This document shows positions 1 to 64,000 of a stretch of DNA of 64,000 bases, one piece after another. Numbering within the stretch: position 1 is the stretch's first letter; each line of letters opens with the position of its first letter. The stretch is taken from assembly GCA_965203325.1 (NCBI GenBank), contig OZ241875.1, positions 832,001-896,000 on the forward strand. The letters run 5' to 3'. The stretch comes from a bacterium. GTDB lineage: Bacteria; UBA8248. The notes under the pieces were generated by a model, which worked only from the letters and a program-made list of their open reading frames with translations, ran no database searches and was not told where the DNA came from. Both the position numbers and the translations under genes were made by a program.

Positions 1-1881
1 GACCTTGCGCGAATCCGGAAAATCGCGCTGAACGAGAGGGAAATCGTCGATCGCCTCGTCTCCCGTGACGGTCGCGTGGGCGGAGTGGCGATTACCTTCA
101 TTCTGCCGAAAAACCAGGACGCAGGCGTAGTCGCGATAACCGACTACCTGAACGCCGTTTTGAAGAAGGCCCGCGCGAGCCACCCGGACATGAACTATTA
201 CATGACCGGCACTGTCGTCATTAACCGGGCTTTCCAGGATGCCCCGAAGGATGACTTGAGCATCCTGTTGCCGCTCGTGTTTCTCGTCATCGCGATTTTC
301 ACGATTATTCTCTTGCGCTCGATACTGGGCACGCTGGCAATCATTATCTTTCTCCTGTTCCCCATCATCACCACCATGGGAATAGCCGGCTGGCTCGGGA
401 CGGTGTTCAGCCCCACCAACTCCGGCGTGCCGATCATCATCATGGTCATAGCCATCGCGGATGCGGTTCATATCGTATCGAGCACGCTCCTGGAAATGAG
501 GCGCGGCCTCGAGAAAAATGCGGCGGTCGCGGAGTCGCTTCGCCACAACGCCTGGCCGGTGTTTCTGACCTCTCTCACGACGGCCATCGGATTCCTGAGC
601 CTGAACACCTCGGACTCTCCGCCTTTCCAGGTTCTGGGGAACTACGTGGCGCTCGGCGTGGTGTGGGCCTACGTCTATTCCATGACGCTGCTTCCGGCGC
701 TGCTCTCGGTTCTGCCGCTGCGAGCACCTCGTGTCCGCTCTCAAGGGACCGCCTTTTTCGAGCGATTCGCCGAGTTCGTCATCGCGCGGCGCAAGCCCCT
801 GCTCGTGGTCCTCTCCGTGGGTGTAGTTTTCCTGCTCACCGGAATCCCCCGCATCGAGCTGGGTGACAACCTGACGAAATTCTTCGACGAAAGCTACCGG
901 GTCCGGCGCGATGCGGATTACATCTCCAAGAACCTGACCGGCTTCGACAAGCTGGAATATTCCCTGAAAGCGGGGCGCGAGGGGGGCATCACCGATCCCG
1001 CATATCTGAAAAAGGTGGAAGCCTTCGCCGGATGGTACGGGGAGCAACCGAAAGTGAGCCACGTCCAGGCGTTTCCGGACGTCATGAAGCGCCTGAACAA
1101 GAACATGCACGGCGACGACCCGGCGTTCTACCGGATTCCCGATGACCCCAGGCTCGCCGCGCAATATCTGCTGCTCTACGAGTTTTCGCTCCCCTTCGGC
1201 ATGGACCTCAACAACCGCATCGACGTCGCCAAATCCAGGACACGCATGAGCGTCACTATCAAGGATGCGACGTCGCGGGACCTGCGTGAGCTCGGCAATC
1301 GCGCCCAGGTCTGGCTGCGCGCCAATGCGCCCGAATTCGCGCAGGAGGCATCCGGCCTGAGCGTCATCGTTGCGCATATGACGCAGCGCAATCTCGAGAG
1401 CATGCTGGGCGGCACGATCATCGCCATGGCGCTCATCTCGTTGATTCTGGCCCTGGTTTTCAAAAGCGTGCGTTTCGGTCTCATCAGCCTCGTGCCCAAC
1501 TTCCTCCCCGCGTTGATGACCTTCGGTCTGTGGGGCCATCTCGTGGGCCAGTTGGGCGTCGTCTCCTCGGTGGTTCTCGCCGTCACCTTCGGAATCATCG
1601 TGGACGATACGATTCACTTTTTGAGCAAATACTTGAAGGCGCGGCGCGAAGAGGGCCTCCCGCCGTTCGAGGCGGTGCGCTACGCCTTCCGCACCGTGGG
1701 CCACGCGCTGTGGACGACGACCGTGGTCCTGTCGGCGGGCTTCATGGTTTTCACCGCATCGGGGTTCGAACTCAGTTGGGTTCTCGGGCTTCTGGTGACG
1801 ATAACGATCATTTTCGCGTTGCTTGGCGATTTCCTGCTCCTGCCCATTCTGCTGATCGCCATCGACAGGAATCATTCATGA
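1..1881 (+). CDS. MMPL/RND-family transporter, 5' partial
   Basis: Frame open from base 1; two blocks of TM helices with IAIADAVH and GIIVDDTIH motifs typical of MMPL/RND proteins. Confidence 0.85.
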   Translation, partial: DLARIRKIALNEREIVDRLVSRDGRVGGVAITFILPKNQDAGVVAITDYLNAVLKKARASHPDMNYYMTGTVVINRAFQDAPKDDLSILLPLVFLVIAIFTIILLRSILGTLAIIIFLLFPIITTMGIAGWLGTVFSPTNSGVPIIIMVIAIADAVHIVSSTLLEMRRGLEKNAAVAESLRHNAWPVFLTSLTTAIGFLSLNTSDSPPFQVLGNYVALGVVWAYVYSMTLLPALLSVLPLRAPRVRSQGTAFFERFAEFVIARRKPLLVVLSVGVVFLLTGIPRIELGDNLTKFFDESYRVRRDADYISKNLTGFDKLEYSLKAGREGGITDPAYLKKVEAFAGWYGEQPKVSHVQAFPDVMKRLNKNMHGDDPAFYRIPDDPRLAAQYLLLYEFSLPFGMDLNNRIDVAKSRTRMSVTIKDATSRDLRELGNRAQVWLRANAPEFAQEASGLSVIVAHMTQRNLESMLGGTIIAMALISLILALVFKSVRFGLISLVPNFLPALMTFGLWGHLVGQLGVVSSVVLAVTFGIIVDDTIHFLSKYLKARREEGLPPFEAVRYAFRTVGHALWTTTVVLSAGFMVFTASGFELSWVLGLLVTITIIFALLGDFLLLPILLIAIDRNHS

Positions 1882-1932
1882 TGCCTAACCATAAGTATGT
1901 TGCGACAATTTTACATCCATGAGGAAAGCTAC

Positions 1933-3297
1933 ATGAGAAAGAGTACCGTTGTAATTTTAGGAGGGGGAGCGGCCGGGCTGTGCGCCGCCTACACCCTGAA
2001 GAAACATGGCATAAAAGCCATCTTGTTAGAAGCCGGCGATCGTCTGGGCGGACGGCTGGGCGGTGACAGAGTGGACGATTTTTCGCTGGATGCGGGCGCG
2101 GATTTCTTCTGTTCTTCCTACGATGTCACTTTTCGCATATGCGAGGAACTGGGATTGCCCCTGCTTCGCTCGAAGATGAGCCTGGGCTGGTACAGAAACG
2201 GCCGGTGGACCGTGACGTGTCCGGTCGATTCCTTGAGCACACTCATCCAGAACCTGGTGGCGTTCTGGAAGCTGAAGGTCTTGTCGCCCCGGGAAATCTG
2301 GCCGACGCTCAAAATGATCAAAGGGATCAAACAACAGTCTGATTTCCTGAACTTCGCCAGTGACTCCAGGATCATCGAACTCGACGGGGGGGAGAACGCC
2401 GGCGAATACATGGACAGCCTCGGCATGCCCGAGTCTTTGAAGACGACGCTGCGGGGATTCATGGAGATGACGATGGGCGAAATCGAGCAGATGGGCTCCG
2501 CCTACTTGCGAACGTATCTGGCCGAGATGCTCTTGAAGCCCGAACAGATATATGTGCCTGAGCAAGGAGCCAGCTCCCTGATCCACGCCCTGGCAAGCGC
2601 CTGCGGGGCCGATATCCGCGTCTCCACGCCCGCAAGAAGCGTGGTCATCCGAGACGGGGCTGTGAAGAACGTGATCGTGGACGACGGACCCATCGAGGCT
2701 GACGCCGTCATCTGCGCCGTCCCCGCCACGAAGGTGTCTGAAATCATTCCGGATCTGCCGAGCGGAATTCGCAGCGCACTGGGCAAGGTAACGTATTCGC
2801 GCGGATGCAGAGTGGTGATCGGCCTCGACCATCGCCCGCTTCCTCCCGGCTGGCACGGAGCGTTGTATCCCGAGGACGAGACGCCGCTGCTTCTGGATCG
2901 ATCCATCAACCTGCCGGTCTGCGTACCACCGGGAAAGAGCACGCTTGATTTGCTCGTCGGCCGCGAGCGCGCCGAGGAGTTGTTCCCTCTTGACGATGAA
3001 GAAATCAAGCGCCGAATGCTCGCCGACGCGCGCCGGAACCCTCCTCCCGGCTCCAACCTTCCCGGTGACGACGAGGGGCTGTTCACCCGCGTGTACCGCT
3101 GGCGGGAGGCCGTGTGCATGGGGCCTCCCGGCATGTTCAAGGCGATAGCGGATATGCGCCTTGAAATCAAACGCGACGTCAAGAATCTCTTCCTGGCGGG
3201 CGACTACATGCGGGTTCCCTGTGTGAACGGCGCCCTGGCAAGCGGCGTCGACGCAGCCGAAGAAGTTGCGGAGTTGCTGGCGACCCGTTCCTCATGA
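1933..3297 (+). CDS. FAD-dependent oxidoreductase (amine oxidase/protoporphyrinogen oxidase-like)
   Basis: GGGAAG Rossmann motif, EAGDRLGGR, C-terminal LAGDY...GALASG; GAGGA RBS before ATG 1933. Confidence 0.8.
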   Translation: MRKSTVVILGGGAAGLCAAYTLKKHGIKAILLEAGDRLGGRLGGDRVDDFSLDAGADFFCSSYDVTFRICEELGLPLLRSKMSLGWYRNGRWTVTCPVDSLSTLIQNLVAFWKLKVLSPREIWPTLKMIKGIKQQSDFLNFASDSRIIELDGGENAGEYMDSLGMPESLKTTLRGFMEMTMGEIEQMGSAYLRTYLAEMLLKPEQIYVPEQGASSLIHALASACGADIRVSTPARSVVIRDGAVKNVIVDDGPIEADAVICAVPATKVSEIIPDLPSGIRSALGKVTYSRGCRVVIGLDHRPLPPGWHGALYPEDETPLLLDRSINLPVCVPPGKSTLDLLVGRERAEELFPLDDEEIKRRMLADARRNPPPGSNLPGDDEGLFTRVYRWREAVCMGPPGMFKAIADMRLEIKRDVKNLFLAGDYMRVPCVNGALASGVDAAEEVAELLATRSS

Positions 3298-3582
3298 AAA
3301 GCTGGCGCGTGGTTCTTCGATAAGTTTCTGGAAATTGTTTCCCGTTTAACCGGTTGTAATACAAAGGGTCACCATTCAAATCTGAGCGCCGGACACTCAA
3401 ATAAAGCGACAAAAAAAGTTTCCTGATTCCCCCGCATTCGCGCGCCGACCCGCCGATGGACCTCACCGCCGCACGCCCCCCGGAGCGCCCCGCCCCATGA
3501 ATCGGGGCGTTTCCGTTCACCGGCCGGACGTGATATATTCAGTCCATATCGATGCTGCCTTGAGTGAGGAGATGCGCTATCC

Positions 3583-6384
3583 ATGGAGACGAATCCTCAG
3601 GATATCGGGGAAGTACCGGTAAGGGAGGATGGATCGTCCATCTCGACGAACGGGGCGCAGCAGGACGGCTCCGGCGATTCGAGGTATCTGCCCGACTCGG
3701 CGGGCGCGCCCCTTCCCGACGCTGAAACCGAACTCGACGAGGTAGAAACCGACGAGTGGCTCGAATCGCTCGACTACGTCCTTCAAACCCGGGGTCCCGA
3801 GCGTACGAAGATCCTCCTTCGCCATTTGCAGGTCCATGCGGTGCGCGCGGGCGTCGTCCGCCCGTTTTCGGCGAACACGCCGTATATCAACACCATCCCG
3901 CTGGAAAAGCAGCCCCCCTTCCCCGGGGACCGGACGATCGAGCGGCGGATCAAGAGCCTCGTCCGCTGGAACGCGATGGCCATGGTCGTGCGCGCCAACC
4001 GGGAAGACGCCTCCATCGGCGGGCACATCTCCACCTACGCATCGGCCGCCACGCTGCTCGAAATCGGGTTCAACCACTTCTTCCGGGGCAAGAAGCATCC
4101 CTCGGGCGGCGACATCATCTACTTCCAGGGCCACAGCGCGCCCGGCATCTACGCCAGAGCGTTCCTCGAAGGACGCCTGACAGAGAGGAATCTCGAAAAC
4201 TTCCGGCGCGAGCTCAAAGAGGGGGGCGGCCTCTCCTCCTACCCGCATCCCTGGCTGATGCCCGATTTCTGGGAGTTCCCCACCGTCTCGATGGGACTCT
4301 CTCCCCTGATGGCGATATACCAGGCGCGCTATCTGCACTATCTGGAAGACCGAGGCCTCAAGCCCGCGACGGGCCAGAAAGTCTGGGCGTACCTGGGCGA
4401 CGGCGAGATGGACGAACCCGAATCGCTGGGCGCCATCACCCTGGCCGCGCGGGAAAAACTCGACAACCTGATCTTCGTCATCAACTGCAACCTGCAGCGC
4501 CTCGACGGCCCCGTCAGGGGCAACGGGAAAATCATCCAGGAACTCGAAGCCGCCTTCCGGGGCGCGAAGTGGAACGTCATCAAGGTCATCTGGGGAGACG
4601 ACTGGGACCCCCTCGTGGCGATGGATGATGAGGGCGCGCTCCTCCAGCGGATGAACGAGACAGTCGACGGCCAATACCAGAAATACAGCGTCGAGAAGGT
4701 CAAGGAGGGCGATTACCTGCGCGAGCATTTCTTCGGTGGCGACGAGCGGTTGAAGGCGATGGCCGACACCGTGCCCGATGAGAAACTCAACAGGATGCGG
4801 CGCGGGGGACATGACCCCGAAAAAGTGTTCGCCGCCTACCAGGCCGCCATGGAATGCAGGGGTCTCCCCACGGTCATCCTCGCGAAAACAGTGAAGGGGT
4901 ATGGCTTGGGCGAGGGCGGCGAGGGCCGGAACGTCACCCACCAGCAGAAAAAGCTCAATGAGGATGAACTCAAGGAGTTCCGCACGCGCTTCGAGATTCC
5001 CATGTCCGATGAGGAAGTGACAGAGGCGCCGTTCTACCGGCCGTCGGAGGACAGCCCCGAAATTCAATACCTGAAAGAAAAGCGGAAAAAACTCGGCGGA
5101 TACGTTCCCACGAGGCGGAGCATCTCCACGCCGCTCAAAGCGCCGCCTGATGAGTTGTTCGAGGAATTCCTGGAAGGCACGGATGGGCGCGAAGTCTCCA
5201 CGACCATGGTGTTCGTCAGAATCCTGAGCAAGCTGCTCCGCGACGAGGGATTGGGCAAACTCATCGTTCCCATCGTGCCCGATGAAGCGAGGACGTTCGG
5301 CATGGAAGCGCTGTTCCGGCAAATCGGAATCTACTCCCACGCCGGACAGTTGTATGAGCCCGTCGACCGCGACAGCCTCCTGTACTACAAAGAAGCGCAA
5401 GACGGACAGATCCTTGAAGAGGGAATCACCGAGGCGGGTTCGATGGCGTCGTTCATCGCCGCCGGGACCGCCTACGCCACCCACGGTGTGAACACCATCC
5501 CGTTCTACATCTACTATTCGATGTTCGGCTTCCAGCGCATCGGCGATCTGATATGGGCGGCGGCGGACATGTGCGCGCGGGGTTTCCTGATCGGAGGGAC
5601 GGCCGGCAGAACCACCCTGAACGGGGAAGGACTCCAGCACCAGGACGGCAACAGCCACCATCTCGCCTATCCCGTTCCCAACCTTCTCACTTACGACCCG
5701 GCTTTCGCCTTCGAGATGGCGCTGATCATTCAGGACGGGATTCGCAGAATGTACCAGGAACAGGAAAAAATCTTCTACTACCTCACCGCCTACAACGAGA
5801 ACTACGCCATGCCTCCGATGCCCGAAGGGGCGCAGGAGGGCATATTGAAGGGCATGTATCTCTTCAAGCGCTCGGAGGCGGACTCGGGTATCAAAGCGCA
5901 ATTATTGGGCAGCGGCACCATCATGAACGAGGTGCTCCGGGCGCAGGAAATGCTGGAGAAACGATATTCGATTGCAGCGGACGTCTGGAGCGTCACGAGC
6001 TACAAGGAACTCAGGCGAGACGCCCTGGAAGTCGAGCGATGGAACATGCTGCACTCGGACAGCGCACCGAAAACTCCATACGTGACGCAATGCCTCGCGC
6101 GCGCACCCGGCGTTTGCGTGGCGGCCTCGGACTATGTGAAGGCCACGCCCGATTCGATTTCGAAATGGGTGCCCAAACCCATGATTTCGCTGGGAACCGA
6201 GGGGTTCGGGCGAAGCGAATCGAGGGAATCCTTGAGAGATTTCTTTGAAATCGATGCGCGCTACATCGTGCTCGCCACTTTGTACAGCCTTGCGCGAGAC
6301 AAGAAGATATACCCCGAACTCGTGAACAAAGCGATGAAAGACCTGGATATCGACCCCGAAAAAACCAACCCGATGATGTCCTGA
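3583..6384 (+). CDS. aceE: Pyruvate dehydrogenase E1, homodimeric type
   Basis: GGHISTYAS, SYPHP, GDGEMDEPES ThDP motif, GEGLQHQDG, GFGRS. Confidence 0.97.
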   Translation: METNPQDIGEVPVREDGSSISTNGAQQDGSGDSRYLPDSAGAPLPDAETELDEVETDEWLESLDYVLQTRGPERTKILLRHLQVHAVRAGVVRPFSANTPYINTIPLEKQPPFPGDRTIERRIKSLVRWNAMAMVVRANREDASIGGHISTYASAATLLEIGFNHFFRGKKHPSGGDIIYFQGHSAPGIYARAFLEGRLTERNLENFRRELKEGGGLSSYPHPWLMPDFWEFPTVSMGLSPLMAIYQARYLHYLEDRGLKPATGQKVWAYLGDGEMDEPESLGAITLAAREKLDNLIFVINCNLQRLDGPVRGNGKIIQELEAAFRGAKWNVIKVIWGDDWDPLVAMDDEGALLQRMNETVDGQYQKYSVEKVKEGDYLREHFFGGDERLKAMADTVPDEKLNRMRRGGHDPEKVFAAYQAAMECRGLPTVILAKTVKGYGLGEGGEGRNVTHQQKKLNEDELKEFRTRFEIPMSDEEVTEAPFYRPSEDSPEIQYLKEKRKKLGGYVPTRRSISTPLKAPPDELFEEFLEGTDGREVSTTMVFVRILSKLLRDEGLGKLIVPIVPDEARTFGMEALFRQIGIYSHAGQLYEPVDRDSLLYYKEAQDGQILEEGITEAGSMASFIAAGTAYATHGVNTIPFYIYYSMFGFQRIGDLIWAAADMCARGFLIGGTAGRTTLNGEGLQHQDGNSHHLAYPVPNLLTYDPAFAFEMALIIQDGIRRMYQEQEKIFYYLTAYNENYAMPPMPEGAQEGILKGMYLFKRSEADSGIKAQLLGSGTIMNEVLRAQEMLEKRYSIAADVWSVTSYKELRRDALEVERWNMLHSDSAPKTPYVTQCLARAPGVCVAASDYVKATPDSISKWVPKPMISLGTEGFGRSESRESLRDFFEIDARYIVLATLYSLARDKKIYPELVNKAMKDLDIDPEKTNPMMS

Positions 6385-6405
6385 TACAAATCCCGAGGGA
6401 GTTCC

Positions 6406-7800
6406 ATGACCATCGAACTCAAACTCCCCGAACTCGGGGAGAACATCACATCCGGAAAAGTAATTGCCGTTTTAGTCAACGTGGGAGACACCGTGGCAGT
6501 GGATCAGTCGGTCATCGAAGTCGAGACCGACAAGGCGCTCATCGAAGTCCCCTCATCGGTCGAGGGCAAGATAACGGAAATCCATCTCAAACCCGGCGAC
6601 GACGCCGAAGTCGGGGGAACGATTCTCGTCATCGAAGAGAGCAGCGAGATTGCGGCGCCCACTCTGGGCAAAGAGAATTTTGAGGAAATTACCTCAGGCT
6701 CCAAAGAACGGGTGGACTCGGAAGAAACCCGGCCCATACCGGCGGACGAACCCGCGTCGCTTTTCGAGACGACGGGCGAAGATGCCGCCGCGACGGAACC
6801 CGCGCCTGCCGGATTTTCTCTGCAACCCACCGGGACCCCTGCACCGGAGACTTCTGAAACGCCTGCGCCAAAGAGCAAAAAAGAGCCCGCGCCCGCGGCG
6901 CCCTCGGTACGCAGAATCGCTCGTGAGGCGGGCATCGACATAAGCGATGTGCCGGGCAGCGGAATTGGAGGCAGAATATCCGCGCAAGACGTCAGGCAAT
7001 TCGTGGCGGCGCAAGGGGGCGCCGCTTTACCGGATGCGCCTGCCCCGGCGCAGATGAGCGCCCCCGTTCAACTGCCCGACCTCGCCCGCTGGGGGGAGAT
7101 CAAGCGCGAACCGATGACGGGAATCCGGCGCGCGACGTCCGTGAATCTCACGCGCGCATGGACGAGCGTCCCCCATGTGACCCAGTGCGAAAAAGCCGAC
7201 ATTTCCGAACTCGATGACTTGAGAAGAAAATTCACTCCAAAAGCGGAGACCGCCGGCGGCAAACTCACCATCACCGCCATCCTCATTAAAGTCATCGCTT
7301 CGGCTCTCAAAGTCTTCCCGCAATTCAACGCGAGCGTAGACACGGCGGCCGAAGAGATCGTCTACAAGAACTACATACATGTAGGTGTTGCCGTAGATAC
7401 CGAAAACGGTTTGCTCGTACCGGTAATTCGCGATGCGGACAAGAAGAATATCATCGAACTATCGGTGGAACTGGGCGAAGTTGCAGAACGCGCCCGCTCC
7501 CGAAGACTCGCACCCGACGACATGCAGGGCGGCTCCATGACCATCACGAACCTCGGCGGCTTCGGCGGCACGTATTTCACCCCGATAGTGAACTGGCCCG
7601 AAGTCGCCATCCTCGGCGTCTCCCGCGCGCGCATGGAGCCGGTTTGGGCGAAAGACGCAGAAGAATTCGAACCGCGCCTGATGCTCCCGCTCATGGTTTC
7701 CTACGACCACCGCATCATCGACGGGGCGGATGGCGTCAAGTTTTTGAGATGGGTGGCCGACGCGCTGGAAGAACCCATGCTCATGAGCCTCGAAGGTTGA
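6406..7800 (+). CDS. aceF: Dihydrolipoamide acetyltransferase (E2)
   Basis: Single lipoyl domain (VETDKA), E3-binding PSVRRIARE...GSGIGGRI, catalytic YDHRIIDG. Confidence 0.95.
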   Translation: MTIELKLPELGENITSGKVIAVLVNVGDTVAVDQSVIEVETDKALIEVPSSVEGKITEIHLKPGDDAEVGGTILVIEESSEIAAPTLGKENFEEITSGSKERVDSEETRPIPADEPASLFETTGEDAAATEPAPAGFSLQPTGTPAPETSETPAPKSKKEPAPAAPSVRRIAREAGIDISDVPGSGIGGRISAQDVRQFVAAQGGAALPDAPAPAQMSAPVQLPDLARWGEIKREPMTGIRRATSVNLTRAWTSVPHVTQCEKADISELDDLRRKFTPKAETAGGKLTITAILIKVIASALKVFPQFNASVDTAAEEIVYKNYIHVGVAVDTENGLLVPVIRDADKKNIIELSVELGEVAERARSRRLAPDDMQGGSMTITNLGGFGGTYFTPIVNWPEVAILGVSRARMEPVWAKDAEEFEPRLMLPLMVSYDHRIIDGADGVKFLRWVADALEEPMLMSLEG

Positions 7801-7938
7801 GCGACTCTCTCGAAGACGGGGAAATCCATCCCCATGAACCTCCCGGGTTGAGCGGCCCCAGCATTATCCAGCGAAACCTCCTGGGTCACTACGAGAGGCA
7901 CGCGGTTCTCCCCGATTCATCTTTGGGATGTCTTTTCA

Positions 7939-8517
7939 ATGGCGAATCTCCTGGGTGATTGGAATTTTCTGCAATACTGGTGGTGGAAACCCTACATCAA
8001 ACCCCTCATCGGTTTGGCCTGGTTTGCGGGCGTCATCGCGCTGGGAGCGATCATCTTCTTCGCCGTCATGGGAAGCGCCAAGCTATCTGAATACAGAAAC
8101 GCTCTCTTCCCTCCCAAAGAACCCGATATCCCCGAGGATGAAGCGGCGCTCGTCGAATTCATGGAGTCTTTCTTTCCGGAAGTATCGGAAGAAGAGGTTC
8201 TCCTGATGGAACATATCCTTGACGACGTGATCAAGGAAGATATTCATCCGCAAATGGCGCGGGAAATCGAAGCCCGGGGCATACCCGTCCGGCTGCTGGC
8301 GCTCCCGCCGCCGGAAATCGTACGCGCAGTAGGATGCTATCCCGTGGCCGTGTGGATTCCCCGTCTGAACGCGATAGAACTGTACGCATCGGTCGTCAAA
8401 AGCGAATGCAAGCGAGACCCGAAGCGTTACAGAGCGAAGATAGGCGATCTGCTGCTGCATGAAATCGGCCACGCCCTGGGCCTGGATGAACCAAAAATCA
8501 AGGATTTCGGCGTATAA
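7939..8517 (+). CDS. Zincin-like metallopeptidase family protein with N-terminal TM helix
   Basis: C-terminal LLHEIGHALGLDE (HExxH); hydrophobic segment near the N-terminus. Confidence 0.7.
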   Translation: MANLLGDWNFLQYWWWKPYIKPLIGLAWFAGVIALGAIIFFAVMGSAKLSEYRNALFPPKEPDIPEDEAALVEFMESFFPEVSEEEVLLMEHILDDVIKEDIHPQMAREIEARGIPVRLLALPPPEIVRAVGCYPVAVWIPRLNAIELYASVVKSECKRDPKRYRAKIGDLLLHEIGHALGLDEPKIKDFGV

Positions 8518-8522
8518 CCGCC

Positions 8523-10043
8523 CTATTCCTCCGCGCCGTGACCGTTCAGGTCGGCGGGGTCGGTCACCTCGATGCTCCCCGTGAGCCCGAAAAGGCGCTG
8601 CATCTTCTTCCTGAAGGCCGGGGTGAAGAGTTTTTTGGCATAAAACCGGCCCGCCACCCTTTTGTTCACCTGCGCCAGGGTGGGATAGACATGAACCGTA
8701 TCCACCACCTCTTTGACGTGCATCTTTTTGCGGACGGCCAACACGAACTCGTGCAATATCTCTCCCGCCGCAGGCCCGACCAAATCGGCCCCCACGAGCC
8801 TGCCCTTCTCGTCGCACACCACCTTGCAAATGCCCTCCGTCTCTCCATCCAAAACGGCGCGGTCCACGCGGCTCATCGGGAAGCGGAGCACCTGGATGCG
8901 ATTCGCCCCCAAAGCCGCTTCGGCGTCGGCTTCGCTCAAGCCGACGTGCGCCGCCTCGGGCGTGGTGTAGATCGTCCACGGCACGGCGTCATAGTTCGTT
9001 TTCTTCTTGAGAAACGGGAGCGGAATCCCGAAAGGCGCGCTGAAGAGCATGTTCCTGAGCGCAACGCCCGCCTCATATTCCGCCATGTGGGTGAAGAGAT
9101 ACTGCCCCCGGATGTCGCCGGCGGCGAAGATGCGCGGATTCGCGGTCTGGAGATACTCGTCCGTCTCCACGCCGCGCGGCGTGTGCTTCACGCCCGCCTT
9201 TTCGAGGTCCATCCCGCCCACGTTGGGCGAGCGGCCGGTAGCGATGAGGAGCTGATCGCAAGCCCATTCCCTCTTTCCCGACGGCGTATCGGCCTCCAGG
9301 AAAATCTCCTCGCCGCGTTTCTCGACCTTTTGCGTGTTCACGTTGAAGTGTAGCTTGAGGCCGGATTCCGCCAGGGAATCGGCAAGAATCCCGGCCATCT
9401 CCTTATCGAGCCTCGGCAGGAGCTTCGGCGCGCTTTGCAGCACTTCCACCTCGGCGCCGAGTTGCTGAAACGCCTGGGATAGTTCCAGGCCGATAGGTCC
9501 CGCTCCCAGCACCACCAGGCGTCTCGGCAATTCCTCCAAATCGAATACGGTTTCGTTCGTGAGATAGGGCACGCTATCGAGACCGGCGATGGGCGGCACG
9601 AAGGGAGAACTCCCCATGGACAGCAAAAACCGCTTGGCCCGCAGCGTCCTGTCCCCTACCTGAAACGTATCGGGGCCGGTAAAGGCGCCATCGCCGAATA
9701 TCACCTCGATGCCCATGCCCTCGAAGCGCTCGGGCGCATCGTGCTCGCCGATGTGGGCCTGGGCCGCCTTCATCCGCTTCATGACGCGGGGAAAATCGAC
9801 CCGCACGCCGCTTACGTCAATCCCGAACTCGGGCATCGAGCGCGCCTGCGCGGCCAGCCTCGCCGAGCGGATCAGGCCCTTGGAGGGCACGCATCCATAG
9901 TTCAGGCAATCGCCGCCGAGTTTCGCCTTCTCCACGAGTGCCGCCTTGGCGCCCAGTTGCGCAGCGCCCACTGAGGCCACCAAGCCACCGACCCCTCCCC
10001 CGATGGATACCAAATCAAACACCGATTCTTTTTGCATCTTCAT
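8523..10043 (-). CDS. Pyridine nucleotide-disulfide oxidoreductase (Lpd/MerA-like)
   Basis: GGGVGG FAD motif, GGDCLNYGCVPSK redox disulfide, GAGPIGLE, ATGRSPN; start 10043 or 10037. Confidence 0.9.
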   Translation of the reverse strand: MKMQKESVFDLVSIGGGVGGLVASVGAAQLGAKAALVEKAKLGGDCLNYGCVPSKGLIRSARLAAQARSMPEFGIDVSGVRVDFPRVMKRMKAAQAHIGEHDAPERFEGMGIEVIFGDGAFTGPDTFQVGDRTLRAKRFLLSMGSSPFVPPIAGLDSVPYLTNETVFDLEELPRRLVVLGAGPIGLELSQAFQQLGAEVEVLQSAPKLLPRLDKEMAGILADSLAESGLKLHFNVNTQKVEKRGEEIFLEADTPSGKREWACDQLLIATGRSPNVGGMDLEKAGVKHTPRGVETDEYLQTANPRIFAAGDIRGQYLFTHMAEYEAGVALRNMLFSAPFGIPLPFLKKKTNYDAVPWTIYTTPEAAHVGLSEADAEAALGANRIQVLRFPMSRVDRAVLDGETEGICKVVCDEKGRLVGADLVGPAAGEILHEFVLAVRKKMHVKEVVDTVHVYPTLAQVNKRVAGRFYAKKLFTPAFRKKMQRLFGLTGSIEVTDPADLNGHGAEE

Positions 10044-10098
10044 ATCCTCTCCAGACGGCGAAATGCGTCTCTTCCGCAACGAACGCGGAGCAGTCCGC

Positions 10099-11625
10099 TC
10101 AAGATGTTTCCTTTTCCAGGGGTTTCAGCCCGAACGAGAAGAACAGGAGCGCCATGAGCAAATAGCCGATAGCTATGCCGGGCGCCGCCCCCCAGCCGAA
10201 GAAGCTGACGACGCCGCCGGGCGTGATTCGCCAGGCGTGGATGACCCCGAACCAGCTCAATACCGCGCCGGCCAGCGCCCATCCTCCCGCCTGTTTCGGC
10301 TCCTTGTCCACAAGTTTGGCCACGATGGCGGTCATGATGATGGACGTGAAAAGAAAACCGCGCTCCAAAGTGACCATCCCGACGAGGTGGAATCCCGCCT
10401 TGGCGAACGCATCCTGCCCCACTTTCCACAAGTTCGTGCCCGCTCCCCTTAAGGAGGATTCCACCATCAGCAGACCCCACGCGGCGATGGCGGGTATCAA
10501 GCCGATGGCCACGGCCGGCCCGTGATTCTTCGGTACGGCCTGGAATGCCTGGGTGAGCATCATCACCCCGATCCATAGCATGAGGGCGAAGAGCGCCTCG
10601 CCCGGAATGATCTTGGAAAGCGCCGCTATCGAGCCGGTGAGGCAAAGGATCGTCATCACGACCCCGTTCATGGCGCTATAGCCGGAGCGCGCCCCGACTG
10701 CCTTCCAGGCAGGGTGTCCGATATATATGGTCGTGGGAAAACAACTGCCCAGACACGCCGCGAGAAGCGATCCTGCGCCGTTCACCGCCAGGGAACTGCC
10801 CGTATCGAAATTGTCTCCGCCCGCAGACGCGCTTTCGAGGCACATCAGGCTGCCGACAAGCGTCATCAGGCCCATGGGGATGGAAACCGCGAGGTAATCC
10901 CAGGCCAGCGGGCCGAAGAGAGCGTCTGACAAAGGACCGAAGGCGAAGGATGGAAGCGCAAGACCCACAGGCGCGGGGATGCCGCCCGGAAATCCTCTGA
11001 TGACGGCGGAGAGCACCACTCCCACAGCCACCGCCACGAGGCCGCCGGGCACACCGAAGGGGAACCGGAATCCGCCGAAATAATGGATCAGGATGATTCC
11101 CAGCGGGATCATGGAGAGGAGCGGATTCTCCCAGATTCTGAACGCGAAATCCATGGCGATGAACGTGAGCGCGATGCCTCCCAGTGCGGAGAGCAGGGCG
11201 GCCCTCGGCGCGACCCGCCTGATCCACCCGCCCGCCAGCGCACCGACGGTCTCGATCACCCCGCTCACGAAACAGGCCGCCATACCCGCCTTCCAGGCAG
11301 CCTCGGCGCTTCCGGTCTTGAGTTTCACCGGCAGCATGACGAAGAAGATAAATGCGAAAAGCGTCACCGTGTTCAGGCCGTAGGGCATGGCGGTCACGTC
11401 GTCGCGGCCCTCGCGCGCGGCCAGTCGCCGCGCCTGCCAGGTGTAGAAAAGATTTCCGCCGAGGAGGCTCAGCGCCGCTGCGGGCAACACGCGCCCGAAG
11501 ATGAGCGAATCGGGAAAACCCAGCAGCCCTTTCAAGAAGCTCACGATGAGAAGAAGGTTGATGAGGTTGTCCATCCACAGGCCGAAGAAGCCGTCCACAT
11601 CGCCCTTCACGAACCATTTGGACAT
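10099..11625 (-). CDS. NCS2/AzgA-like permease
   Basis: GDVDGFFGL, VTAMPYG, ESASAGGD, PTTIYIGHPAWK; many TM helices. Confidence 0.85.
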   Translation of the reverse strand: MSKWFVKGDVDGFFGLWMDNLINLLLIVSFLKGLLGFPDSLIFGRVLPAAALSLLGGNLFYTWQARRLAAREGRDDVTAMPYGLNTVTLFAFIFFVMLPVKLKTGSAEAAWKAGMAACFVSGVIETVGALAGGWIRRVAPRAALLSALGGIALTFIAMDFAFRIWENPLLSMIPLGIILIHYFGGFRFPFGVPGGLVAVAVGVVLSAVIRGFPGGIPAPVGLALPSFAFGPLSDALFGPLAWDYLAVSIPMGLMTLVGSLMCLESASAGGDNFDTGSSLAVNGAGSLLAACLGSCFPTTIYIGHPAWKAVGARSGYSAMNGVVMTILCLTGSIAALSKIIPGEALFALMLWIGVMMLTQAFQAVPKNHGPAVAIGLIPAIAAWGLLMVESSLRGAGTNLWKVGQDAFAKAGFHLVGMVTLERGFLFTSIIMTAIVAKLVDKEPKQAGGWALAGAVLSWFGVIHAWRITPGGVVSFFGWGAAPGIAIGYLLMALLFFSFGLKPLEKETS

Positions 11626-11801
11626 CGGGGTCTCCCCGTTCAGGGTTAAAAACGTCAATCCAGGCGCGCCGCGCCCTCGGGATAGTAAAACACGCGGGCT
11701 TTTTCGCCAAAGCGCGCGGGGCAGTTTTTCTCATCGAGATCGTTTTGATATGCTCCATCCATATACAAAAATCACTTTCGCGTTCACTCGGGAGAAAAGC
11801 G

Positions 11802-12554
11802 ATGGAAGCTGTCAAGGTCTACACGCGGCACGGGTGATACACCTGCGCCCTTACGAGAGAGTTTCTCTCGTCCAGCGGTTTGGAAGTCGTCAACCGGGAC
11901 TGTACGAACGACGCCGAGGCGCAGGCGGAATTGAAAGCACTCGGCATCAAGTCCCTGCCCGTCGCCGTACGCGGAGAGAACGTGGTGGTGGGCTATGACG
12001 TGGATGCGCTTCGCGAGGCCTTCGGCATCGAAGGGGAAGGCGCAGGCCCCCTCTCGTCCGAAAAGATGCTCCACTACTTCGAGATGGTATTCGACGCCCT
12101 GCGCCGCGTAGTCCGCCAGATTCCGCACGAAACCCTCGACTGGATATCTCCCGGCAGACCCCGCTCGCTTCGCCAGCTCACCTGGCACAGCTTCGAGCGT
12201 CCGGACCTGGTGATGCAGGCCCACGCATCGGGCGAATACACCGAGGAGATGGTGCGCCGGTATGAAACGATGGCGGACGATTACGATACCACCGAGGACA
12301 TTTGCGCCTATGGAGATGAAATTCAGGCCAGACTCACCGAATTCCTCACGGACGGCGGCGAGGCGCTCGCCAAGAAAGTATCGAGCTATATGGGGCCCAT
12401 CACCGTCCATGAACTGATGATCCTCTCCCTGGGACACGCCTTTCAGCATTTGCGGCAAACCTATCACTATTTCGGGATGCTGGAGATGGAGCCGGAAAAC
12501 CCGCTCAGGCCCGAGGATTACGAGGAAGTGCCCGTGCCCAAGGATCTGTTCTAG
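11802..12554 (+). CDS. Selenoprotein: glutaredoxin/NrdH-like domain (UxxC) fused to DinB-like domain
   Basis: GGAG RBS 11791, ATG 11802, reads MEAVKVYTRHG-TGA(11835)-YTCALTREFL in frame with ORF 11880..12554; SLPV cis-Pro motif and VVGYD of the Grx fold; TWH and GHAFQHLRQ histidines of the DinB fold. Confidence 0.85.
11853..11871 (+). promoter_or_regulatory. Candidate bacterial SECIS element
   Basis: Perfect 8-bp stem ACGAGAGA-GTT-TCTCTCGT with G-containing apical loop 23 nt downstream of the in-frame TGA. Confidence 0.65.
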
Positions 12555-12585
12555 ACCATACCTGAACCCACAAGGAGGCTGTCTG

Positions 12586-13863
12586 ATGCCCTCGAAAGAC
12601 ACGTTCCCCTTCCGCGCGAACCGCGACCGCATGAGGCGTGAGTTCAACGCCCAGGCGAAGATCGGCAAATACGGAAAAACGGGCCTGGATCGCGTGGCCT
12701 TCACACCGGTCTACAATGAGGTGCGCGACCTCGCCGAGGGCTGGATGAAGGCGGCGGGCCTCAAGACGCGCGTCGACGCCGTGGGCAACCTCTACGGAAG
12801 AAAAGAGGGCCGCGTGCGCGGGCTTCCCGCCGTGATGGCGGGCTCCCACCTCGATTCCCAAAGCCCGGGCGGACGATTCGACGGCCCCGCCGGCGTTCTC
12901 ACCGCTTTGGAAGCGTTCCGCCGCATCAATGAGACGGGAATCTCCCACGATCACCCCATCGAGATAGTGGCCTTCGTGGGGGAGGAATCCGCGTGCGGGA
13001 TGACGGTGTTCGGGAGCAGCGTCGCCACGGGCGTCGTGGGCGTGAAGGACTTGAAGAACACGGTGCATCCGCCCAGCGGAAAATCGCTCTATGAGGCCAT
13101 CGAGGCGGTGGGCGGGAGTCCTGCGCGCGTCCGCTCGTGCCGTATCAAGGAGGGCTCGCTCAAGGCATTTCTGGAGCTTCATATCGAGCAGGGCCCCGTG
13201 CTCGAATCGGCCGAAGTCCCCATCGGCATCGTGGACAGGGTGGTGGGATACACGAGAGGGGAGGTGCATTTCACGGGCGTCACGGCGCACTCGGGCGGAC
13301 AGCCCATGCCCTACCGCAAGGACGCGGGCATCGCTGCGGCGGACTTCATGGTGCGCATGGAAAACCTCGTGAACCGCGCGCCCGACTCCCAGCGCGTCAC
13401 GATCACTTTTGGGGAGATGGAGGCGCATCCAGGGTGGGTGTCCATCGTGCCCGGAGGCGCGAGGCTATCCTTTGATCTCAGAAGCAGAAGCCAGGCGGTA
13501 ATGGAGCGCATCCTCGGGCGGATGGAAAAGACCCTCTCCGCCATCGAGAAGGAACGCGGCGTAAAGGGCCGTCTGGCCGACGTGAAGAAGCTGGCCGTCT
13601 GCCCCGCTTCGAACAACATTCAAAAGGCGCTCCGGCGCGCATCCAAAGAAACGGGCCACGCTTCGCTTACGCTGTCGAGCGGCGGGGTGCACGACGCCTG
13701 CCGCATGGCGGAGATTTGCCCGATGGGCATGGTGTTCATCCCCTCGGTGGGCGGTCTCTCGCACACGCCCGAGGAGTTCACGCACTTCGACGACATGGTG
13801 AAGGGTGCGGAAATCCTCGCCTCCGCCATCACGCATCTGTCCAACGAGAAGGTGAAGGCGTAA
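12586..13863 (+). CDS. M20 Zn-dependent amidohydrolase (allantoate amidohydrolase/N-carbamoylase family)
   Basis: GSHLDS, GRFDG, GEES, ELHIEQGP, GGVHDA, GLSH motifs. Confidence 0.9.
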   Translation: MPSKDTFPFRANRDRMRREFNAQAKIGKYGKTGLDRVAFTPVYNEVRDLAEGWMKAAGLKTRVDAVGNLYGRKEGRVRGLPAVMAGSHLDSQSPGGRFDGPAGVLTALEAFRRINETGISHDHPIEIVAFVGEESACGMTVFGSSVATGVVGVKDLKNTVHPPSGKSLYEAIEAVGGSPARVRSCRIKEGSLKAFLELHIEQGPVLESAEVPIGIVDRVVGYTRGEVHFTGVTAHSGGQPMPYRKDAGIAAADFMVRMENLVNRAPDSQRVTITFGEMEAHPGWVSIVPGGARLSFDLRSRSQAVMERILGRMEKTLSAIEKERGVKGRLADVKKLAVCPASNNIQKALRRASKETGHASLTLSSGGVHDACRMAEICPMGMVFIPSVGGLSHTPEEFTHFDDMVKGAEILASAITHLSNEKVKA

Positions 13864-14150
13864 GGCGACAAGTCAACATTACACGTACTTTCCCAGGCAT
13901 TTCACCGTTCAGTGATGCGCTGGTCCTCCCAGGTTGATCCGTCGCACCTGCTCGAAAGAGATGCGACCCTTCACCGTACTTTCCCTCTGAAATCCTTTAT
14001 TTATTATGGAGTTATTGTGAAGCGGGTTGTTTTGTGGTAAATTTCGCCGCCGAATCAATGAAATGGAAGTGTGAATTTGTTGCCGCACCTCGTGCGGCGT
14101 GGCGTCTCGAAACGACAAACTCTACAGTTGAAATCGAGAGGGAGAAAAAA

Positions 14151-15410
14151 ATGGGCAGGATAATCAGGCACGTTATTTTCGGGTTTGCGCTGCTCCTCGC
14201 AGTGAGCATCGCCTTCACGCCTGCGGCGCAGGCGGCCAAGGAAGTGAAGATAGGCTTCAGCATGGCGCTGACCGGACCGCTCGGCCCCGCGGGCAAAGCG
14301 GCGCTTCTGGCCATGCAGATCTGGCGCGACGACGTGAACGCCAAGGGCGGACTGCTCGGCCGCAAGGTCAAGCTGGTCTATTACGATGATCAGACCAAGC
14401 CGGCCAACGTACCGGGCATCTACGCCAAGCTGCTCGACGTGGACAAGGTGGACTTCATCGTATCGGGCTACGGGACGAACCTCATCGTTCCCGCGCTGCC
14501 CATCGCGATGGAGCGCGGCATGGTGTTCATGGGCCTGTTCGGCCTCGACGCGAACGCGAAGTTCAAATACAACAACTACTTCCAGATCATGCCGGCCGGC
14601 CCCGACCCCATCGTGGACTGGTCGCGCGGCTTCTTCGAACTCGCCGCGAAGCAAAAGCCCCGTCCCAAGACGATAGCGCTGCTCTCGGCGGATGCGGAAT
14701 TCGCGCGCAACGCCGTGGCCGGCGCCCGCCGGAACGCGAAGAAATTCGGCTTCAAGATCGTCTACGACAAGCGCTACCCCTTCCCCGGCACGACCGACTT
14801 CACGCCGATTCTTCGCGCGGTCAAGGCCGCGAACCCGGATCTCTTCTACGTTGGCTCCTATCCGGGCGGTTCGGTGGGCATCGTGAAGGCCGCACATGAG
14901 ATCAAACTGGAACCCAAGCTCTTCGGCGGCGGCATGGTGGGACTTCAGTACACCGCCATCCAGATGAACCTCGGCAAACTGCTGAACGGCATCACGGACT
15001 ACTGGTTCTGGGCGCCGGAGAAGACCCTGAAGTTCCCCGGCATCGAGGCATTCCTGGCGAAATACCAGAAAGAAGCGCCCAAGCAGAAACTCGACCCGCT
15101 GGGCTACTACCTGCCGCCGTTCGCCTACGCCTACGTGCAGTTGCTCGGAAATGCGATCGAGGCCACCAAGAGCTTCGATCAGGCGAAGATCGGCGCCTAC
15201 ATCCGCAACAACACCCATTCGACCGTGGTCGGAGACGTGAAGTTCGGAAAGAACGGCGAATGGGCGACTTCCCGGACGTTCCAGGTTCAACTGCAGAACA
15301 TCCAGAGCAACAAGATGAGCGAGTTCAGCAAAGCAGGAAAGATGGTGGTGGTGTATCCCGAGGAGTTCAAGTCCGGAAACTTCATCTACCCATACGCGAA
15401 GGGCAAGTAA
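14151..15410 (+). CDS. HAAT ABC transporter substrate-binding protein
   Basis: Signal peptide, KIGFSMALTG, VNAKGGLLGRKV, YDDQT. Confidence 0.9.
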   Translation: MGRIIRHVIFGFALLLAVSIAFTPAAQAAKEVKIGFSMALTGPLGPAGKAALLAMQIWRDDVNAKGGLLGRKVKLVYYDDQTKPANVPGIYAKLLDVDKVDFIVSGYGTNLIVPALPIAMERGMVFMGLFGLDANAKFKYNNYFQIMPAGPDPIVDWSRGFFELAAKQKPRPKTIALLSADAEFARNAVAGARRNAKKFGFKIVYDKRYPFPGTTDFTPILRAVKAANPDLFYVGSYPGGSVGIVKAAHEIKLEPKLFGGGMVGLQYTAIQMNLGKLLNGITDYWFWAPEKTLKFPGIEAFLAKYQKEAPKQKLDPLGYYLPPFAYAYVQLLGNAIEATKSFDQAKIGAYIRNNTHSTVVGDVKFGKNGEWATSRTFQVQLQNIQSNKMSEFSKAGKMVVVYPEEFKSGNFIYPYAKGK

Positions 15411-15430
15411 CGAACCGGACATAATACCGC

Positions 15431-15455
15431 GACCGGGGGGCGACGCCCCCCGGTC
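15431..15455 (+). terminator. Intercistronic GC-rich hairpin
   Basis: GACCGGGGGGCG-A-CGCCCCCCGGTC directly after the SBP gene; no U tract. Confidence 0.5.
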
Positions 15456-15484
15456 CGCGTCCGGCTCGCGGGAGGAGAGCATCC

Positions 15485-16357
15485 ATGCTCAGCATCGAAT
15501 TCTTGTTGAACGCGCTCGTCGCGGGCCTCCTGCTGGGAGGCTTCTACGCCGCGATGAGCGCCGGGCTTTCGCTCTCCTTCGGTTTGCTGGACGTCGTGAA
15601 CATCGCTCATCCGGCCTTCATCATTTTCGGCTCCTATCTGACCTTCTATGTGAACGAGCACTTCGGGTTCGACCCGATACTCGCGGGCCTCGTCTTCGCG
15701 GTTCCCTCCTATTTTCTGGGCGTCGCGGTATATCGAATCTACTACAACTGCTTTGAAAAAACGGGAGCGGAATCCCTGCGCGGACTGGTGTTCTTCTTCG
15801 GACTCTTTTTCCTCATCGAGGTCATTCTCATCATCACCTTCGGGGTGGATTACCGCCTCGTCCGCGCGTTCTACATCGGCAAGTCCACCTCCATCGGCTC
15901 GGTGGGAATCGCCTACCGGCTGTTCGTACCCTTCCTCGTGGGGGGAATACTCGCCGCCGTCCTGTACCTGTTTCTCACAAAAACCTTTTTCGGGCGCGCC
16001 ATCATGGGCGTGGCGCAGGACAGCCTCGCCGTCCAGTTGATGGGGGTCGACCCCATCCGCATCAAGACGGTCGCCTTCGGCATCGGCATCGCCACCGCCG
16101 TGATCGCAGGCTCCCTGCTCATCATCATCGGTCCGGTCGAGCCGACCATCGGGCGCGAATACATCGGCCGCGTGTTCGCGGTCACCGTGCTCGGCGGGCT
16201 CGGCAGCATGACGGGCACGCTCGTGGGCGGGCTCATCCTGGGCGTCGCGGAGAGCTTCACCTCTTCATTCTTCGGCCCCTCGTGGGCGCTGGCCGTCTCG
16301 TTCGGCATTCTGCTCATCTGCCTGGCGGTACGGCCGTCCGGCCTGTTCGGGAGGTAG
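15485..16357 (+). CDS. livH: HAAT ABC permease, LivH-type
   Basis: GLSLSFGLLDVVNIAH, VLGGLGS. Confidence 0.85.
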   Translation: MLSIEFLLNALVAGLLLGGFYAAMSAGLSLSFGLLDVVNIAHPAFIIFGSYLTFYVNEHFGFDPILAGLVFAVPSYFLGVAVYRIYYNCFEKTGAESLRGLVFFFGLFFLIEVILIITFGVDYRLVRAFYIGKSTSIGSVGIAYRLFVPFLVGGILAAVLYLFLTKTFFGRAIMGVAQDSLAVQLMGVDPIRIKTVAFGIGIATAVIAGSLLIIIGPVEPTIGREYIGRVFAVTVLGGLGSMTGTLVGGLILGVAESFTSSFFGPSWALAVSFGILLICLAVRPSGLFGR

Positions 16358-16361
16358 CTCC

Positions 16362-17321
16362 TTGAGTAAGGAAAGGAAGCTCTTCCTGATCGTGGCCGCC
16401 GTACTGATCGTCGGTTCTTTCCTCATCACGACCCAGATGGAAAACCGCTTCTATTACAAGGCGGCCTACGTCGTGTTGCAGTACGTCGTCCTGGCCACCG
16501 CGTGGAACATCCTGGGCGGCTACACCGGCTACGTGAACTTCGGCACGGCGGCGTTTTTCGCCATGGGCGCCTATACCGCCGTCGCGCTCATCAAGACCTG
16601 GAAGCCGCCCCTCTACGTGCTGCTCGTCATGGGCGGCCTCGTCTCGGGCCTTCTGGGACTCGGCATCGGCTACCTGACCTTGAGGCTCAAGGGCGTGTTC
16701 TTCTCCATCGCCACGCTGGCGCTGGCCGTCGTGCTCCAGATGATCATCTCGAACTGGAGCTATGTGGGCGGGGGCGCCGGCACGGCCATCCTGAAGCCCA
16801 GGAGCGTGCCGATGTTCTCGAACTACGACGAGTTCCTCTTCTTCGTCATGGCGGCGCTCGCCGTGGTCTCCGTGGCCGTCGCCTGGCTCATCGAGAAATC
16901 CTGGGTCGGGCGGGGAATGGCCGCCATCCGCGACAACGAGGAGGCGGCCGAGTGCATGGGCGTGCCCATCCTCAAGCTCAAGCTGTTCGCCACCACGGTG
17001 AGCGGCGCGCTGATGGGAATCGCGGGCGCGCCGTTTTCCTATTTCGTCGTCTATATCGAACCCACCTCGGCCTTTCACCTCGACTACGCCGTGAACAGCC
17101 TCGCCATGCCCATGATCGGCGGCACCACCACCTGGCTGGGCCCGCTGGTCGGCGCGGTTCTCGTCGGCACGGCCCAGCAGATTGCCACCGTCACCCTCTC
17201 TTCGGAAATGAACCTGCTCATCGTGGGCAGCCTGCTCGTGGGCTTCGTGGTGTTCGCGCCCGACGGCCTCGTGGGCCTGTTCGGCAAGATTCGCGCGCGC
17301 CTGGCGGGGAGGGAGGCGTAA
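16362..17321 (+). CDS. livM: HAAT ABC permease, LivM-type
   Basis: WNILGGYTGYVNFG, LRLKGVFFSIATLA, AIRDNEEAA. Confidence 0.85.
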   Translation: MSKERKLFLIVAAVLIVGSFLITTQMENRFYYKAAYVVLQYVVLATAWNILGGYTGYVNFGTAAFFAMGAYTAVALIKTWKPPLYVLLVMGGLVSGLLGLGIGYLTLRLKGVFFSIATLALAVVLQMIISNWSYVGGGAGTAILKPRSVPMFSNYDEFLFFVMAALAVVSVAVAWLIEKSWVGRGMAAIRDNEEAAECMGVPILKLKLFATTVSGALMGIAGAPFSYFVVYIEPTSAFHLDYAVNSLAMPMIGGTTTWLGPLVGAVLVGTAQQIATVTLSSEMNLLIVGSLLVGFVVFAPDGLVGLFGKIRARLAGREA

Positions 17322-18046
17322 TGAGCGAAAACCTCCTCGACGTGCACGGCGTCACGAAGCGCTTCGGCGGATTCAGCGCGCTCACCCGCGTGGATCTGCA
17401 CGTGAAGGAAAACGAGCGTTTCGGCCTCATCGGCCCCAACGGCTCGGGCAAGACGACGATGATCAACTGCATCTCGGGCGCTCTGGCCAACGACGAGGGA
17501 AACATCGTCTTCGCAGGACAGGACATCACCAGGATTCCCGCCTACCAGCGAACGCGCCTTGGCATCGCTCGCAGCTTCCAGATTCCCAAGCCCTTCGTCA
17601 GCATGACGGTGCTCGAGAACCTCTGCATCCCGCTCGAATACGCCGCCCACCAGCACTCCCACGGGGTGGAGCTTCGCGGCGAGGCCATGGAGATACTCGA
17701 ACTCATGAGCATGACGGACAAGGCCGACGTGCGCACCGGGGGGCTCACCCAGATCGAACTGCGAAAGCTCGAACTCGCCCGCGCCATGGCGGCCAAGCCG
17801 AAGCTCCTCATTTCGGACGAGGCCATGGCAGGTCTCTCCAACACCGAGGTGGACGACATTCTCGAAATTCTCGTGCGCCTGAACGAAGAGGGCCTCACCG
17901 TCATCATGATCGAGCACATCATGCGGGCGGTCATGAACTTCTCGGAGCGCATCGTCGTCCTCGACGCCGGCGAGAAGATCGCCGAGGGGACGCCCGATGA
18001 GATCGTCAACAACAAGGACGTGGAAAGGGCCTACCTTGGCGCATAG
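17321..18046 (+). CDS. livG: HAAT ABC ATPase, LivG-type
   Basis: GPNGSGKTT, GIARSFQ, IEHIM; ATG overlaps the upstream TAA. Confidence 0.88.
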   Translation: MSENLLDVHGVTKRFGGFSALTRVDLHVKENERFGLIGPNGSGKTTMINCISGALANDEGNIVFAGQDITRIPAYQRTRLGIARSFQIPKPFVSMTVLENLCIPLEYAAHQHSHGVELRGEAMEILELMSMTDKADVRTGGLTQIELRKLELARAMAAKPKLLISDEAMAGLSNTEVDDILEILVRLNEEGLTVIMIEHIMRAVMNFSERIVVLDAGEKIAEGTPDEIVNNKDVERAYLGA

Positions 18047-18767
18047 CATCATCGTCGACAACGTATCCGCTGGCTACGGGGCCGTGCGCGTGCTGCACGG
18101 GGTCTCCATCGAGGTGAACGACGGGGAAACCGTGGTGCTCCTGGGCACCAACGGCAACGGCAAGAGCACGCTCATCAAGTGCATCATGGGCATCATCCAG
18201 CCCGATGAGGGAGAGATTTATCTCGAAGCCGACGGCGAGCGAATCAACCTGGCAGGCCGGAATCCCGAGGAAATCGTTAACCTGGGCGTGGCGCTCGTGC
18301 CGGAGGGCAGGCGCCTGTTCCCGCGCCTGACGGTGGAGGAGAACCTCCTCCTGGGCGCCTACCGCGAAGAAGCCCGCCGCGGCATCGACAGAAACCTCGC
18401 CTTCTCCTTCGAGGCCTTCCCGGTTCTCGCCGAGCGTAAGAACCAGCTCGCGGGCAGCATGAGCGGGGGCGAGCAGCAGATGCTGGCCGTGGCCCGCGCG
18501 CTCATGTCCGCGCCCAAGGTGCTCCTGGTGGACGAGCCCTCCGTCGGCCTAGCGCCCATCCTCGTGAGCCGGGTGATCGCCAAGATCCGAGAGCTCAAAG
18601 AGGAATACCAGCTCACCGTCCTCATGGCCGAGCAGAACTTCAACCAGGCGGTCAAGATAGCGGACAGGGGCTACATCATCGTCCACGGGGAGATCGCCTT
18701 CGCGGGCGAGGACACCGAAGCCCTCGCCGGCCACGAACTCGTGAAGAAATACTACCTCGGCGCGTGA
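18036..18767 (+). CDS. livF: HAAT ABC ATPase, LivF-type
   Basis: GTNGNGKST, VPEGRRLF, MSGGEQQM, DEPSVGLAP; TTG start inferred. Confidence 0.88.
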   Translation: MAHSIIVDNVSAGYGAVRVLHGVSIEVNDGETVVLLGTNGNGKSTLIKCIMGIIQPDEGEIYLEADGERINLAGRNPEEIVNLGVALVPEGRRLFPRLTVEENLLLGAYREEARRGIDRNLAFSFEAFPVLAERKNQLAGSMSGGEQQMLAVARALMSAPKVLLVDEPSVGLAPILVSRVIAKIRELKEEYQLTVLMAEQNFNQAVKIADRGYIIVHGEIAFAGEDTEALAGHELVKKYYLGA

Positions 18768-18931
18768 GGGAGAAGCATCAACCTTCCTTAGTCACGCACC
18801 TTCCCCGATAAGCCTATCCTTCCCCGAAAGGGGCTGTTGAAAAAGACCCCAAGGGAATAGCGCTTGCGCCGCATTCCCCGCCCCGGCGCGTAATGCCTCT
18901 CTCATCCCGAGCAACCCGCCGCTCCCCGATA

Positions 18932-19055
18932 CCCCTCACCCTGAGTAGCCGCCGGAGGCGGCGTATCGAAGGGGCCTGTCCCGAGCCTGTCGAAGGGCGA
19001 AGTTTGCGCCTCCCATCCTTCGATACGGCGCTTTCGCGCCTACTCAGGATGAGGG
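18932..19055. repeat. Palindromic repeat (CCCTCACCCTGAGTAG...TATCGAAGG / CCTTCGATAC...CTACTCAGGATGAGGG)
   Basis: Imperfect inverted pair with internal GAGCCTGTCGAAGG unit. Confidence 0.7.
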
Positions 19056-19084
19056 TTTGGGGCGACCGATGAGGAAGCAAGAAT

Positions 19085-19236
19085 CACTCCCCCCTTGAGG
19101 GGGAGTCGGTGAGCAAGGGCGCAGCCCACAAGCGAACCGGTGGGGGGAGTTTTTGTTTTAGAATCATGTCCCCCCACCGATTCAGCCTTCGCACAAACCG
19201 CTCGGCTTCATCGACTCCCCCTCAAGGGGGGAGTGA
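19085..19236. repeat. REP-like paired palindrome CACTCCCCCCTTGAGGGGGAGTCG
   Basis: Inverted pair; same family recurs near 32932, 33097, 56085 and 56211. Confidence 0.8.
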
Positions 19237-19386
19237 ACTTCAAAAGCGCGCGTCCAACCAAAATCGCTCCGCGGGGCTTTTTCAACGGCCCCGGCAAGGG
19301 GGGTTGCTCCTTTGACAAAGGCTTTCCCAACGGCCCCCTAAAGCAGAGAAGCGTGAGAAGCGCCCGTTCATTCTCGCCGTATAGTC

Positions 19387-19818
19387 TCAATACCCCAAAT
19401 CCTTGGCGGGGACGTCGGAGGCCACCTGGATGACGATGCCCTCGGTCTCATCGGGGTGTAAGAAGAGGATTTCATACCCTCTGGGGGTGTAGGTGCCCGG
19501 GCCGAAGCCGTCCAGGAATTTCACGCCGCTATCCGTGAAATGCCTGCCCGCCGCTCCCGTATCGGGCGTCGAAAGCGCGATGTGCGAGAGGCAGGGGCCG
19601 CCGTTTCGCTCGAGCATCTTCGTGTAGAGGTTCTCCGGGTCGTAGGGCTGCATGATCTCGATTTCCACGTCGCCCATCCTCAGGAACGTGGCGTGCGCCC
19701 AGCCGATGTCGGCCACCTGCACGCGGTTCGGCTCGCAGCCGAGTTTTTCCTGGAACATCCTCACAGTGCGCTCCATGTCGTCCGTGATGAGGCCCACGTG
19801 ATGAATCTTCTTGAACAT
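19387..19818 (-). CDS. VOC family protein (methylmalonyl-CoA epimerase-like)
   Basis: KIHHVG, EIEIMQP, LSHIAL, FLHPDETEGIVIQ. Confidence 0.8.
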   Translation of the reverse strand: MFKKIHHVGLITDDMERTVRMFQEKLGCEPNRVQVADIGWAHATFLRMGDVEIEIMQPYDPENLYTKMLERNGGPCLSHIALSTPDTGAAGRHFTDSGVKFLDGFGPGTYTPRGYEILFLHPDETEGIVIQVASDVPAKDLGY

Positions 19819-20000
19819 TTTCATACCCCTCGAATGATGATTGCTCGTGAAAGCCGAACCACAGGGAAACAACCTTCCGAAAGATTCGGGCATAAGAGAC
19901 ACACGCGCCCTTGAATGTCAAAAAGGATGCGTCCCGACGCACCGGTTCACCCATGAAATTGTCGAAACAGTAAACGAGGAAATCCCCCGTTTTTCAGTTG

Positions 20001-20029
20001 TTGACATCGCCATAGCGAGATTCTATGAT
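20001..20029 (+). promoter_or_regulatory. Sigma70-type promoter
   Basis: TTGACA-17 bp-TATGAT upstream of ATG 20117. Confidence 0.7.
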
Positions 20030-20116
20030 TTTTCCATCGAAACCATTTCAAAGGGGCACTGGCAGCATGATTCGCAACGTCCTCATGTCATTCATCACCA
20101 CAAGGAGGAGAAATCC

Positions 20117-21403
20117 ATGAGTCGTTTGGACAGAAGAAAATTCCTGAAAGGCGCAGGCCTCATCGGCGGCATCGTGGCCGCGCAGGCGGCGCCCCCCTTC
20201 CTGAGAGAGGGACTCGGCGCCCGGCCGATCAAATGGGGTTCCATCCACCCGACGACGGGCCCCTACTCCACCGAGGCGTTCGACCAGGTGGAAGGCGTCA
20301 AGATCGCCATCGAGGACGTCAACAAGGAAGGCGGCGTGGACGGACGCGAAGTCAAACTGCTCTTCCGCGACGACCAGTTCAAATGGGATCAGACCACCAC
20401 GCACGCGCTCGACCTGATCGACAACCACAGGATCGACTTCCTCGCGGGCTCCATGGTCGGCCCCGAAGAAGTGCGCCTGAACGAGTTCTCCCGCAAGCGC
20501 AAGATCATCTATGCGAACTATCCCCAGCACATCATGTCCACCCCGGGGAACGCGAAGAAGATGTCGCCCCTGTTCTTCACGGCGAACACCACGCCGTATC
20601 AGCTTTGCGCCAGTTCGCTCACCTATATCGCCAAGAACAACCTGGGCAAGAAAATCCACTGCGTGTTCGACGACTACATCTGGCCCAAGATGTTCATCCC
20701 CGCCTTCGAGAAGCTGACGAAGGACTTCAACCTCACGTGGAACGCGAACAGCTCCGTATCGTGGGTGCCCTTCCCGACCTCGATGGACTATTCGGCGACG
20801 TTCCCGAGAATCCTGAAGGAGAAGCCCGACGTCGTCTACGCACTCAACTGGGGACAGCGCCAGGTCGCCTTCGTCAAGCAGGCTCGCGAAGCCGGTCTCG
20901 ACAAAAAGGTGAAGATCGTTCTCGGCGCCACCGAGATCACCATGCCCGAGGCCGCCGGACTCGGCTCCTATGAGGGCTTCAACGCGGCGATGATGTGGCA
21001 CCCCTCTCTCGCGAGCAAGTATCCGGCCGCCAAAACGCTGAACGACAAGTTCCTGGCGCGCCGCAAACGGCCGTGCTCGAGCTACGGAATGCTCGCCCAC
21101 GACCTCACGCGGCTGATCCTGGACACGGCGAAAGAGACCAAGCTCTACAAGCGCCGCGACCACTTCAAGCTCGCGAAGGTGCTCGAAGGCAAGAAGTTCC
21201 AGTACAGCAAGGGCGTGTGCGAGATTCGCCCCTGCGACCACGTCTGCATCTCGGAAGTGTTCGTGATGCGCGGAAAATCCAAGGCCGAGATGAAGGATAA
21301 ATTCGATCACATCGAGGTCATCGGCTCTTCGAGCGGCGAGGGCAACACCGTCTCCTGCGAGGCGAAAGGCCTGAAGGAACCCGCCAGCGAGAGAAGGGCC
21401 TAA
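20117..21403 (+). CDS. HAAT ABC substrate-binding protein with Tat signal
   Basis: AGGAGG RBS; MSRLDRRKFLKG twin-arginine leader; VNKEGGVDGREV, RDDQ. Confidence 0.88.
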   Translation: MSRLDRRKFLKGAGLIGGIVAAQAAPPFLREGLGARPIKWGSIHPTTGPYSTEAFDQVEGVKIAIEDVNKEGGVDGREVKLLFRDDQFKWDQTTTHALDLIDNHRIDFLAGSMVGPEEVRLNEFSRKRKIIYANYPQHIMSTPGNAKKMSPLFFTANTTPYQLCASSLTYIAKNNLGKKIHCVFDDYIWPKMFIPAFEKLTKDFNLTWNANSSVSWVPFPTSMDYSATFPRILKEKPDVVYALNWGQRQVAFVKQAREAGLDKKVKIVLGATEITMPEAAGLGSYEGFNAAMMWHPSLASKYPAAKTLNDKFLARRKRPCSSYGMLAHDLTRLILDTAKETKLYKRRDHFKLAKVLEGKKFQYSKGVCEIRPCDHVCISEVFVMRGKSKAEMKDKFDHIEVIGSSSGEGNTVSCEAKGLKEPASERRA

Positions 21404-21436
21404 GAAACGGCGCATCGAAACACCATCGGACGCTGA

Positions 21437-21470
21437 CCGGGGCGGCTGGATTTCAGCCGCCCCGGCTTTT
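21437..21470 (+). terminator. Rho-independent terminator-like hairpin
   Basis: CCGGGGCGGCTG-GATTT-CAGCCGCCCCGG followed by CTTTT. Confidence 0.6.
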
Positions 21471-21549
21471 CCTCACGGCGTTTGACAAAGGCGGCGTTTC
21501 ATCCTAGACATTGCACTCTTGCGACTTCCCCGTTCTCAAGGAGCGTGTT

Positions 21550-22530
21550 TTGGCAACTGGTGGTGTTGAATTCTCGGAGTTCGTCCAGCACCTGTTCCTG
21601 GGACTGGTACAGGGCTCCTTCTGGGTTCTGCTTGCTCTGGGGCTTTCGATCATATTCGGTCTTATGGGCATCATCAATTTCGGGCACGGCGCCTTCTACA
21701 TGCTGGGCGCGTACGTGGGCTTCACGGTCTCGGACCTCGTATTCTCTCCCTTTCTCGGGCCGAACGCGGGCTTCATCGTGGCCCTCGCCATGGTGCCCGT
21801 CGTCATGTTCGCCCTCGGGATGGTTTTTGAGAGATACGTCATCAGCAGAATATACAATACGGAGAACGAGCGCTTCTCGGGCGTGCTGATCATGTTCGGC
21901 ATGTCCATCTTCCTGCCGGACTTCGTGCGCCTCATCTGGGGCAGGCCGGGAAAGCCCTTCAACATCCCGCCGATGTTCCAGTTCTCGCTCTTCAAGACGG
22001 GTACGCTCGACATCACGGCCTACAGGAGCTTCACCATCATCACCGCGGCGATTCTCGTCGCCCTCCTCTGGGTACTCATCTACAAGACGAACCTGGGCAT
22101 GATGATCCGTGCGGGCACGAACAACAACACGATGGTGAAGGTGCTGGGCATCAACGTGTCGCGCATCTGGCGCCTCACGTTCGGACTGGGCATCGCACTG
22201 GCCGGATTCTCCGGCGTCATGATAGCCCCCCTGTTCGCGGTGGACGCCACGATGGGTGAACTCATACTGGTGCAGACCTTCATCGTGGTCGTCGTCGGCG
22301 GCATGGGGAGTTTCATCGGCCCCGTGATAGGCGGGCTGATCCTCGGCCAGCTATGGGCGCTCACGCCCCTGGTGGGCAGAACGCAATACGTGGTTCAGAA
22401 CTGGACGGGCACCGTGATCGGCCCCGATTTCTGGGAAAAAGCGTCCGACATCCTGCTCTTCATCGTGATGGCGGTGATCCTGCTCTTGAGACCAAGAGGG
22501 TTGTTCGGCCAGGAAGGCGCTTTTGATTAA
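21550..22530 (+). CDS. livH: HAAT ABC permease, LivH-type
   Basis: GLSIIFGLMGIINFGHG, VVVGGMGS; TTG start after AAGGAG. Confidence 0.85.
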   Translation: MATGGVEFSEFVQHLFLGLVQGSFWVLLALGLSIIFGLMGIINFGHGAFYMLGAYVGFTVSDLVFSPFLGPNAGFIVALAMVPVVMFALGMVFERYVISRIYNTENERFSGVLIMFGMSIFLPDFVRLIWGRPGKPFNIPPMFQFSLFKTGTLDITAYRSFTIITAAILVALLWVLIYKTNLGMMIRAGTNNNTMVKVLGINVSRIWRLTFGLGIALAGFSGVMIAPLFAVDATMGELILVQTFIVVVVGGMGSFIGPVIGGLILGQLWALTPLVGRTQYVVQNWTGTVIGPDFWEKASDILLFIVMAVILLLRPRGLFGQEGAFD

Positions 22531-22562
22531 GGTACCTTTGCGTCTCGGGAGAGATTTCTAAA

Positions 22563-23792
22563 GTGGACTCAGCTGCTCCAAAAAACCGATTCACCCCCAG
22601 GGAATTCTGGGCGTGGCTCTCGGAAGTCTTCGACAACTACGGCATCCTGATACTCGCGGCCATACTGGTGGTATACCCGTTCCTGTTCGACGCCCTGAAC
22701 GAATCCATCATCTGGCTCGAGGACAACGACTGGGAGGAGACCGCCGAGATCGTCGCGGAGTTCCGCGGCTTCGTGCCGAGCACGCCGCTGATGATCCAGA
22801 TTCTCATCTACACGCTCTTCGGCATCGCCTTCAACATCCTGCTCGGCAACACCGGGATGCTCAGCCTGGGCCACTGCGCCTTCTTCGGCGTGGGCGGCTA
22901 CACCGTGGGCATCATGCACGCCTGGATCAAGCCGGGCACTTACGCACCCGACTGGATGGTCAGCGCCTTCAAGGTGCTGCCCCTGGAAATCTCGCTCATC
23001 ACCTGCATCATCGTCTCGACTTTCGTCGCCTGGCTCATCGGCACCATCTGCAGCACGAAGCGCGGCGTGTACTTCGCGATGGTCACGCTCTCCATCAGCA
23101 TGATCTTCTACTACTCCGCGCAGACGTTCGACGACCTCACGGGCGGAACGGACGGGCTGGGCGGTCTCGAGAACATGCGGCTGGGCTCCATCAACCTTCG
23201 CGTGGGCATCATGGACGCGAACATCACCTATTACTTCGTCTTCATAGTGAGCGTCGTCTTCATCGCCGCCATCTGGCAGGTGCTGCGCTCGCCGTTCGGC
23301 CACGTGCTGAGAGCCGTCCGCGAGAACGAGAACCGCGCGCGCATCTGCGGCTACAACGTGGCAAAAGTGCGGCTCATGGCGTTCACGATGAGCGGGGCCA
23401 TCTCGGGGGTCGCGGGCGCGCTGGCGATCATCTACGGCGAGACGGTGCCGATCGAGAACATCCACTTCATCACCTCGGGGCAGATCGTCATCATCACCCT
23501 CTTCGGAGGGGCGGGCACCTTCCTGGGGCCGGCGGTGGGATCATTCATCTACTGGTATCTCCGGCAGTTGATGAGCGTGGAGTTCGTGAAGTATCTCGCC
23601 ATCTTCCAGTACTGGGAAGCGTGGGTGGGCGGCATCTTCGTGCTGATCGTGCTCTTCGTGCCCTCGGGCATCCTGGGCACAATCCGCAACATGACGCTCG
23701 AATACCGCGAGAAGAAATTGTTGAATCGAAAAGCCGTGGAAGAAGTTCTGGCGAAACATGCCGAGGACGAGGCGGCAACCGACACGGAATAA
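22563..23792 (+). CDS. livM: HAAT ABC permease, LivM-type
   Basis: GNTGMLSLGH, GVYFAMVTL, TGGTDG, AVRENENRA. Confidence 0.85.
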   Translation: MDSAAPKNRFTPREFWAWLSEVFDNYGILILAAILVVYPFLFDALNESIIWLEDNDWEETAEIVAEFRGFVPSTPLMIQILIYTLFGIAFNILLGNTGMLSLGHCAFFGVGGYTVGIMHAWIKPGTYAPDWMVSAFKVLPLEISLITCIIVSTFVAWLIGTICSTKRGVYFAMVTLSISMIFYYSAQTFDDLTGGTDGLGGLENMRLGSINLRVGIMDANITYYFVFIVSVVFIAAIWQVLRSPFGHVLRAVRENENRARICGYNVAKVRLMAFTMSGAISGVAGALAIIYGETVPIENIHFITSGQIVIITLFGGAGTFLGPAVGSFIYWYLRQLMSVEFVKYLAIFQYWEAWVGGIFVLIVLFVPSGILGTIRNMTLEYREKKLLNRKAVEEVLAKHAEDEAATDTE

Positions 23793-23804
23793 CGGAAAGA
23801 CAAA

Positions 23805-24539
23805 ATGCCTATCCTGGAAACGAAAAACCTGAGCAAGCACTTCGGCGCCCTCGTCGCCGTGGACGGCGTGGACTACGAGGTCGATTCGGGCGAGCTACGC
23901 TCCATCATCGGCCCTAACGGCGCGGGCAAGACGACGTTCTTCAACATGATCGCGGGCGATCTGATCCCCACCTCGGGCCAGGTCATCTTCGACGGGGCGG
24001 ACGTATCGGAAGTGCCCGCCCATGAGCGCTCCCACATGGGGATTGGCCGCACCTACCAGATAACGAACATCTTCCCCAAGCTGAGCGTGCTGGAGAACAT
24101 CCGCATCGCCGCGCAGTCGCGCAAGATGACGTTCAACCTGTGGTCGACCGTCCCCAGCCACAAGGAACTGGTCGAAAAATCGGACGGGATACTGGAGCGC
24201 ATCAACCTGACGGAAAAGCGCGACGAACTCGCCGGCACGCTCGCGCACGGCGAGCAGCGCTATCTCGAAATCGGGATCGCGCTCGCCACCGACCCCAAGC
24301 TGCTCCTGCTCGACGAGCCCACTGCGGGCATGAGCCCCGAGGAGACGATTCAGACGGGCGAGTTCATCAAGAGCCTGGCCGATCCGCTCACCATCGTGCT
24401 CGTCGAGCACGACATGGAGGTGGTGCTCGGCATTTCGGACAAGATCACCGTGCTGCACAACGGCGCCTTTCTCGCCGAGGGCACGGTGGAGGAAGTCCGC
24501 GCGAACGCAGAAGTCCAGCGCGTATACCTGAGGGAATAA
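23805..24539 (+). CDS. livG: HAAT ABC ATPase, LivG-type
   Basis: GPNGAGKTT, LAHGEQR, LLDEPTAGM, VEHDM. Confidence 0.9.
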   Translation: MPILETKNLSKHFGALVAVDGVDYEVDSGELRSIIGPNGAGKTTFFNMIAGDLIPTSGQVIFDGADVSEVPAHERSHMGIGRTYQITNIFPKLSVLENIRIAAQSRKMTFNLWSTVPSHKELVEKSDGILERINLTEKRDELAGTLAHGEQRYLEIGIALATDPKLLLLDEPTAGMSPEETIQTGEFIKSLADPLTIVLVEHDMEVVLGISDKITVLHNGAFLAEGTVEEVRANAEVQRVYLRE

Positions 24540-25243
24540 TGCTGGAAGTCGATTCCATCAACACGTTTTACGGCTTAAGCCATGTGCTCCACGACCTGAG
24601 CCTGAAAGTCGGCGAAGGCGAGGCCGTGGCCTTCCTCGGCAGGAACGGGGCGGGCAAATCCACCACCATGAAGACGATCATGGGGCTGCTCACGCCCAGC
24701 AGCGGCAATATCACCATGGAGGGAGCCGACATCACCGAGGCCGAGGCGCACACCGTCTCGCTCGCGGGTATTTCATGGATTCCCGAGGACCGCCAGGTCT
24801 TCACCAACCTCACCGTCTACGAGAACCTCAAGATCAGCCGCATCCCCATCGACGGCGCCAAGGACCTGGACTCCCATCTCGATTGGATTTTCTCCCTCTT
24901 CCCGCGTCTCAAGGAGCGCATCAACAACAAGGGCAACCAGTTGAGCGGCGGCGAGCAGCAGATGCTCACCATGGCGCGCGGCCTGGGCACCGAACCCAAG
25001 CTCATCATGGTGGACGAACCCACCGAGGGCTTGATGCCTGCCTACGTCGAGACCATCGAGAACGTGCTGGTGGAGATCCAGAAAAAAGGCATCGCCATCC
25101 TGCTCGTGGAGCAGAACTTCCGCATGGCGCTCAGCATCACCAGGCGCGCCTACCTCATTGAAAAGGGCATCATCCAGTGGGAAGGCGCCTCCGCCGACCT
25201 CCTCGAAGACCAGGAAACCCGCATGCGGTATCTCGGCGTCTAG
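24539..25243 (+). CDS. livF: HAAT ABC ATPase, LivF-type
   Basis: GRNGAGKST, LSGGEQQM, DEPTEGL, VEQN. Confidence 0.9.
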   Translation: MLEVDSINTFYGLSHVLHDLSLKVGEGEAVAFLGRNGAGKSTTMKTIMGLLTPSSGNITMEGADITEAEAHTVSLAGISWIPEDRQVFTNLTVYENLKISRIPIDGAKDLDSHLDWIFSLFPRLKERINNKGNQLSGGEQQMLTMARGLGTEPKLIMVDEPTEGLMPAYVETIENVLVEIQKKGIAILLVEQNFRMALSITRRAYLIEKGIIQWEGASADLLEDQETRMRYLGV

Positions 25244-25283
25244 GCGAGCGCAGGGCGGAACAAACCCACCGGGAAAGTATGAC

Positions 25284-25357
25284 GCAGGGACAGGCCTCCG
25301 TGCCTGTCCTTATCGCGTCCACCTCAAGGGAGGACAACCACGGGGGTTGTCCCTACG
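25284..25357. repeat. GTAG-family REP-like pair
   Basis: GCAGGGACAGGC-CTCCGT-GCCTGTCC and inverted GGACAACC-ACGGG-GGTTGTCCCTAC between convergent genes. Confidence 0.6.
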
Positions 25358-25400
25358 GCCTGCTCAGAACGAAATCGCCTGAAGACCGATACGGCGCGCC

Positions 25401-26741
25401 TCACCGCTCATCGACGAGGCGGCGGGCCTTCACGTCGCGCATCGGGTCGTGGATCACGCCGGGCGCCACGAATTCGAGTGCCGGCCGTATCATCACCGCT
25501 CCGCGCACCCGCTCCGGCAAGGAGACGCCGAGCCGCTCGCGTTCGGTTTCCTCGGCTTCGAGGCGGATGATCATCTCGTCCATCGAATCTGAATCCCCGG
25601 GCGCTGACTTGCGAATCGTGATCTGAAACTCCCTTATCGCGCGTTCTTTCGCGAGAAGGTCGATGATGATATCGGGGTTCATGAGCATGCCGCGCACCTT
25701 GAGCAGGTCGCCCGTCCGCCTCGGCAGTCGTACAATGCGCTCCCCAAGCCGCCCGCAGTGCGGACACGGCTCCCACCTGAGTGCGATGAGGTCCCCGATG
25801 AGATAGCGCAGGAACACCGTGCCCCGGCGGTGTAAGTGCGTGAGGGCGATGGCCCCCTCCTCGCCTTCGGGCATGCGCTCGCCTGTTTCGGGATTCACCA
25901 CTTCGAGCAGGTAGAGTTCGGGCACCACGTTGTGCGGCATGGCATCGTTCGCGCACTGAACGAGGCCCCCCTGCATCTCCGTCGCCGCGTAGCGCACGCG
26001 CACCTGGGGGTCATCCGCGCCGAACCAGCGCAGGTGGTCCATATACTCCTCGCGCAGGGCGTCGCTCACCGCCTCGCCCGTGGTGAGCACCATGCGCGCG
26101 CGGGGGAGCTTCGCGCCGCGCTCGCGCGCCCGCCTCAGAAAGCGGCGGACGAAACTCGGCACCCCCCAGATGACGGTGGCGCCCGAATCGGCCACCACGT
26201 CGACGGCCTCGTCGAGCGAGCGCCGCACGGGGTATTCGGGATGCGGGCTGCCCGTGAGCGCACTCACCACGGGAAGCCCCATGATTTCCGCTGAGCGCAC
26301 GCAGCAGAGGAACCCGCCCAGCGGCATGGGCGAGAGCGGGTAGAGGTTCGCGATGACGTCGCCGGCCCTTAAGCCCTCGACCTCGTTGCACACCTTCGCC
26401 TGGAGCATGATGTGGTACTGGTCGTGCGTGGTGTTGAAAAAAGGAGACGGCCGCCCGCTCGTGGTGCCCGTGGTGTAGGCCACGTTCCACATCGTGCGCT
26501 CCTCGAAGGGAAGCTCGGGCAGCCAGGCGGGGTCGAGGCTGAAATCCTCGGGCGCCGCCATGAAGTCCTCTTTTTTCGTGAGGGGGATTTTCTGGAGGTC
26601 GTCCAGTTCCTTGACCGCATCGGGGATGATGTTCGCCTCGGCGAAGCGGCGCTTGTAGAACGGGTGCGCGCGTCCGCACAGGGCGACCATGCGTCTCAGG
26701 CGTTTTCTCCTTAATTCGTGCAGCGCGTCCTGTTCGTTCAT
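25401..26741 (-). CDS. Phenylacetate-CoA ligase-like adenylating enzyme
   Basis: PLTKKED, YTTGTTSGRP, YAATE, LRYLIGD, RTGDLLKVRG. Confidence 0.85.
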   Translation of the reverse strand: MNEQDALHELRRKRLRRMVALCGRAHPFYKRRFAEANIIPDAVKELDDLQKIPLTKKEDFMAAPEDFSLDPAWLPELPFEERTMWNVAYTTGTTSGRPSPFFNTTHDQYHIMLQAKVCNEVEGLRAGDVIANLYPLSPMPLGGFLCCVRSAEIMGLPVVSALTGSPHPEYPVRRSLDEAVDVVADSGATVIWGVPSFVRRFLRRARERGAKLPRARMVLTTGEAVSDALREEYMDHLRWFGADDPQVRVRYAATEMQGGLVQCANDAMPHNVVPELYLLEVVNPETGERMPEGEEGAIALTHLHRRGTVFLRYLIGDLIALRWEPCPHCGRLGERIVRLPRRTGDLLKVRGMLMNPDIIIDLLAKERAIREFQITIRKSAPGDSDSMDEMIIRLEAEETERERLGVSLPERVRGAVMIRPALEFVAPGVIHDPMRDVKARRLVDER

Positions 26742-26762
26742 CGAATTTCGTCTCCCGCTCCC

Positions 26763-27158
26763 CTAAAAGATACCGGCCTTTCTCTGCAGCCAGCGCACGT
26801 ACCCGACGATCAGGGCCACTTCTTCGGGTTTCACGCCCGGCACGGGCGCCATGTCGCCGAACTTCCAGTGGTGGCTCTTCACTCCGCGCGAGACGGCCAT
26901 GAAGAAAGCGGCGTCCCCATGATGGGAGGGCTCGTAAATCTTGTGCACGAGCGGCGGACCGATTCGAGAACCCTTCGCTTCGGGCCCATGGCAGCGCAGG
27001 CAGTTGCGCGCGAACAGCTTCTTCCCCTGGTTGATCCGGGCCATATCCTCGGTCACGGGCACCTGCGGATGCCTCGGGGGCTCGGGTCTTTTCGTCAAAG
27101 TCACGAGCAATCCGAATCCCGCCAGGAGAAAAAGCCCCGCCGCCAACGCCCTGTTCAT
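26763..27158 (-). CDS. Monoheme cytochrome c
   Basis: Signal/TM anchor, CLRCH, GPPL, HHWKFGDM. Confidence 0.88.
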   Translation of the reverse strand: MNRALAAGLFLLAGFGLLVTLTKRPEPPRHPQVPVTEDMARINQGKKLFARNCLRCHGPEAKGSRIGPPLVHKIYEPSHHGDAAFFMAVSRGVKSHHWKFGDMAPVPGVKPEEVALIVGYVRWLQRKAGIF

Positions 27159-27267
27159 TCCCGAAAACCTCCTTAGGCGGAGACTCCTCGCGCAGAGGCG
27201 CGCGCTCCGCAGGTCACACCGCCTCTCGTAAAATATTCAAGAGAGCACCCAAAGCGGCGCAGACAGA

Positions 27268-28719
27268 TTATGTGGATTCGCGCGCCGATTTCAAACCCCG
27301 GGCGCCTATGAACCCCAGAATGTCTCCGCTCCGCGACCAGTGCAAGAACCACGCGAACAGGAGCGCGCCGCTCAGTATCTGGCCCCCGCTCACCGCCCAC
27401 CAGACGCCGCCCGCGCCCACCGCAAGCCAGAACGAGAGCAGCCAGGCGGCGGGGATCTGCACACCCCAGCGGACGACACCTTCCACCAACATGGGCGGCT
27501 TCGAGCGCGATGCGCCCTGGAACGCGCCCGCCATCACCCGGCGGACGGACTCCATCAGCAGGCCCGCGCACAGGATACGGAGCGCCATGACGGCCGTGGC
27601 GTTCCCCTCCATGCCGAAAAACGAGACGATCTCCCCCGCCCAGGCGAACAAACATACGCTCGCCGCCGTCATCAGAACGATGAGAGCGGCGACGGCGAGC
27701 CATACCGTGCGCGCCACGCGCTCCGGTTTCTCCGCGCCCAGGTTCTGGCCCACCAGCGTGCGCACCGAGCTTTGCAGTCCGAAGCTCGGCATCCGGGCGA
27801 TCATCGTCACGCGGTTGCCGATGCTCCATGCCGCCAGGGCGCTCGCGCCGAATGGGGAGAGCATCCGCACCATGAGCAAAAGGGCGCTTCGCTCGAGCAG
27901 GTTCTGCGCCATGGCGGGCCAGGCGAGGCGCGTCACGCGGGATATTTCCGCGCCACGCGGTCGCAAGTCGGCCCACCGGAGCGTGAGCCTCGATTTTCCT
28001 TTCACGATAAAGGCCAGCATCGTCAGGAAACCGCCCAGCCTCCCCACGCCGATGCCCAAGAAACTGCCCGCGAGACCCAAAGCGGGAACCGGCCCCCAGC
28101 CGAACATGAGGAGCGGGATGAAGATGAGCGTCAAGACGGTGGAGGAGACGACGCCCGCGATGGTAATGGCGGGCTCGCCGGTTCCCCTTAAAATCTGTCC
28201 GACGACGAACATGGCTTCTGCGGCGAGCAGCACGGTGAAGCCGGCGCGGATGTAGACGACGCCCAGAGCGGCGAGTTTCGGGTCGCGCGTCATGAGGTTC
28301 ATCAGCTGGGGAGCGAACCAGAGGCCCAGGAACGTGGCGATGAGGCTGAAGACGCCGACCAGGAAGATGGTCTGTCCGGCCATGACCGAGGCGCCTTGCG
28401 CGTCGCCCGCCCCCACGCGCTGGGCCACGAGCGCCTGGCCTGCGATTCTCAGCCCGAAAGGTCCCGAGCGGATGAACAACAAGGTGATGAATCCCAAGGA
28501 CGCCGCCGCCAGCGCGTCCGCCCCCAATTGACCGAGCCAGTAGATCTCGAAGATGCCGTCCAGATTGCGCAGGATGCGCTCGCCGCAAATCGGCACCGAG
28601 AGGCGCGTGATGGCCCAGCCGACCGAGCCACGGGTATAATCGTATCCGCGCGTGCTTTTTTCTTGTTTCAGGGGGCGTACCTCGACTCTAATAGAGATAC
28701 AGGAAAGCAACTCGTCCAT
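27268..28719 (-). CDS. MATE family efflux transporter (start uncertain)
   Basis: GQLGADALAA, AQRVGAGD, LRGTGE, VGQNLGA repeats; about 12 TM helices. Confidence 0.85.
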   Translation of the reverse strand: MDELLSCISIRVEVRPLKQEKSTRGYDYTRGSVGWAITRLSVPICGERILRNLDGIFEIYWLGQLGADALAAASLGFITLLFIRSGPFGLRIAGQALVAQRVGAGDAQGASVMAGQTIFLVGVFSLIATFLGLWFAPQLMNLMTRDPKLAALGVVYIRAGFTVLLAAEAMFVVGQILRGTGEPAITIAGVVSSTVLTLIFIPLLMFGWGPVPALGLAGSFLGIGVGRLGGFLTMLAFIVKGKSRLTLRWADLRPRGAEISRVTRLAWPAMAQNLLERSALLLMVRMLSPFGASALAAWSIGNRVTMIARMPSFGLQSSVRTLVGQNLGAEKPERVARTVWLAVAALIVLMTAASVCLFAWAGEIVSFFGMEGNATAVMALRILCAGLLMESVRRVMAGAFQGASRSKPPMLVEGVVRWGVQIPAAWLLSFWLAVGAGGVWWAVSGGQILSGALLFAWFLHWSRSGDILGFIGARGLKSAREST

Positions 28720-28794
28720 GATACGCTAGAGCACGCAACACGTTAAGTGAGGGAAGGATTCCATGCCGCATCCAGATTACGAGCGGTCGAAAGA

Positions 28795-30990
28795 GTGAAA
28801 CTCCTTTCCCGGGATACAGCTTCCGAGCTTCGCGCGGACATCCTTTCCGACAAGGCCGTTCCGGCGCTTTTCGCCGGATTCACCTCGGGCCTGGGTCTGC
28901 TCGTCGCCCAGATTGCCTTCGGCAGTTTCATTTTTTCGGGCGCATTGGCCCCATATTCCTCCCAGGGCGTGGGGCTGGTGTTGTTCGGAAACTTCGCCGC
29001 CTGTCTGGTCATCGCCCTCGCCAGCGGCTACCGCGGGGCGATTTCGGGGCTTTCTCCCGCACTCGTGCTCGTGATGGCGCTGATCGGCTCCACGATGGAC
29101 GCCGGGGGCGATGCGCTGTTCGTCACCACGGCGGGGGCGCTCATTCTCAGCGCGATGGCCACCGGCGTCTGCTGTCTCGTCATCGGGCATTTCCGGCTCG
29201 CCAACCTGGTGCGCTTCATCCCGTATCCGGTGGCGGGCGGATTCGTGGCCGGAATCGGAGGGGCCGTATGCCTGGCGGCCATGTCGATGATGGGAGCGGA
29301 GCCGGACTGGCGCACGATTCCGGCGCTTCTGGAGCCGGCGGCGTTATGGAAGTGGAGTCCGGGCGCAGCATTCGGGATTTCCCTGTACCTCTCGATGAAG
29401 CGCTGGGGCAACGCCTTGATCCTGCCCGTGAGCGTGGCGATTGCCGTTGGCGCATACCACCTCACCCTGACCGCTCTCGATATTTCCGGTGAGGAGGCGA
29501 GAGCGGCCGGTCTGCTGTTCAAGAGCACCGCAGACGGGAACCTGTGGCCCGTCCTGGGGGTCGCCGATCTGGCTCACCTGGATTGGGCTGCGATGACCTC
29601 GCAGGTTCCCAACATGCTGACGCTTCTGCTGATCGCCCTGATCTGCGTGATCATGAATTTCGCCGGCCTCGAGTTGGCCGCGAATCACGAACTGGACTGG
29701 GACCGGGAGTTCAGGGCGGCAGGAGTCGCAAGCCTGGTCGCCGGCCTGGGCGGCGGCACTGTGGCATGCACTATCGTGCCCGCCTCGCTGCGCAGCAAGC
29801 TGCTCGGGGCCACCACCCGCCTGACAGGCATCGTCGCCGCCCTCGTCATCGGTGGCGCATTGCTCCTTGGCGACGGGATGCTGGAACTGGTTCCGATACC
29901 GCTCATCGGAGGAATTCTGTTTTTTGCGGGCTCCGGTATGCTGGACGAAGGTCTCTTGAGAAGCTTCAAGCGGCTCCCCTGGTCAGAATACGGCATAATC
30001 GTTTTGATCTTTTTCACCATCATCTCTTTCGGACTGTTCGAGGGCGTGGGCGCCGGCATGCTGGCCACACTCTTGTTCTTCGTCGTGCGCCTCAGCCGGG
30101 TGGACCTGATCGAATCCCGCTTCACGGCGCGCGAGCATCGAAGCAACAAGACCCGACCCGTCCCCGATCGGGCCATCCTCCTGGCCGAAGGAGAGGGCGT
30201 TCATGCCTACCGGCTGCGCGGCTACATCTTCTTCGGCAGCGTCTGTCCCCTGGCCGATCACCTCAAGAAATCCCTGGGCGGCGCTTCGCGTCCCGCCTGC
30301 CTGATGCTGGACTTCGCCGCCGTCTCCGGCTTCGACTACTCGGCGGTGAGCGTCCTTTGCAGGTTCCTGCAGACGGCGCAAGCCGCAGGCGTTCCCGTGG
30401 TTCTGAGCGCGCCCGGCGAACAGTTAAAATCCGAATTGGAGCACAACCTTCCGCCTTCAGTATTCGCGGAATTGCTGATTGAGCCGAATGCGGACCGCGC
30501 CGTCGAACGCTGCGAGGAAATCGTCATCGAGGCATGGAAGGCGGACGTGAGCACTTCGGACAAGCGGCGCGCTTTGCTGCTGGCGCACACCGCGGATGAA
30601 CTCGAGCGCTATCTGGAGCGGCAGATTCATTTCGAGGACCTGATAAAGGAACTCCGTGGCTGGCTGGAGTCTCGTCAATACGACGCCGGAGAGGCCCTCG
30701 CGGGACCCGATGCGCCAGGTGAAGACCTGCAACTGTTGCTGTCAGGCCGGGCTTGCGCTTACGACTCCGGGGGTGCGCGTCTCCATGAGTACGGTCCCGG
30801 CGACGCGATCTGGCCGACCGCTCCCCTGGACGAAAAGGAGGCTTCGGTGGTTGCGGACGAACCCTGCCGGACGATAGTGCTGACGCCGGCCGCCCGGCAC
30901 TGGCTGGACGAGCACGAAGAGAGTCTTGCCATCAAGCTGTATCGTTATCTGCTCACCTCGCGGCACCGAACCGGGTCAGAAGCCGGCTAG
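28795..30990 (+). CDS. SulP family anion transporter with STAS and cNMP-binding-like domains
   Basis: VRFIPYPVAGGFVAGIG, RLRGYIFFGS, DFAAVSGFDYSA, C-terminal cNMP-like fold; start 28795 or 28747. Confidence 0.85.
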   Translation: MKLLSRDTASELRADILSDKAVPALFAGFTSGLGLLVAQIAFGSFIFSGALAPYSSQGVGLVLFGNFAACLVIALASGYRGAISGLSPALVLVMALIGSTMDAGGDALFVTTAGALILSAMATGVCCLVIGHFRLANLVRFIPYPVAGGFVAGIGGAVCLAAMSMMGAEPDWRTIPALLEPAALWKWSPGAAFGISLYLSMKRWGNALILPVSVAIAVGAYHLTLTALDISGEEARAAGLLFKSTADGNLWPVLGVADLAHLDWAAMTSQVPNMLTLLLIALICVIMNFAGLELAANHELDWDREFRAAGVASLVAGLGGGTVACTIVPASLRSKLLGATTRLTGIVAALVIGGALLLGDGMLELVPIPLIGGILFFAGSGMLDEGLLRSFKRLPWSEYGIIVLIFFTIISFGLFEGVGAGMLATLLFFVVRLSRVDLIESRFTAREHRSNKTRPVPDRAILLAEGEGVHAYRLRGYIFFGSVCPLADHLKKSLGGASRPACLMLDFAAVSGFDYSAVSVLCRFLQTAQAAGVPVVLSAPGEQLKSELEHNLPPSVFAELLIEPNADRAVERCEEIVIEAWKADVSTSDKRRALLLAHTADELERYLERQIHFEDLIKELRGWLESRQYDAGEALAGPDAPGEDLQLLLSGRACAYDSGGARLHEYGPGDAIWPTAPLDEKEASVVADEPCRTIVLTPAARHWLDEHEESLAIKLYRYLLTSRHRTGSEAG

Positions 30991-31110
30991 TCGAAGAAGT
31001 TCCCTGCAGACGAACAATCAACTCGCTTCCCCGGAAACAACGCAACGACGATGAAGACTATCCTGTTTTCCTGCTGACCTTTTCCCCCTCCTCGGTCGGC
31101 ATTGATTGCC

Positions 31111-31300
31111 GGAATGACGGTCAAAACCCGAAACCGGGCGGAGCCGCAGGCTCTCGCCTTGAAAACCAACCCCCCCTACCCCCCCTTGTCAGGGGGGCAA
31201 AAAAAACAAAAGCCCCTCTACCGGCGGCGGGCGTCGCCTTTTCATACCCCCCTGACAAGGGGGGGTAGGGGGGGTTGCCTTTATCCCCTGACGAGAGGGG
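31111..31300. repeat. Palindromic repeat CCCCCCTACCCCCCCTTGTCAGGGGGG / CCCCCCTGACAAGGGGGGGTAGGGGGGG
   Basis: Long inverted pair; closely similar copy at about 60885-61075 and a half copy near 55172. Confidence 0.85.
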
Positions 31301-31441
31301 CAACACTTCCGCAAGTGTTGTCTCCAGCCGTTCGAGAGGGAAAACCCGGCTGAATGCCGCCGAAAGACAAGCGCACCCGGATGTGAGCGGAGATACCGGA
31401 AATCGGCTCTCCCATGATACGCTGGAGTACCCAACACGTTA

Positions 31442-32728
31442 ATGGAGCAAGAGAAACCGATGCCGCACCCCGATTTCGCACGCTGCGCGCGCCACGTCAC
31501 CGAAGACGCCGTGCGCGAGTTGCTCGCCGACATGGTGAACATCCCCAGTCCCACGGGCGGGGAGTCCGGGATGGCGCGCTATCTCATCAAGCGCATGTCG
31601 GGCGCGGGGCTGAACACGCAACTTCAGGAAGTCGACCCCGGCAGGCCGAACGCGGTCGGCGTGCGCGAGGGCGCGGGCGACGGGATGAACCTCCTGTTCA
31701 CCGGCCACATGGACACCTCCTATGACGGGAATGAGGATTACCTGACCGGCGAGGGCTTCAAGCCCAGGGCCGTTCACCGGGACGGCTGGCTGTGGGGTCT
31801 GGGCGCGAACAACATGAAAAGCGGGCTTGCGGGTGCGCTGGCGGCCGTCGAGGCCATCTGCCGCGAAAATATCCCCCTGCGCGGGGACCTCTCGCTCGCC
31901 GGCGTGGTGGGCGAGATAGAAAAAGCGCCCGTGGATGAATTTTCGGGTCAATCCTACTCGGGCTACGGGACGGGCACGCGGCACCTCATCCTGCACGGCG
32001 TGACGGCGGATTGCGCCATCCTCGCCGAGCCGACCGGGCTCAAGGTCTCGAACGCGAACATGGGTGTCGTGTGGGCGAAGATCACAGCATCCGGCACCAT
32101 CAGCCACAGCGTCTTCTCGAACCGCCCGGGGGTCGTGAACGCCGTGCGCGCAATCCACAGGATTCAAGCCGCTATCGAGCGCTGGATACCCGATTACGAG
32201 GCGAGACACTCCTGCATGGGCGAACACCCCAACGTGACGATAGCCGCCGTCCGGGGCGGCTGGCCCTGGCGGCTTTCCAGAAACCCGGCCGAGGCGAGCC
32301 TTTATCTCGACATCCGCACCGTGCCAGGCCAGAACACCGAGGACATCAAGCGCGAGTTGCGCGGCGTGCTCGATGAAGCGGCGGATGAAGCCGGGCGGAC
32401 CTCGCTCACCTTCTACGTGAACGACCCGCCCACCCTTCTCGATGAGGACGCCCCGCTCGTGCAAGCTGCGCTTGCGGCGCACGAGGAAGTGACGGGCGAG
32501 GCAACTGCTCCCGTCATCAGGCGGCCCGCGGCCGATTCCACGCATTTCAACCGCTACGGCATCCCGTGCGTCTGCTACGGCCCCGGCGGGCGGATGCACC
32601 CAGGCGCCGCCGAAAAGGGACTGATGCACGCCGTGGGCGAGCACGTGCTCGTCGAGGACGCCGTGACGGCGGCGAAAGTCTACCTCGCCGCGGCGCTTGC
32701 GATTTGCGGCGAGAAAGCTGGTTCATAG
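31442..32728 (+). CDS. M20 family metallohydrolase (ArgE/DapE-like)
   Basis: IPSPTGGE, GHMDT, GLGANNMK, AEPT, DIRTVPG. Confidence 0.85.
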   Translation: MEQEKPMPHPDFARCARHVTEDAVRELLADMVNIPSPTGGESGMARYLIKRMSGAGLNTQLQEVDPGRPNAVGVREGAGDGMNLLFTGHMDTSYDGNEDYLTGEGFKPRAVHRDGWLWGLGANNMKSGLAGALAAVEAICRENIPLRGDLSLAGVVGEIEKAPVDEFSGQSYSGYGTGTRHLILHGVTADCAILAEPTGLKVSNANMGVVWAKITASGTISHSVFSNRPGVVNAVRAIHRIQAAIERWIPDYEARHSCMGEHPNVTIAAVRGGWPWRLSRNPAEASLYLDIRTVPGQNTEDIKRELRGVLDEAADEAGRTSLTFYVNDPPTLLDEDAPLVQAALAAHEEVTGEATAPVIRRPAADSTHFNRYGIPCVCYGPGGRMHPGAAEKGLMHAVGEHVLVEDAVTAAKVYLAAALAICGEKAGS

Positions 32729-32874
32729 GGGAGCTGTTGAAAAGCCTTGATATCGTGATTCAGCGTATGGAGCCGACCGGGGAGGGAGGGTTCACGGCAA
32801 GGAGGGATGAGGGGTTCGGAGGGAATCATGCTTCACTCGCCCTCCCTTGGCTTGAAAACCAACCCCCCTTAACA

Positions 32875-33146
32875 GGGCCTGTTGAAAAAGTCCCGTGGAG
32901 CGATTTTGGCTGGGCGTAAGTTTTTGAAGTTCACTCCCCCTTGAGGGGGAGTCGAAGAGCTAAGGGCGTAAGCCCGAAAGCGATTCGGTGGGGGGATGAT
33001 TCGGAATGGCGATAAAATGTATTTTACCCCCCACCGCATCAGCCTTCGCAAAAAACGCTCGGCTTCTTCGTCTGGCTTTCCCCTCGGGAAGCCAGACCCT
33101 CAAGGGGGGAGCGATTCCTCTCTTCTCGGGGTTTATCAACAGCCCC
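32875..33146. mobile_element. MITE-like element with IS1182-type termini
   Basis: Left GGGCCTGTTGAAAAAG, right GGGTTTATCAACAGCCCC (one mismatch to the IS left end); its left part is a close reverse complement of about 19210-19292. Confidence 0.7.
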
Positions 33147-33239
33147 CCGGGGACAAGGACAGTGAGGCATCACATTAAGGCGAAAAGAAACCTCTCATCC
33201 AACTAAACACCGGAAAAATAAACCGATAAGGATACACGC

Positions 33240-34415
33240 ATGGATTTCGAACTGAGTGAAGAGCAAAAAAGCCTGCAGCTTCTCGCGCGGGAATTCGCGA
33301 TGGAGGAGATGCTGCCAGAGGTGGCCGAACTCGAGAAACGCCCCGACGGGGAGGACAAGTTCCCCTACGACCTGGTGAAGCGCGGCGCCGCGCTCGGCTT
33401 CCACTCCCTGGGCGTGCCCGAGGCGCACGGGGGCGACGGGGCCAGCGTCCTCACCCAGTGCATCGTCGTGGAGGAACTCTCCGCCGGCTCGCCCGCCGTC
33501 TCCAAGGTGTACAGCCACAACTGGAAGGGGATCGCGGGCTTGATCGCCGTGGCGACGCCCGAACAACTCGCCCGCGTTATTCCCGCCTATCTCGAAGACC
33601 CGCTCTATTGCATCGGCATCGCCATCACGGAGCCCGATGCCGGCAGCGACAACGCGCTCCCCTTCGACGCGGACCCGGCGGCAGGCCCCGCCCTCAGCGC
33701 GGTGCGCGAGGGGGATCATTACGTCCTGAACGGCACGAAGCAGTTCATCGCCATGGGCGCGCAGGCGAAGTACGTCACCGCCTTCGCCCGGACGGACAGG
33801 AGCGTCCCGTGGACGAAGGGCACGACGGGGTTCATGATCTTCCCGCCGCACGATGGCTTCGAAGTCGGCAGGCTGCACGACAAGGTGGGGCTCAGGTGCT
33901 ATCCCCAGCACGACCTCATCTTCCGCGGCGTGCGGGTGCCGGTGGAAGACCGCCTGGGCGAGGAGGACAGGTTCCAGGAGGGCCGGAGGAGCGTGACCAA
34001 CGTCGGCACCGTGGAGGCGACGGCCACCTCTTTGGGCATCGCCCGGCGCGCGTACGACCTGGCGCTCTCCTATGCGCGCGAGCGTGTGCAGGGCGGTAAG
34101 CCCATCATCGAGCACGACTTGATCGGCGCGCTCCTGCTCGAGATGTTCACCCGCCTGGAAGCCGCGAGAACGCTGCTCTGGCGCGCCGCCTGGAGCATCG
34201 ACAACGGAGTCCACGATCAGAAACTCGCGCGGGCGACGAAGGTGCTCGCCGTCGAGACGCTGAACTATCTCGCGACGAAGGCGGTGGAAATCTGGGGCGG
34301 CATGGGCGTGATGAAGGACGCGCCCGTGGAGAAGGTCTACCGCGACGCGATCCAGCTTTACCACATGGGCAACACGAACCAGGTGAACGTCCTGAAGGCC
34401 CTGCCCCACCTGTGA
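33240..34415 (+). CDS. Acyl-CoA dehydrogenase family protein
   Basis: [48 protein letters not shown]. Confidence 0.9.
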
Positions 34416-34507
34416 AGATTCAGGGCATCGAATTGCCTCTTGTATTTCGCGCGGTTTTTGAGGATTCTATTCGTGTAGCGAACCGGAAAGCGAGAAGGAG
34501 ATTCGAC

Positions 34508-34906
34508 ATGATAGAGAAAACGGATGCGGAGTGGCGCGAGCAGTTGACGCCCGAGCAGTACCACGTCACCAGAAAGGCGGGCACCGAGCGCGCCTTCAGC
34601 GGGAAATACTGGGACTGCCACGATGACGGCATCTACGCGTGCGTTTGCTGCGGGACGGAGCTTTTCGACGCCAAAACCAAGTTCGATTCGGGCACGGGCT
34701 GGCCGAGCTTCTACCAGCCGCTCAGGCCCGAAAACGTGGGCGAGAAGGAGGACAACTCCTTCTGGATGCGCCGCGTGGAGGTGGTGTGCTCGAACTGCGA
34801 CGCGCACCTGGGCCACGTGTTCTCCGACGGCCCGCTGCCCACCGGCCTTCGCTACTGCATGAACTCGGCATCGCTGGACCTGAAGCCGAAAGACACTTCC
34901 GAATAG
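34508..34906 (+). CDS. msrB: Peptide methionine-(R)-sulfoxide reductase
   Basis: GTERAF, CVCC and CSNC Zn ligands, GWPSF, HLGHVF, RYCMNS. Confidence 0.97.
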
Positions 34907-35011
34907 TTTTATACCGGCATAAAGGGATGAATTTATACGGAACCTGACGCCATTTGCGCGATAATAGATATAAAAGAGCGCCATTTTTCAGAATCACAGG
35001 AGACAGCACCC

Positions 35012-35455
35012 ATGAGCATTCAACGCTTTCATAACGTATCCCTGACGGTGAAGGACGCGGACGCATCTTCGAAATGGTACGCCGAGAATTTCGGCTTCGA
35101 GGTGGAATCGGATTCGGAGCGAACGCCGGATTTCTCGGCCCAGGTGACGGGCGTTCCGGGCGCGGTTCTCCGCGTGGTGCACATGGGCGGCCACGGGCTT
35201 CACTTGGAACTCATGGAGTACAAGGGCGCTGCCGGAGCGGCGGTGGACACCTCCCCCAACAACGCGGGCTGCCTGCAGATCGGCTTCGTGGTGGACGACG
35301 CCGAAGCCCTTTTTGAGAAACTCAAATCACAGGAAACCGCCATGTGTTCGCCGGAACCCGCCACGGTGCCGAGCGGCCCCATCCAGGGCTCAAAAATCTT
35401 CTTCTGCAAGGACCCCGACGGCGTGGTGCTCAAGTTCCTGTCGATCAAGAAGTAG
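35012..35455 (+). CDS. VOC/glyoxalase family protein
   Basis: HNVSLTVKD, LELMEY, DPDG. Confidence 0.8.
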   Translation: MSIQRFHNVSLTVKDADASSKWYAENFGFEVESDSERTPDFSAQVTGVPGAVLRVVHMGGHGLHLELMEYKGAAGAAVDTSPNNAGCLQIGFVVDDAEALFEKLKSQETAMCSPEPATVPSGPIQGSKIFFCKDPDGVVLKFLSIKK

Positions 35456-35633
35456 GGGTTTCATAAGGGACGTGAACCGGCCCTCCCTGTTTCTCTGGCA
35501 GGGGCGTCGGACGAGGGAAAGTTCGAATGTGTCCGCCCTTGGGATTTTCGGTTCTCTCTCGACCCCGCAGGGACGAAACTTCAAGAGCGGCTCGTGAGCC
35601 GCCCCTGCAACTTCCATCAAACCGAACAAGACC

Positions 35634-36040
35634 GCATTTCCCCGCATTTGCCGTACTCTCTGACATGGCGGATTCAGGTATCGTGCGCGCGGCGAAGAAA
35701 AGCGGCAATCGCCGCCCATGCGCCCTCATCAGGAAGGGGCGGGAATCGTTTCGGGGAGAGAAATCATGTTCGTGGATGCAAGGATGGTGATGGAAATGAA
35801 AATAATGATATTTTCGATAAATATGTGTAAATTCACGGGGTTTTTCGGTAAATTTCTGAAAAATAACGTCCAGATAAATGATTGTAATCAAAGGGGTTAT
35901 CATGTAAATCTTAGTGTCCTGCACTCAGATATGGCGGCAAAAAAAGTTTTTTGGTTCCCGCGCATTTGCCCGCAACTGCCCGCATTTCCTCTCGCGCCGC
36001 ATCACGCCAGCAAACCCTCCCTCCTCGGTCGGGTTTGACC
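35634..36040 (+). repeat. Long dispersed repeat, copy 1 (inverted relative to 47236-47772)
   Basis: Blocks 35634-35706 and 35782-36040 align to the reverse complement of 47699-47772 and 47236-47495. Confidence 0.9.
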
Positions 36041-36075
36041 CGCGCATTTGCCCGCAAGAGCCCGCATTTGCCTGG

Positions 36076-36546
36076 TCATTTCTTCGGCTTCATCCCGTGG
36101 CCCATATGCTTCTTTGCCTTGCCTTTGCCGCCATGGGACATGCCGGATTTGCTTCCGCCGTGGCCTTTCATCCCGCCGAAATGGAGTTTCTTGATCAGGC
36201 GGTCCCGGCCCGGCTTGGTGAAATCCAGCTTGAGCGCCCACTCTCCCGTCATTTCCAGGTGAACCCGCGCCCGGTAGGTTCCGGGGGTTCCGCCCGGTTC
36301 CGCGGGCACCGGACGCACGTTGTGGGTGCCGGGCATGGAGGGCATATCGGCGCCGACCGTGAACTCGGCGCCGGCGACCGGCATGCCGCTCTTCTTGCCC
36401 TTGAGGGAGATCATGCAGTCGTAGACCAGCTTTTTCTCCGCCGGCTTGCATTCCACCTCGGCCACCTTTCGCTCGCCTGCCGCCGGCATCGGCGACAGCA
36501 CCAATCCGCCAACAACGAAAACGATGAACAAACGGGTCTTCAACAT
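36076..36546 (-). CDS. Exported YtkA/FixH-like protein with His/Met-rich tail
   Basis: Signal peptide, ADMPSMPGTH, PGTY, MTGEW, C-terminal GHGG...HMGHGM. Confidence 0.75.
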   Translation of the reverse strand: MLKTRLFIVFVVGGLVLSPMPAAGERKVAEVECKPAEKKLVYDCMISLKGKKSGMPVAGAEFTVGADMPSMPGTHNVRPVPAEPGGTPGTYRARVHLEMTGEWALKLDFTKPGRDRLIKKLHFGGMKGHGGSKSGMSHGGKGKAKKHMGHGMKPKK

Positions 36547-37301
36547 GGCTGCGCTCCCTCCTTGTCCGGGTTGTGAGATTCAGGCGCGGGAATGCCCAGG
36601 TAATTCGACACGAGCCGCTCGTCCGACATCAGTTCCGCCGCAGACCCGTGGAGCGTAATCCGTCCGCTTTCGAGAACGTAAGCCCGGTCGGCGAGCGCCA
36701 TGGTCCGCCTGACGTTCTGTTCGACGAGGAGGATGGTGAGCCCCCCCTCGCGGAGCCGGGAGATCAGCCCGAAAACCTCCTCCGCCAACTTGGGTGACAA
36801 GCCGAGCGAGGGTTCGTCCAGCAGCAGCATCCGGGGACTGGACTCGAGCCCGCGAGCGAGCGCCAGCATCTGCGCTTCGCCGCCGCTCAGGCCGGCGGCC
36901 GGACTGTCCAGTTTGTCCGCGAGGGCGGGGAACATGCGCTGCAGGCTCGGGCGGTCGTGGCGCCGCAACACGAACCGGCCGCTCTGATGGGCGGCGGCCT
37001 GGAGGTTTTCCTCCACGCTCAAGGTCCCGAAGATCATGCGCCCTTCCGGAACCTGCACGATGCCGCGGGCGACGACGGCGTGCGACGGAAGGCCGCCAAT
37101 CGACTCTCCCTCGAAGAGGATATCGCCCTTCTCCGGCGGCACGATGCCCGAGATCGCATTGAGGATCGAAGTCTTGCCGGCGCCGTTCGCGCCGATGATG
37201 GAAACGATCTCTCCGGGCCGGACTTCCAATGACACCTCATCGACCGCGCGAATGCCGCCGTAGGAGACGCCCAGCCGGCGCACTTCAAGCATCGGGCGCA
37301 T
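36540..37301 (-). CDS. livF: HAAT ABC ATPase, LivF-type (second set)
   Basis: GANGAGKT, VPEGRMIF, LSGGEAQM, DEPSLGL. Confidence 0.88.
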   Translation of the reverse strand: MRPMLEVRRLGVSYGGIRAVDEVSLEVRPGEIVSIIGANGAGKTSILNAISGIVPPEKGDILFEGESIGGLPSHAVVARGIVQVPEGRMIFGTLSVEENLQAAAHQSGRFVLRRHDRPSLQRMFPALADKLDSPAAGLSGGEAQMLALARGLESSPRMLLLDEPSLGLSPKLAEEVFGLISRLREGGLTILLVEQNVRRTMALADRAYVLESGRITLHGSAAELMSDERLVSNYLGIPAPESHNPDKEGAQPC

Positions 37302-38043
37302 CGTCCCCGCCCAGATAGGCTTCACGGACGTTCGCATCGGCGAGCACCTCGCCCGGGAGGCCTTCCGCAATCTTGCGGCCGAAATCGAGCACGCAAAGAC
37401 GGGTGCACACGCCCGCGATGAGCGCCATCTTGTGCTCGATCACCACACAGGTGCGGTTCGGGGCGACGACCTCATGGATGAGCCGGGCCATGTCCGCGGT
37501 CTCGGCCGGAGTCATGCCGCCCGCCGGTTCGTCGAGGAACACCAGCGGCGGATCGGTCGTCAGCGCGCGGGCGACCTCCAGGCGCCTGCGCGCCGGCAAG
37601 GGGAGGTTTTTCGCCAGCACTTCACGATCTTTCAGAAGTCCAAACAGCTCCAGCATTTCATCGACTCTTCTGGTATCGCCGCATCTGAGCGCCGGCCGGC
37701 TTCGCAACAGGCCGAGCAGTCCACCGGAAACCCGGCTGTGCTGTGAGGCCCACACGTTCTGGAAGACGGTCATGGTCGGAAACAAGCGGATGTTCTGAAA
37801 AGTGCGCGCGATTCCCAGGCGTGCGATTTGGTGCCCTTTCCATCCGGTGATGTCCGCGTCCTGAAAGGAAATGCGCCCGCCGCTCGGCGGGTACACGCCG
37901 GTCACGGTGTTCAGAAGCGTCGTCTTGCCCGATCCGTTGGGCCCGATGAGGCCCAGAACCTCTCCGGCCGCGACCTCGAGGTCGATCCTGTCGAGCGCTG
38001 CCAAGGCGCCGAAGCGTTTTTCGACCTTCCTAAGCGCGAGCAT
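37285..38043 (-). CDS. livG: HAAT ABC ATPase, LivG-type (second set)
   Basis: GPNGSGKTT, GIARTFQN, DEPAGGM, IEHKM. Confidence 0.88.
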   Translation of the reverse strand: MLALRKVEKRFGALAALDRIDLEVAAGEVLGLIGPNGSGKTTLLNTVTGVYPPSGGRISFQDADITGWKGHQIARLGIARTFQNIRLFPTMTVFQNVWASQHSRVSGGLLGLLRSRPALRCGDTRRVDEMLELFGLLKDREVLAKNLPLPARRRLEVARALTTDPPLVFLDEPAGGMTPAETADMARLIHEVVAPNRTCVVIEHKMALIAGVCTRLCVLDFGRKIAEGLPGEVLADANVREAYLGGDDAPDA

Positions 38044-38938
38044 GATTCCGCCTCGAGAACACAGCCTTCAAGCGATGCACCCGCTCCTCGTCGAGGATGC
38101 CGCGCGGCATGAAAATCAACAGTATCGCCACCAGGCCGCCGAACACGATCATTCTATAGCCCTGGATGAAGCGAATCGCTTCCAGAAAACCGACATCGAT
38201 GGCGACGCCGATGAGCGGTCCGAATGCTGTGCCGAGGCCTCCGATCAGACCGTAAGCAAGGGCATGTACGCCCAACATGACGTTGAAGAACTGCGGCTCC
38301 ACGTAGGTGGTGAAGTGTGCGTAAAGAGCCCCGCCGACGCCCGCGATTACACCGGCCATGCCCACCGCCAGAATACGGTAGCGCACGGTGTTCAGGCCCT
38401 GCATCTCGGCCAGCAGATCATCCGAACCGAGCATTCTGAGAATCGAACCCAGCCGGGAGCGCTCGACCAGCAGCAAGCAGATCAACGTCAGCGCGAGCAG
38501 TCCGTAGATGAGGAGCATGAACTCGGTCAGGCTGATGTCGCGCTCAAACATCCAGCGGATGCCGTGGAATCCGTTTGCGCCCTCCGGACCCACCATCTCT
38601 CCATCGACCTCGACCTGAATTTCGACGATCAACAGGATCAGGCGCGCCATCTCCGCAAAAGCCAGAGTCGCGATCGAAAAGTAGAGACCGCTGAGCTGCA
38701 GCGTCAGAGCCCCCACGACCATCGCGATGATTCCGGCCGCGCACGCGCCGACGAGAATTCCCGCCCAGATCGGCATCTGGAACATAGCAGTCGCCGCACC
38801 GGCTGCGTACGCGCTCAGGCCGAAGTAGGCCTGCTGGCCGAAGGAGATCTCCCCTGTCAGCAACAGCAGGTAGGCCGACAACGCGATGAACGAGATCATG
38901 CCGATGTTCGACAGCACCGTGATGACGTAATTGTCCAT
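38030..38938 (-). CDS. livM: HAAT ABC permease, LivM-type (second set)
   Basis: TGEISFGQ, LSGLYFSIATLAFAE, MPRGI. Confidence 0.85.
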   Translation of the reverse strand: MDNYVITVLSNIGMISFIALSAYLLLLTGEISFGQQAYFGLSAYAAGAATAMFQMPIWAGILVGACAAGIIAMVVGALTLQLSGLYFSIATLAFAEMARLILLIVEIQVEVDGEMVGPEGANGFHGIRWMFERDISLTEFMLLIYGLLALTLICLLLVERSRLGSILRMLGSDDLLAEMQGLNTVRYRILAVGMAGVIAGVGGALYAHFTTYVEPQFFNVMLGVHALAYGLIGGLGTAFGPLIGVAIDVGFLEAIRFIQGYRMIVFGGLVAILLIFMPRGILDEERVHRLKAVFSRRNHARA

Positions 38939-38941
38939 CCC

Positions 38942-39841
38942 TCAAACCCGCCGGAAGGCGAGAGCCTCGCGGCTCAGAATGCGTTGGCCCATGAGGCCTC
39001 CGGGCCGCAGCACCAGCATCCCGAACAGCAGCAGATATGCGCTGAGATCCTTGTATTCGTTACCCAGATACCAAAGAGCGTGGGCTTCGACGACGCCCAG
39101 CAGCAAGCCGCCCAGAATCGCGCCCGGCAGCGACCCCATGCCGCCCAGCATCATCGCAATGAGACCCTTGAAGGTGGCCCACAAGCCGAAGAAGGGGGTA
39201 ATCTGCGCATCCGTGGACAATATGGCGTAGCCCGCCACCCCGCCCATCAGGGACACCAGCGCGAATGCGCACAGCGTGACCCAAGCCGCATTGATGCCCA
39301 TATAGGCGGCGGCCAGGGAGTTTTCCGAGACCGCCCGCAACGCCAGTCCAAAACGGGTGCGATACAACAGGACGTGCAAAACGCCTACAATGATCATCGC
39401 CAGGACCAGCATCGAGGTCTGTTCCGCCCGAAACAGAAAGGGTCCGATTTCGAAGGAACCGGCTGCGAGCAAAGCGGGGAAGGCATAGGTGCGCTCGGGC
39501 AGCAGATGAATTGCGGCTTCCTCCAACTGCATCCAGATCACGAAGCTCGACACCATCGACGCGAGCACGGCGCTGCGCCGGATGGCGTGAAAGCATAAGC
39601 GTTCGACATAGATGCCAACGAGGACGGTGCTCGCCAGTGTCGTAAGAGCGACGATCCACACACTGACCTGATACTGCACGTGCAGCCACGTGCCGATGTA
39701 GGCGCCGAGCATGATGGTGGCGCCGAAGGAGAGATTGATCCGGCGCATCACGCCGAAGATGATCGTGAAACCAATCGCCAGAAGCGCGTAGGACGAACCG
39801 AACATCATGCCGTCGACCGTATTCTGGACAAAATCGATCAA
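38942..39841 (-). CDS. livH: HAAT ABC permease, LivH-type (second set)
   Basis: YALLAIGFTIIFG, LRAVSEN, LGGMGSLPG, RPGGL. Confidence 0.85.
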   Translation of the reverse strand: MIDFVQNTVDGMMFGSSYALLAIGFTIIFGVMRRINLSFGATIMLGAYIGTWLHVQYQVSVWIVALTTLASTVLVGIYVERLCFHAIRRSAVLASMVSSFVIWMQLEEAAIHLLPERTYAFPALLAAGSFEIGPFLFRAEQTSMLVLAMIIVGVLHVLLYRTRFGLALRAVSENSLAAAYMGINAAWVTLCAFALVSLMGGVAGYAILSTDAQITPFFGLWATFKGLIAMMLGGMGSLPGAILGGLLLGVVEAHALWYLGNEYKDLSAYLLLFGMLVLRPGGLMGQRILSREALAFRRV

Positions 39842-39868
39842 GACGCGCTCCCACGACTCCGGTATTCG

Positions 39869-40585
39869 TTAATCCTTCTGCGACCCGAGGTAGGCCCGGT
39901 GAATGACCTCGTCTTCCGCCAGCTCTCCGGGCGATCCCGAGAATGTGATTTCTCCGTTTTCGATGAGGTAGAACTTGTGGGCCACGGTCAGCGCCATGTG
40001 GGCGTTTTGCTCGACCAGGAAAATCGTGACGCCTTCCGCATTCAATTCGCGGATGATGTTAAAAATCTCCCTGACGATCAACGGCGCCAGCCCGATGGAT
40101 GGCTCGTCCATGAGCAGAATCTTGGGGCGATTCATCAGGCCCCTGGCAATGGCCAGCATCTGCTGCTCGCCTCCCGACAGGGTTCCCGCAAGCTGGCCCT
40201 TGCGTTCTTCCAGGCGAGGAAAACGCCGGTACATGTCCGCGACATCGGCCGCGACCTCCGCCTCGGAAGCCCGCCGGGAGTAGGCGCCGGCATGAAGGTT
40301 CTCCTCGACGTTCATGTAGGGAAAGACAAGACGGTTCTCGGGCACCAGAGCGAGGCCTCTCGAGACCACCTTGCTGGCCGGCAACCGCGTTATGTCGTCG
40401 CCGCTCAAAACAACGGAGCCGGATTCGGGGGAAAGGATGCCTGCAATGGTGAACATGGTCGTCGTTTTTCCTGCGCCGTTAGGACCGAGCAGACACGTGA
40501 TTTCGCCCTCGGCCGCATCCAGGCAGATGCCTCGCAGCGCCTGAACTTTTCCGTAGGAAGTGACGATATCCCGAACGCTCAACAT
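39869..40585 (-). CDS. livF: HAAT ABC ATPase, LivF-type (first set)
   Basis: GPNGAGKTT, LSGGEQQM, DEPSIGLAP. Confidence 0.9.
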   Translation of the reverse strand: MLSVRDIVTSYGKVQALRGICLDAAEGEITCLLGPNGAGKTTTMFTIAGILSPESGSVVLSGDDITRLPASKVVSRGLALVPENRLVFPYMNVEENLHAGAYSRRASEAEVAADVADMYRRFPRLEERKGQLAGTLSGGEQQMLAIARGLMNRPKILLMDEPSIGLAPLIVREIFNIIRELNAEGVTIFLVEQNAHMALTVAHKFYLIENGEITFSGSPGELAEDEVIHRAYLGSQKD

Positions 40586-40589
40586 GTTC

Positions 40590-41366
40590 TCAAGCGCCCG
40601 TGTCGAGAGAGGAGGCATCCGAGTCGGACGTCCCCAGATAGGCTTCCTGCACGGCCTTGTTCCGCTGAACGTCGCCTGGAGTCCCGGATGCGATCTTCTG
40701 CCCGAAATTCAGAACGGCGATTTGCTCCGCCACGCCCATTACGAGTTCCATTACGTGCTCGACGAGCAGGATCGTTACGCCGGAATCACGGATACGTCGA
40801 ATGCGCAGGCTCAGATCGTGGATTTCCTGGCGGTTCATGCCGGCTGCAGGTTCGTCCAGCAGCAACAACTTTGGACGGGCGGCGGCGGCGCGGGCGAACT
40901 CTAGTCGCCGTTGCTCCCCGAATGCGAGGTTGGAGGCGAGTTCATCGCTTTTGTGTTCCAAATCGGCGAGTTCGAGCAGGGTGGCGATCTCCCTCCGCGT
41001 CCGGCGGGTAGCGCCGAACCAGCGTGACAGAAAGCCTTGCGCGGCGATATCCTGGGGCGAGTTCTGCGCCACCCACAGGTTCTGCCATACGGTGAGATTC
41101 GGAAACAGGCGGATATTCTGGAACGTTCGGGCGATTCCCGCTCGCAGGCGTTGGTGCGGCGGCTTGCCGTTCATCAGTTCCTCGTGGAATCGAACCGTAC
41201 CGGCCGTTTCCTGATACACACCGCAGACCAGGTTGATAGTCGTGCTCTTGCCCGATCCGTTGGGGCCGATCAACCCGAAGATCTCACCCTCTTGAACAGT
41301 GATGTCCAGCTCATCGACGGCCTTGACCCCACCGAAGTGCTTCGACAGACCGCGCAGTTCAAGCAT
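40590..41366 (-). CDS. livG: HAAT ABC ATPase, LivG-type (first set)
   Basis: GPNGSGKST, ARTFQN, LAFGEQRR, DEPAAGM. Confidence 0.9.
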   Translation of the reverse strand: MLELRGLSKHFGGVKAVDELDITVQEGEIFGLIGPNGSGKSTTINLVCGVYQETAGTVRFHEELMNGKPPHQRLRAGIARTFQNIRLFPNLTVWQNLWVAQNSPQDIAAQGFLSRWFGATRRTRREIATLLELADLEHKSDELASNLAFGEQRRLEFARAAAARPKLLLLDEPAAGMNRQEIHDLSLRIRRIRDSGVTILLVEHVMELVMGVAEQIAVLNFGQKIASGTPGDVQRNKAVQEAYLGTSDSDASSLDTGA

Positions 41367-42273
41367 CGGACTTCTCCTGCGCGCCGAGACCGACTGCGCG
41401 TTTCAGGATCTGGGCGGTGCGCGCATCGAACAGGCCGGAAGGCTTCAGGTTCATCGCCATGATGATCAGCAACCCGAACACGATGTTGCGCCAATCTCCC
41501 AGAAACCGAAGCCCCTCCACGAGTACGCCCTGAATGAAGACGACCGCCACCAGGGTGCCGAACACGCTCGAGAGGCCGCCGAGGATCGGATAGGAGACCG
41601 CGAAGGTCGCGAGCAGCACGGTAAAGGTGAGGTGATCGACGTAGGTCGCCGTGTGCGCGTAGAGGGCTCCGCCGATGCCGGCGATGAAGCCGCCGGCGGT
41701 CATGGCCGTTACCTTTACCGCGGTGAGGTTGACGCCGACGCTTTGCGTCGCGAGTTCATCTTCGCCGACTGCCCGCAACACCGCCCCGGCGCGCGAACGA
41801 TCCATCCACCACAGCGCCGCCATGACCAGGATGACGAACGTCCAGACGAAGGCCGCGATCTCCCACGGCGACCATCCGTTCGCGACGAAATACCGGATCT
41901 CGCGGAAGCCGTTGGTGCTGTCCGGTCCGACTACGATGTCGCCGCGCGGCACGCGCCAGCTCAGGTTGAAGAAGAACAGACGAACGAACTCGCCGAACGC
42001 GATGGTCGCGACCACCAGCATCAGACCCTTTACCCTCAGGGCGGGAAAACCGACGATGAACGCGAAGAACGCGGCGATGACCGCGCCCGCGAGCAATGCC
42101 GGAAGAATCGGTACTTCGAAAATCACGGTGAGAATGCCTGCGGAGTAGGCTCCGATCGCAAAGAAGCCGGCCTGGCCCAATGAGAGCTGTCCGGTCAGCA
42201 TCAGGACATACGCGGACAAGCCGAGAAGAGTGTGAATCCCGATGAGTTGGGCGAGGCCGAGGTAGTACGACAT
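41359..42273 (-). CDS. livM: HAAT ABC permease, LivM-type (first set)
   Basis: TGQLSLGQAGF, PALRVKG, AVGEDELA. Confidence 0.85.
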   Translation of the reverse strand: MSYYLGLAQLIGIHTLLGLSAYVLMLTGQLSLGQAGFFAIGAYSAGILTVIFEVPILPALLAGAVIAAFFAFIVGFPALRVKGLMLVVATIAFGEFVRLFFFNLSWRVPRGDIVVGPDSTNGFREIRYFVANGWSPWEIAAFVWTFVILVMAALWWMDRSRAGAVLRAVGEDELATQSVGVNLTAVKVTAMTAGGFIAGIGGALYAHTATYVDHLTFTVLLATFAVSYPILGGLSSVFGTLVAVVFIQGVLVEGLRFLGDWRNIVFGLLIIMAMNLKPSGLFDARTAQILKRAVGLGAQEKSDA

Positions 42274-42279
42274 CGGTGG

Positions 42280-43176
42280 CTAGTCCCGCTCCACAGCCGA
42301 TCCGAAGAGACCGTCGGGTCTGAAAACCAGGAAAACGAACAGCAGCAGAAGCACGTACATATCGCGTTCGTTGACGCCCCGGAAGTACAGGAACGCATTC
42401 TCCAGCCCGCCGACCAGCAACCCGGCCGCAATGGCTCCCGGGATCGATCCAAGGCCCCCGATAACCGCGACGATCAGGCCTTTGACCGTGAGCGGCACGG
42501 TGATCAGCGGCGACAGCACGCCGACAGCGGACGCCGTCATCGAACCGGCGATGCCGCCGAGCAAGCCCGCGAGCACGAAGGTGACGGCGTTGGTCCGATG
42601 GACGTCGATGCCGCAGAGCTGAGCCGCCACGTCCTGTTGGGACACCGCTCGCGTCGCCAGACCCAGCCGGGTTCGGTAGAGCACGTAGAGCAGTCCGATG
42701 GTGCTGAAGATATTCACCGCCAACACGAAAAGCAAATCGCCGCGCACCCCGTAAGGGCCCATTTCGAACATCACGTCGTCGAACAATGCCGGAAAAGTAA
42801 GCGGCGAACCATCGGTCGTATGCACGACGATCTCGTCGATGAAGAACAGCGCCCCGATGGAAGCCATCAAGGCGGCAAGGTGGTTATTAATGGGGATGAA
42901 CCTGAAGCAGGTGATATACACGGCACCGCCGATCAACCCCGATGCGAGCGCGGAGATCAGGAATACTACCGGGGCCGGGGCGTTGATGAAGGTGAACGCG
43001 GCCAGGCCGACGTACGCCCCGGCCAGAGCCGCCGCGGCGTAGGTCATGTTGAGTTTTCGCATGGCGCCGAAAATCAAGGAAAAGCCGATGCCGATCAGCG
43101 CATAGGTCGTGCCGAAGAACAGGCCGTCGCCGATGGTCTGGGTGATCTCTACGAACTCGAGCAAAAAATCACTCAT
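42280..43176 (-). CDS. livH: HAAT ABC permease, LivH-type (first set)
   Basis: YALIGIGFSLIFG, RAVSQ, IGGLGSIPG, RPDGL. Confidence 0.85.
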   Translation of the reverse strand: MSDFLLEFVEITQTIGDGLFFGTTYALIGIGFSLIFGAMRKLNMTYAAAALAGAYVGLAAFTFINAPAPVVFLISALASGLIGGAVYITCFRFIPINNHLAALMASIGALFFIDEIVVHTTDGSPLTFPALFDDVMFEMGPYGVRGDLLFVLAVNIFSTIGLLYVLYRTRLGLATRAVSQQDVAAQLCGIDVHRTNAVTFVLAGLLGGIAGSMTASAVGVLSPLITVPLTVKGLIVAVIGGLGSIPGAIAAGLLVGGLENAFLYFRGVNERDMYVLLLLFVFLVFRPDGLFGSAVERD

Positions 43177-43306
43177 GGTCTGATCTCATTTGTACCCTCA
43201 GCGACCAAGGACAATCAGCGTCGCGCGAGACTAATACCGGATACGTGATCGGACCTTCCTAGTCATGCTTTCTCGCACTTTCCTGGGAAAGACGCCAGTC
43301 CCGGCC

Positions 43307-43357
43307 CGGCGACATGGTGAACAGGAGTTCGAATAGATGCTGTTCACCATGTCGCCG
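43307..43357. other. Intercistronic 18-bp perfect inverted repeat
   Basis: CGGCGACATGGTGAACAG-15 nt-CTGTTCACCATGTCGCCG downstream of the SBP gene. Confidence 0.75.
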
Positions 43358-43398
43358 CATCAAGGATCCACCAGTCGCGATCCTGGTCGGAGACTGCG

Positions 43399-44673
43399 TT
43401 AGCGTGGATCGTGGACGACTTTCCACGTACCCTTTTGGGCTTGCACGAAGACGTAGGGTTTGATGGATTCGCCCTCGTTCTGGACCCGACCGATCTCGCC
43501 CATCAGTCCATCGACCTTGACCAGGGCTTCGAGGCCGTCGCGGACCTTGCGTCTGTCGGCCTTCAGCGTCTCGGGCTTGGCCATGACGCCGGTCGCCTCG
43601 ACCACCTGCTTGATGATGTGCGCGTTCTCCCAGGCGGCCGCGCTGTGCAGATCGGCTGCTCCGCCGTTGGCGGCGGCGGCGGCGGCGACTTTGGCAGCGG
43701 CCTTCGTGATCGGAGCGAAGCCGGTCGGGATGTAGATGCCCTCCGCGGCGGCGGAGCAACCCTTGAGGGTTTCCGCGCTGGACGAACTGGTGAGTCCCAC
43801 GAGCACCTTCGGCCTGATTCGCTGGCGTCTCATTTCCTTGAGCATGCCGCAGGTGGTGAAGGGGTGCGAGGAGATGATCATCATGTCGGCGCCCGATCTC
43901 TTGAAGGCGCGGGCCTGGACCGAGAAGTTCGTATCGGCAAGCAGCCAGTTGGACGATTTCGAGACTTTGAGCACGTTCTTCATGCCCGCTATAATCTTGC
44001 CGGTCACCCCTTCGATGCCGCCGCCGACCCACTCGAAGCCGTATTTCCTGGCCTTTTGGACGATGACGGCGGCGAAGGTGATCCTGGAGTGGGCCTGGTC
44101 GGTCTCGGTTCCCCCGTAGATCGTCTTGACGTCGGGATACTTGGAGCGCAGCCATTTGAACAACGCGTCATACATGGTGATCTCGTTAGGCACGTTGCGG
44201 AACGTCCATTGGGACTTTTTGGCAAGGCCGGGACGAATCGCGGTGTCGGTGAGAATGGGAAACTGAAGCCCGCTGTCGGACTTGTCGTCCACCTTTTTCT
44301 GGAAGATACCGTACATGGCCGCCGCGGCGCCGGAGCACGTCGGACCGATGCCGGCCAAAGCTGCGGTTTGCGATTCGACCTTGCGCGCAATCGAGATGGC
44401 CTGATCGGCGTTGCAGGCGGAGTCATAATAAGTGAATTCCATCTTGGCCATGGTGCCGTCGCCCAGTTTCACGCCGCCCGAATCGTTGATGGCCTTTATC
44501 GCCCCTTTGAGCACGGCCTCGGAGTTGACGCCGAACGAACGCAACGGTCCGGATTTCGCGCCCCAAGCTGCGATCTTGACGGTGCGCTCGGCCGCGACCA
44601 CCGGATGCGCGAACATGAAGAATGATGCGACCATAACGAACATGGCCGCCGCCGTGAGTCTTGTGGTAGACAT
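43399..44673 (-). CDS. HAAT ABC substrate-binding protein
   Basis: GGAGG RBS, signal peptide, INDSGGVKLGDG, YDSAC, GPTCS, WTFRN. Confidence 0.88.
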   Translation of the reverse strand: MSTTRLTAAAMFVMVASFFMFAHPVVAAERTVKIAAWGAKSGPLRSFGVNSEAVLKGAIKAINDSGGVKLGDGTMAKMEFTYYDSACNADQAISIARKVESQTAALAGIGPTCSGAAAAMYGIFQKKVDDKSDSGLQFPILTDTAIRPGLAKKSQWTFRNVPNEITMYDALFKWLRSKYPDVKTIYGGTETDQAHSRITFAAVIVQKARKYGFEWVGGGIEGVTGKIIAGMKNVLKVSKSSNWLLADTNFSVQARAFKRSGADMMIISSHPFTTCGMLKEMRRQRIRPKVLVGLTSSSSAETLKGCSAAAEGIYIPTGFAPITKAAAKVAAAAAANGGAADLHSAAAWENAHIIKQVVEATGVMAKPETLKADRRKVRDGLEALVKVDGLMGEIGRVQNEGESIKPYVFVQAQKGTWKVVHDPR

Positions 44674-45058
44674 TTCGGATCCTCCTGTTTGAATTCCGTC
44701 CTCGTGTTTGGATTCCTTCCTGGAGTTGATCGCTGCAAGTCCCGGGCTCGGCATGGAAGCGCCTCTTGTCGTCAGCGCTCGTGGCCGCCGAACCCCTCCA
44801 CACTCATATTTCATTATATAGTAATCCAACTACAATAAATATAAAGAATTTCATGTTAAATTCGTGTTTTCATCCCTCATGTATTGCGTTTTCACCTTGC
44901 ATTTCACTCATGGACTGAGGCTCGGAAACCGTGGGACGAACCGGGAAACCGCCTCCAACCGCCCTGAAGGAATATCAAGCCGTTGCGCGCCAAGACCGGA
45001 CTTTGGAGAACAATCCGACGCGGGGGCGCCGGAATGCGTGCGAGTCGGGGCCGATCGC

Positions 45059-45514
45059 CTAGGAGACGCTCATCTTCCGTCCACTCTCATACCACTCGGG
45101 TCCCGGCTGTTCGGGGGGATCGTCGTAGCGCTTGATCTCGAGCTCGACGTTGTCGGGATCGTAGAAATAGGTGGCGTAGCCCACGCCGTAGGCGCCGAGG
45201 TTCTTCTCCTCGCCCCGGTGAGGCTCCCGGCCGCTCGCGCGCAGGCGGTCGATCACCTCGTTGTATTCGGCGTCATCCATGCAAAACGCGAGATGATCCA
45301 TCCCCCCCTTCACCTCGACGTCGTCGGAGACGAAATCATCGGCGTGAAAGAGAACAAGAATGTCCTCCCCCACGCGGAAGACGACCTGGTCGATCTCGCC
45401 GCCGTGGATGAGGCGGCGGCCGACGGGCTTGAAGCCCATCACGTCGCGGTAGAACGCGATGGATTTCTCGAGATTCGTGACGCGCAGGGCGACGTGTTCG
45501 ATCATTCGTTTCAT
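45059..45514 (-). CDS. VOC/glyoxalase family protein
   Basis: IEHVALRV, FYRDVMG, DHLAF, YFYDPDNVELE. Confidence 0.85.
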   Translation of the reverse strand: MKRMIEHVALRVTNLEKSIAFYRDVMGFKPVGRRLIHGGEIDQVVFRVGEDILVLFHADDFVSDDVEVKGGMDHLAFCMDDAEYNEVIDRLRASGREPHRGEEKNLGAYGVGYATYFYDPDNVELEIKRYDDPPEQPGPEWYESGRKMSVS

Positions 45515-45541
45515 GGCGGCCTCCTTTAGGGGAGGAGGGAA

Positions 45542-46063
45542 CTAGTCGTCGTAGGCCTTCACCGTGGGAACCGTGATGGGGGACTCGGGCTCGGTCCTGC
45601 CCTCGGCCACGGCGCGAATCGCGGAGATGATCTGGCGATAACCCGTGCAGCGGCAGAGGTTGCCGGTGAGCCAGTGCTGGATCTCCGCCTCGGTGGGGTC
45701 GGGGTTCTCCTCGAGCAGTTTCTTGGCCGAGACGATCATCCCCGGCGTGCAATAGCCGCACTGCGTGGCGCCGTATGAGGCGAAAGCGGCTTGTAAGGGA
45801 TGCAGGTCTTCGAGGCCGCCGAGGCCTTCAATCGTCTCGACGTTCGCGCCGTCGGCGCGCACCGCCAGGACGAGGCACGAACTGATGAGTTCACCGTCCA
45901 TGATGATCGAGCAGGAGCCGCACGCCCCCTGATCGCAGGCGCGCTTGGTGCCCATCATGCCCAAATCCTCGCGGATGAGATCCACCAGATAGCGGTTCAC
46001 GGGAACCATCGCCTCGACAGGCTCTCCGTTGAGAACGAAAGATATCATCCTTTTTTCAGACAT
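45542..46063 (-). CDS. (2Fe-2S)-binding subunit, CoxS/xanthine dehydrogenase small-subunit family
   Basis: GTKRACDQGACGSC, SCL, QCGYCTPG, GNLCRCTGY. Confidence 0.92.
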   Translation of the reverse strand: MSEKRMISFVLNGEPVEAMVPVNRYLVDLIREDLGMMGTKRACDQGACGSCSIIMDGELISSCLVLAVRADGANVETIEGLGGLEDLHPLQAAFASYGATQCGYCTPGMIVSAKKLLEENPDPTEAEIQHWLTGNLCRCTGYRQIISAIRAVAEGRTEPESPITVPTVKAYDD

Positions 46064-46147
46064 ATCGATCCCCCACATTTTGCGGCCATGCGCTGTCTTG
46101 AAGTGGCTCCACTATACCACGTTTCCGCCCGGCGTGCACGAAAACCC

Positions 46148-47161
46148 TCAGATTTTCCGGAGCGCCGGCATGAGTTCGTCCGAGATCATCCGCATGCTGT
46201 GAAGCGCCGTGGAAAGCGGCATCCCCGCCCAGTGGGTGCGGATGACGAGGTGGTTCATCCCCACTTCCTCCCAGAAGGGGCGAAGCTGCTCGTAGCACTC
46301 CTCGGGCGAGCCGAGGACGAAGCGGTCCTTGAGCAGATCGTCGAATTCCTGATCGAAGCTCTCATCCTCGGGCATGGCGTCGTCCTGTCCCCACTTGGCG
46401 TAATCCCGGTATTTGCCGAACAGATAGGGCCCCGCCATCTCGAGGGCGCTCTTCCTGTCGTGGCTGCAGAAAACCTCCTTGATACAGGGGAATTCCGCCG
46501 GAAACGGCTTGCCGCACCTGTCCAGCTCCGCGCGGTAGAGCGTCATCTGCCGCTTGATGGTCGCCGTGGTGGAGTGGGGGTTGATGAACCAGTTGTCGCC
46601 GATGCGGGCGGCGCGCTCGATGGCCTTGTCATTATTCGCCGCCACCCAGATCGGCGGGTAGGGCTTCTGCACGGGGCGGATGTTCATGCGCACGCCGTCG
46701 AGCTTGCAGACCTCATCCTCCCAGGTAACCTCCTCCTCCGTCCAGAGGCGCTTCACGAGTTCAAGACACTCCTCGAAGCGGCGCACGCGCTGTCCCTTGG
46801 GAACGCGGAAGGCGTCGAACTCCGCCTCGCGGTAGCCCAGGCCGATGCCGAACACGAAGTTCCCCCGGCAGAGGACGTCCATCGTCGCCACCGTCTCGGC
46901 CACGTAGACCGGGTTGTGCAGGTTGATGAGCAGGATGCCGAGCCCGAGCGTCATCTCGCCCGCCTCGGCCTGAAGCCGCGCGAGGAAGGGCACGATCTGG
47001 AGCTGCTTGTTGTTGCCCTCGTTCAGGTAGTGCTGCCCGGTGAAGAGCGAGTCCCAGCCCCTGTCGCGCGCGAGGCGCACCATGGCGTACTGCTCGTCCA
47101 GGGCGCTGACCATGTCGGTTTCGAGGTACTGCTGGTTGGTGATGAAGAGCCCTACTTTCAT
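46148..47161 (-). CDS. LLM-class flavin-dependent oxidoreductase
   Basis: NPVYVAETVATMD, GIGLGYREAEF, PVQKPYPPIW, GSPEEC. Confidence 0.88.
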   Translation of the reverse strand: MKVGLFITNQQYLETDMVSALDEQYAMVRLARDRGWDSLFTGQHYLNEGNNKQLQIVPFLARLQAEAGEMTLGLGILLINLHNPVYVAETVATMDVLCRGNFVFGIGLGYREAEFDAFRVPKGQRVRRFEECLELVKRLWTEEEVTWEDEVCKLDGVRMNIRPVQKPYPPIWVAANNDKAIERAARIGDNWFINPHSTTATIKRQMTLYRAELDRCGKPFPAEFPCIKEVFCSHDRKSALEMAGPYLFGKYRDYAKWGQDDAMPEDESFDQEFDDLLKDRFVLGSPEECYEQLRPFWEEVGMNHLVIRTHWAGMPLSTALHSMRMISDELMPALRKI

Positions 47162-47235
47162 GTCGCGTTCCCTATGCTGAGGTGAATGGTTAGCGGCCAC
47201 CATACCCCAAGGCTCGGGACGCCGCCATGCTAGTT

Positions 47236-47772
47236 GGTCAAAGCCGGTTGATGAATGAGGGTTTGTGGGCGTAATGCGGCGCGGGAGGAAGTGCGGGCAG
47301 TTGCGGGCAAATGCGCGGGAACCAAAAAACTTTTTGGGCCGCCATATCTGAGTGTAAGACGCTAAGATTTATATGATAACCCTTTTTATTACAATCATTT
47401 ACATGGACATTATTTTTCAGGAATTTATCGAAAAACCCCGTGAATTTACACATATTTATCGAAAATATCATTATTTTCATATTCATCATCCATCCCCGTT
47501 CCATGAGTGCACATCCCCTGCGAGAAAAAGCCCCACTGATAAGGTCAAACGCGAGTGAAGAACGAGTGTCGAACACGACTGATGAAGGAGCGATCGAAGA
47601 CTGTTCGGATGGGTTCGCCGTCTTCATTCTCGCCTCAACGACCGATTCCATGCAAAAGCCTCCGCGCCTTTCGGTTCCATTCCAAATCATGCGGGAGAAA
47701 CCGTTTTCCCGCGTCGCGCGCACGATACCGGAATCCGCTGTTTCAGAGAGTACGGCAATTGCGGGGAAATGC
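47236..47772 (-). repeat. Long dispersed repeat, copy 2
   Basis: Reverse complement of 35634-36040 with a different, longer central segment (about 47496-47698). Confidence 0.9.
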
Positions 47773-47820
47773 ATGCATAGAGCACCACCCAAATCGATGC
47801 ACACGCCGAAAATCCGAGTC

Positions 47821-47849
47821 TTGATACAATAGTTTTACTAAATTATAAT
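47821..47849 (+). promoter_or_regulatory. Sigma70-type promoter
   Basis: TTGATA-17 bp-TATAAT upstream of GGAGG RBS and ATG 47901. Confidence 0.7.
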
Positions 47850-47900
47850 GCCTATATAGCGACACAAGCATCACCACGAGGAAACTCTTAGGCTGGAGGC

Positions 47901-50900
47901 ATGCCTATGACTTTCGCGTGTTCACTTACTAGATACTTCTTCTTGGTTATAATCACCCTCACTTTCCTCGGCTGCAAAACAGAAGAAACCGTCTCGCTGC
48001 GCGAGGCGAAGACCATCACGACGGAATTCGTGGGAAAAACCTTCAAAGTCCCTCCCCGTTCGTCCGAAGACCTGATCGAATTGGCGGCAAGGTATGATCG
48101 ACCAGCCGCTGTTGCAGGGGATATTGCGAATTTACAACGAGAGGCGCAAGCCGAAGCGAGCGAAACAGTCAAGGCTGACCCAGCTCGCTATATCGCCCTC
48201 CTCAAAGACAGGATGATGAAGCGCTACGAAGTCGGTGATATCAGAGGCTCCGTCGAGGACGCACGTCTGGCGTACCGGATTTATATGCGGTCCGATCCGG
48301 ACATATACGCCGGTGAATTGCTGCGAAGAATCGCATGGCGTGAATTTACGGGCGGAGACTTCAGTGAAGCCCTCCGTATCGCCGAGATGGGGTTGGCGCG
48401 CGCCAACTTCAAAAGCCAACACACAAATCTAGCGCAACTGCTCCGCATGGCGGTGTGGCGCGGGGAGGTCGAAGAGGCAAAGCGATATTTACAAAATATC
48501 GAAATATTACGCTTTGATAAGAAATTTCACAGACGGGTATATGAAGGACGAGAAGCAGTCGCCCGGGCCGAAGGCCGCTGGGTTGATGCGGAACAAGCGG
48601 CGAGAAATTTGGAATCTCACTTACGCGATGTCTACTCCGGTTACTGGGTGCCCCGGAAAGTTACTGATGTCACAGTCTTGATTGCGAATTCTCTCATCGA
48701 GCAGGGCCGTCTCCAGGAAGCAGAGCTGCTTCTTCGTGAACGACTGCTCCACGAACTAAAGCGGTTCGGCTCGTCGCGCGAGACGATCATCGCGGGTCTT
48801 TATGAAAGATTGGGCCAGGTCTATCTCCGCGCCGGTCGATTCGAAGATGCACTGACGCTCGCCCGCCAGTCCTGCGCCATCAGCAACCGGTTGAAACTGG
48901 GTTGGGACGCATCGCCATTCAGGGCATCGGGCGGGCTTACAGGCTGTGTAAATCTGAAGGCGAAGTCACTATTGGTTTTGCGCCGCTTCAAAGCCACACG
49001 AGCGGCGTTTGATGAGATAAAAGCCGGGTTTGGGCGCGTTAACCTCGAAGGTTTCAACAGCTTTATTCGGGACGACCCCAATCGCCTCCTGACCCTGATT
49101 CTGACCGGACCCAAAGCTGATACCGGCACCATCGTCGATGAATTGCTTGCCCGCCTCACTAAAAGGCTAGGTCCGCAGCACTACCAGAGCGCCGAGGCGA
49201 AAGCACTCAAGGCTGCACTGCTTGCGCGCTCGGGCAAGCCTGCGGCTGCTCTGCCACTGTTCCGTAAGGCGTTCTCCGTCATGAGCAGAAACTCGCAACG
49301 CCCCGGTGGAGCCGACGCCGGTTTGGTGCGCCAACGCTTCACCTATTTTTCCGAAATCTATCTCAATGCGATTGCGGAGGTCCTCGCAGGCAAACAGACG
49401 CCCGCGCTCGTCGAAGAAGCGTTTCTTGTCGCCGCCGAGGCGCGCGCGCATCGTGTGAGCGCCGCCGTGTCTGCGAGCGTCTCGCGTAGCCGCATCGCCG
49501 ACCCCGAACTCGCCGAACTCGCCCGCCGGGAGCAAGACGCGCAACGTCAGGTTCGAGCACTTCGTGGATTGTTGGCGAACGCGACCCTACGCGGCGGCTC
49601 GGACGCCACACGCGAGCAACTCAGTACGCGGGTCAATGGCTTGCGGGCCGCCCGCGCCGCGATTGTCAAGGAACTCGAGCAACGCTTCCCGGCGTACGCG
49701 GAGATTATCAACCCGAAACCACCGAGCCGTTCCTCGATTCAGCACGCGCTCCGAGGCGGCGAAGCATTGGTGAGCTTCTACTTCACCGAAAAACGCGGTT
49801 TCACCTTCGTCGTGCCGAAGTCGGGTCCTATTACCTTGGTCGATAGCGGTGTCTCGCGGCGTGAAATCGCCAAGCGAATCGCGCCGTTGCGGGCCGCCCT
49901 GGACCCCGACGCGGCGACGGTGGGAGATATCCCGGCATTCGACGTGGAGGCCGCCTGGACGCTCTACCGGGATATTCTGCATCCGGCACGTAGCGCGCTC
50001 GATGGAGCGTCTCTCCTAGTGGTGGTAAACCACGCCGCGATGGGCCAGCTTCCCCTGGCGGTGCTGACGACCGAGCCTGCAAAGCTCGCCCGCAGCGATC
50101 TACTGTTCGCTGAGTACCGCGGCGCGCCGTGGCTGGTGCGGCGCTGGTCGAGCGCGGTCGTCGCTTCAGAAGCCGCCTTCGTGGCGGGCCGCTCCGTCCG
50201 GCCGCCGCCTTTGCAGCGTCACGAACTTGTAGCGTTTGGTGATCCGGTGTTCCGTAAAGGCCAGACAGCGAAGGTGGAAGTCGCTTCGGCTGCTCCGGTG
50301 CAGAGCCGGGGGCTGAGGCTGCGCAGGCGGAGCATACCCCGTACGCTGCGTTTACGGAGCGCGAACCTTTCCGATCTCTCGCCGCTGCCCGATACGCGTG
50401 AAGAAGTCGAGGCGATCGCCGTGGCGCTCAAGGCGAACCTGGGAGAAGACGTTTTCCTGGGGGCAGAGGCTTCGGAGAAACGGGTGAAGACGACAGACCT
50501 CTCAAACAGGCGTGTCGTCGTGTTCGCGACGCACGGTCTCGTTCCGGGCGACCTCGACGGCCTGAGCCAGCCGGCTCTGGCACTGGCAACGCCCGAGAGC
50601 GGAAGCGAGGACGGGCTGCTCACGCTCTCCGAGATCATGGGGCTTCGTTTGAACGCGGACTTGGTGGTACTCTCAGCGTGCAACACGGCGGCGGGTGACG
50701 GCGCGGGTGCGGAGGCGATATCGGGGCTGGCGCGCGGGTTTCTCTATGCGGGGGCGAGGGCCTTGCTCGTCAGCGGCTGGCCGGTGGAAACGACGAGCGC
50801 ACGGCTTCTCACGACGAAGCTGTTCGAGGGACAAAATAAGGAAAACACGGCGTGGCCGGAAGCGTTGCGCCACGCAAGCCTAGAGCTTGCGGACGATGGC

Positions 50901-50990
50901 ATTTACCGACTCCAGAACGGAAAGGCGGCCTTCTCCTATGCGCATCCCCTGTTCTGGGCCCCATTCTTCATCGTAGGGAGCAGCGGCTGA
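47901..50990 (+). CDS. Lipoprotein with TPR-like repeats and C-terminal CHAT (caspase-like) protease domain
   Basis: Lipobox FLG-C; helical repeats; AFGDP, LPDTREE, catalytic FATHG and VLSACNT, HPLFWAPF. Confidence 0.9.
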   Translation: MPMTFACSLTRYFFLVIITLTFLGCKTEETVSLREAKTITTEFVGKTFKVPPRSSEDLIELAARYDRPAAVAGDIANLQREAQAEASETVKADPARYIALLKDRMMKRYEVGDIRGSVEDARLAYRIYMRSDPDIYAGELLRRIAWREFTGGDFSEALRIAEMGLARANFKSQHTNLAQLLRMAVWRGEVEEAKRYLQNIEILRFDKKFHRRVYEGREAVARAEGRWVDAEQAARNLESHLRDVYSGYWVPRKVTDVTVLIANSLIEQGRLQEAELLLRERLLHELKRFGSSRETIIAGLYERLGQVYLRAGRFEDALTLARQSCAISNRLKLGWDASPFRASGGLTGCVNLKAKSLLVLRRFKATRAAFDEIKAGFGRVNLEGFNSFIRDDPNRLLTLILTGPKADTGTIVDELLARLTKRLGPQHYQSAEAKALKAALLARSGKPAAALPLFRKAFSVMSRNSQRPGGADAGLVRQRFTYFSEIYLNAIAEVLAGKQTPALVEEAFLVAAEARAHRVSAAVSASVSRSRIADPELAELARREQDAQRQVRALRGLLANATLRGGSDATREQLSTRVNGLRAARAAIVKELEQRFPAYAEIINPKPPSRSSIQHALRGGEALVSFYFTEKRGFTFVVPKSGPITLVDSGVSRREIAKRIAPLRAALDPDAATVGDIPAFDVEAAWTLYRDILHPARSALDGASLLVVVNHAAMGQLPLAVLTTEPAKLARSDLLFAEYRGAPWLVRRWSSAVVASEAAFVAGRSVRPPPLQRHELVAFGDPVFRKGQTAKVEVASAAPVQSRGLRLRRRSIPRTLRLRSANLSDLSPLPDTREEVEAIAVALKANLGEDVFLGAEASEKRVKTTDLSNRRVVVFATHGLVPGDLDGLSQPALALATPESGSEDGLLTLSEIMGLRLNADLVVLSACNTAAGDGAGAEAISGLARGFLYAGARALLVSGWPVETTSARLLTTKLFEGQNKENTAWPEALRHASLELADDGIYRLQNGKAAFSYAHPLFWAPFFIVGSSG

Positions 50991-51622
50991 TGAAAATACT
51001 CCTCCTCGTTATTTCGTTTTCACTAACGCTCCCCACCACCGCCGGTGAGGCGACGGAACCCGTGGCAATAGTCGAGGAAGCAAGCGCCGACGCGCCGGTG
51101 AGGATCTTCAGCTATCTCTCGCAAGGCCAGATCATCAATCTCGGTCCCAAAGCGGAATTGTTAATAGGATTTCTTCGGAGTTGTGTTCAAGAACGCGTCC
51201 GTGGCGGAGTCGTTAAGATTGGAGCGGACCGCAGCCACGTCACCAACGGCCAGCGCTCCGCAAAGCCCCTGGATTGCGGAGGTGCGGCGAAGTTGTCCCG
51301 CGCCGAGTCCGAGCGTGGCGCCGCCCTCGTAATGCGCAAACCTCCTGTGCCCGCACCGAAGATTAGGCTCACGTCGACAACTCCCCTCATTGCACCGAGA
51401 CACCCGGCCTCCTCTGTGCGTCTGACACGTCTCGACCGCAGGGAGACCGCCATGAAATTGGCGCTCCGAAGCGGGGTTGCCGACCTTGCCGCCATGGGCG
51501 TTACCCTGCGTCGTGGCGGAACCTATCGCGTCAAGGCAGGTGCGGCGTCAACCGTCGTCAAGATAGCGCCGGATGCCCAAGCCGGAGGCGGATCCATCCT
51601 GGTGCGTCTGCTTTCATTCTAA
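50990..51622 (+). CDS. Secreted hypothetical protein (210 aa, two Cys)
   Basis: ATG overlaps the CHAT stop (TGATG); signal-peptide-like N-terminus; beta-rich sequence. Confidence 0.75.
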   Translation: MKILLLVISFSLTLPTTAGEATEPVAIVEEASADAPVRIFSYLSQGQIINLGPKAELLIGFLRSCVQERVRGGVVKIGADRSHVTNGQRSAKPLDCGGAAKLSRAESERGAALVMRKPPVPAPKIRLTSTTPLIAPRHPASSVRLTRLDRRETAMKLALRSGVADLAAMGVTLRRGGTYRVKAGAASTVVKIAPDAQAGGGSILVRLLSF

Positions 51623-51626
51623 GGCG

Positions 51627-53624
51627 ATGTTCTCGATTCGGCGCGATTTGCCGGCGCCTCTGATTGCGGCGGCAGTCGCCGCGTTATTCCTGTTCTCCGG
51701 GCCCGCCGACTGGCTACGCGGCCCATCGCTTGATGCGCTATTTTTCCTTCGCGCATCGCTCTTCGATACGCCCCGTTCTCACGAACCGCCAATTTCAATC
51801 GTCGCCCTCGACGAGGAAACCTACCGTCGTCCGCCATTTCGCGGCACGCCCAAGGCCCTGTGGACGCCAGAAATCGGCCAAGTCCTGAGCGCCGTTCTCG
51901 ACGGCGGCGCGTCGGTGGTCGGCTTCGACCTCATCATGGCGACCTCGGCGGAAACGCGCCTACCGGGGCACGACCACGCACTCTTGTTGGCCCTCAGGCG
52001 CGGCAGCAAGCAGGGCCGTATCGTACTCGCGCGCGTCCAGCATCAGACCAAGCCAATCAGCCCCTTTCCCGGCCTTGCCATCGCCGCAGGACGCGGGCGC
52101 AACATTCGTTTCGCCAATGTTTTTTTCGATCCAGATGGTGTGGTCCGTCGCGTGCCATCCTTGTTCCGTGTGGCTACACCGCAAGGCGAAGTTTTGGAAC
52201 CGAGCTTCCCACTCGAGATCGCCGCACGCTACCGGGGAGTGACGCCTGAGCAAATCGGAGAGAACCGTGCCGGCCTGGGGAGTAAACCGATGCGCGGAAC
52301 GGCGAAAACCCAAGGTTTGTCGCTCAACTTCCAGTCGGGCTCGACAGCTTATCCGACTTACTCTCTTGCGGATCTCTACGCCTGCGCCAAGGCGGGACAC
52401 ACCGAATTCTTCCGCAAGGCCTTTGCCGGTCAGGTCGTTCTGTTCGGAGCGGTTCTCGACGCCGAAGATCGCCTCCTTACTTCCAAACGCTTTATCACCG
52501 GGGCTGAGCGCGACCGACAGGCCCCACGCTGCGTATACCCGGTCATGGAGGGTCTTTATCATAAGGACGTTCCCAGGCAACTCATCCCGGGCGTGGTCGT
52601 GCAAGCGACGGCAATCGACAACTACGTGCGTAACGCCGGATTGGTTTCGCCGACATTGGTGCCGGAGGAAGCGATTATCATCCTCTTCTCCATCCTGTGC
52701 GCGTGGCTCTTTCAACGGGCGCCCCTTGGCTGGTCGGTGGCGGGTATTCTCATTTTCGGCGCCGCATGGACCATTGTGGCCGCATACACGCTCCGACAAG
52801 GCGTCGTCCTACCTGGCCTAACCCTTGTGGTGGCACTGATTGCCGCCGCGGTCGTCGCCGTGGCGTATCGATATCTCGTCACAGACAAGGACAAGCGCGC
52901 GGTTCGCCATTATTTTTCGATGTACCTCTCACCGACGATCGTCGACCGGCTTATGGCCACCGGCGCCGCCCCTTCCCTCGGAGGAGAAAACCGCGAGGTA
53001 ACGATTCTCATCAGCGATGCCGAAGACTACACGGCCCTGAGTGAGAACATGACGCCCGAGCGCGTCGTCGACCTCGTCAATCACTATTTCGAAGTGCTCG
53101 CAGGCGCAGTCGAACGGCATGGAGGCTTCGTCGACAAATTCATGGGGGACGGCATGCTCGCGGTTTTTGGCGCTCTTATCGATGAGCCTGACCACGCGGC
53201 CAACGCCGTCGCCGCCGCATTGGAACTCCAAGCCCTTACCATTGCTGATTCCAAACTCCTCCGCCCGGACGGCGGACCGCTCCGCACCCGCGTGGGGATT
53301 GCGACGGGGCCGGTGGTGGTCGGGAATATCGGTTCCCGCACACGTCTGAACTATACCGTCATCGGCGATACGGTGAATCTGGCGGCCCGACTCGAATCGG
53401 AAAACAAGGCGCAAGACACATCGATTCTGGTGGCGGAAGATACCGCGCGCGCCGCCGGGCTTGAGGGTTTCGATTTCGTAAGCCGCATTACTGTCCGGGG
53501 ACGAATCGCGGAAGTCGCCGCGTACACGCCAAAACGGCTACCGCCACAACCCGATTCTTCCGAAGTGGGCATACAAGAGAATTCGGCGGAGGCTAAAAGA
53601 GAGATATCACCGGAAAACCAATGA
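51627..53624 (+). CDS. CHASE2-domain class III adenylate cyclase
   Basis: IVALDEET, VGFDL, DPDGVVRR, PGVVVQA, three TM helices, then TILISD, DKFMGDG, YTVIGDTVNLAARLE. Confidence 0.92.
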   Translation: MFSIRRDLPAPLIAAAVAALFLFSGPADWLRGPSLDALFFLRASLFDTPRSHEPPISIVALDEETYRRPPFRGTPKALWTPEIGQVLSAVLDGGASVVGFDLIMATSAETRLPGHDHALLLALRRGSKQGRIVLARVQHQTKPISPFPGLAIAAGRGRNIRFANVFFDPDGVVRRVPSLFRVATPQGEVLEPSFPLEIAARYRGVTPEQIGENRAGLGSKPMRGTAKTQGLSLNFQSGSTAYPTYSLADLYACAKAGHTEFFRKAFAGQVVLFGAVLDAEDRLLTSKRFITGAERDRQAPRCVYPVMEGLYHKDVPRQLIPGVVVQATAIDNYVRNAGLVSPTLVPEEAIIILFSILCAWLFQRAPLGWSVAGILIFGAAWTIVAAYTLRQGVVLPGLTLVVALIAAAVVAVAYRYLVTDKDKRAVRHYFSMYLSPTIVDRLMATGAAPSLGGENREVTILISDAEDYTALSENMTPERVVDLVNHYFEVLAGAVERHGGFVDKFMGDGMLAVFGALIDEPDHAANAVAAALELQALTIADSKLLRPDGGPLRTRVGIATGPVVVGNIGSRTRLNYTVIGDTVNLAARLESENKAQDTSILVAEDTARAAGLEGFDFVSRITVRGRIAEVAAYTPKRLPPQPDSSEVGIQENSAEAKREISPENQ

Positions 53625-53711
53625 GCGCACAAGGATATTTGCAAATCGCAAAACCCCGCAATTGCTCGTACCTCGTTCGGAAAACCTTCCTTCCTCAGCC
53701 GGGTTTGCCCC

Positions 53712-54707
53712 TCACGCCCTTCCCCCGGCCTGCTCGAAGATATCGCGCAACTCGTCCGGGTCCTGCGTATGCGCCAGGGCCACCATGAGCAGGGTCCGGG
53801 CCTTGATGCCGCTGAGATACCCTGCGGATATCGCCCCGCGCTCGAGGAGGCTCAGGAAAGAGCCCTCGTGCGCCTTGGCGCGGTGCGGCGCGCCCGCGAA
53901 GATGCGCACCCCGACCACCACGGGGACCCCCGCGTCGAGCGCATCGCAAAGCGCATGGTAGAAGGGGACGTTCACGTTGCCCGCGCCGACGCCCTCCACC
54001 ACGATTCCGTCCACGCGCGCTTCGATGCACGCGCGCACGAGCAGGTCGTTCACCCCTTGCGTCACGGTCAGGAACTGCACGTTTTCCTTGAGGGCCGACA
54101 CCTCGAAGTGAAGCCGCCGCTCGGGGCGGTAGTGGAAGAAGGCGCCCTCATCCGAGACGACCCCTATCGGCCCGCCGTCTCTCGAGGCGAAGGCGTGGGG
54201 CCGCTGGCTGTGCACCTTGATGACGTCGCGCGCGGCGAATATCTCCCCGTCGAGCGCGACCATCACGCCCCGGCCCCGCGCCTCGGGCGCCCCGGCGATT
54301 TTCGCGGCGTAGAAGATGTTCCTGGGGCCGTCCGCGTCGCGGGCGACGGAATTTCGCATCGCACCCGTGATGACGACGGGCTTCTCCCCGCCCAGCGTCA
54401 AGTCCAGGAGATAGGCCGTCTCCTCCATGGTGGCCGTCCCGTGCGTGACGACCGCCCCCGCCGTCTCCTCATCCGCCAGAACCCCCCGCAGGCGGTCCCT
54501 GAGCGCAAATGCCGTCGCCGTCTCCATCACGTCGCTGGTGACGTTCGAGTGCTCGACGACGCTCACTTCGGCGATGCCGGCAAGTTCAGGCGCCGAAGCG
54601 ATGAGTTCCTCCGCACCCGCCGCCGGGACGTTCGCGCCGCCTCGCGTGTCGTATTTCGACGATATCGTCCCGCCAGTCGTTACGATAGCGATGGAGGGCT
54701 TCTTCAT
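53712..54707 (-). CDS. Asparaginase/glutaminase family protein
   Basis: TGGTI, HGTATMEETA, PVVITGAMR, DGPRN, GVGAGN, KARTLLM. Confidence 0.88.
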   Translation of the reverse strand: MKKPSIAIVTTGGTISSKYDTRGGANVPAAGAEELIASAPELAGIAEVSVVEHSNVTSDVMETATAFALRDRLRGVLADEETAGAVVTHGTATMEETAYLLDLTLGGEKPVVITGAMRNSVARDADGPRNIFYAAKIAGAPEARGRGVMVALDGEIFAARDVIKVHSQRPHAFASRDGGPIGVVSDEGAFFHYRPERRLHFEVSALKENVQFLTVTQGVNDLLVRACIEARVDGIVVEGVGAGNVNVPFYHALCDALDAGVPVVVGVRIFAGAPHRAKAHEGSFLSLLERGAISAGYLSGIKARTLLMVALAHTQDPDELRDIFEQAGGRA

Positions 54708-54820
54708 GGCGTCTCCTTGTCGGTGTTTGAGATTGGGTTCGTGTATGGCCGTGAGGGCGCATTGTGGCCGCAGGCTGAGGCGACTGCAAGGTCAGACGGA
54801 GCAGGCGCAAATTGATTCCC

Positions 54821-54895
54821 GTAGGGGCGGACCCGCATGTCCGCCCGTTGGCGCAAGAGGATAAAGATTCTGTAGGGGCGGCTCGCGAGCCGCCC
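54821..54895 (+). repeat. Two GTAG-family REP-like palindromes
   Basis: GTAGGGGCGGAC-CCGCAT-GTCCGCCC and GTAGGGGCGGCTCGCGAGCCGCCC; related copy near 35587-35608. Confidence 0.75.
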
Positions 54896-54913
54896 GCGCC
54901 TCTTCGATATTGC

Positions 54914-55055
54914 CGTCATTCCGGCGAAAGCCGGAATCCATTTGTTTTGCCTTTGTTCTTCCTTTTTTGATTGGTTCGCGCCAATGACGGGGAGATGAAA
55001 AGCCGCGTATTGCCATTCTGCTTGAAAATGGATTCCGGCTTTCGCCGGAATGACG
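54914..55055. repeat. RPE-like palindromic element with 30-bp perfect terminal inverted repeat
   Basis: CGTCATTCCGGCGAAAGCCGGAATCCATTT (54914-54943) and its exact reverse complement (55026-55055). Confidence 0.85.
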
Positions 55056-55195
55056 TTGGTGGTCAACTCCGAGCGAGGAGGGATTTTTCAACACCCCCTC
55101 GACGGAGAGCATCGCCTTTATCCCCCTGTTAAGGGGTTGTTGAAAAAGTCCCTGAAAGGAAAACCCCATAAAGGCAACCCCCCCTACCCCCCCCC

Positions 55196-55966
55196 TCACA
55201 CAAACCTTCTCACCCCCGGATACACCTCCTCCCTTCTCAGATCCGTCTCGTCGTGTCCGGCGAAGATGAGGTCGGGGGCGGAGGCCAGATCCTTCACGGT
55301 TTCCAGGGCGCGCAGGGCGTCGTCCACGTGGATGTGGATGCCCGGCGGTATCATGGATTCGAGGCTCCGGTAGAGATAGCACGCGTCCACGGCCAGCACC
55401 GCCCAGCCGCGCGCCGTGCGGAAGCGGATGATCTGGTGGCCCGGCGTGTGGCCGCCCGTCCAGTGGACGCGCACGCCGGCGGCGATCTCCGCCTCCCCGT
55501 CCACGAGTTTCATACGGCCGGCTTCAAGCAGCTTCTCCGCTTCTTCGAGGTCGCCCAGGAAATGGTTGATGAAGTGGTATTCCGCCGCGTCGCTCCTCCA
55601 GAAATCGAGTTCGCGCCTCTGGAGATAAAACTGCGCCCCGGTGAACAGCCTCGGCGACATGAAGTGGTCCCAGTGAAGATGACTCACGATGATCGTCTCG
55701 ACCTGGGAGGGCTTGAGATCGAAATTCTTCAGAAGCTCATGCTGCGGGCGGTAGTCGGCGTAATCGGGATTACGCGCCTTCTGGGACTCCTCGCTGAAGC
55801 CGGTGTCGACGACGACCGGCGCGCCATCGCCTTCGGGCATCAGCACCCAGAAGAAATAGGGGAGCGTGCGCGTCCTCCCCGATTCGCTCAAATAAAGAAG
55901 CCAGGAGGCGTCGCACGTGCGCGAGCCCTGGCACAGGGCGTAGAGGTTGTAAGTCGTCTCGCTCAA
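55196..55966 (-). CDS. N-acyl homoserine lactonase-like metallo-beta-lactamase-fold hydrolase
   Basis: VDTGF, SHLHWDH, GGHTPGHQ, D in LAVDA, AGHD. Confidence 0.88.
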   Translation of the reverse strand: MSETTYNLYALCQGSRTCDASWLLYLSESGRTRTLPYFFWVLMPEGDGAPVVVDTGFSEESQKARNPDYADYRPQHELLKNFDLKPSQVETIIVSHLHWDHFMSPRLFTGAQFYLQRRELDFWRSDAAEYHFINHFLGDLEEAEKLLEAGRMKLVDGEAEIAAGVRVHWTGGHTPGHQIIRFRTARGWAVLAVDACYLYRSLESMIPPGIHIHVDDALRALETVKDLASAPDLIFAGHDETDLRREEVYPGVRRFV

Positions 55967-56226
55967 GATGGAAGCCTCCTTGTTGTCCCGCTCGGAAGGG
56001 AATTGTTGAAAAAGTCCGCATAGAGACCGCTCTTAATTTCACTCCTCCCTTGAGGATGAGGCGTAATCAACGAAAGAGGAATTTCACTCCCCCCTTGAGG
56101 GGGAGTCACAGAGGCCGAGCGGTTTATGCGAAGGCCGATGTGGTGGGGGGAGCTTCTATCCGTGGCATGTCCCCCCACCGAATCGCTTGCGGGCTTCGCC
56201 CTTAGCTCTTCGACTCCCCCTCAAGG

Positions 56227-57748
56227 GGGGCTGTTGAAAAACCCCGTTTTGAAGCGGGAGGTATGGCGTCTCACGCAGCGGCGGAGAGGAAGCCCGCGAG
56301 GTGCGTGAGGCCGCCAGGAACGCGCATTCGGCGTCTCAAGGCGGCGCAGGCCCTCCACAGAGCGAATAAACGCGCCGCAACAGCGGCGGCGAGCCGCTTG
56401 AGGTTCACCGCAGTCGCCGTCAGGTAGGCCTGGATCCTTATGTTCGCAAGACCCCGGCGCACCGCCCGCGCCAGGCCGTGCCAACTCTTCGCCTCGCCGT
56501 GATAGCCCTCCGAGCGACCCATGTGCCGGCGCCACAGCCGACCCTCCTCCTCCCCACGGCGCGTGTGGCGACGGCGCGCGCGTAACAGCGCCGGATACTC
56601 ATGCGGAACCAGCACCGTCCTGCTCGTGCGGGACTTCGACAGACAATCGGCCTTGAGCGCGCAGCCCGCGCAATCGCGCGTCCTCGATACATAGTAGCGA
56701 CCCCGCTCCGTCTCCTTCCGGGGGCGCAGCGTCTTGCCCCCCGGACACTTCACCACCTTGTGACGCTCATCGTAGCGGAACAGCTGCAACGGCACCCGGC
56801 TCTGGGAAGGCTCCTTCTTCGCCGGTATCACCGCGTCCACCCCCCGACGCTCCAATGCGCCGTACACCTTCGAGTACGCATAGCCCGAATCCGCCGTCAC
56901 CACCCCGGGCGCGCGCCCCGTGAGCTCGCAAACCGCATCCAACTGCGGCTCCATCATCTCCCGCTCGTTCAACGTCCCCTCCGTCACCGCAACGTCGAGG
57001 ACAACGCCCCGCTCATCGTCCACCACCGCGTGGTGCTTGTAGCTCGGCTCGAACCCCGCCCGAGCGCTCTTGCGCGCCAGGCGAGCGTCCGGGTCCGTTC
57101 GGCTCACAGACCCCGAACCCCCGCCCCGGCCTTTGCCCTTCTTCTCCGTCTCATCCTCCGAATCGTTCTCCCGCACCACCTTCTCCGCGTGGCGCTCCGC
57201 CAGACTCTCCCAGCTCACGTCCGCACGTATCAAAGAGGCGTCCATGTGAACCACCTCTCCCGTCGCCACCTTCGCCTCCACGCAAGCCTGAACCGTGCGG
57301 CGCAATACCTCCTTGAAGCGCTCCTCCCCCCAGCGCTGGCGAATCCGCGTCAGGCTCGAATGGTCCGGCAACTCCTCGTCCAGCCTGTACCCGATGAACC
57401 ACCGGATCGCCAGGTGCGCCTGCGCCTCGCGCAACAGACGCCGGTCGTGGGCGTAGCCCAGCAGCAGGCCCGCCAGCATCAACCGAACCACCACTTCGGG
57501 GTCCAGGCCCGGACGGCCATTGTCCGCGCAATAGCACTCCGCCACTTCCTCGCGAAGCCAGCTCAAATCCAGTACGCGGTCCACCTGCCGCAATATGTGA
57601 TCTTCGGGAATCAACTTCTCCAGCGGGCCGGCCACGAACAAGTCCATCTGCTCGCGCCTCTTGCGATCCAGCATCGAGGGAACTCCCATCTCGGGCGAGT
57701 CGGGATAACTCCATACGATCACAAAACCAAGGGTTTTTCAACAGGCCC
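56227..57748 (-). mobile_element. IS1182-family insertion sequence, about 1.5 kb
   Basis: TIRs GGGGCTGTTGAAAAACCC / GGGTTTTTCAACAGGCCC (17 of 18 match); flanking direct repeat CAAGG; single transposase ORF. Confidence 0.9.
56271..57674 (-). CDS. IS1182-family DDE transposase
   Basis: LIPEDHILR, GRPGLDP, LPDHSSLTRIRQR, MDAS, SRTDPDA, ADSGY, CPGG...CAGCALKADC, EGYHGEAK. Confidence 0.92.
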   Translation of the reverse strand: MLDRKRREQMDLFVAGPLEKLIPEDHILRQVDRVLDLSWLREEVAECYCADNGRPGLDPEVVVRLMLAGLLLGYAHDRRLLREAQAHLAIRWFIGYRLDEELPDHSSLTRIRQRWGEERFKEVLRRTVQACVEAKVATGEVVHMDASLIRADVSWESLAERHAEKVVRENDSEDETEKKGKGRGGGSGSVSRTDPDARLARKSARAGFEPSYKHHAVVDDERGVVLDVAVTEGTLNEREMMEPQLDAVCELTGRAPGVVTADSGYAYSKVYGALERRGVDAVIPAKKEPSQSRVPLQLFRYDERHKVVKCPGGKTLRPRKETERGRYYVSRTRDCAGCALKADCLSKSRTSRTVLVPHEYPALLRARRRHTRRGEEEGRLWRRHMGRSEGYHGEAKSWHGLARAVRRGLANIRIQAYLTATAVNLKRLAAAVAARLFALWRACAALRRRMRVPGGLTHLAGFLSAAA

Positions 57749-58070
57749 CAAGGGGGGAGTAGTTCTCCTTTTCTCGTCGGTCGCGTCGAGCCCTTATTCG
57801 TCCGGACTTTCTCAGCAACCCCCTCAAGGGGTCAATCTCGACTAAGGTGAGAGGGATTGTGAAATCTTCTACCCCTCCCCCCGATCACCTCCATACACCG
57901 AATCATGAAATATGAACTTATTCAACAACCCCAGAAGACTTAAGAAGCTCGGTGCATCACGATGCGGCGCTTCGTTGTCCGATGCAAGAGATTATGCCAT
58001 TATCACCGAAGCGCAAAACGCAAGGCATGGTATTCGGTCCACGGAAAACCACTCCCGAAGGGCGCTCGTT

Positions 58071-60416
58071 TTGGACAACACCTTCATCATCGTGTTCTTC
58101 CCGTTCGCAGCCGCCCTCATCATCCCCTGGTTCGCAGAACGTTTCAGAAAACACGCCGCGTGGTTCGCCATGGTTGCGCCGCTGGTGAGCACCTGGGCGC
58201 TCTATAACCTCTACGGCGAATGGGCGGCCGGCGGGCATCAGACTTTCACGCGCGCTATCGCCTGGGTCCCCGCCGCGAACGTCGAAATCTCCTTCATGGT
58301 CGACGGGTTGAGCCTCATGTGGGGCTTCCTCGTGGCGGGCATGGGCGCGCTCATCGTCCTCTACTCCCACTGGTATCTCCACGAGCACGAGGCGCTCGGC
58401 CGCTACTACGGCTTCCTCATCGCGTTCATGGGCTCGATGCTGGGCGTGGTGTTCTCCGATCACTTAATTTCCTTGTTCATTTTCTGGGAACTCACGAGCA
58501 TCACCTCGTTCTTCCTCATCGGCTTCTGGTCGGACAGGGACGCCTCGAACTACGGCGCCACCAAGGCCATCCTCATCACGGGCAGCGGCGGCCTCGCCAT
58601 GCTGGGGGGATTTCTGCTACTGGGCGACGTGGCGGGCGAGTGGCGGCTTTCGGAACTCGTGCTCATGCCGGACATTGCCAGCCAGGTATCGCTCGGCGTC
58701 TTCCTTTTGATCATCCTGGGCGCGGCCACCAAGAGCGCGCAGTGGCCCTTCCACATCTGGCTGCCGAACGCGATGGAAGCGCCCACACCCATCAGCGCGT
58801 TCCTGCACTCGGCCACCATGGTCAAGGCGGGCATCTACCTGCTCTCGCGTTTCTACCCAATCCTCGGGGCGCACCCCGCCTGGGGCTACGTGGTGACGGG
58901 CTTCGGCATGACGACAATGATAGCGGGGGGTTTGTTGTCGCTCAGGGCGTATGATCTCAAGGCGATACTGGCGTATGGCACCATCAGCCAGCTCGGCCTC
59001 ATCGTCACCTTCCTGGGCTACGGCGGGAAGGGGGCGATCATCGGCGCGACGCTCCACCTCTACAACCACGCGGCGGCCAAGGCGGCGATGTTCATGACGG
59101 TGGGCATCATCGACCACGAGGCGGGCACGCGCGACGTGCGGCTCTTGGGGAACTTAAGAAAGCTCATGCCGAAGACGCACGTCCTCGCCGTCATCGCGGC
59201 GCTGAGTCTCATCGGCATACCGCCCATGGGCGGGTTCATCACCAAGGAGATGCTCTATGAAGTCAGCCTCCACCCCGGCGGTCCCGGACACTGGAGCTGG
59301 TTCTGGCCGTATCTGACCGTATTCGCGGGCGTGTTCACGGCGCTTTATCACCTGCGGTTCCTGAGCGAGCCCTACTGGCAGGCAGCGGAAGGAGAAGCGC
59401 CCAGGCATCCCCACGACCCGCCGCTCGGTATGCTGGCCGCGCCCGCGATTCTGGTCGCACTCGCGCTCGCGTTCGGTCTCGCGCCGGGGCTTATCGAGAA
59501 CGCCATCGTCGCGCCCGCGGCTTCCGCCACCCTCGGCGGCGGGGCGAAGGTGGAACTCCACCTCGGCCTCTGGCACGGGGTGAACGTGCCCTTGATCATG
59601 TCGGTCATCACGATGGCGCTGGGGCTGGCGCTCTACTTCGGCTTCGCGCACGTGAAGACAGCCCTCGACGCAGTCGCCCGCGTCTGGGGGAACGCCCCCG
59701 CGCCCGACAAAATCTATGACAGCTTCGTGAACTGGCTGAGAAACGGCACGTGGGAAATCCTCATGCTCATCCAGGACGGAAACCTGAGACACTACATGCG
59801 CTGGATGTTCGTCCTGCCGACCGCCTGCGTCCTCTACCTCGTCTGGCGGATGGACTGGGGCGCGAACGTCTTCCCCAAAGGGTTCGCGGGCGCATCGTTT
59901 CTGCTCGTCGTTATCGCGCTCATGATCGCGGGCGCAGCCCTCGCCACGGCGCTGTTCAAGCGCAGAATCGCGGCCATCCTCGCCCTCGGCACGATGGGCT
60001 ACGGCATCGCGGGGCTGTTCCTGCTCCTGAAGGCGCCCGATCTGGCCCTCACCCAGATCATGGTGGAATCCGCTTCGGTCGTGCTCTTCCTGCTGGTGTT
60101 CTACTACCTGCCGGAGCTCAAGCCCGTCCCGCGCTCGGCGGCGAAGAAGATGCGCGACTGGGGCATCGCAATCGGTCTCGGCGTCTGCACGACGCTCGTC
60201 ATGGCCGCCGCCATGAACACGCACAAGTTCCGCACGATAGCGGACTACTTCATGCGCACGAGCAAGCCCGTGGCGGGCTTCAAGAACGTGGTGAACGCCA
60301 TCATCGTCGATTACCGAGGCTACGACACCTTAGGGGAGATCACCGTGCTGGTCATCGCCGGCATCGCGATTTACGCCCTCATGCGGCTGGTGGGAGAGAT
60401 GAAATGCGATCACTGA
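58071..60416 (+). CDS. mrpA: Mrp Na+/H+ antiporter subunit A
   Basis: [65 protein letters not shown] start inferred. Confidence 0.95.
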
Positions 60417-60829
60417 TCCTGCGGACAATAGCGCCCGCCGTGCTGCACCTGACGCTGCTCTTCTCCATGTTCCTGCTCATCTACGGCCACAACCAGCCGG
60501 GCGGCGGGTTCATCGCGGGGCTGATGACGTCGGTGGGCATCGTGCTCCAGTGGGTGGCGGTGGACGCGGAAGAAGGCCGGCGGCGGTTCAACTGGCCGTA
60601 TGAGGGAATCTTCCTGGCGGGGCTGGCGCTCTCCACACTCACGGGGGTGTGGGGCTATATAAAAGGCGCGTATCTCAAGAGCTCGATCTACCGCTTCGAA
60701 CTGCCCTTCATCGGCGACGTGGAACTGTTCACCGCGTTCCTGTTCGACGTAGGGGTGTACGGCGTGGTGGTCGGGGTGGTGATGTGCATCTTCACCAACC
60801 TGTGCGAGGAGGAGGCGAAGGATTCGTGA
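60404..60829 (+). CDS. mrpB: Mrp antiporter subunit B
   Basis: [22 protein letters not shown] overlaps the end of mrpA. Confidence 0.92.
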
Positions 60830-60854
60830 GGGGCGTAATCATTCCCCTTTTGAG

Positions 60855-61075
60855 GGGGTTGTTGAAAAAGGCATCATTGGTCGCAATGACGGCCAAAACC
60901 CGAACCCGGGCGGAGGCGCAGGCTGTCGCCTTGAAAAGCAACCCCCCCTACCCCCCCTTGTCAGGGGGGCAAGAAAAAGCAAAGCCCCCTCGGCCCGGCG
61001 GGGGCGCATCGCCTTTTTATACCCCCCTGACAAGGGGGGGTAGGGGGGGTTGCCTTTATCCCTTGACAAGGGGGA
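60855..61075. repeat. Palindromic repeat preceded by an IS1182-like end, inside the mrp operon
   Basis: GGGGTTGTTGAAAAAG followed by a close copy of 31111-31300. Confidence 0.8.
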
Positions 61076-61233
61076 GTGAATGGCAATCTCAATGAGGGAG
61101 AAATTTTTCCCTTCCTTGGGTAGTAACGACCCACAGGAAGGAAGTGGTTTTGGAAAGGGAATCATGAATTTAACAAGAAACCGTCAACTCGAGCACATGA
61201 TTCCCGACGCAAAAGCGCGCAGGAGACGATAAC

Positions 61234-61584
61234 GTGGTCTGGATACTGGCGATGATCATCGGCGTGCTGGTGACGGTGGCTTCCTACCTCATCATGCAGC
61301 GCAGGATCATTCAGGTCGTGCTCGGCATGGCGGTGCTCAGCCACGCCGCGAACCTGATGATCGTCGCCTCGGGCTGGGTGGGGGACGGCAAGGCGCCCAT
61401 CGTCCCCAAAACGGGCGGCCCGCTGGATCCGTTCGCCTACGTCGACCCCCTGCCCCAGGCCATGGTGCTGACCGCCATCGTCATCAGCCTGGCCGTGACG
61501 GCGTTCCTGCTCGTGCTCGCGTTCTTCACCTATAAAAAGTTCGGCACCGACGACATCGACGAGATCAGGAGGCTCAAGGGATGA
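61234..61584 (+). CDS. mrpC: Mrp antiporter subunit C
   Basis: SHAANL, DPLPQAMVLTAIVI. Confidence 0.93.
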   Translation: MVWILAMIIGVLVTVASYLIMQRRIIQVVLGMAVLSHAANLMIVASGWVGDGKAPIVPKTGGPLDPFAYVDPLPQAMVLTAIVISLAVTAFLLVLAFFTYKKFGTDDIDEIRRLKG

Positions 61585-63056
61585 ACGCCTTCTTCCCGAC
61601 CTTCGTCGTCTTGCCGCTGGCGGTGGGCACGTTCCTGTTCCTGGTGCGCAAGAACCGCGCGCTGCAGGAGTCGGTGAGCCTGCTCGCGCTGCTGGCGAAC
61701 CTGATATTCGCAGGCGCGCTCCTGCATGCGACGGCGGACGGGACGATTTTCGTCCACCGGATGGGGCTGTGGCCTTTCCCCTACGCCATCGTCCTGGCGG
61801 CGGACAGGCTCGCCGCCACGCTCTTGTGCCTCTCCGCCTCCATCGTGGGGGCGTGCGCCGTCTTCGCGAGGAGCTATCTGTCGGATGAGCAGCGCAAGGA
61901 GGCTTTCCACCCCCTGCTGCACTTCCTGCTCATGGGGATGCAGGGCTGCTTCATCACGGGCGACCTGTTCAACCTGTTCGTCTTCTTCGAAGTCATGCTC
62001 ATGTCCACCTACGCGCTTCTGGGCTTTTACTACAACCTCGACCAGCTAGAGATGGCCTTCAAGTACACCTGCCTGAACCTGATCGCCTCGGCGCTTTTCC
62101 TGCTCGGCGTCTCGCTGCTCTACGCCCAGGTGGGCACGGTGAACATGGCCGACCTGGCCGTAAAGATAAAACTCCTGGGGCCGACGCCCCTGATGGTGGT
62201 GACGGCGCTCGTCTTCGTGTTCGTCTTCAGCGTGAAGGCGGCGATCTTCCCCATGCACCTGTGGCTGCCGTCTGCGCACTCGATATCGCCCACCCCCATC
62301 AGCGCCATCCTCGCGGGCGTGCTCGTCAAGGTGGGCATCTACTCCATCATCCGCTGCGCCACGCTCATCTTCCCGGCGGCGTTTTTGATACTGCAACCCG
62401 GGCTGATCCTCCTGTGCCTCCTGACCATCGCCATGGGCGCGCTCGGCACCCTGCCCCAGACGAGCATCAAGCGCATCCTGGCCTACAGCACCATCAACCA
62501 ACTGGGCTACATCGCCTTCGGCGTCGCCCTGCTCTCCCAGGCCGGACTCGCCGCGGCGGTCTTCTACATCGTCGGCCACGCCTATCTCAAGAGCGCGATG
62601 CTGCTCGGCGCGGGGCTCAACCAGAAGCTCACCGGCACGGTCGATCTCGACGAGATGGGCGGCATGATGGGCAAGGCGCCCTTCGCGAGCCTGCTCATGC
62701 TGGTGGGGTTCTTATCCTTGGCGGGCTTTCCGCCGTTCACCGGCTTTTTCGCCAAGCTCTTCGTGCTCCAGGCGGGATTCTCGCAGGGCGCGGTGCTCGC
62801 GACGGGGATCGCCCTGGGATTCGGCGTGATATCGCTTTATTATAATTTCACGACGTACCAGCGCTACGCCTGGGGGACGGGCGGCGGCGAGGTCGGGGCG
62901 GCGGGCGCAGGGATATACGGCTCGGTCGCCTTCCTCTCGGCCTTCGCGGTCATCTTCGGCGTCGGCGCCTACTGGCTTTTCGAGTGGGCGCAGCTCGTGG
63001 CCGCCCAGATCACGAACCCGGAACTCTACATCGCCGCCATGCGGGATTTGGGATAG
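61581..63056 (+). CDS. mrpD: Mrp antiporter subunit D
   Basis: TGDLFNLFVFFEVML, KAAIFPMHLWLP, KVGIY, LAGFPPFTGF. Confidence 0.95.
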   Translation: MNAFFPTFVVLPLAVGTFLFLVRKNRALQESVSLLALLANLIFAGALLHATADGTIFVHRMGLWPFPYAIVLAADRLAATLLCLSASIVGACAVFARSYLSDEQRKEAFHPLLHFLLMGMQGCFITGDLFNLFVFFEVMLMSTYALLGFYYNLDQLEMAFKYTCLNLIASALFLLGVSLLYAQVGTVNMADLAVKIKLLGPTPLMVVTALVFVFVFSVKAAIFPMHLWLPSAHSISPTPISAILAGVLVKVGIYSIIRCATLIFPAAFLILQPGLILLCLLTIAMGALGTLPQTSIKRILAYSTINQLGYIAFGVALLSQAGLAAAVFYIVGHAYLKSAMLLGAGLNQKLTGTVDLDEMGGMMGKAPFASLLMLVGFLSLAGFPPFTGFFAKLFVLQAGFSQGAVLATGIALGFGVISLYYNFTTYQRYAWGTGGGEVGAAGAGIYGSVAFLSAFAVIFGVGAYWLFEWAQLVAAQITNPELYIAAMRDLG

Positions 63057-63066
63057 GAGACGCCTG

Positions 63067-63540
63067 ATGCCGCTCGCCACGCTCGCATTCACCATCGCCA
63101 CCATCTGGATATTCCTGCACGGGAGCGCGACGCCGGGGCATTTCTTCGTCGGGCTGATCATGGCGATCTTCATCATCCGGTTCTTAAAGAAATCCTACTA
63201 CCAGGACAGGACGTTTTTCCGCATCGGCAGCTATTTCAGATACTTGCGGAGCTTCACCTGGGAGCTTCTCATCGCGAACGTCCAGGTGCTGAAGATCGTG
63301 CTCTCGCCCAAATTATCCATTCGTCCGGGCATCATCCCCTACAAGACGGTCTGCAAGACGCCGCTGGGCGTGACGATGCTGGCGAACTCCATCACGCTCA
63401 CGCCCGGCACGCTGAGCATCGACGTGTCAGACGACGATGAGACGATATTCGTCCACACGCTGGACATCGACCACCCCGACGAGGTGGCCGAGGGCATCCG
63501 GGAGGGGCTGGAAGAACCCATCGTGGGAGCCGTGGAATGA
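63067..63540 (+). CDS. mrpE: Mrp antiporter subunit E
   Basis: RPGII, ANSITLTPGT, VHTLD. Confidence 0.93.
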   Translation: MPLATLAFTIATIWIFLHGSATPGHFFVGLIMAIFIIRFLKKSYYQDRTFFRIGSYFRYLRSFTWELLIANVQVLKIVLSPKLSIRPGIIPYKTVCKTPLGVTMLANSITLTPGTLSIDVSDDDETIFVHTLDIDHPDEVAEGIREGLEEPIVGAVE

Positions 63541-63806
63541 TAGCGCTCGCCGTCCAGATAAGCCTCGTGATGATGGGCGCCTCGGTGCTCTTGGCGTTCA
63601 TCCGGCTCGCCAAGGGGCCCACGACGTCGGACCGCGTGGTGGCGGCGGACACCCTCGCCACGAACGTGCTCGGCGTCATCGCGCTGTTCGCCATCCAGAC
63701 GCACAACAAGCTGTTCATCATCGCCGTGCTCGCCCTGGCGATATTGAGCTTCGTGGGCACGACGGTGTATGCGAAGTTCCTCGAGAGGGGGAAGATCATT
63801 GAGTGA
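63537..63806 (+). CDS. mrpF: Mrp antiporter subunit F
   Basis: GPTTSDRVVAAD, SFVGTT. Confidence 0.92.
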   Translation: MIALAVQISLVMMGASVLLAFIRLAKGPTTSDRVVAADTLATNVLGVIALFAIQTHNKLFIIAVLALAILSFVGTTVYAKFLERGKIIE

Positions 63807-64000
63807 CGCACTCGCCGCCGTCCTGCTGCTGGGAGGCTCGTTCTTCATGCTGGTCGCCAGCATCGGCCTCATCCGCCTGCCCGACGTCTACTGCCGCATG
63901 CACGCGGCCACCAAGGCGACGACCTTCGGCATGGGCGGCATACTGCTGGGCGCGAGCTTGATCTTCCAGAGCGCCGCCGTCACGACGCAGGCGCTTCTGG
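63799..64000 (+). CDS. mrpG: Mrp antiporter subunit G, 3' partial
   Basis: TTG 63799 gives MSDALAAV...IGLIRLPDVYCRMHAATKATTFG; not in the ORF track because it runs off the window. Confidence 0.9.
   Translation, partial: MSDALAAVLLLGGSFFMLVASIGLIRLPDVYCRMHAATKATTFGMGGILLGASLIFQSAAVTTQALL

Follow-up and report, generated by a model that had tools for sequence, protein, structure and literature searches.

A candidate selenoprotein that joins a glutaredoxin-like UxxC domain to a DinB-type domain

The window analysed here, a 64,000-nucleotide stretch of a bacterial genome, contains at 11802-12554 on the forward strand what is highly likely to be one gene for a 250-residue selenoprotein, in which a glutaredoxin-like domain is fused to a putatively metal-binding DinB domain. 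Inspection of the sequence gives an ATG-to-TAG frame of 250 codons with a single in-frame TGA, at codon 12, and an N-terminal peptide reading MEAVKVYTRHG-U-YTCALTREFL. The program-made list of open reading frames starts instead at TTG 11880, 26 codons 3' of the ATG at 11802, and calls a product of 224 aa. A first-pass annotation of this DNA had placed a GGAG motif and an ATG upstream of that TTG, followed by this peptide and its TGA, and all of these are present where it had put them. That the gene is genuine and translated through its UGA is almost certain, and the residue inserted there is, in our estimation, very probably selenocysteine rather than another amino acid. The features to which the text refers are as follows.

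11745-11772, + strand: TTGATA-16-AAAAAT, a weak promoter candidate between the divergent genes (1 site, with 0.8 expected by chance)
11791-11794, + strand: Shine-Dalgarno motif GGAG, 7 nt 5' of the start codon
11802-11804, + strand: start codon ATG, present in 35/35 sequences and followed by codons 4-11, which are conserved as amino acids with synonymous variation
11802-12035, + strand: glutaredoxin/NrdH-like thioredoxin-fold domain, residues 1-78 (Pfam PF00462 and structure matches)
11835-11837, + strand: TGA in frame, interpreted as selenocysteine U12 at the head of the U-Y-T-C redox motif (35/35 sequences)
11844-11846, + strand: TGC for C15, the putative resolving cysteine of the UxxC motif (26/26 sequences of the family-wide alignment, 35/35 orthologues)
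11853-11871, + strand: SECIS-like hairpin, an 8-bp stem (11853-11860 with 11864-11871) closed by a GUU apical loop (11861-11863)
12057-12479, + strand: DinB/YfiT-like four-helix bundle, residues 86-226, with a putative metal triad H129, H212 and H216
12480-12554, + strand: conserved C-terminal tail P-x-P-L ... V-P-V-P-x-D-L-F and the stop codon TAG (12552-12554)
12586-13863, + strand: co-directional gene for an M20 amidohydrolase (hydantoinase/carbamoylase family), 31 nt 3' of the stop codon (TIGR01879, 349.7 bits against a cut-off of 204)

Conservation across the in-frame TGA

The orthologue set comprises the window and 34 of 35 related loci (n = 35), the one left out (L054) starting at residue 29 at a contig end. 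Down to 53% identity, the ATG, the Shine-Dalgarno motif and the TGA are kept in 35 of 35 orthologues, and a GGAG- or AGGAG-type motif precedes the ATG in each of the 34 related loci examined, as judged from 20-nt upstream strings. In these 35 sequences the protein is conserved on either side of the UGA, in codons 4-11 and in codons 13-26, and the codons vary synonymously: V4, K5, Y7, T8, R9 and G11 are invariant while using 2, 2, 2, 4, 5 and 4 different codons, respectively. Purifying selection is clearly evident in the remainder of the gene, and within the clade the tail residues P234, L235, P246 and F250 show little or no variation. The check proposed with the first-pass annotation, TGC or TGT versus TGA at this codon, came out for TGA, which occurs exactly once in each of the 39 site-covering matches (from 40 of the 51 genomes of the phylum).

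Gene callers do truncate this protein, as had been anticipated: 35 of 37 database homologues are called short, at 154-229 aa, and the truncated calls are named "DinB family protein" or are nameless. The other two entries, of 250 aa and from contigs of 1.1-1.2 kb, show tryptophan at the selenocysteine site; the orthologous loci, L055 and L057, carry TGA at that codon, so the tryptophan entries likely stem from alternative-code translation. All the public calls retrieved for the clade are wrong, and NCBIfam, despite its many selenoprotein-specific models, has none for this family.

Three other pairs of frames in the window that are joined by a TGA were considered and rejected: each pair consists of two neighbouring genes, and in none does a domain cross the TGA. 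They encode an MMPL transporter and an amine oxidase (TGA 1879-1881), pyruvate dehydrogenase E1 and E2 (TGA 6382-6384), and a CHASE2 cyclase beside a frame with nothing recognisable (TGA 53622-53624).

Decoding of the UGA

The same single-contig genome encodes a complete selenocysteine system, the sel genes that the first-pass annotation had proposed to look for: selA (571 bits against a cut-off of 268), selB (393 against 242), selD (333 against 125) and tRNA-Sec (75.9 against 47) all score above threshold. The selD gene itself contains one TGA and has a comparable hairpin, whose apical loop lies about 29-33 nt after its UGA. TGA is otherwise an ordinary stop codon, ending 17 of the 35 long non-overlapping frames in the window, where it is the commonest stop. 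The UGA at codon 12 is very probably decoded as selenocysteine by SelA, SelB, SelD and tRNA-Sec, directed by the downstream hairpin with its GUU loop. The carrier lineage (UBA8248/Nitrospinota-type MAGs) is among the most selenoprotein-rich bacteria in the part of BSepDB available to us.

The consensus bacterial SECIS is a stem-loop shortly 3' of the UGA with a G (GU) in its apical loop. The hairpin described here begins 18 nt after the U of the UGA (+19 to +37), within the coding sequence, and is kept in all 35 orthologues, with 96.8% of cells paired as against 31-73% in slid controls. Its GUU apical loop is invariant among them, synonymous variation is suppressed in codons 18-23, and two stem pairs show compensatory changes (G23-C33 to A-U and C20-G36 to U-A), this covariation stemming from one divergent clade (L055-L057). 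Folding energy does not set the region apart: the 66 nt that follow the UGA have an ordinary value (z -0.47, 58 of 200 shuffles folding as well). A scan of the whole window at Rfam gathering thresholds returned no matches and so speaks neither for nor against a SECIS.

The hairpin also differs between selenocysteine and cysteine forms of the wider family, which we sampled as 80 metagenome loci. Selenocysteine forms pair at a mean of 6.9 of 8 positions, with at least 7 paired in 42 of 56, whereas cysteine forms pair at a mean of 3.2 of 8, with at least 7 in 0 of 24, and use other codons for the same K-E-F-L peptide (p = 1.7e-11, a value in which the relatedness of the loci is not corrected for). 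In a tree control of this contrast, built on 114 of 116 rows (L047 and L054 were dropped because the motif pattern missed their site), supported branches yield only 3 independent contrasts and the sign test is not significant; the hairpin changes the same way in 1-2 of these contrasts and the opposite way in 0, and since at least 6 Sec/Cys changes would be needed, significance was unreachable in this test. The energy of the whole region does not separate selenocysteine forms (-14.6 kcal/mol) from cysteine forms (-13.3 kcal/mol; p = 0.10), and the count of pairs at the defined positions was the one informative measure. This particular hairpin is missing from 14 of the 56 selenocysteine forms, which pair at no more than 6 of 8 positions, and several of these have a different hairpin further downstream.

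Three other readings of the TGA have to be weighed against this evidence. Were it a true stop, the product would be a 224-aa DinB protein with a partial glutaredoxin remnant, initiated at TTG 11880, and the upstream 11 codons would be leader or non-coding sequence. Gene callers give exactly such a product, and TGA is the commonest stop of the window, but codon 27, the called start, is not conserved: it is TTG in only 3 of 35 orthologues, being mostly CTG, CTC, CTT or ATH, and could initiate translation (as TTG or GTG) in just 6, with CTG, CTC, CTT, GTC or ATH in the rest. The conservation of codons 13-26 as protein and the synonymous-only variation of codons 4-11 argue against termination as well, as does the Pfam Glutaredoxin profile, which crosses the TGA from its first position, and a product begun at residue 27 would be left without strand 1, the active site and helix 1 of the AlphaFold model; we give this reading very little credence. 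In an assembly of MAG type, one stop within a frame could in principle reflect an error of sequencing or assembly, or else a newly arisen nonsense mutation in a pseudogene, but the probability is negligible given TGA in 35 of 35 orthologues from independent assemblies, in all 39 matches of the phylum and in 56 of 80 metagenome loci, together with purifying selection on the rest of the gene.

There is, finally, a slim chance that the UGA is read through as a residue other than selenocysteine (Cys, Trp or Gly, by near-cognate or suppressor decoding), giving a CxxC-like redoxin. The inserted residue is not identifiable from sequence, and two database entries show tryptophan; set against this are the complete selenocysteine system of a genome in which TGA is otherwise a stop, the SECIS-like hairpin that lies at the expected distance and is tied to the TGA forms, and the likely origin of the tryptophan entries in alternative-code translation of loci that carry TGA. 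An interchange of Sec and Cys at the attacking position of a CxxC motif is, moreover, a classic selenoprotein pattern, as described in passages of PMC13188914 and PMC1088965. Selenocysteine insertion thus remains our preferred reading, and the hidden selenoprotein posited by the first-pass annotation is strongly supported by the fully conserved TGA, the TGA-linked hairpin and the machinery in the genome.

A redoxin fused to a DinB-type bundle

The AlphaFold model (pLDDT 90, pTM 0.83) shows a glutaredoxin fold followed by a DinB/YfiT four-helix bundle. In the N-terminal part, the Pfam profile PF00462 (Glutaredoxin) matches residues 4-56 at 34.3 bits, above its cut-off of 22.9, in an alignment that begins at the first profile position and continues through the TGA. 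U12 falls on the first cysteine of CPHC in the glutaredoxin of PDB 7c10 (E 1.4e-14) and on the first cysteine of C[ST]SC in distant homologues of the family-wide alignment. These three alignments place the selenocysteine codon at the N-terminal cysteine of a Grx/NrdH-type CxxC, as had been claimed from the letters. Among solved structures, the dithiol cGrx1 (7c10) comes closest, with 39% identity and a Foldseek TMt of 0.89, and structural comparison gave the redoxin domain a VIA Z of 12.7 (rmsd 1.4 Å over 75 residues). In the model, U12-Y-T-C15 precedes a helix (residues 13-24), and P53, before strand 3, is invariant family-wide. The protein is probably a redox-active UxxC oxidoreductase.

The redoxin falls below all NCBIfam cut-offs for Grx, NrdH and YruB families (YruB 46.4 against 88.55, NrdH 38.2 against 85.75, mycoredoxin 16.9 against 89.5, Grx3 16.6 against 90), and six cysteine forms likewise score below the NrdH, YruB, mycoredoxin and Grx cut-offs of that collection. 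The NCBIfam "Uxx-star" families and the HUGP/GUXX-star fusion are curated glutaredoxin-like selenoproteins, one of them itself a fusion, with weak similarity over the redoxin (Uxx-star NF041212, 37.9 bits against 66; related models 22.0, 21.5 and 16.2 against 72-325), and none includes a DinB domain by name.

Among bacterial selenoproteins, selenocysteine-containing glutaredoxin is an established family, which appears as "Glutaredoxin (Grx) PF00462 UxxC" in the excerpts of a 2026 review available to us (PMC13188914) and as "Glutaredoxin UXXC, 10 sequences" in those of a Sargasso Sea survey (PMC1088965). The present protein shares with it the thioredoxin fold, selenocysteine at the attacking UxxC position and a downstream SECIS in the coding region; it differs in that its redoxin takes up just residues 1-78 of the 250 and is joined to a DinB domain. 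DinB/YfiT is not mentioned alongside Sec-glutaredoxin in those excerpts of PMC13188914 or in the literature search matches as far as they were available, and a search of NCBIfam and the literature found no curated model or publication for the Grx-DinB fusion, although catalogues built on homology may list such genes as "Grx" already. As far as this literature and database search shows, it is the first selenocysteine in a protein with a DinB/YfiT domain.

The C-terminal part matches DinB_2 (PF12867) over residues 93-219 (31.0 bits, cut-off 24.8), and it has the three histidines that the first-pass annotation had picked out: H129 in a T-W-H motif (12186-12188), and H212-x3-H216 (12435-12449). 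All three are invariant in the clade; across 26 family-wide sequences H129 and H216 are invariant and H212 is conserved at 90% or more. Foldseek matches the domain to 6iz2 (TMt 0.83), and VIA gave it a Z of 16.2 (rmsd 2.3 Å over 143 of 144 residues). Other fold matches include the Zn/mycothiol S-transferase 8f5v, MDMPI, BstA and the DinB domains of EgtB, OvsA and SenA, with an identity to characterised DinB enzymes of only 9-17%. BstA (5wk0), the mycothiol S-transferase (8f5v, with Zn and mycothiol) and maleylpyruvate isomerase (2nsf/2nsg) share the four-helix bundle (VIA Z 11.4-13.0 over 134-158 residues) and a His plus HxxxH triad on equivalent helices; we take the triad of the fusion to be equivalent to their metal ligands. 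They differ in being without a fused redoxin or selenocysteine and are 10-15% identical to the fusion; for the thiol S-transferases of BstA/MST type (Z 11.4-12.9, 14-15% identity), the likeness is at fold level only.

The first-pass annotation had also described the layout as GST-like, and this holds by analogy only. Canonical GSTs have the same order, a thioredoxin fold and then an all-helical domain, and a similar division of labour is conceivable; their helical domain, however, is unrelated to the DinB bundle that the fusion carries in its place, and they superpose poorly (Foldseek TM about 0.25 with rmsd about 15 Å; VIA Z about 8-9.2 with rmsd about 5-8 Å). No GST Pfam domain is found in the fusion at E up to 1.

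The Grx-DinB fusion family extends over 528 representative clusters. Its metagenome scan was seeded with a 7-sequence alignment, a 17-sequence alignment of distant truncated forms being too diverse, and the resulting sample, biased towards selenocysteine forms, has TGA at the site in 56 of 80 loci and Cys (TGC or TGT) at the same position in 24. The TGA loci, at least 56, come from soil, freshwater and marine samples, and their annotation shares the faults noted for the clade. An N-terminal CxxC is present in 50 of 149 further representative matches, and all 24 distant full-length forms in the 26-sequence alignment have cysteine at the U12 position, the kind of Cys homologue that the first-pass annotation had pointed to as a check. 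These uncharacterised proteins, mostly from Pseudomonadota, have the same two-domain layout with C[ST]SC where the selenoprotein has UYTC, and share with it the His triad, R218 and P53 at 22-29% identity; the G-L-P-x-P motif of the tail is likewise conserved family-wide. They differ in having cysteine for selenocysteine and being without the SECIS hairpin. They bear automatic names only ("glutaredoxin", "hypothetical protein", "DinB family protein", "glutaredoxin / DinB superfamily domain-containing proteins") and are, judged by sequence, Cys orthologues or paralogues of this selenoprotein. The family supplies natural Sec/Cys pairs for probing what selenium adds to such an enzyme.

Possible function, neighbours and expression

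In the mechanism that we propose, the selenolate of U12 would attack a disulfide, mixed disulfide or S-conjugate, and C15 would resolve the selenenylsulfide. The His triad may bind a divalent metal and so position or activate a thiol-bearing substrate, as in DinB-family thiol S-transferases, and the fusion could act as a self-contained selenocysteine-dependent thiol transferase or reductase. To our knowledge, the characterised members of the DinB/YfiT fold all handle thiols or selenols at their metal site (the thiol S-transferases and the ergothioneine, ovothiol and selenoneine synthases). Pairing in cis with a UxxC redoxin suggests a new coupling of metal-activated thiol chemistry to disulfide/selenenylsulfide exchange. 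From the sequence, metal-dependent thiol chemistry of the DinB domain, coupled to the redoxin, appears plausible, at somewhat less than an even chance.

Alternatively, in a selenoprotein of this kind the DinB domain may not be thiol S-transferase-like and may serve in non-haem-iron oxidative chemistry, like its counterparts in the sulfoxide/selenoxide synthases EgtB, OvsA and SenA, in metal or redox sensing, or in binding substrate for the M20 enzyme, with the redoxin doing no more than keeping DinB reduced. The DinB domains of those three synthases score much as the S-transferases do (Z 10.9-12.8 and 11.4-13.0, respectively), and the M20 gene adjoins in 30 of 35 loci of the clade. Canonical genes of glutathione, bacillithiol and mycothiol synthesis are, moreover, all missing or below cut-off in the genome, which is 95% complete: GshA (PF04262) and BshC were not found, GshB reaches 74.6 bits against 299 and MshC 288 against 485. 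EgtB, matched over its FGE-like part only, reaches 104.5 against 360, and two GCS2-family ligase homologues are present. The fusion does not, however, have the FGE-like partner domain that the sulfoxide synthases carry, M20 is found in 0 of 60 downstream neighbours of the wider family, and a GST among 4 of 61 upstream neighbours fits thiol-conjugate chemistry loosely. On balance, we consider a role outside S-transferase-like chemistry possible but unlikely.

A broader and still more tentative proposal, which we put forward as doubtful, retains thiol-transferase or reductase chemistry and extends it to the family as a whole. This unnamed, widespread family would join a selenol/thiol redoxin in cis with a His3-metal DinB domain as a self-contained, non-GST "selenium thiol-transferase/reductase" whose substrate is a low-molecular-weight thiol or thione distinct from glutathione, bacillithiol and mycothiol; encoded upstream of selA in some bacteria, it might be a main reason why their selenocysteine machinery is kept.

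The M20 gene lies immediately downstream in those 30 of 35 related loci, the most divergent included, and no terminator-like site is found on the + strand between it and the fusion gene; the two are probably co-transcribed as one operon in this clade. The association with M20 does not extend to the wider family and thus cannot define the family's function, and no universal partner emerged there among the 60 downstream and 61 upstream ORFs scanned, in 65 of the 80 loci (the other 15, on short contigs no longer than about 1.7 kb, were left aside). In some bacteria the fusion gene lies directly upstream of selA.

A hint of expression comes from an 822-nt contig of a metatranscriptome library, which belongs to a relative of about 90% identity and spans 11773-12595; such contigs can include DNA and give no transcript ends, strand or level, and the stretch 11600-11772, which they leave uncovered, carries no information on transcription. 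At 11880 the RNA-library contigs have C (among the 40 of 135 differences that were listed). Sequencing runs labelled sponge metagenome contain 0.57-0.64 of the sampled words.

The reading frame and its UGA codon

The Grx–DinB frame is translated through a UGA codon that is conserved across the clade (the window and its related loci). Its elements, for which the first-pass annotation's description of ribosome-binding site, ATG, TGA and truncated ORF start is exact, are the following:

11791–11794, + strand: Shine-Dalgarno motif GGAG, 7 bases ahead of the ATG
11802–12554, + strand: 250-codon frame from ATG 11802 to TAG 12552–12554, with one in-frame TGA
11835–11837, + strand: codon 12, the only in-frame TGA
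11853–11860 with 11864–11871, + strand: SECIS-like hairpin of 8 bp, GUU loop at 11861–11863, 18 nt past the U of the UGA
11880, + strand: TTG start in the ORF list, 26 codons 3' of the ATG, giving 224 aa

Readthrough yields the N-terminus MEAVKVYTRHG-U-YTCALTREFL in a gene present once in the window's genome. The Pfam Glutaredoxin model matches residues 4–56 (34.3 bits; cut-off 22.9), aligning from profile position 1 across the TGA, and when a clade-derived profile was compared with solved structures, it hit the dithiol glutaredoxin 7c10 (E 1.4e-14), whose C-P-H-C lies opposite U12-Y-T-C15.

The 35 related loci derive from species-representative genomes titled Nitrospinota, Nitrospinaceae, Tectomicrobia or unclassified bacterial MAGs. 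Leaving out L054, which begins at residue 29 at a contig end, the ATG, a Shine-Dalgarno-like motif and a TGA at codon 12 occur in 35/35 sequences (34 loci and the window), at identities as low as 53%. Residues V4, K5, Y7, T8, R9 and G11 are invariant across these 35 while using 2, 2, 2, 4, 5 and 4 codons, respectively, which argues for purifying selection on the frame 5' of the TGA. The called start, by contrast, is not conserved, since just 3 of the 35 sequences have TTG as codon 27 (CTG 15, CTC/CTT 5, GTG/GTC 5, ATH 7). A phylum-wide search found the gene in 40/51 genomes, including 22/22 other genomes of the window's genus, with exactly one TGA in 39/39 matches covering the site; these genomes overlap the 35-locus set, so the two counts are not independent. 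The three TGA-less matches are fragmentary, with first residues at 28, 61 and 163. One relative's genome carries a second copy (G047:C20:672-1436; 48% identity) with one TGA, so the lineage contains Sec-form paralogs.

The window's genome, a single contig of 4.39 Mb, encodes a full Sec system: selA (571 bits), selB (393 bits), selD (333 bits) and tRNA-Sec (75.9 bits) all score above curated cut-offs, so that the sel genes proposed as a check on the first-pass reading are present. Among 35 long frames of the window that do not overlap, 17 end in TGA, which is hence not a general sense codon here. The selD gene (G000:C1:1726679-1727641, - strand; L011) has one in-frame TGA of its own ("...KAGG-U-GSK...") followed by a hairpin, which makes SelD itself a selenoprotein in this genome; this hairpin served as a positive control, with its apical loop ~29–33 nt past the UGA vs +27–29 in the Grx–DinB gene. 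Three other pairs of long frames in the window, each linked in frame through one TGA, were rejected as selenoproteins, as Pfam resolves each pair into two separate adjacent genes: MMPL transporter and amine oxidase (TGA 1879–1881), pyruvate dehydrogenase E1 and E2 (TGA 6382–6384), and a CHASE2 cyclase with a partner in which nothing is recognizable (TGA 53622–53624).

The gene is mis-annotated wherever we examined it in public data. As the first-pass annotation had claimed for standard gene callers, 35 of 37 close database homologs are truncated, called at 154–229 aa with the N-terminus missing; they carry either no name or the label "DinB family protein" or "hypothetical protein". The other two are 250 aa long with Trp at position 12, and the corresponding loci (L055, L057) carry TGA at that codon; most likely the Trp arose because the gene caller, faced with short contigs, translated them under a TGA=Trp code. 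Three database entries of 250 or 150 aa (P0014, P0022, P0063) have Trp exactly at the DNA TGA of their corresponding loci.

Weak support for expression comes from four metatranscriptome runs containing small shares of the stretch, in libraries that may contain DNA and as contigs without ends or strand. The contigs were placed at 88% likeness, and their source relatives are mostly 88–95% identical. An 822-nt contig (X20) covers 11773–12595, from 29 nt 5' of the ATG across the TGA position and the full ORF into the downstream M20 gene, and another (X17) covers 11790–12218; both have C at 11880, so that CTG replaces the "TTG start" (among 40 of 135 differences listed).

Cysteine homologs and the UGA-linked hairpin

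Searched exhaustively with HMMER, a set of 1.84 billion cluster representatives yielded 528 clusters at E <= 1e-3 and 146 at E <= 1e-10. Among the 149 listed representatives, excluding the clade's own, 50 have an N-terminal CxxC (CSSC 25, CTSC 20), one has Trp at the first motif position, and 98 start 3' of the motif, many precisely at "M..KEFLS". When 24 distant full-length forms were aligned with the window protein (22–29% identity), their first Cys fell opposite U12; C15, G48, P53, H129, G198, H216 and R218 never vary, and at least 90% of the sequences keep C12, H212, Q215, R119 and R121. C34 and C168, invariant in the window's clade, lack conservation in the wider family.

A scan of metagenomes was started from seven truncated forms, a seed that biases the sample to Sec forms. 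It gave at least 518 relatives, of which 80 loci were kept. The first active-site position is a stop in 56 of these (TGA script-confirmed in 55; L061, "*" in the printout, was counted as a Sec form) and TGC or TGT in the other 24. Both residues at position 12 mark a classic mixed Sec/Cys family; this position, at which the first-pass annotation had expected Cys or Sec in homologs, is indeed Cys or TGA in the wider family.

In the clade, standard pairs fill 96.8% of cells of the hairpin (8 pairs, 35 orthologs) vs 31–73% with the 3' partners slid by 1–3 columns, and the GUU loop is invariant. Two-sided pair changes (three sequences have A-U in place of G23-C33, and one has U-A in place of C20-G36) are confined to a single divergent group (L055–L057) and thus provide little independent covariation. 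Synonymous variation is suppressed in codons 18–23, with Thr18 encoded by ACG in 32/32 vs four codons for Thr8.

Since the K-E-F-L peptide after the motif is common to Sec and Cys forms, the latter provide a natural control in the wider family. At the same eight positions, Sec forms average 6.9/8 pairs, with at least seven in 42/56, whereas Cys forms average 3.2/8, with at least seven in 0/24 (Mann-Whitney p = 1.7e-11, a statistic that ignores kinship). Codon choice differs for the same residues: AAA 48/56, GAG 54/56, TTT 47/56, CTT 43/56 and TCG 52/56 in Sec forms, compared with AAG 21/24, CTG 13/24 and no TCG in Cys forms. A quick tree of 114 sequences contains at least six Sec/Cys changes, but only three contrasts that are independent and rest on supported branches; in one or two of these the hairpin shifts in the same direction and in none in the opposite direction, at a sample size (n=3) where significance is unreachable. 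The folding energy of the whole region 3' of the UGA carried no signal, either against shuffled sequence or between Sec and Cys forms, and an Rfam scan of the window gave zero matches.

RNAalifold also drew a possible lower stem around the hairpin, 11843–11846 with 11875–11878 (alignment A2 columns 9–12 and 41–44), which could be an extended SECIS stem or a coincidence. Its column pair 12/41, joining the third base of the Cys15 codon to the second base of the Ser/Asn25 codon, is C-G in 16, U-A in 10, U-G in 2 and broken (C-A) in 7 of 35 sequences.

With a conserved UGA, a linked hairpin, a Sec system and Cys homologs, the hidden selenoprotein proposed in the first-pass annotation is essentially right, function apart, and we consider the protein very probably a selenoprotein.

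Two predicted folds and a possible mechanism

An AlphaFold2 model, built from an alignment of 25 of the 35 orthologs (near-identical and incomplete ones omitted), has a mean pLDDT of 90 and a pTM of 0.83. The model and structure matches delimit two folds, bearing the conserved UxxC and His triad:

Residues 1–75: thioredoxin fold
Residues ~81–236: DinB/YfiT four-helix bundle

The best matches of the former are cGrx1 7c10 (TMt 0.89, 39% identity; Z 12.7, rmsd 1.4 Å), BC3987 and NrdH. The bundle resembles DR0053 6iz2 (TMt 0.83; Z 16.2, rmsd 2.3 Å over 143 residues), YfiT 1rxq (Z 13.5), mycothiol-dependent maleylpyruvate isomerase (Z 13.0), the Zn/mycothiol S-transferase 8f5v (Z 12.9), BstA (Z 11.4) and the DinB domains of OvsA, EgtB and SenA (Z 10.9–12.8). 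Together with a Pfam DinB_2 match (residues 93–219, 31.0 bits; cut-off 24.8), invariant H129 and H216, and H212 at 90% or more, this bears out the earlier proposal of a DinB-like domain with three His. The structure search found no solved chain with both domains in this arrangement. GSTs align only loosely over the whole length (Foldseek rmsd ~15 Å; VIA Z 8.4–9.2, rmsd 5.4–7.6 Å); the "GST-like" layout originally suggested therefore stands as an analogy of layout and fails as homology.

By comparison with thioredoxin-fold selenoproteins, U12 would be the attacking nucleophile of a thiol/selenol-disulfide exchange and C15 the resolving residue. DinB-family enzymes coordinate the sulfur or selenium atom of a small-molecule substrate through a metal held by His. 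By analogy, the C-terminal domain may bind a metal and a thiol-bearing substrate, on which the redoxin could act in cis as transferase or reductase; we put this specific mechanism forward tentatively, as somewhat less likely than not. A search of the genome (95% complete) found no GshA or BshC, and no GshB, EgtB or MshC above cut-off; two GCS2-family ligase homologs are present.

Glutaredoxins with Sec (PF00462, UxxC) are already recognized as a family of selenoproteins, as stated in a 2026 review (PMC13188914) and a Sargasso Sea survey (PMC1088965). Grx–DinB is a distinct, widespread fusion family with Sec and Cys forms, uncaptured by curated models and undescribed in the searchable literature. 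Neither the window protein (14 sub-threshold matches) nor any of six Cys forms scores above the cut-off of an NCBIfam model. Database names for the Cys forms are "glutaredoxin" and "hypothetical protein"; the ESM Atlas groups them, most commonly in Pseudomonadota, under machine-assigned labels, for instance "DinB superfamily/Glutaredoxin domain-containing protein". A full-text literature search gave no relevant work on selenoproteins and DinB, with or without glutaredoxin; "DinB" and "YfiT" are absent from the accessible portions of the review, as is "DinB" from those of the BSepDB paper (PMC13326102). The latter places UBA8248-lineage MAGs within the ten largest bacterial selenoproteomes, one of which (54 genes) shares its isolate name with the record of related locus L046. 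Homology-based catalogs may already count the Grx–DinB gene as "Grx".

Genomic neighborhood

Three genes flank the Grx–DinB gene in the window:

31 nt 3' of the Grx–DinB stop: M20 amidohydrolase, hydantoinase/carbamoylase family (TIGR01879, 349.7 bits; cut-off 204)
10099–11658, - strand: 519-aa multi-pass membrane protein, divergent, upstream of Grx–DinB
8523–10079, - strand: flavoprotein disulfide reductase of the MerA/dihydrolipoyl dehydrogenase/glutathione reductase class, two genes upstream, with a CLNYGCVPSK motif

The M20 gene, slightly under the cut-offs for allantoate amidohydrolase and N-carbamyl-L-glutamate amidohydrolase ErtE, is adjacent in 30/35 clade loci, the most divergent members included, and no terminator-like site was found on the + strand between the two genes. 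The membrane protein accompanies the Grx–DinB gene in 28/35 (66–99% identity); it matches no Pfam (best E 0.034, chance level) or NCBIfam family and may represent an unclassified transporter family. The flavoprotein falls below all NCBIfam equivalog cut-offs (best, "FAD-containing oxidoreductase" subfamily, 494.7 bits vs 620). It is conceivable as the reductant of the selenoprotein, with a linkage (21/35 loci) limited to close relatives. A Peripla_BP_6 binding protein occurs in 21/35.

In the wider family, where ORFs next to the gene were scanned at 65 of the 80 loci (the other 15 being short contigs), the M20 link is found in 0/60 downstream ORFs. The neighbors that recur do so in few loci each, both downstream (n=60: selA 4, TctC 5, isocitrate/isopropylmalate dehydrogenase 3) and upstream (n=61: mnmA, tRNA 2-thiouridylase, 6; divergent GST 4; LysR 5), so the family as a whole has no common partner. 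Four loci (L077, L084, L093, L101) in a TGA-bearing subgroup with an "FTQPG-U-SSC" motif have selA next downstream, an adjacency that may mark Grx–DinB as a principal selenoprotein of those bacteria.
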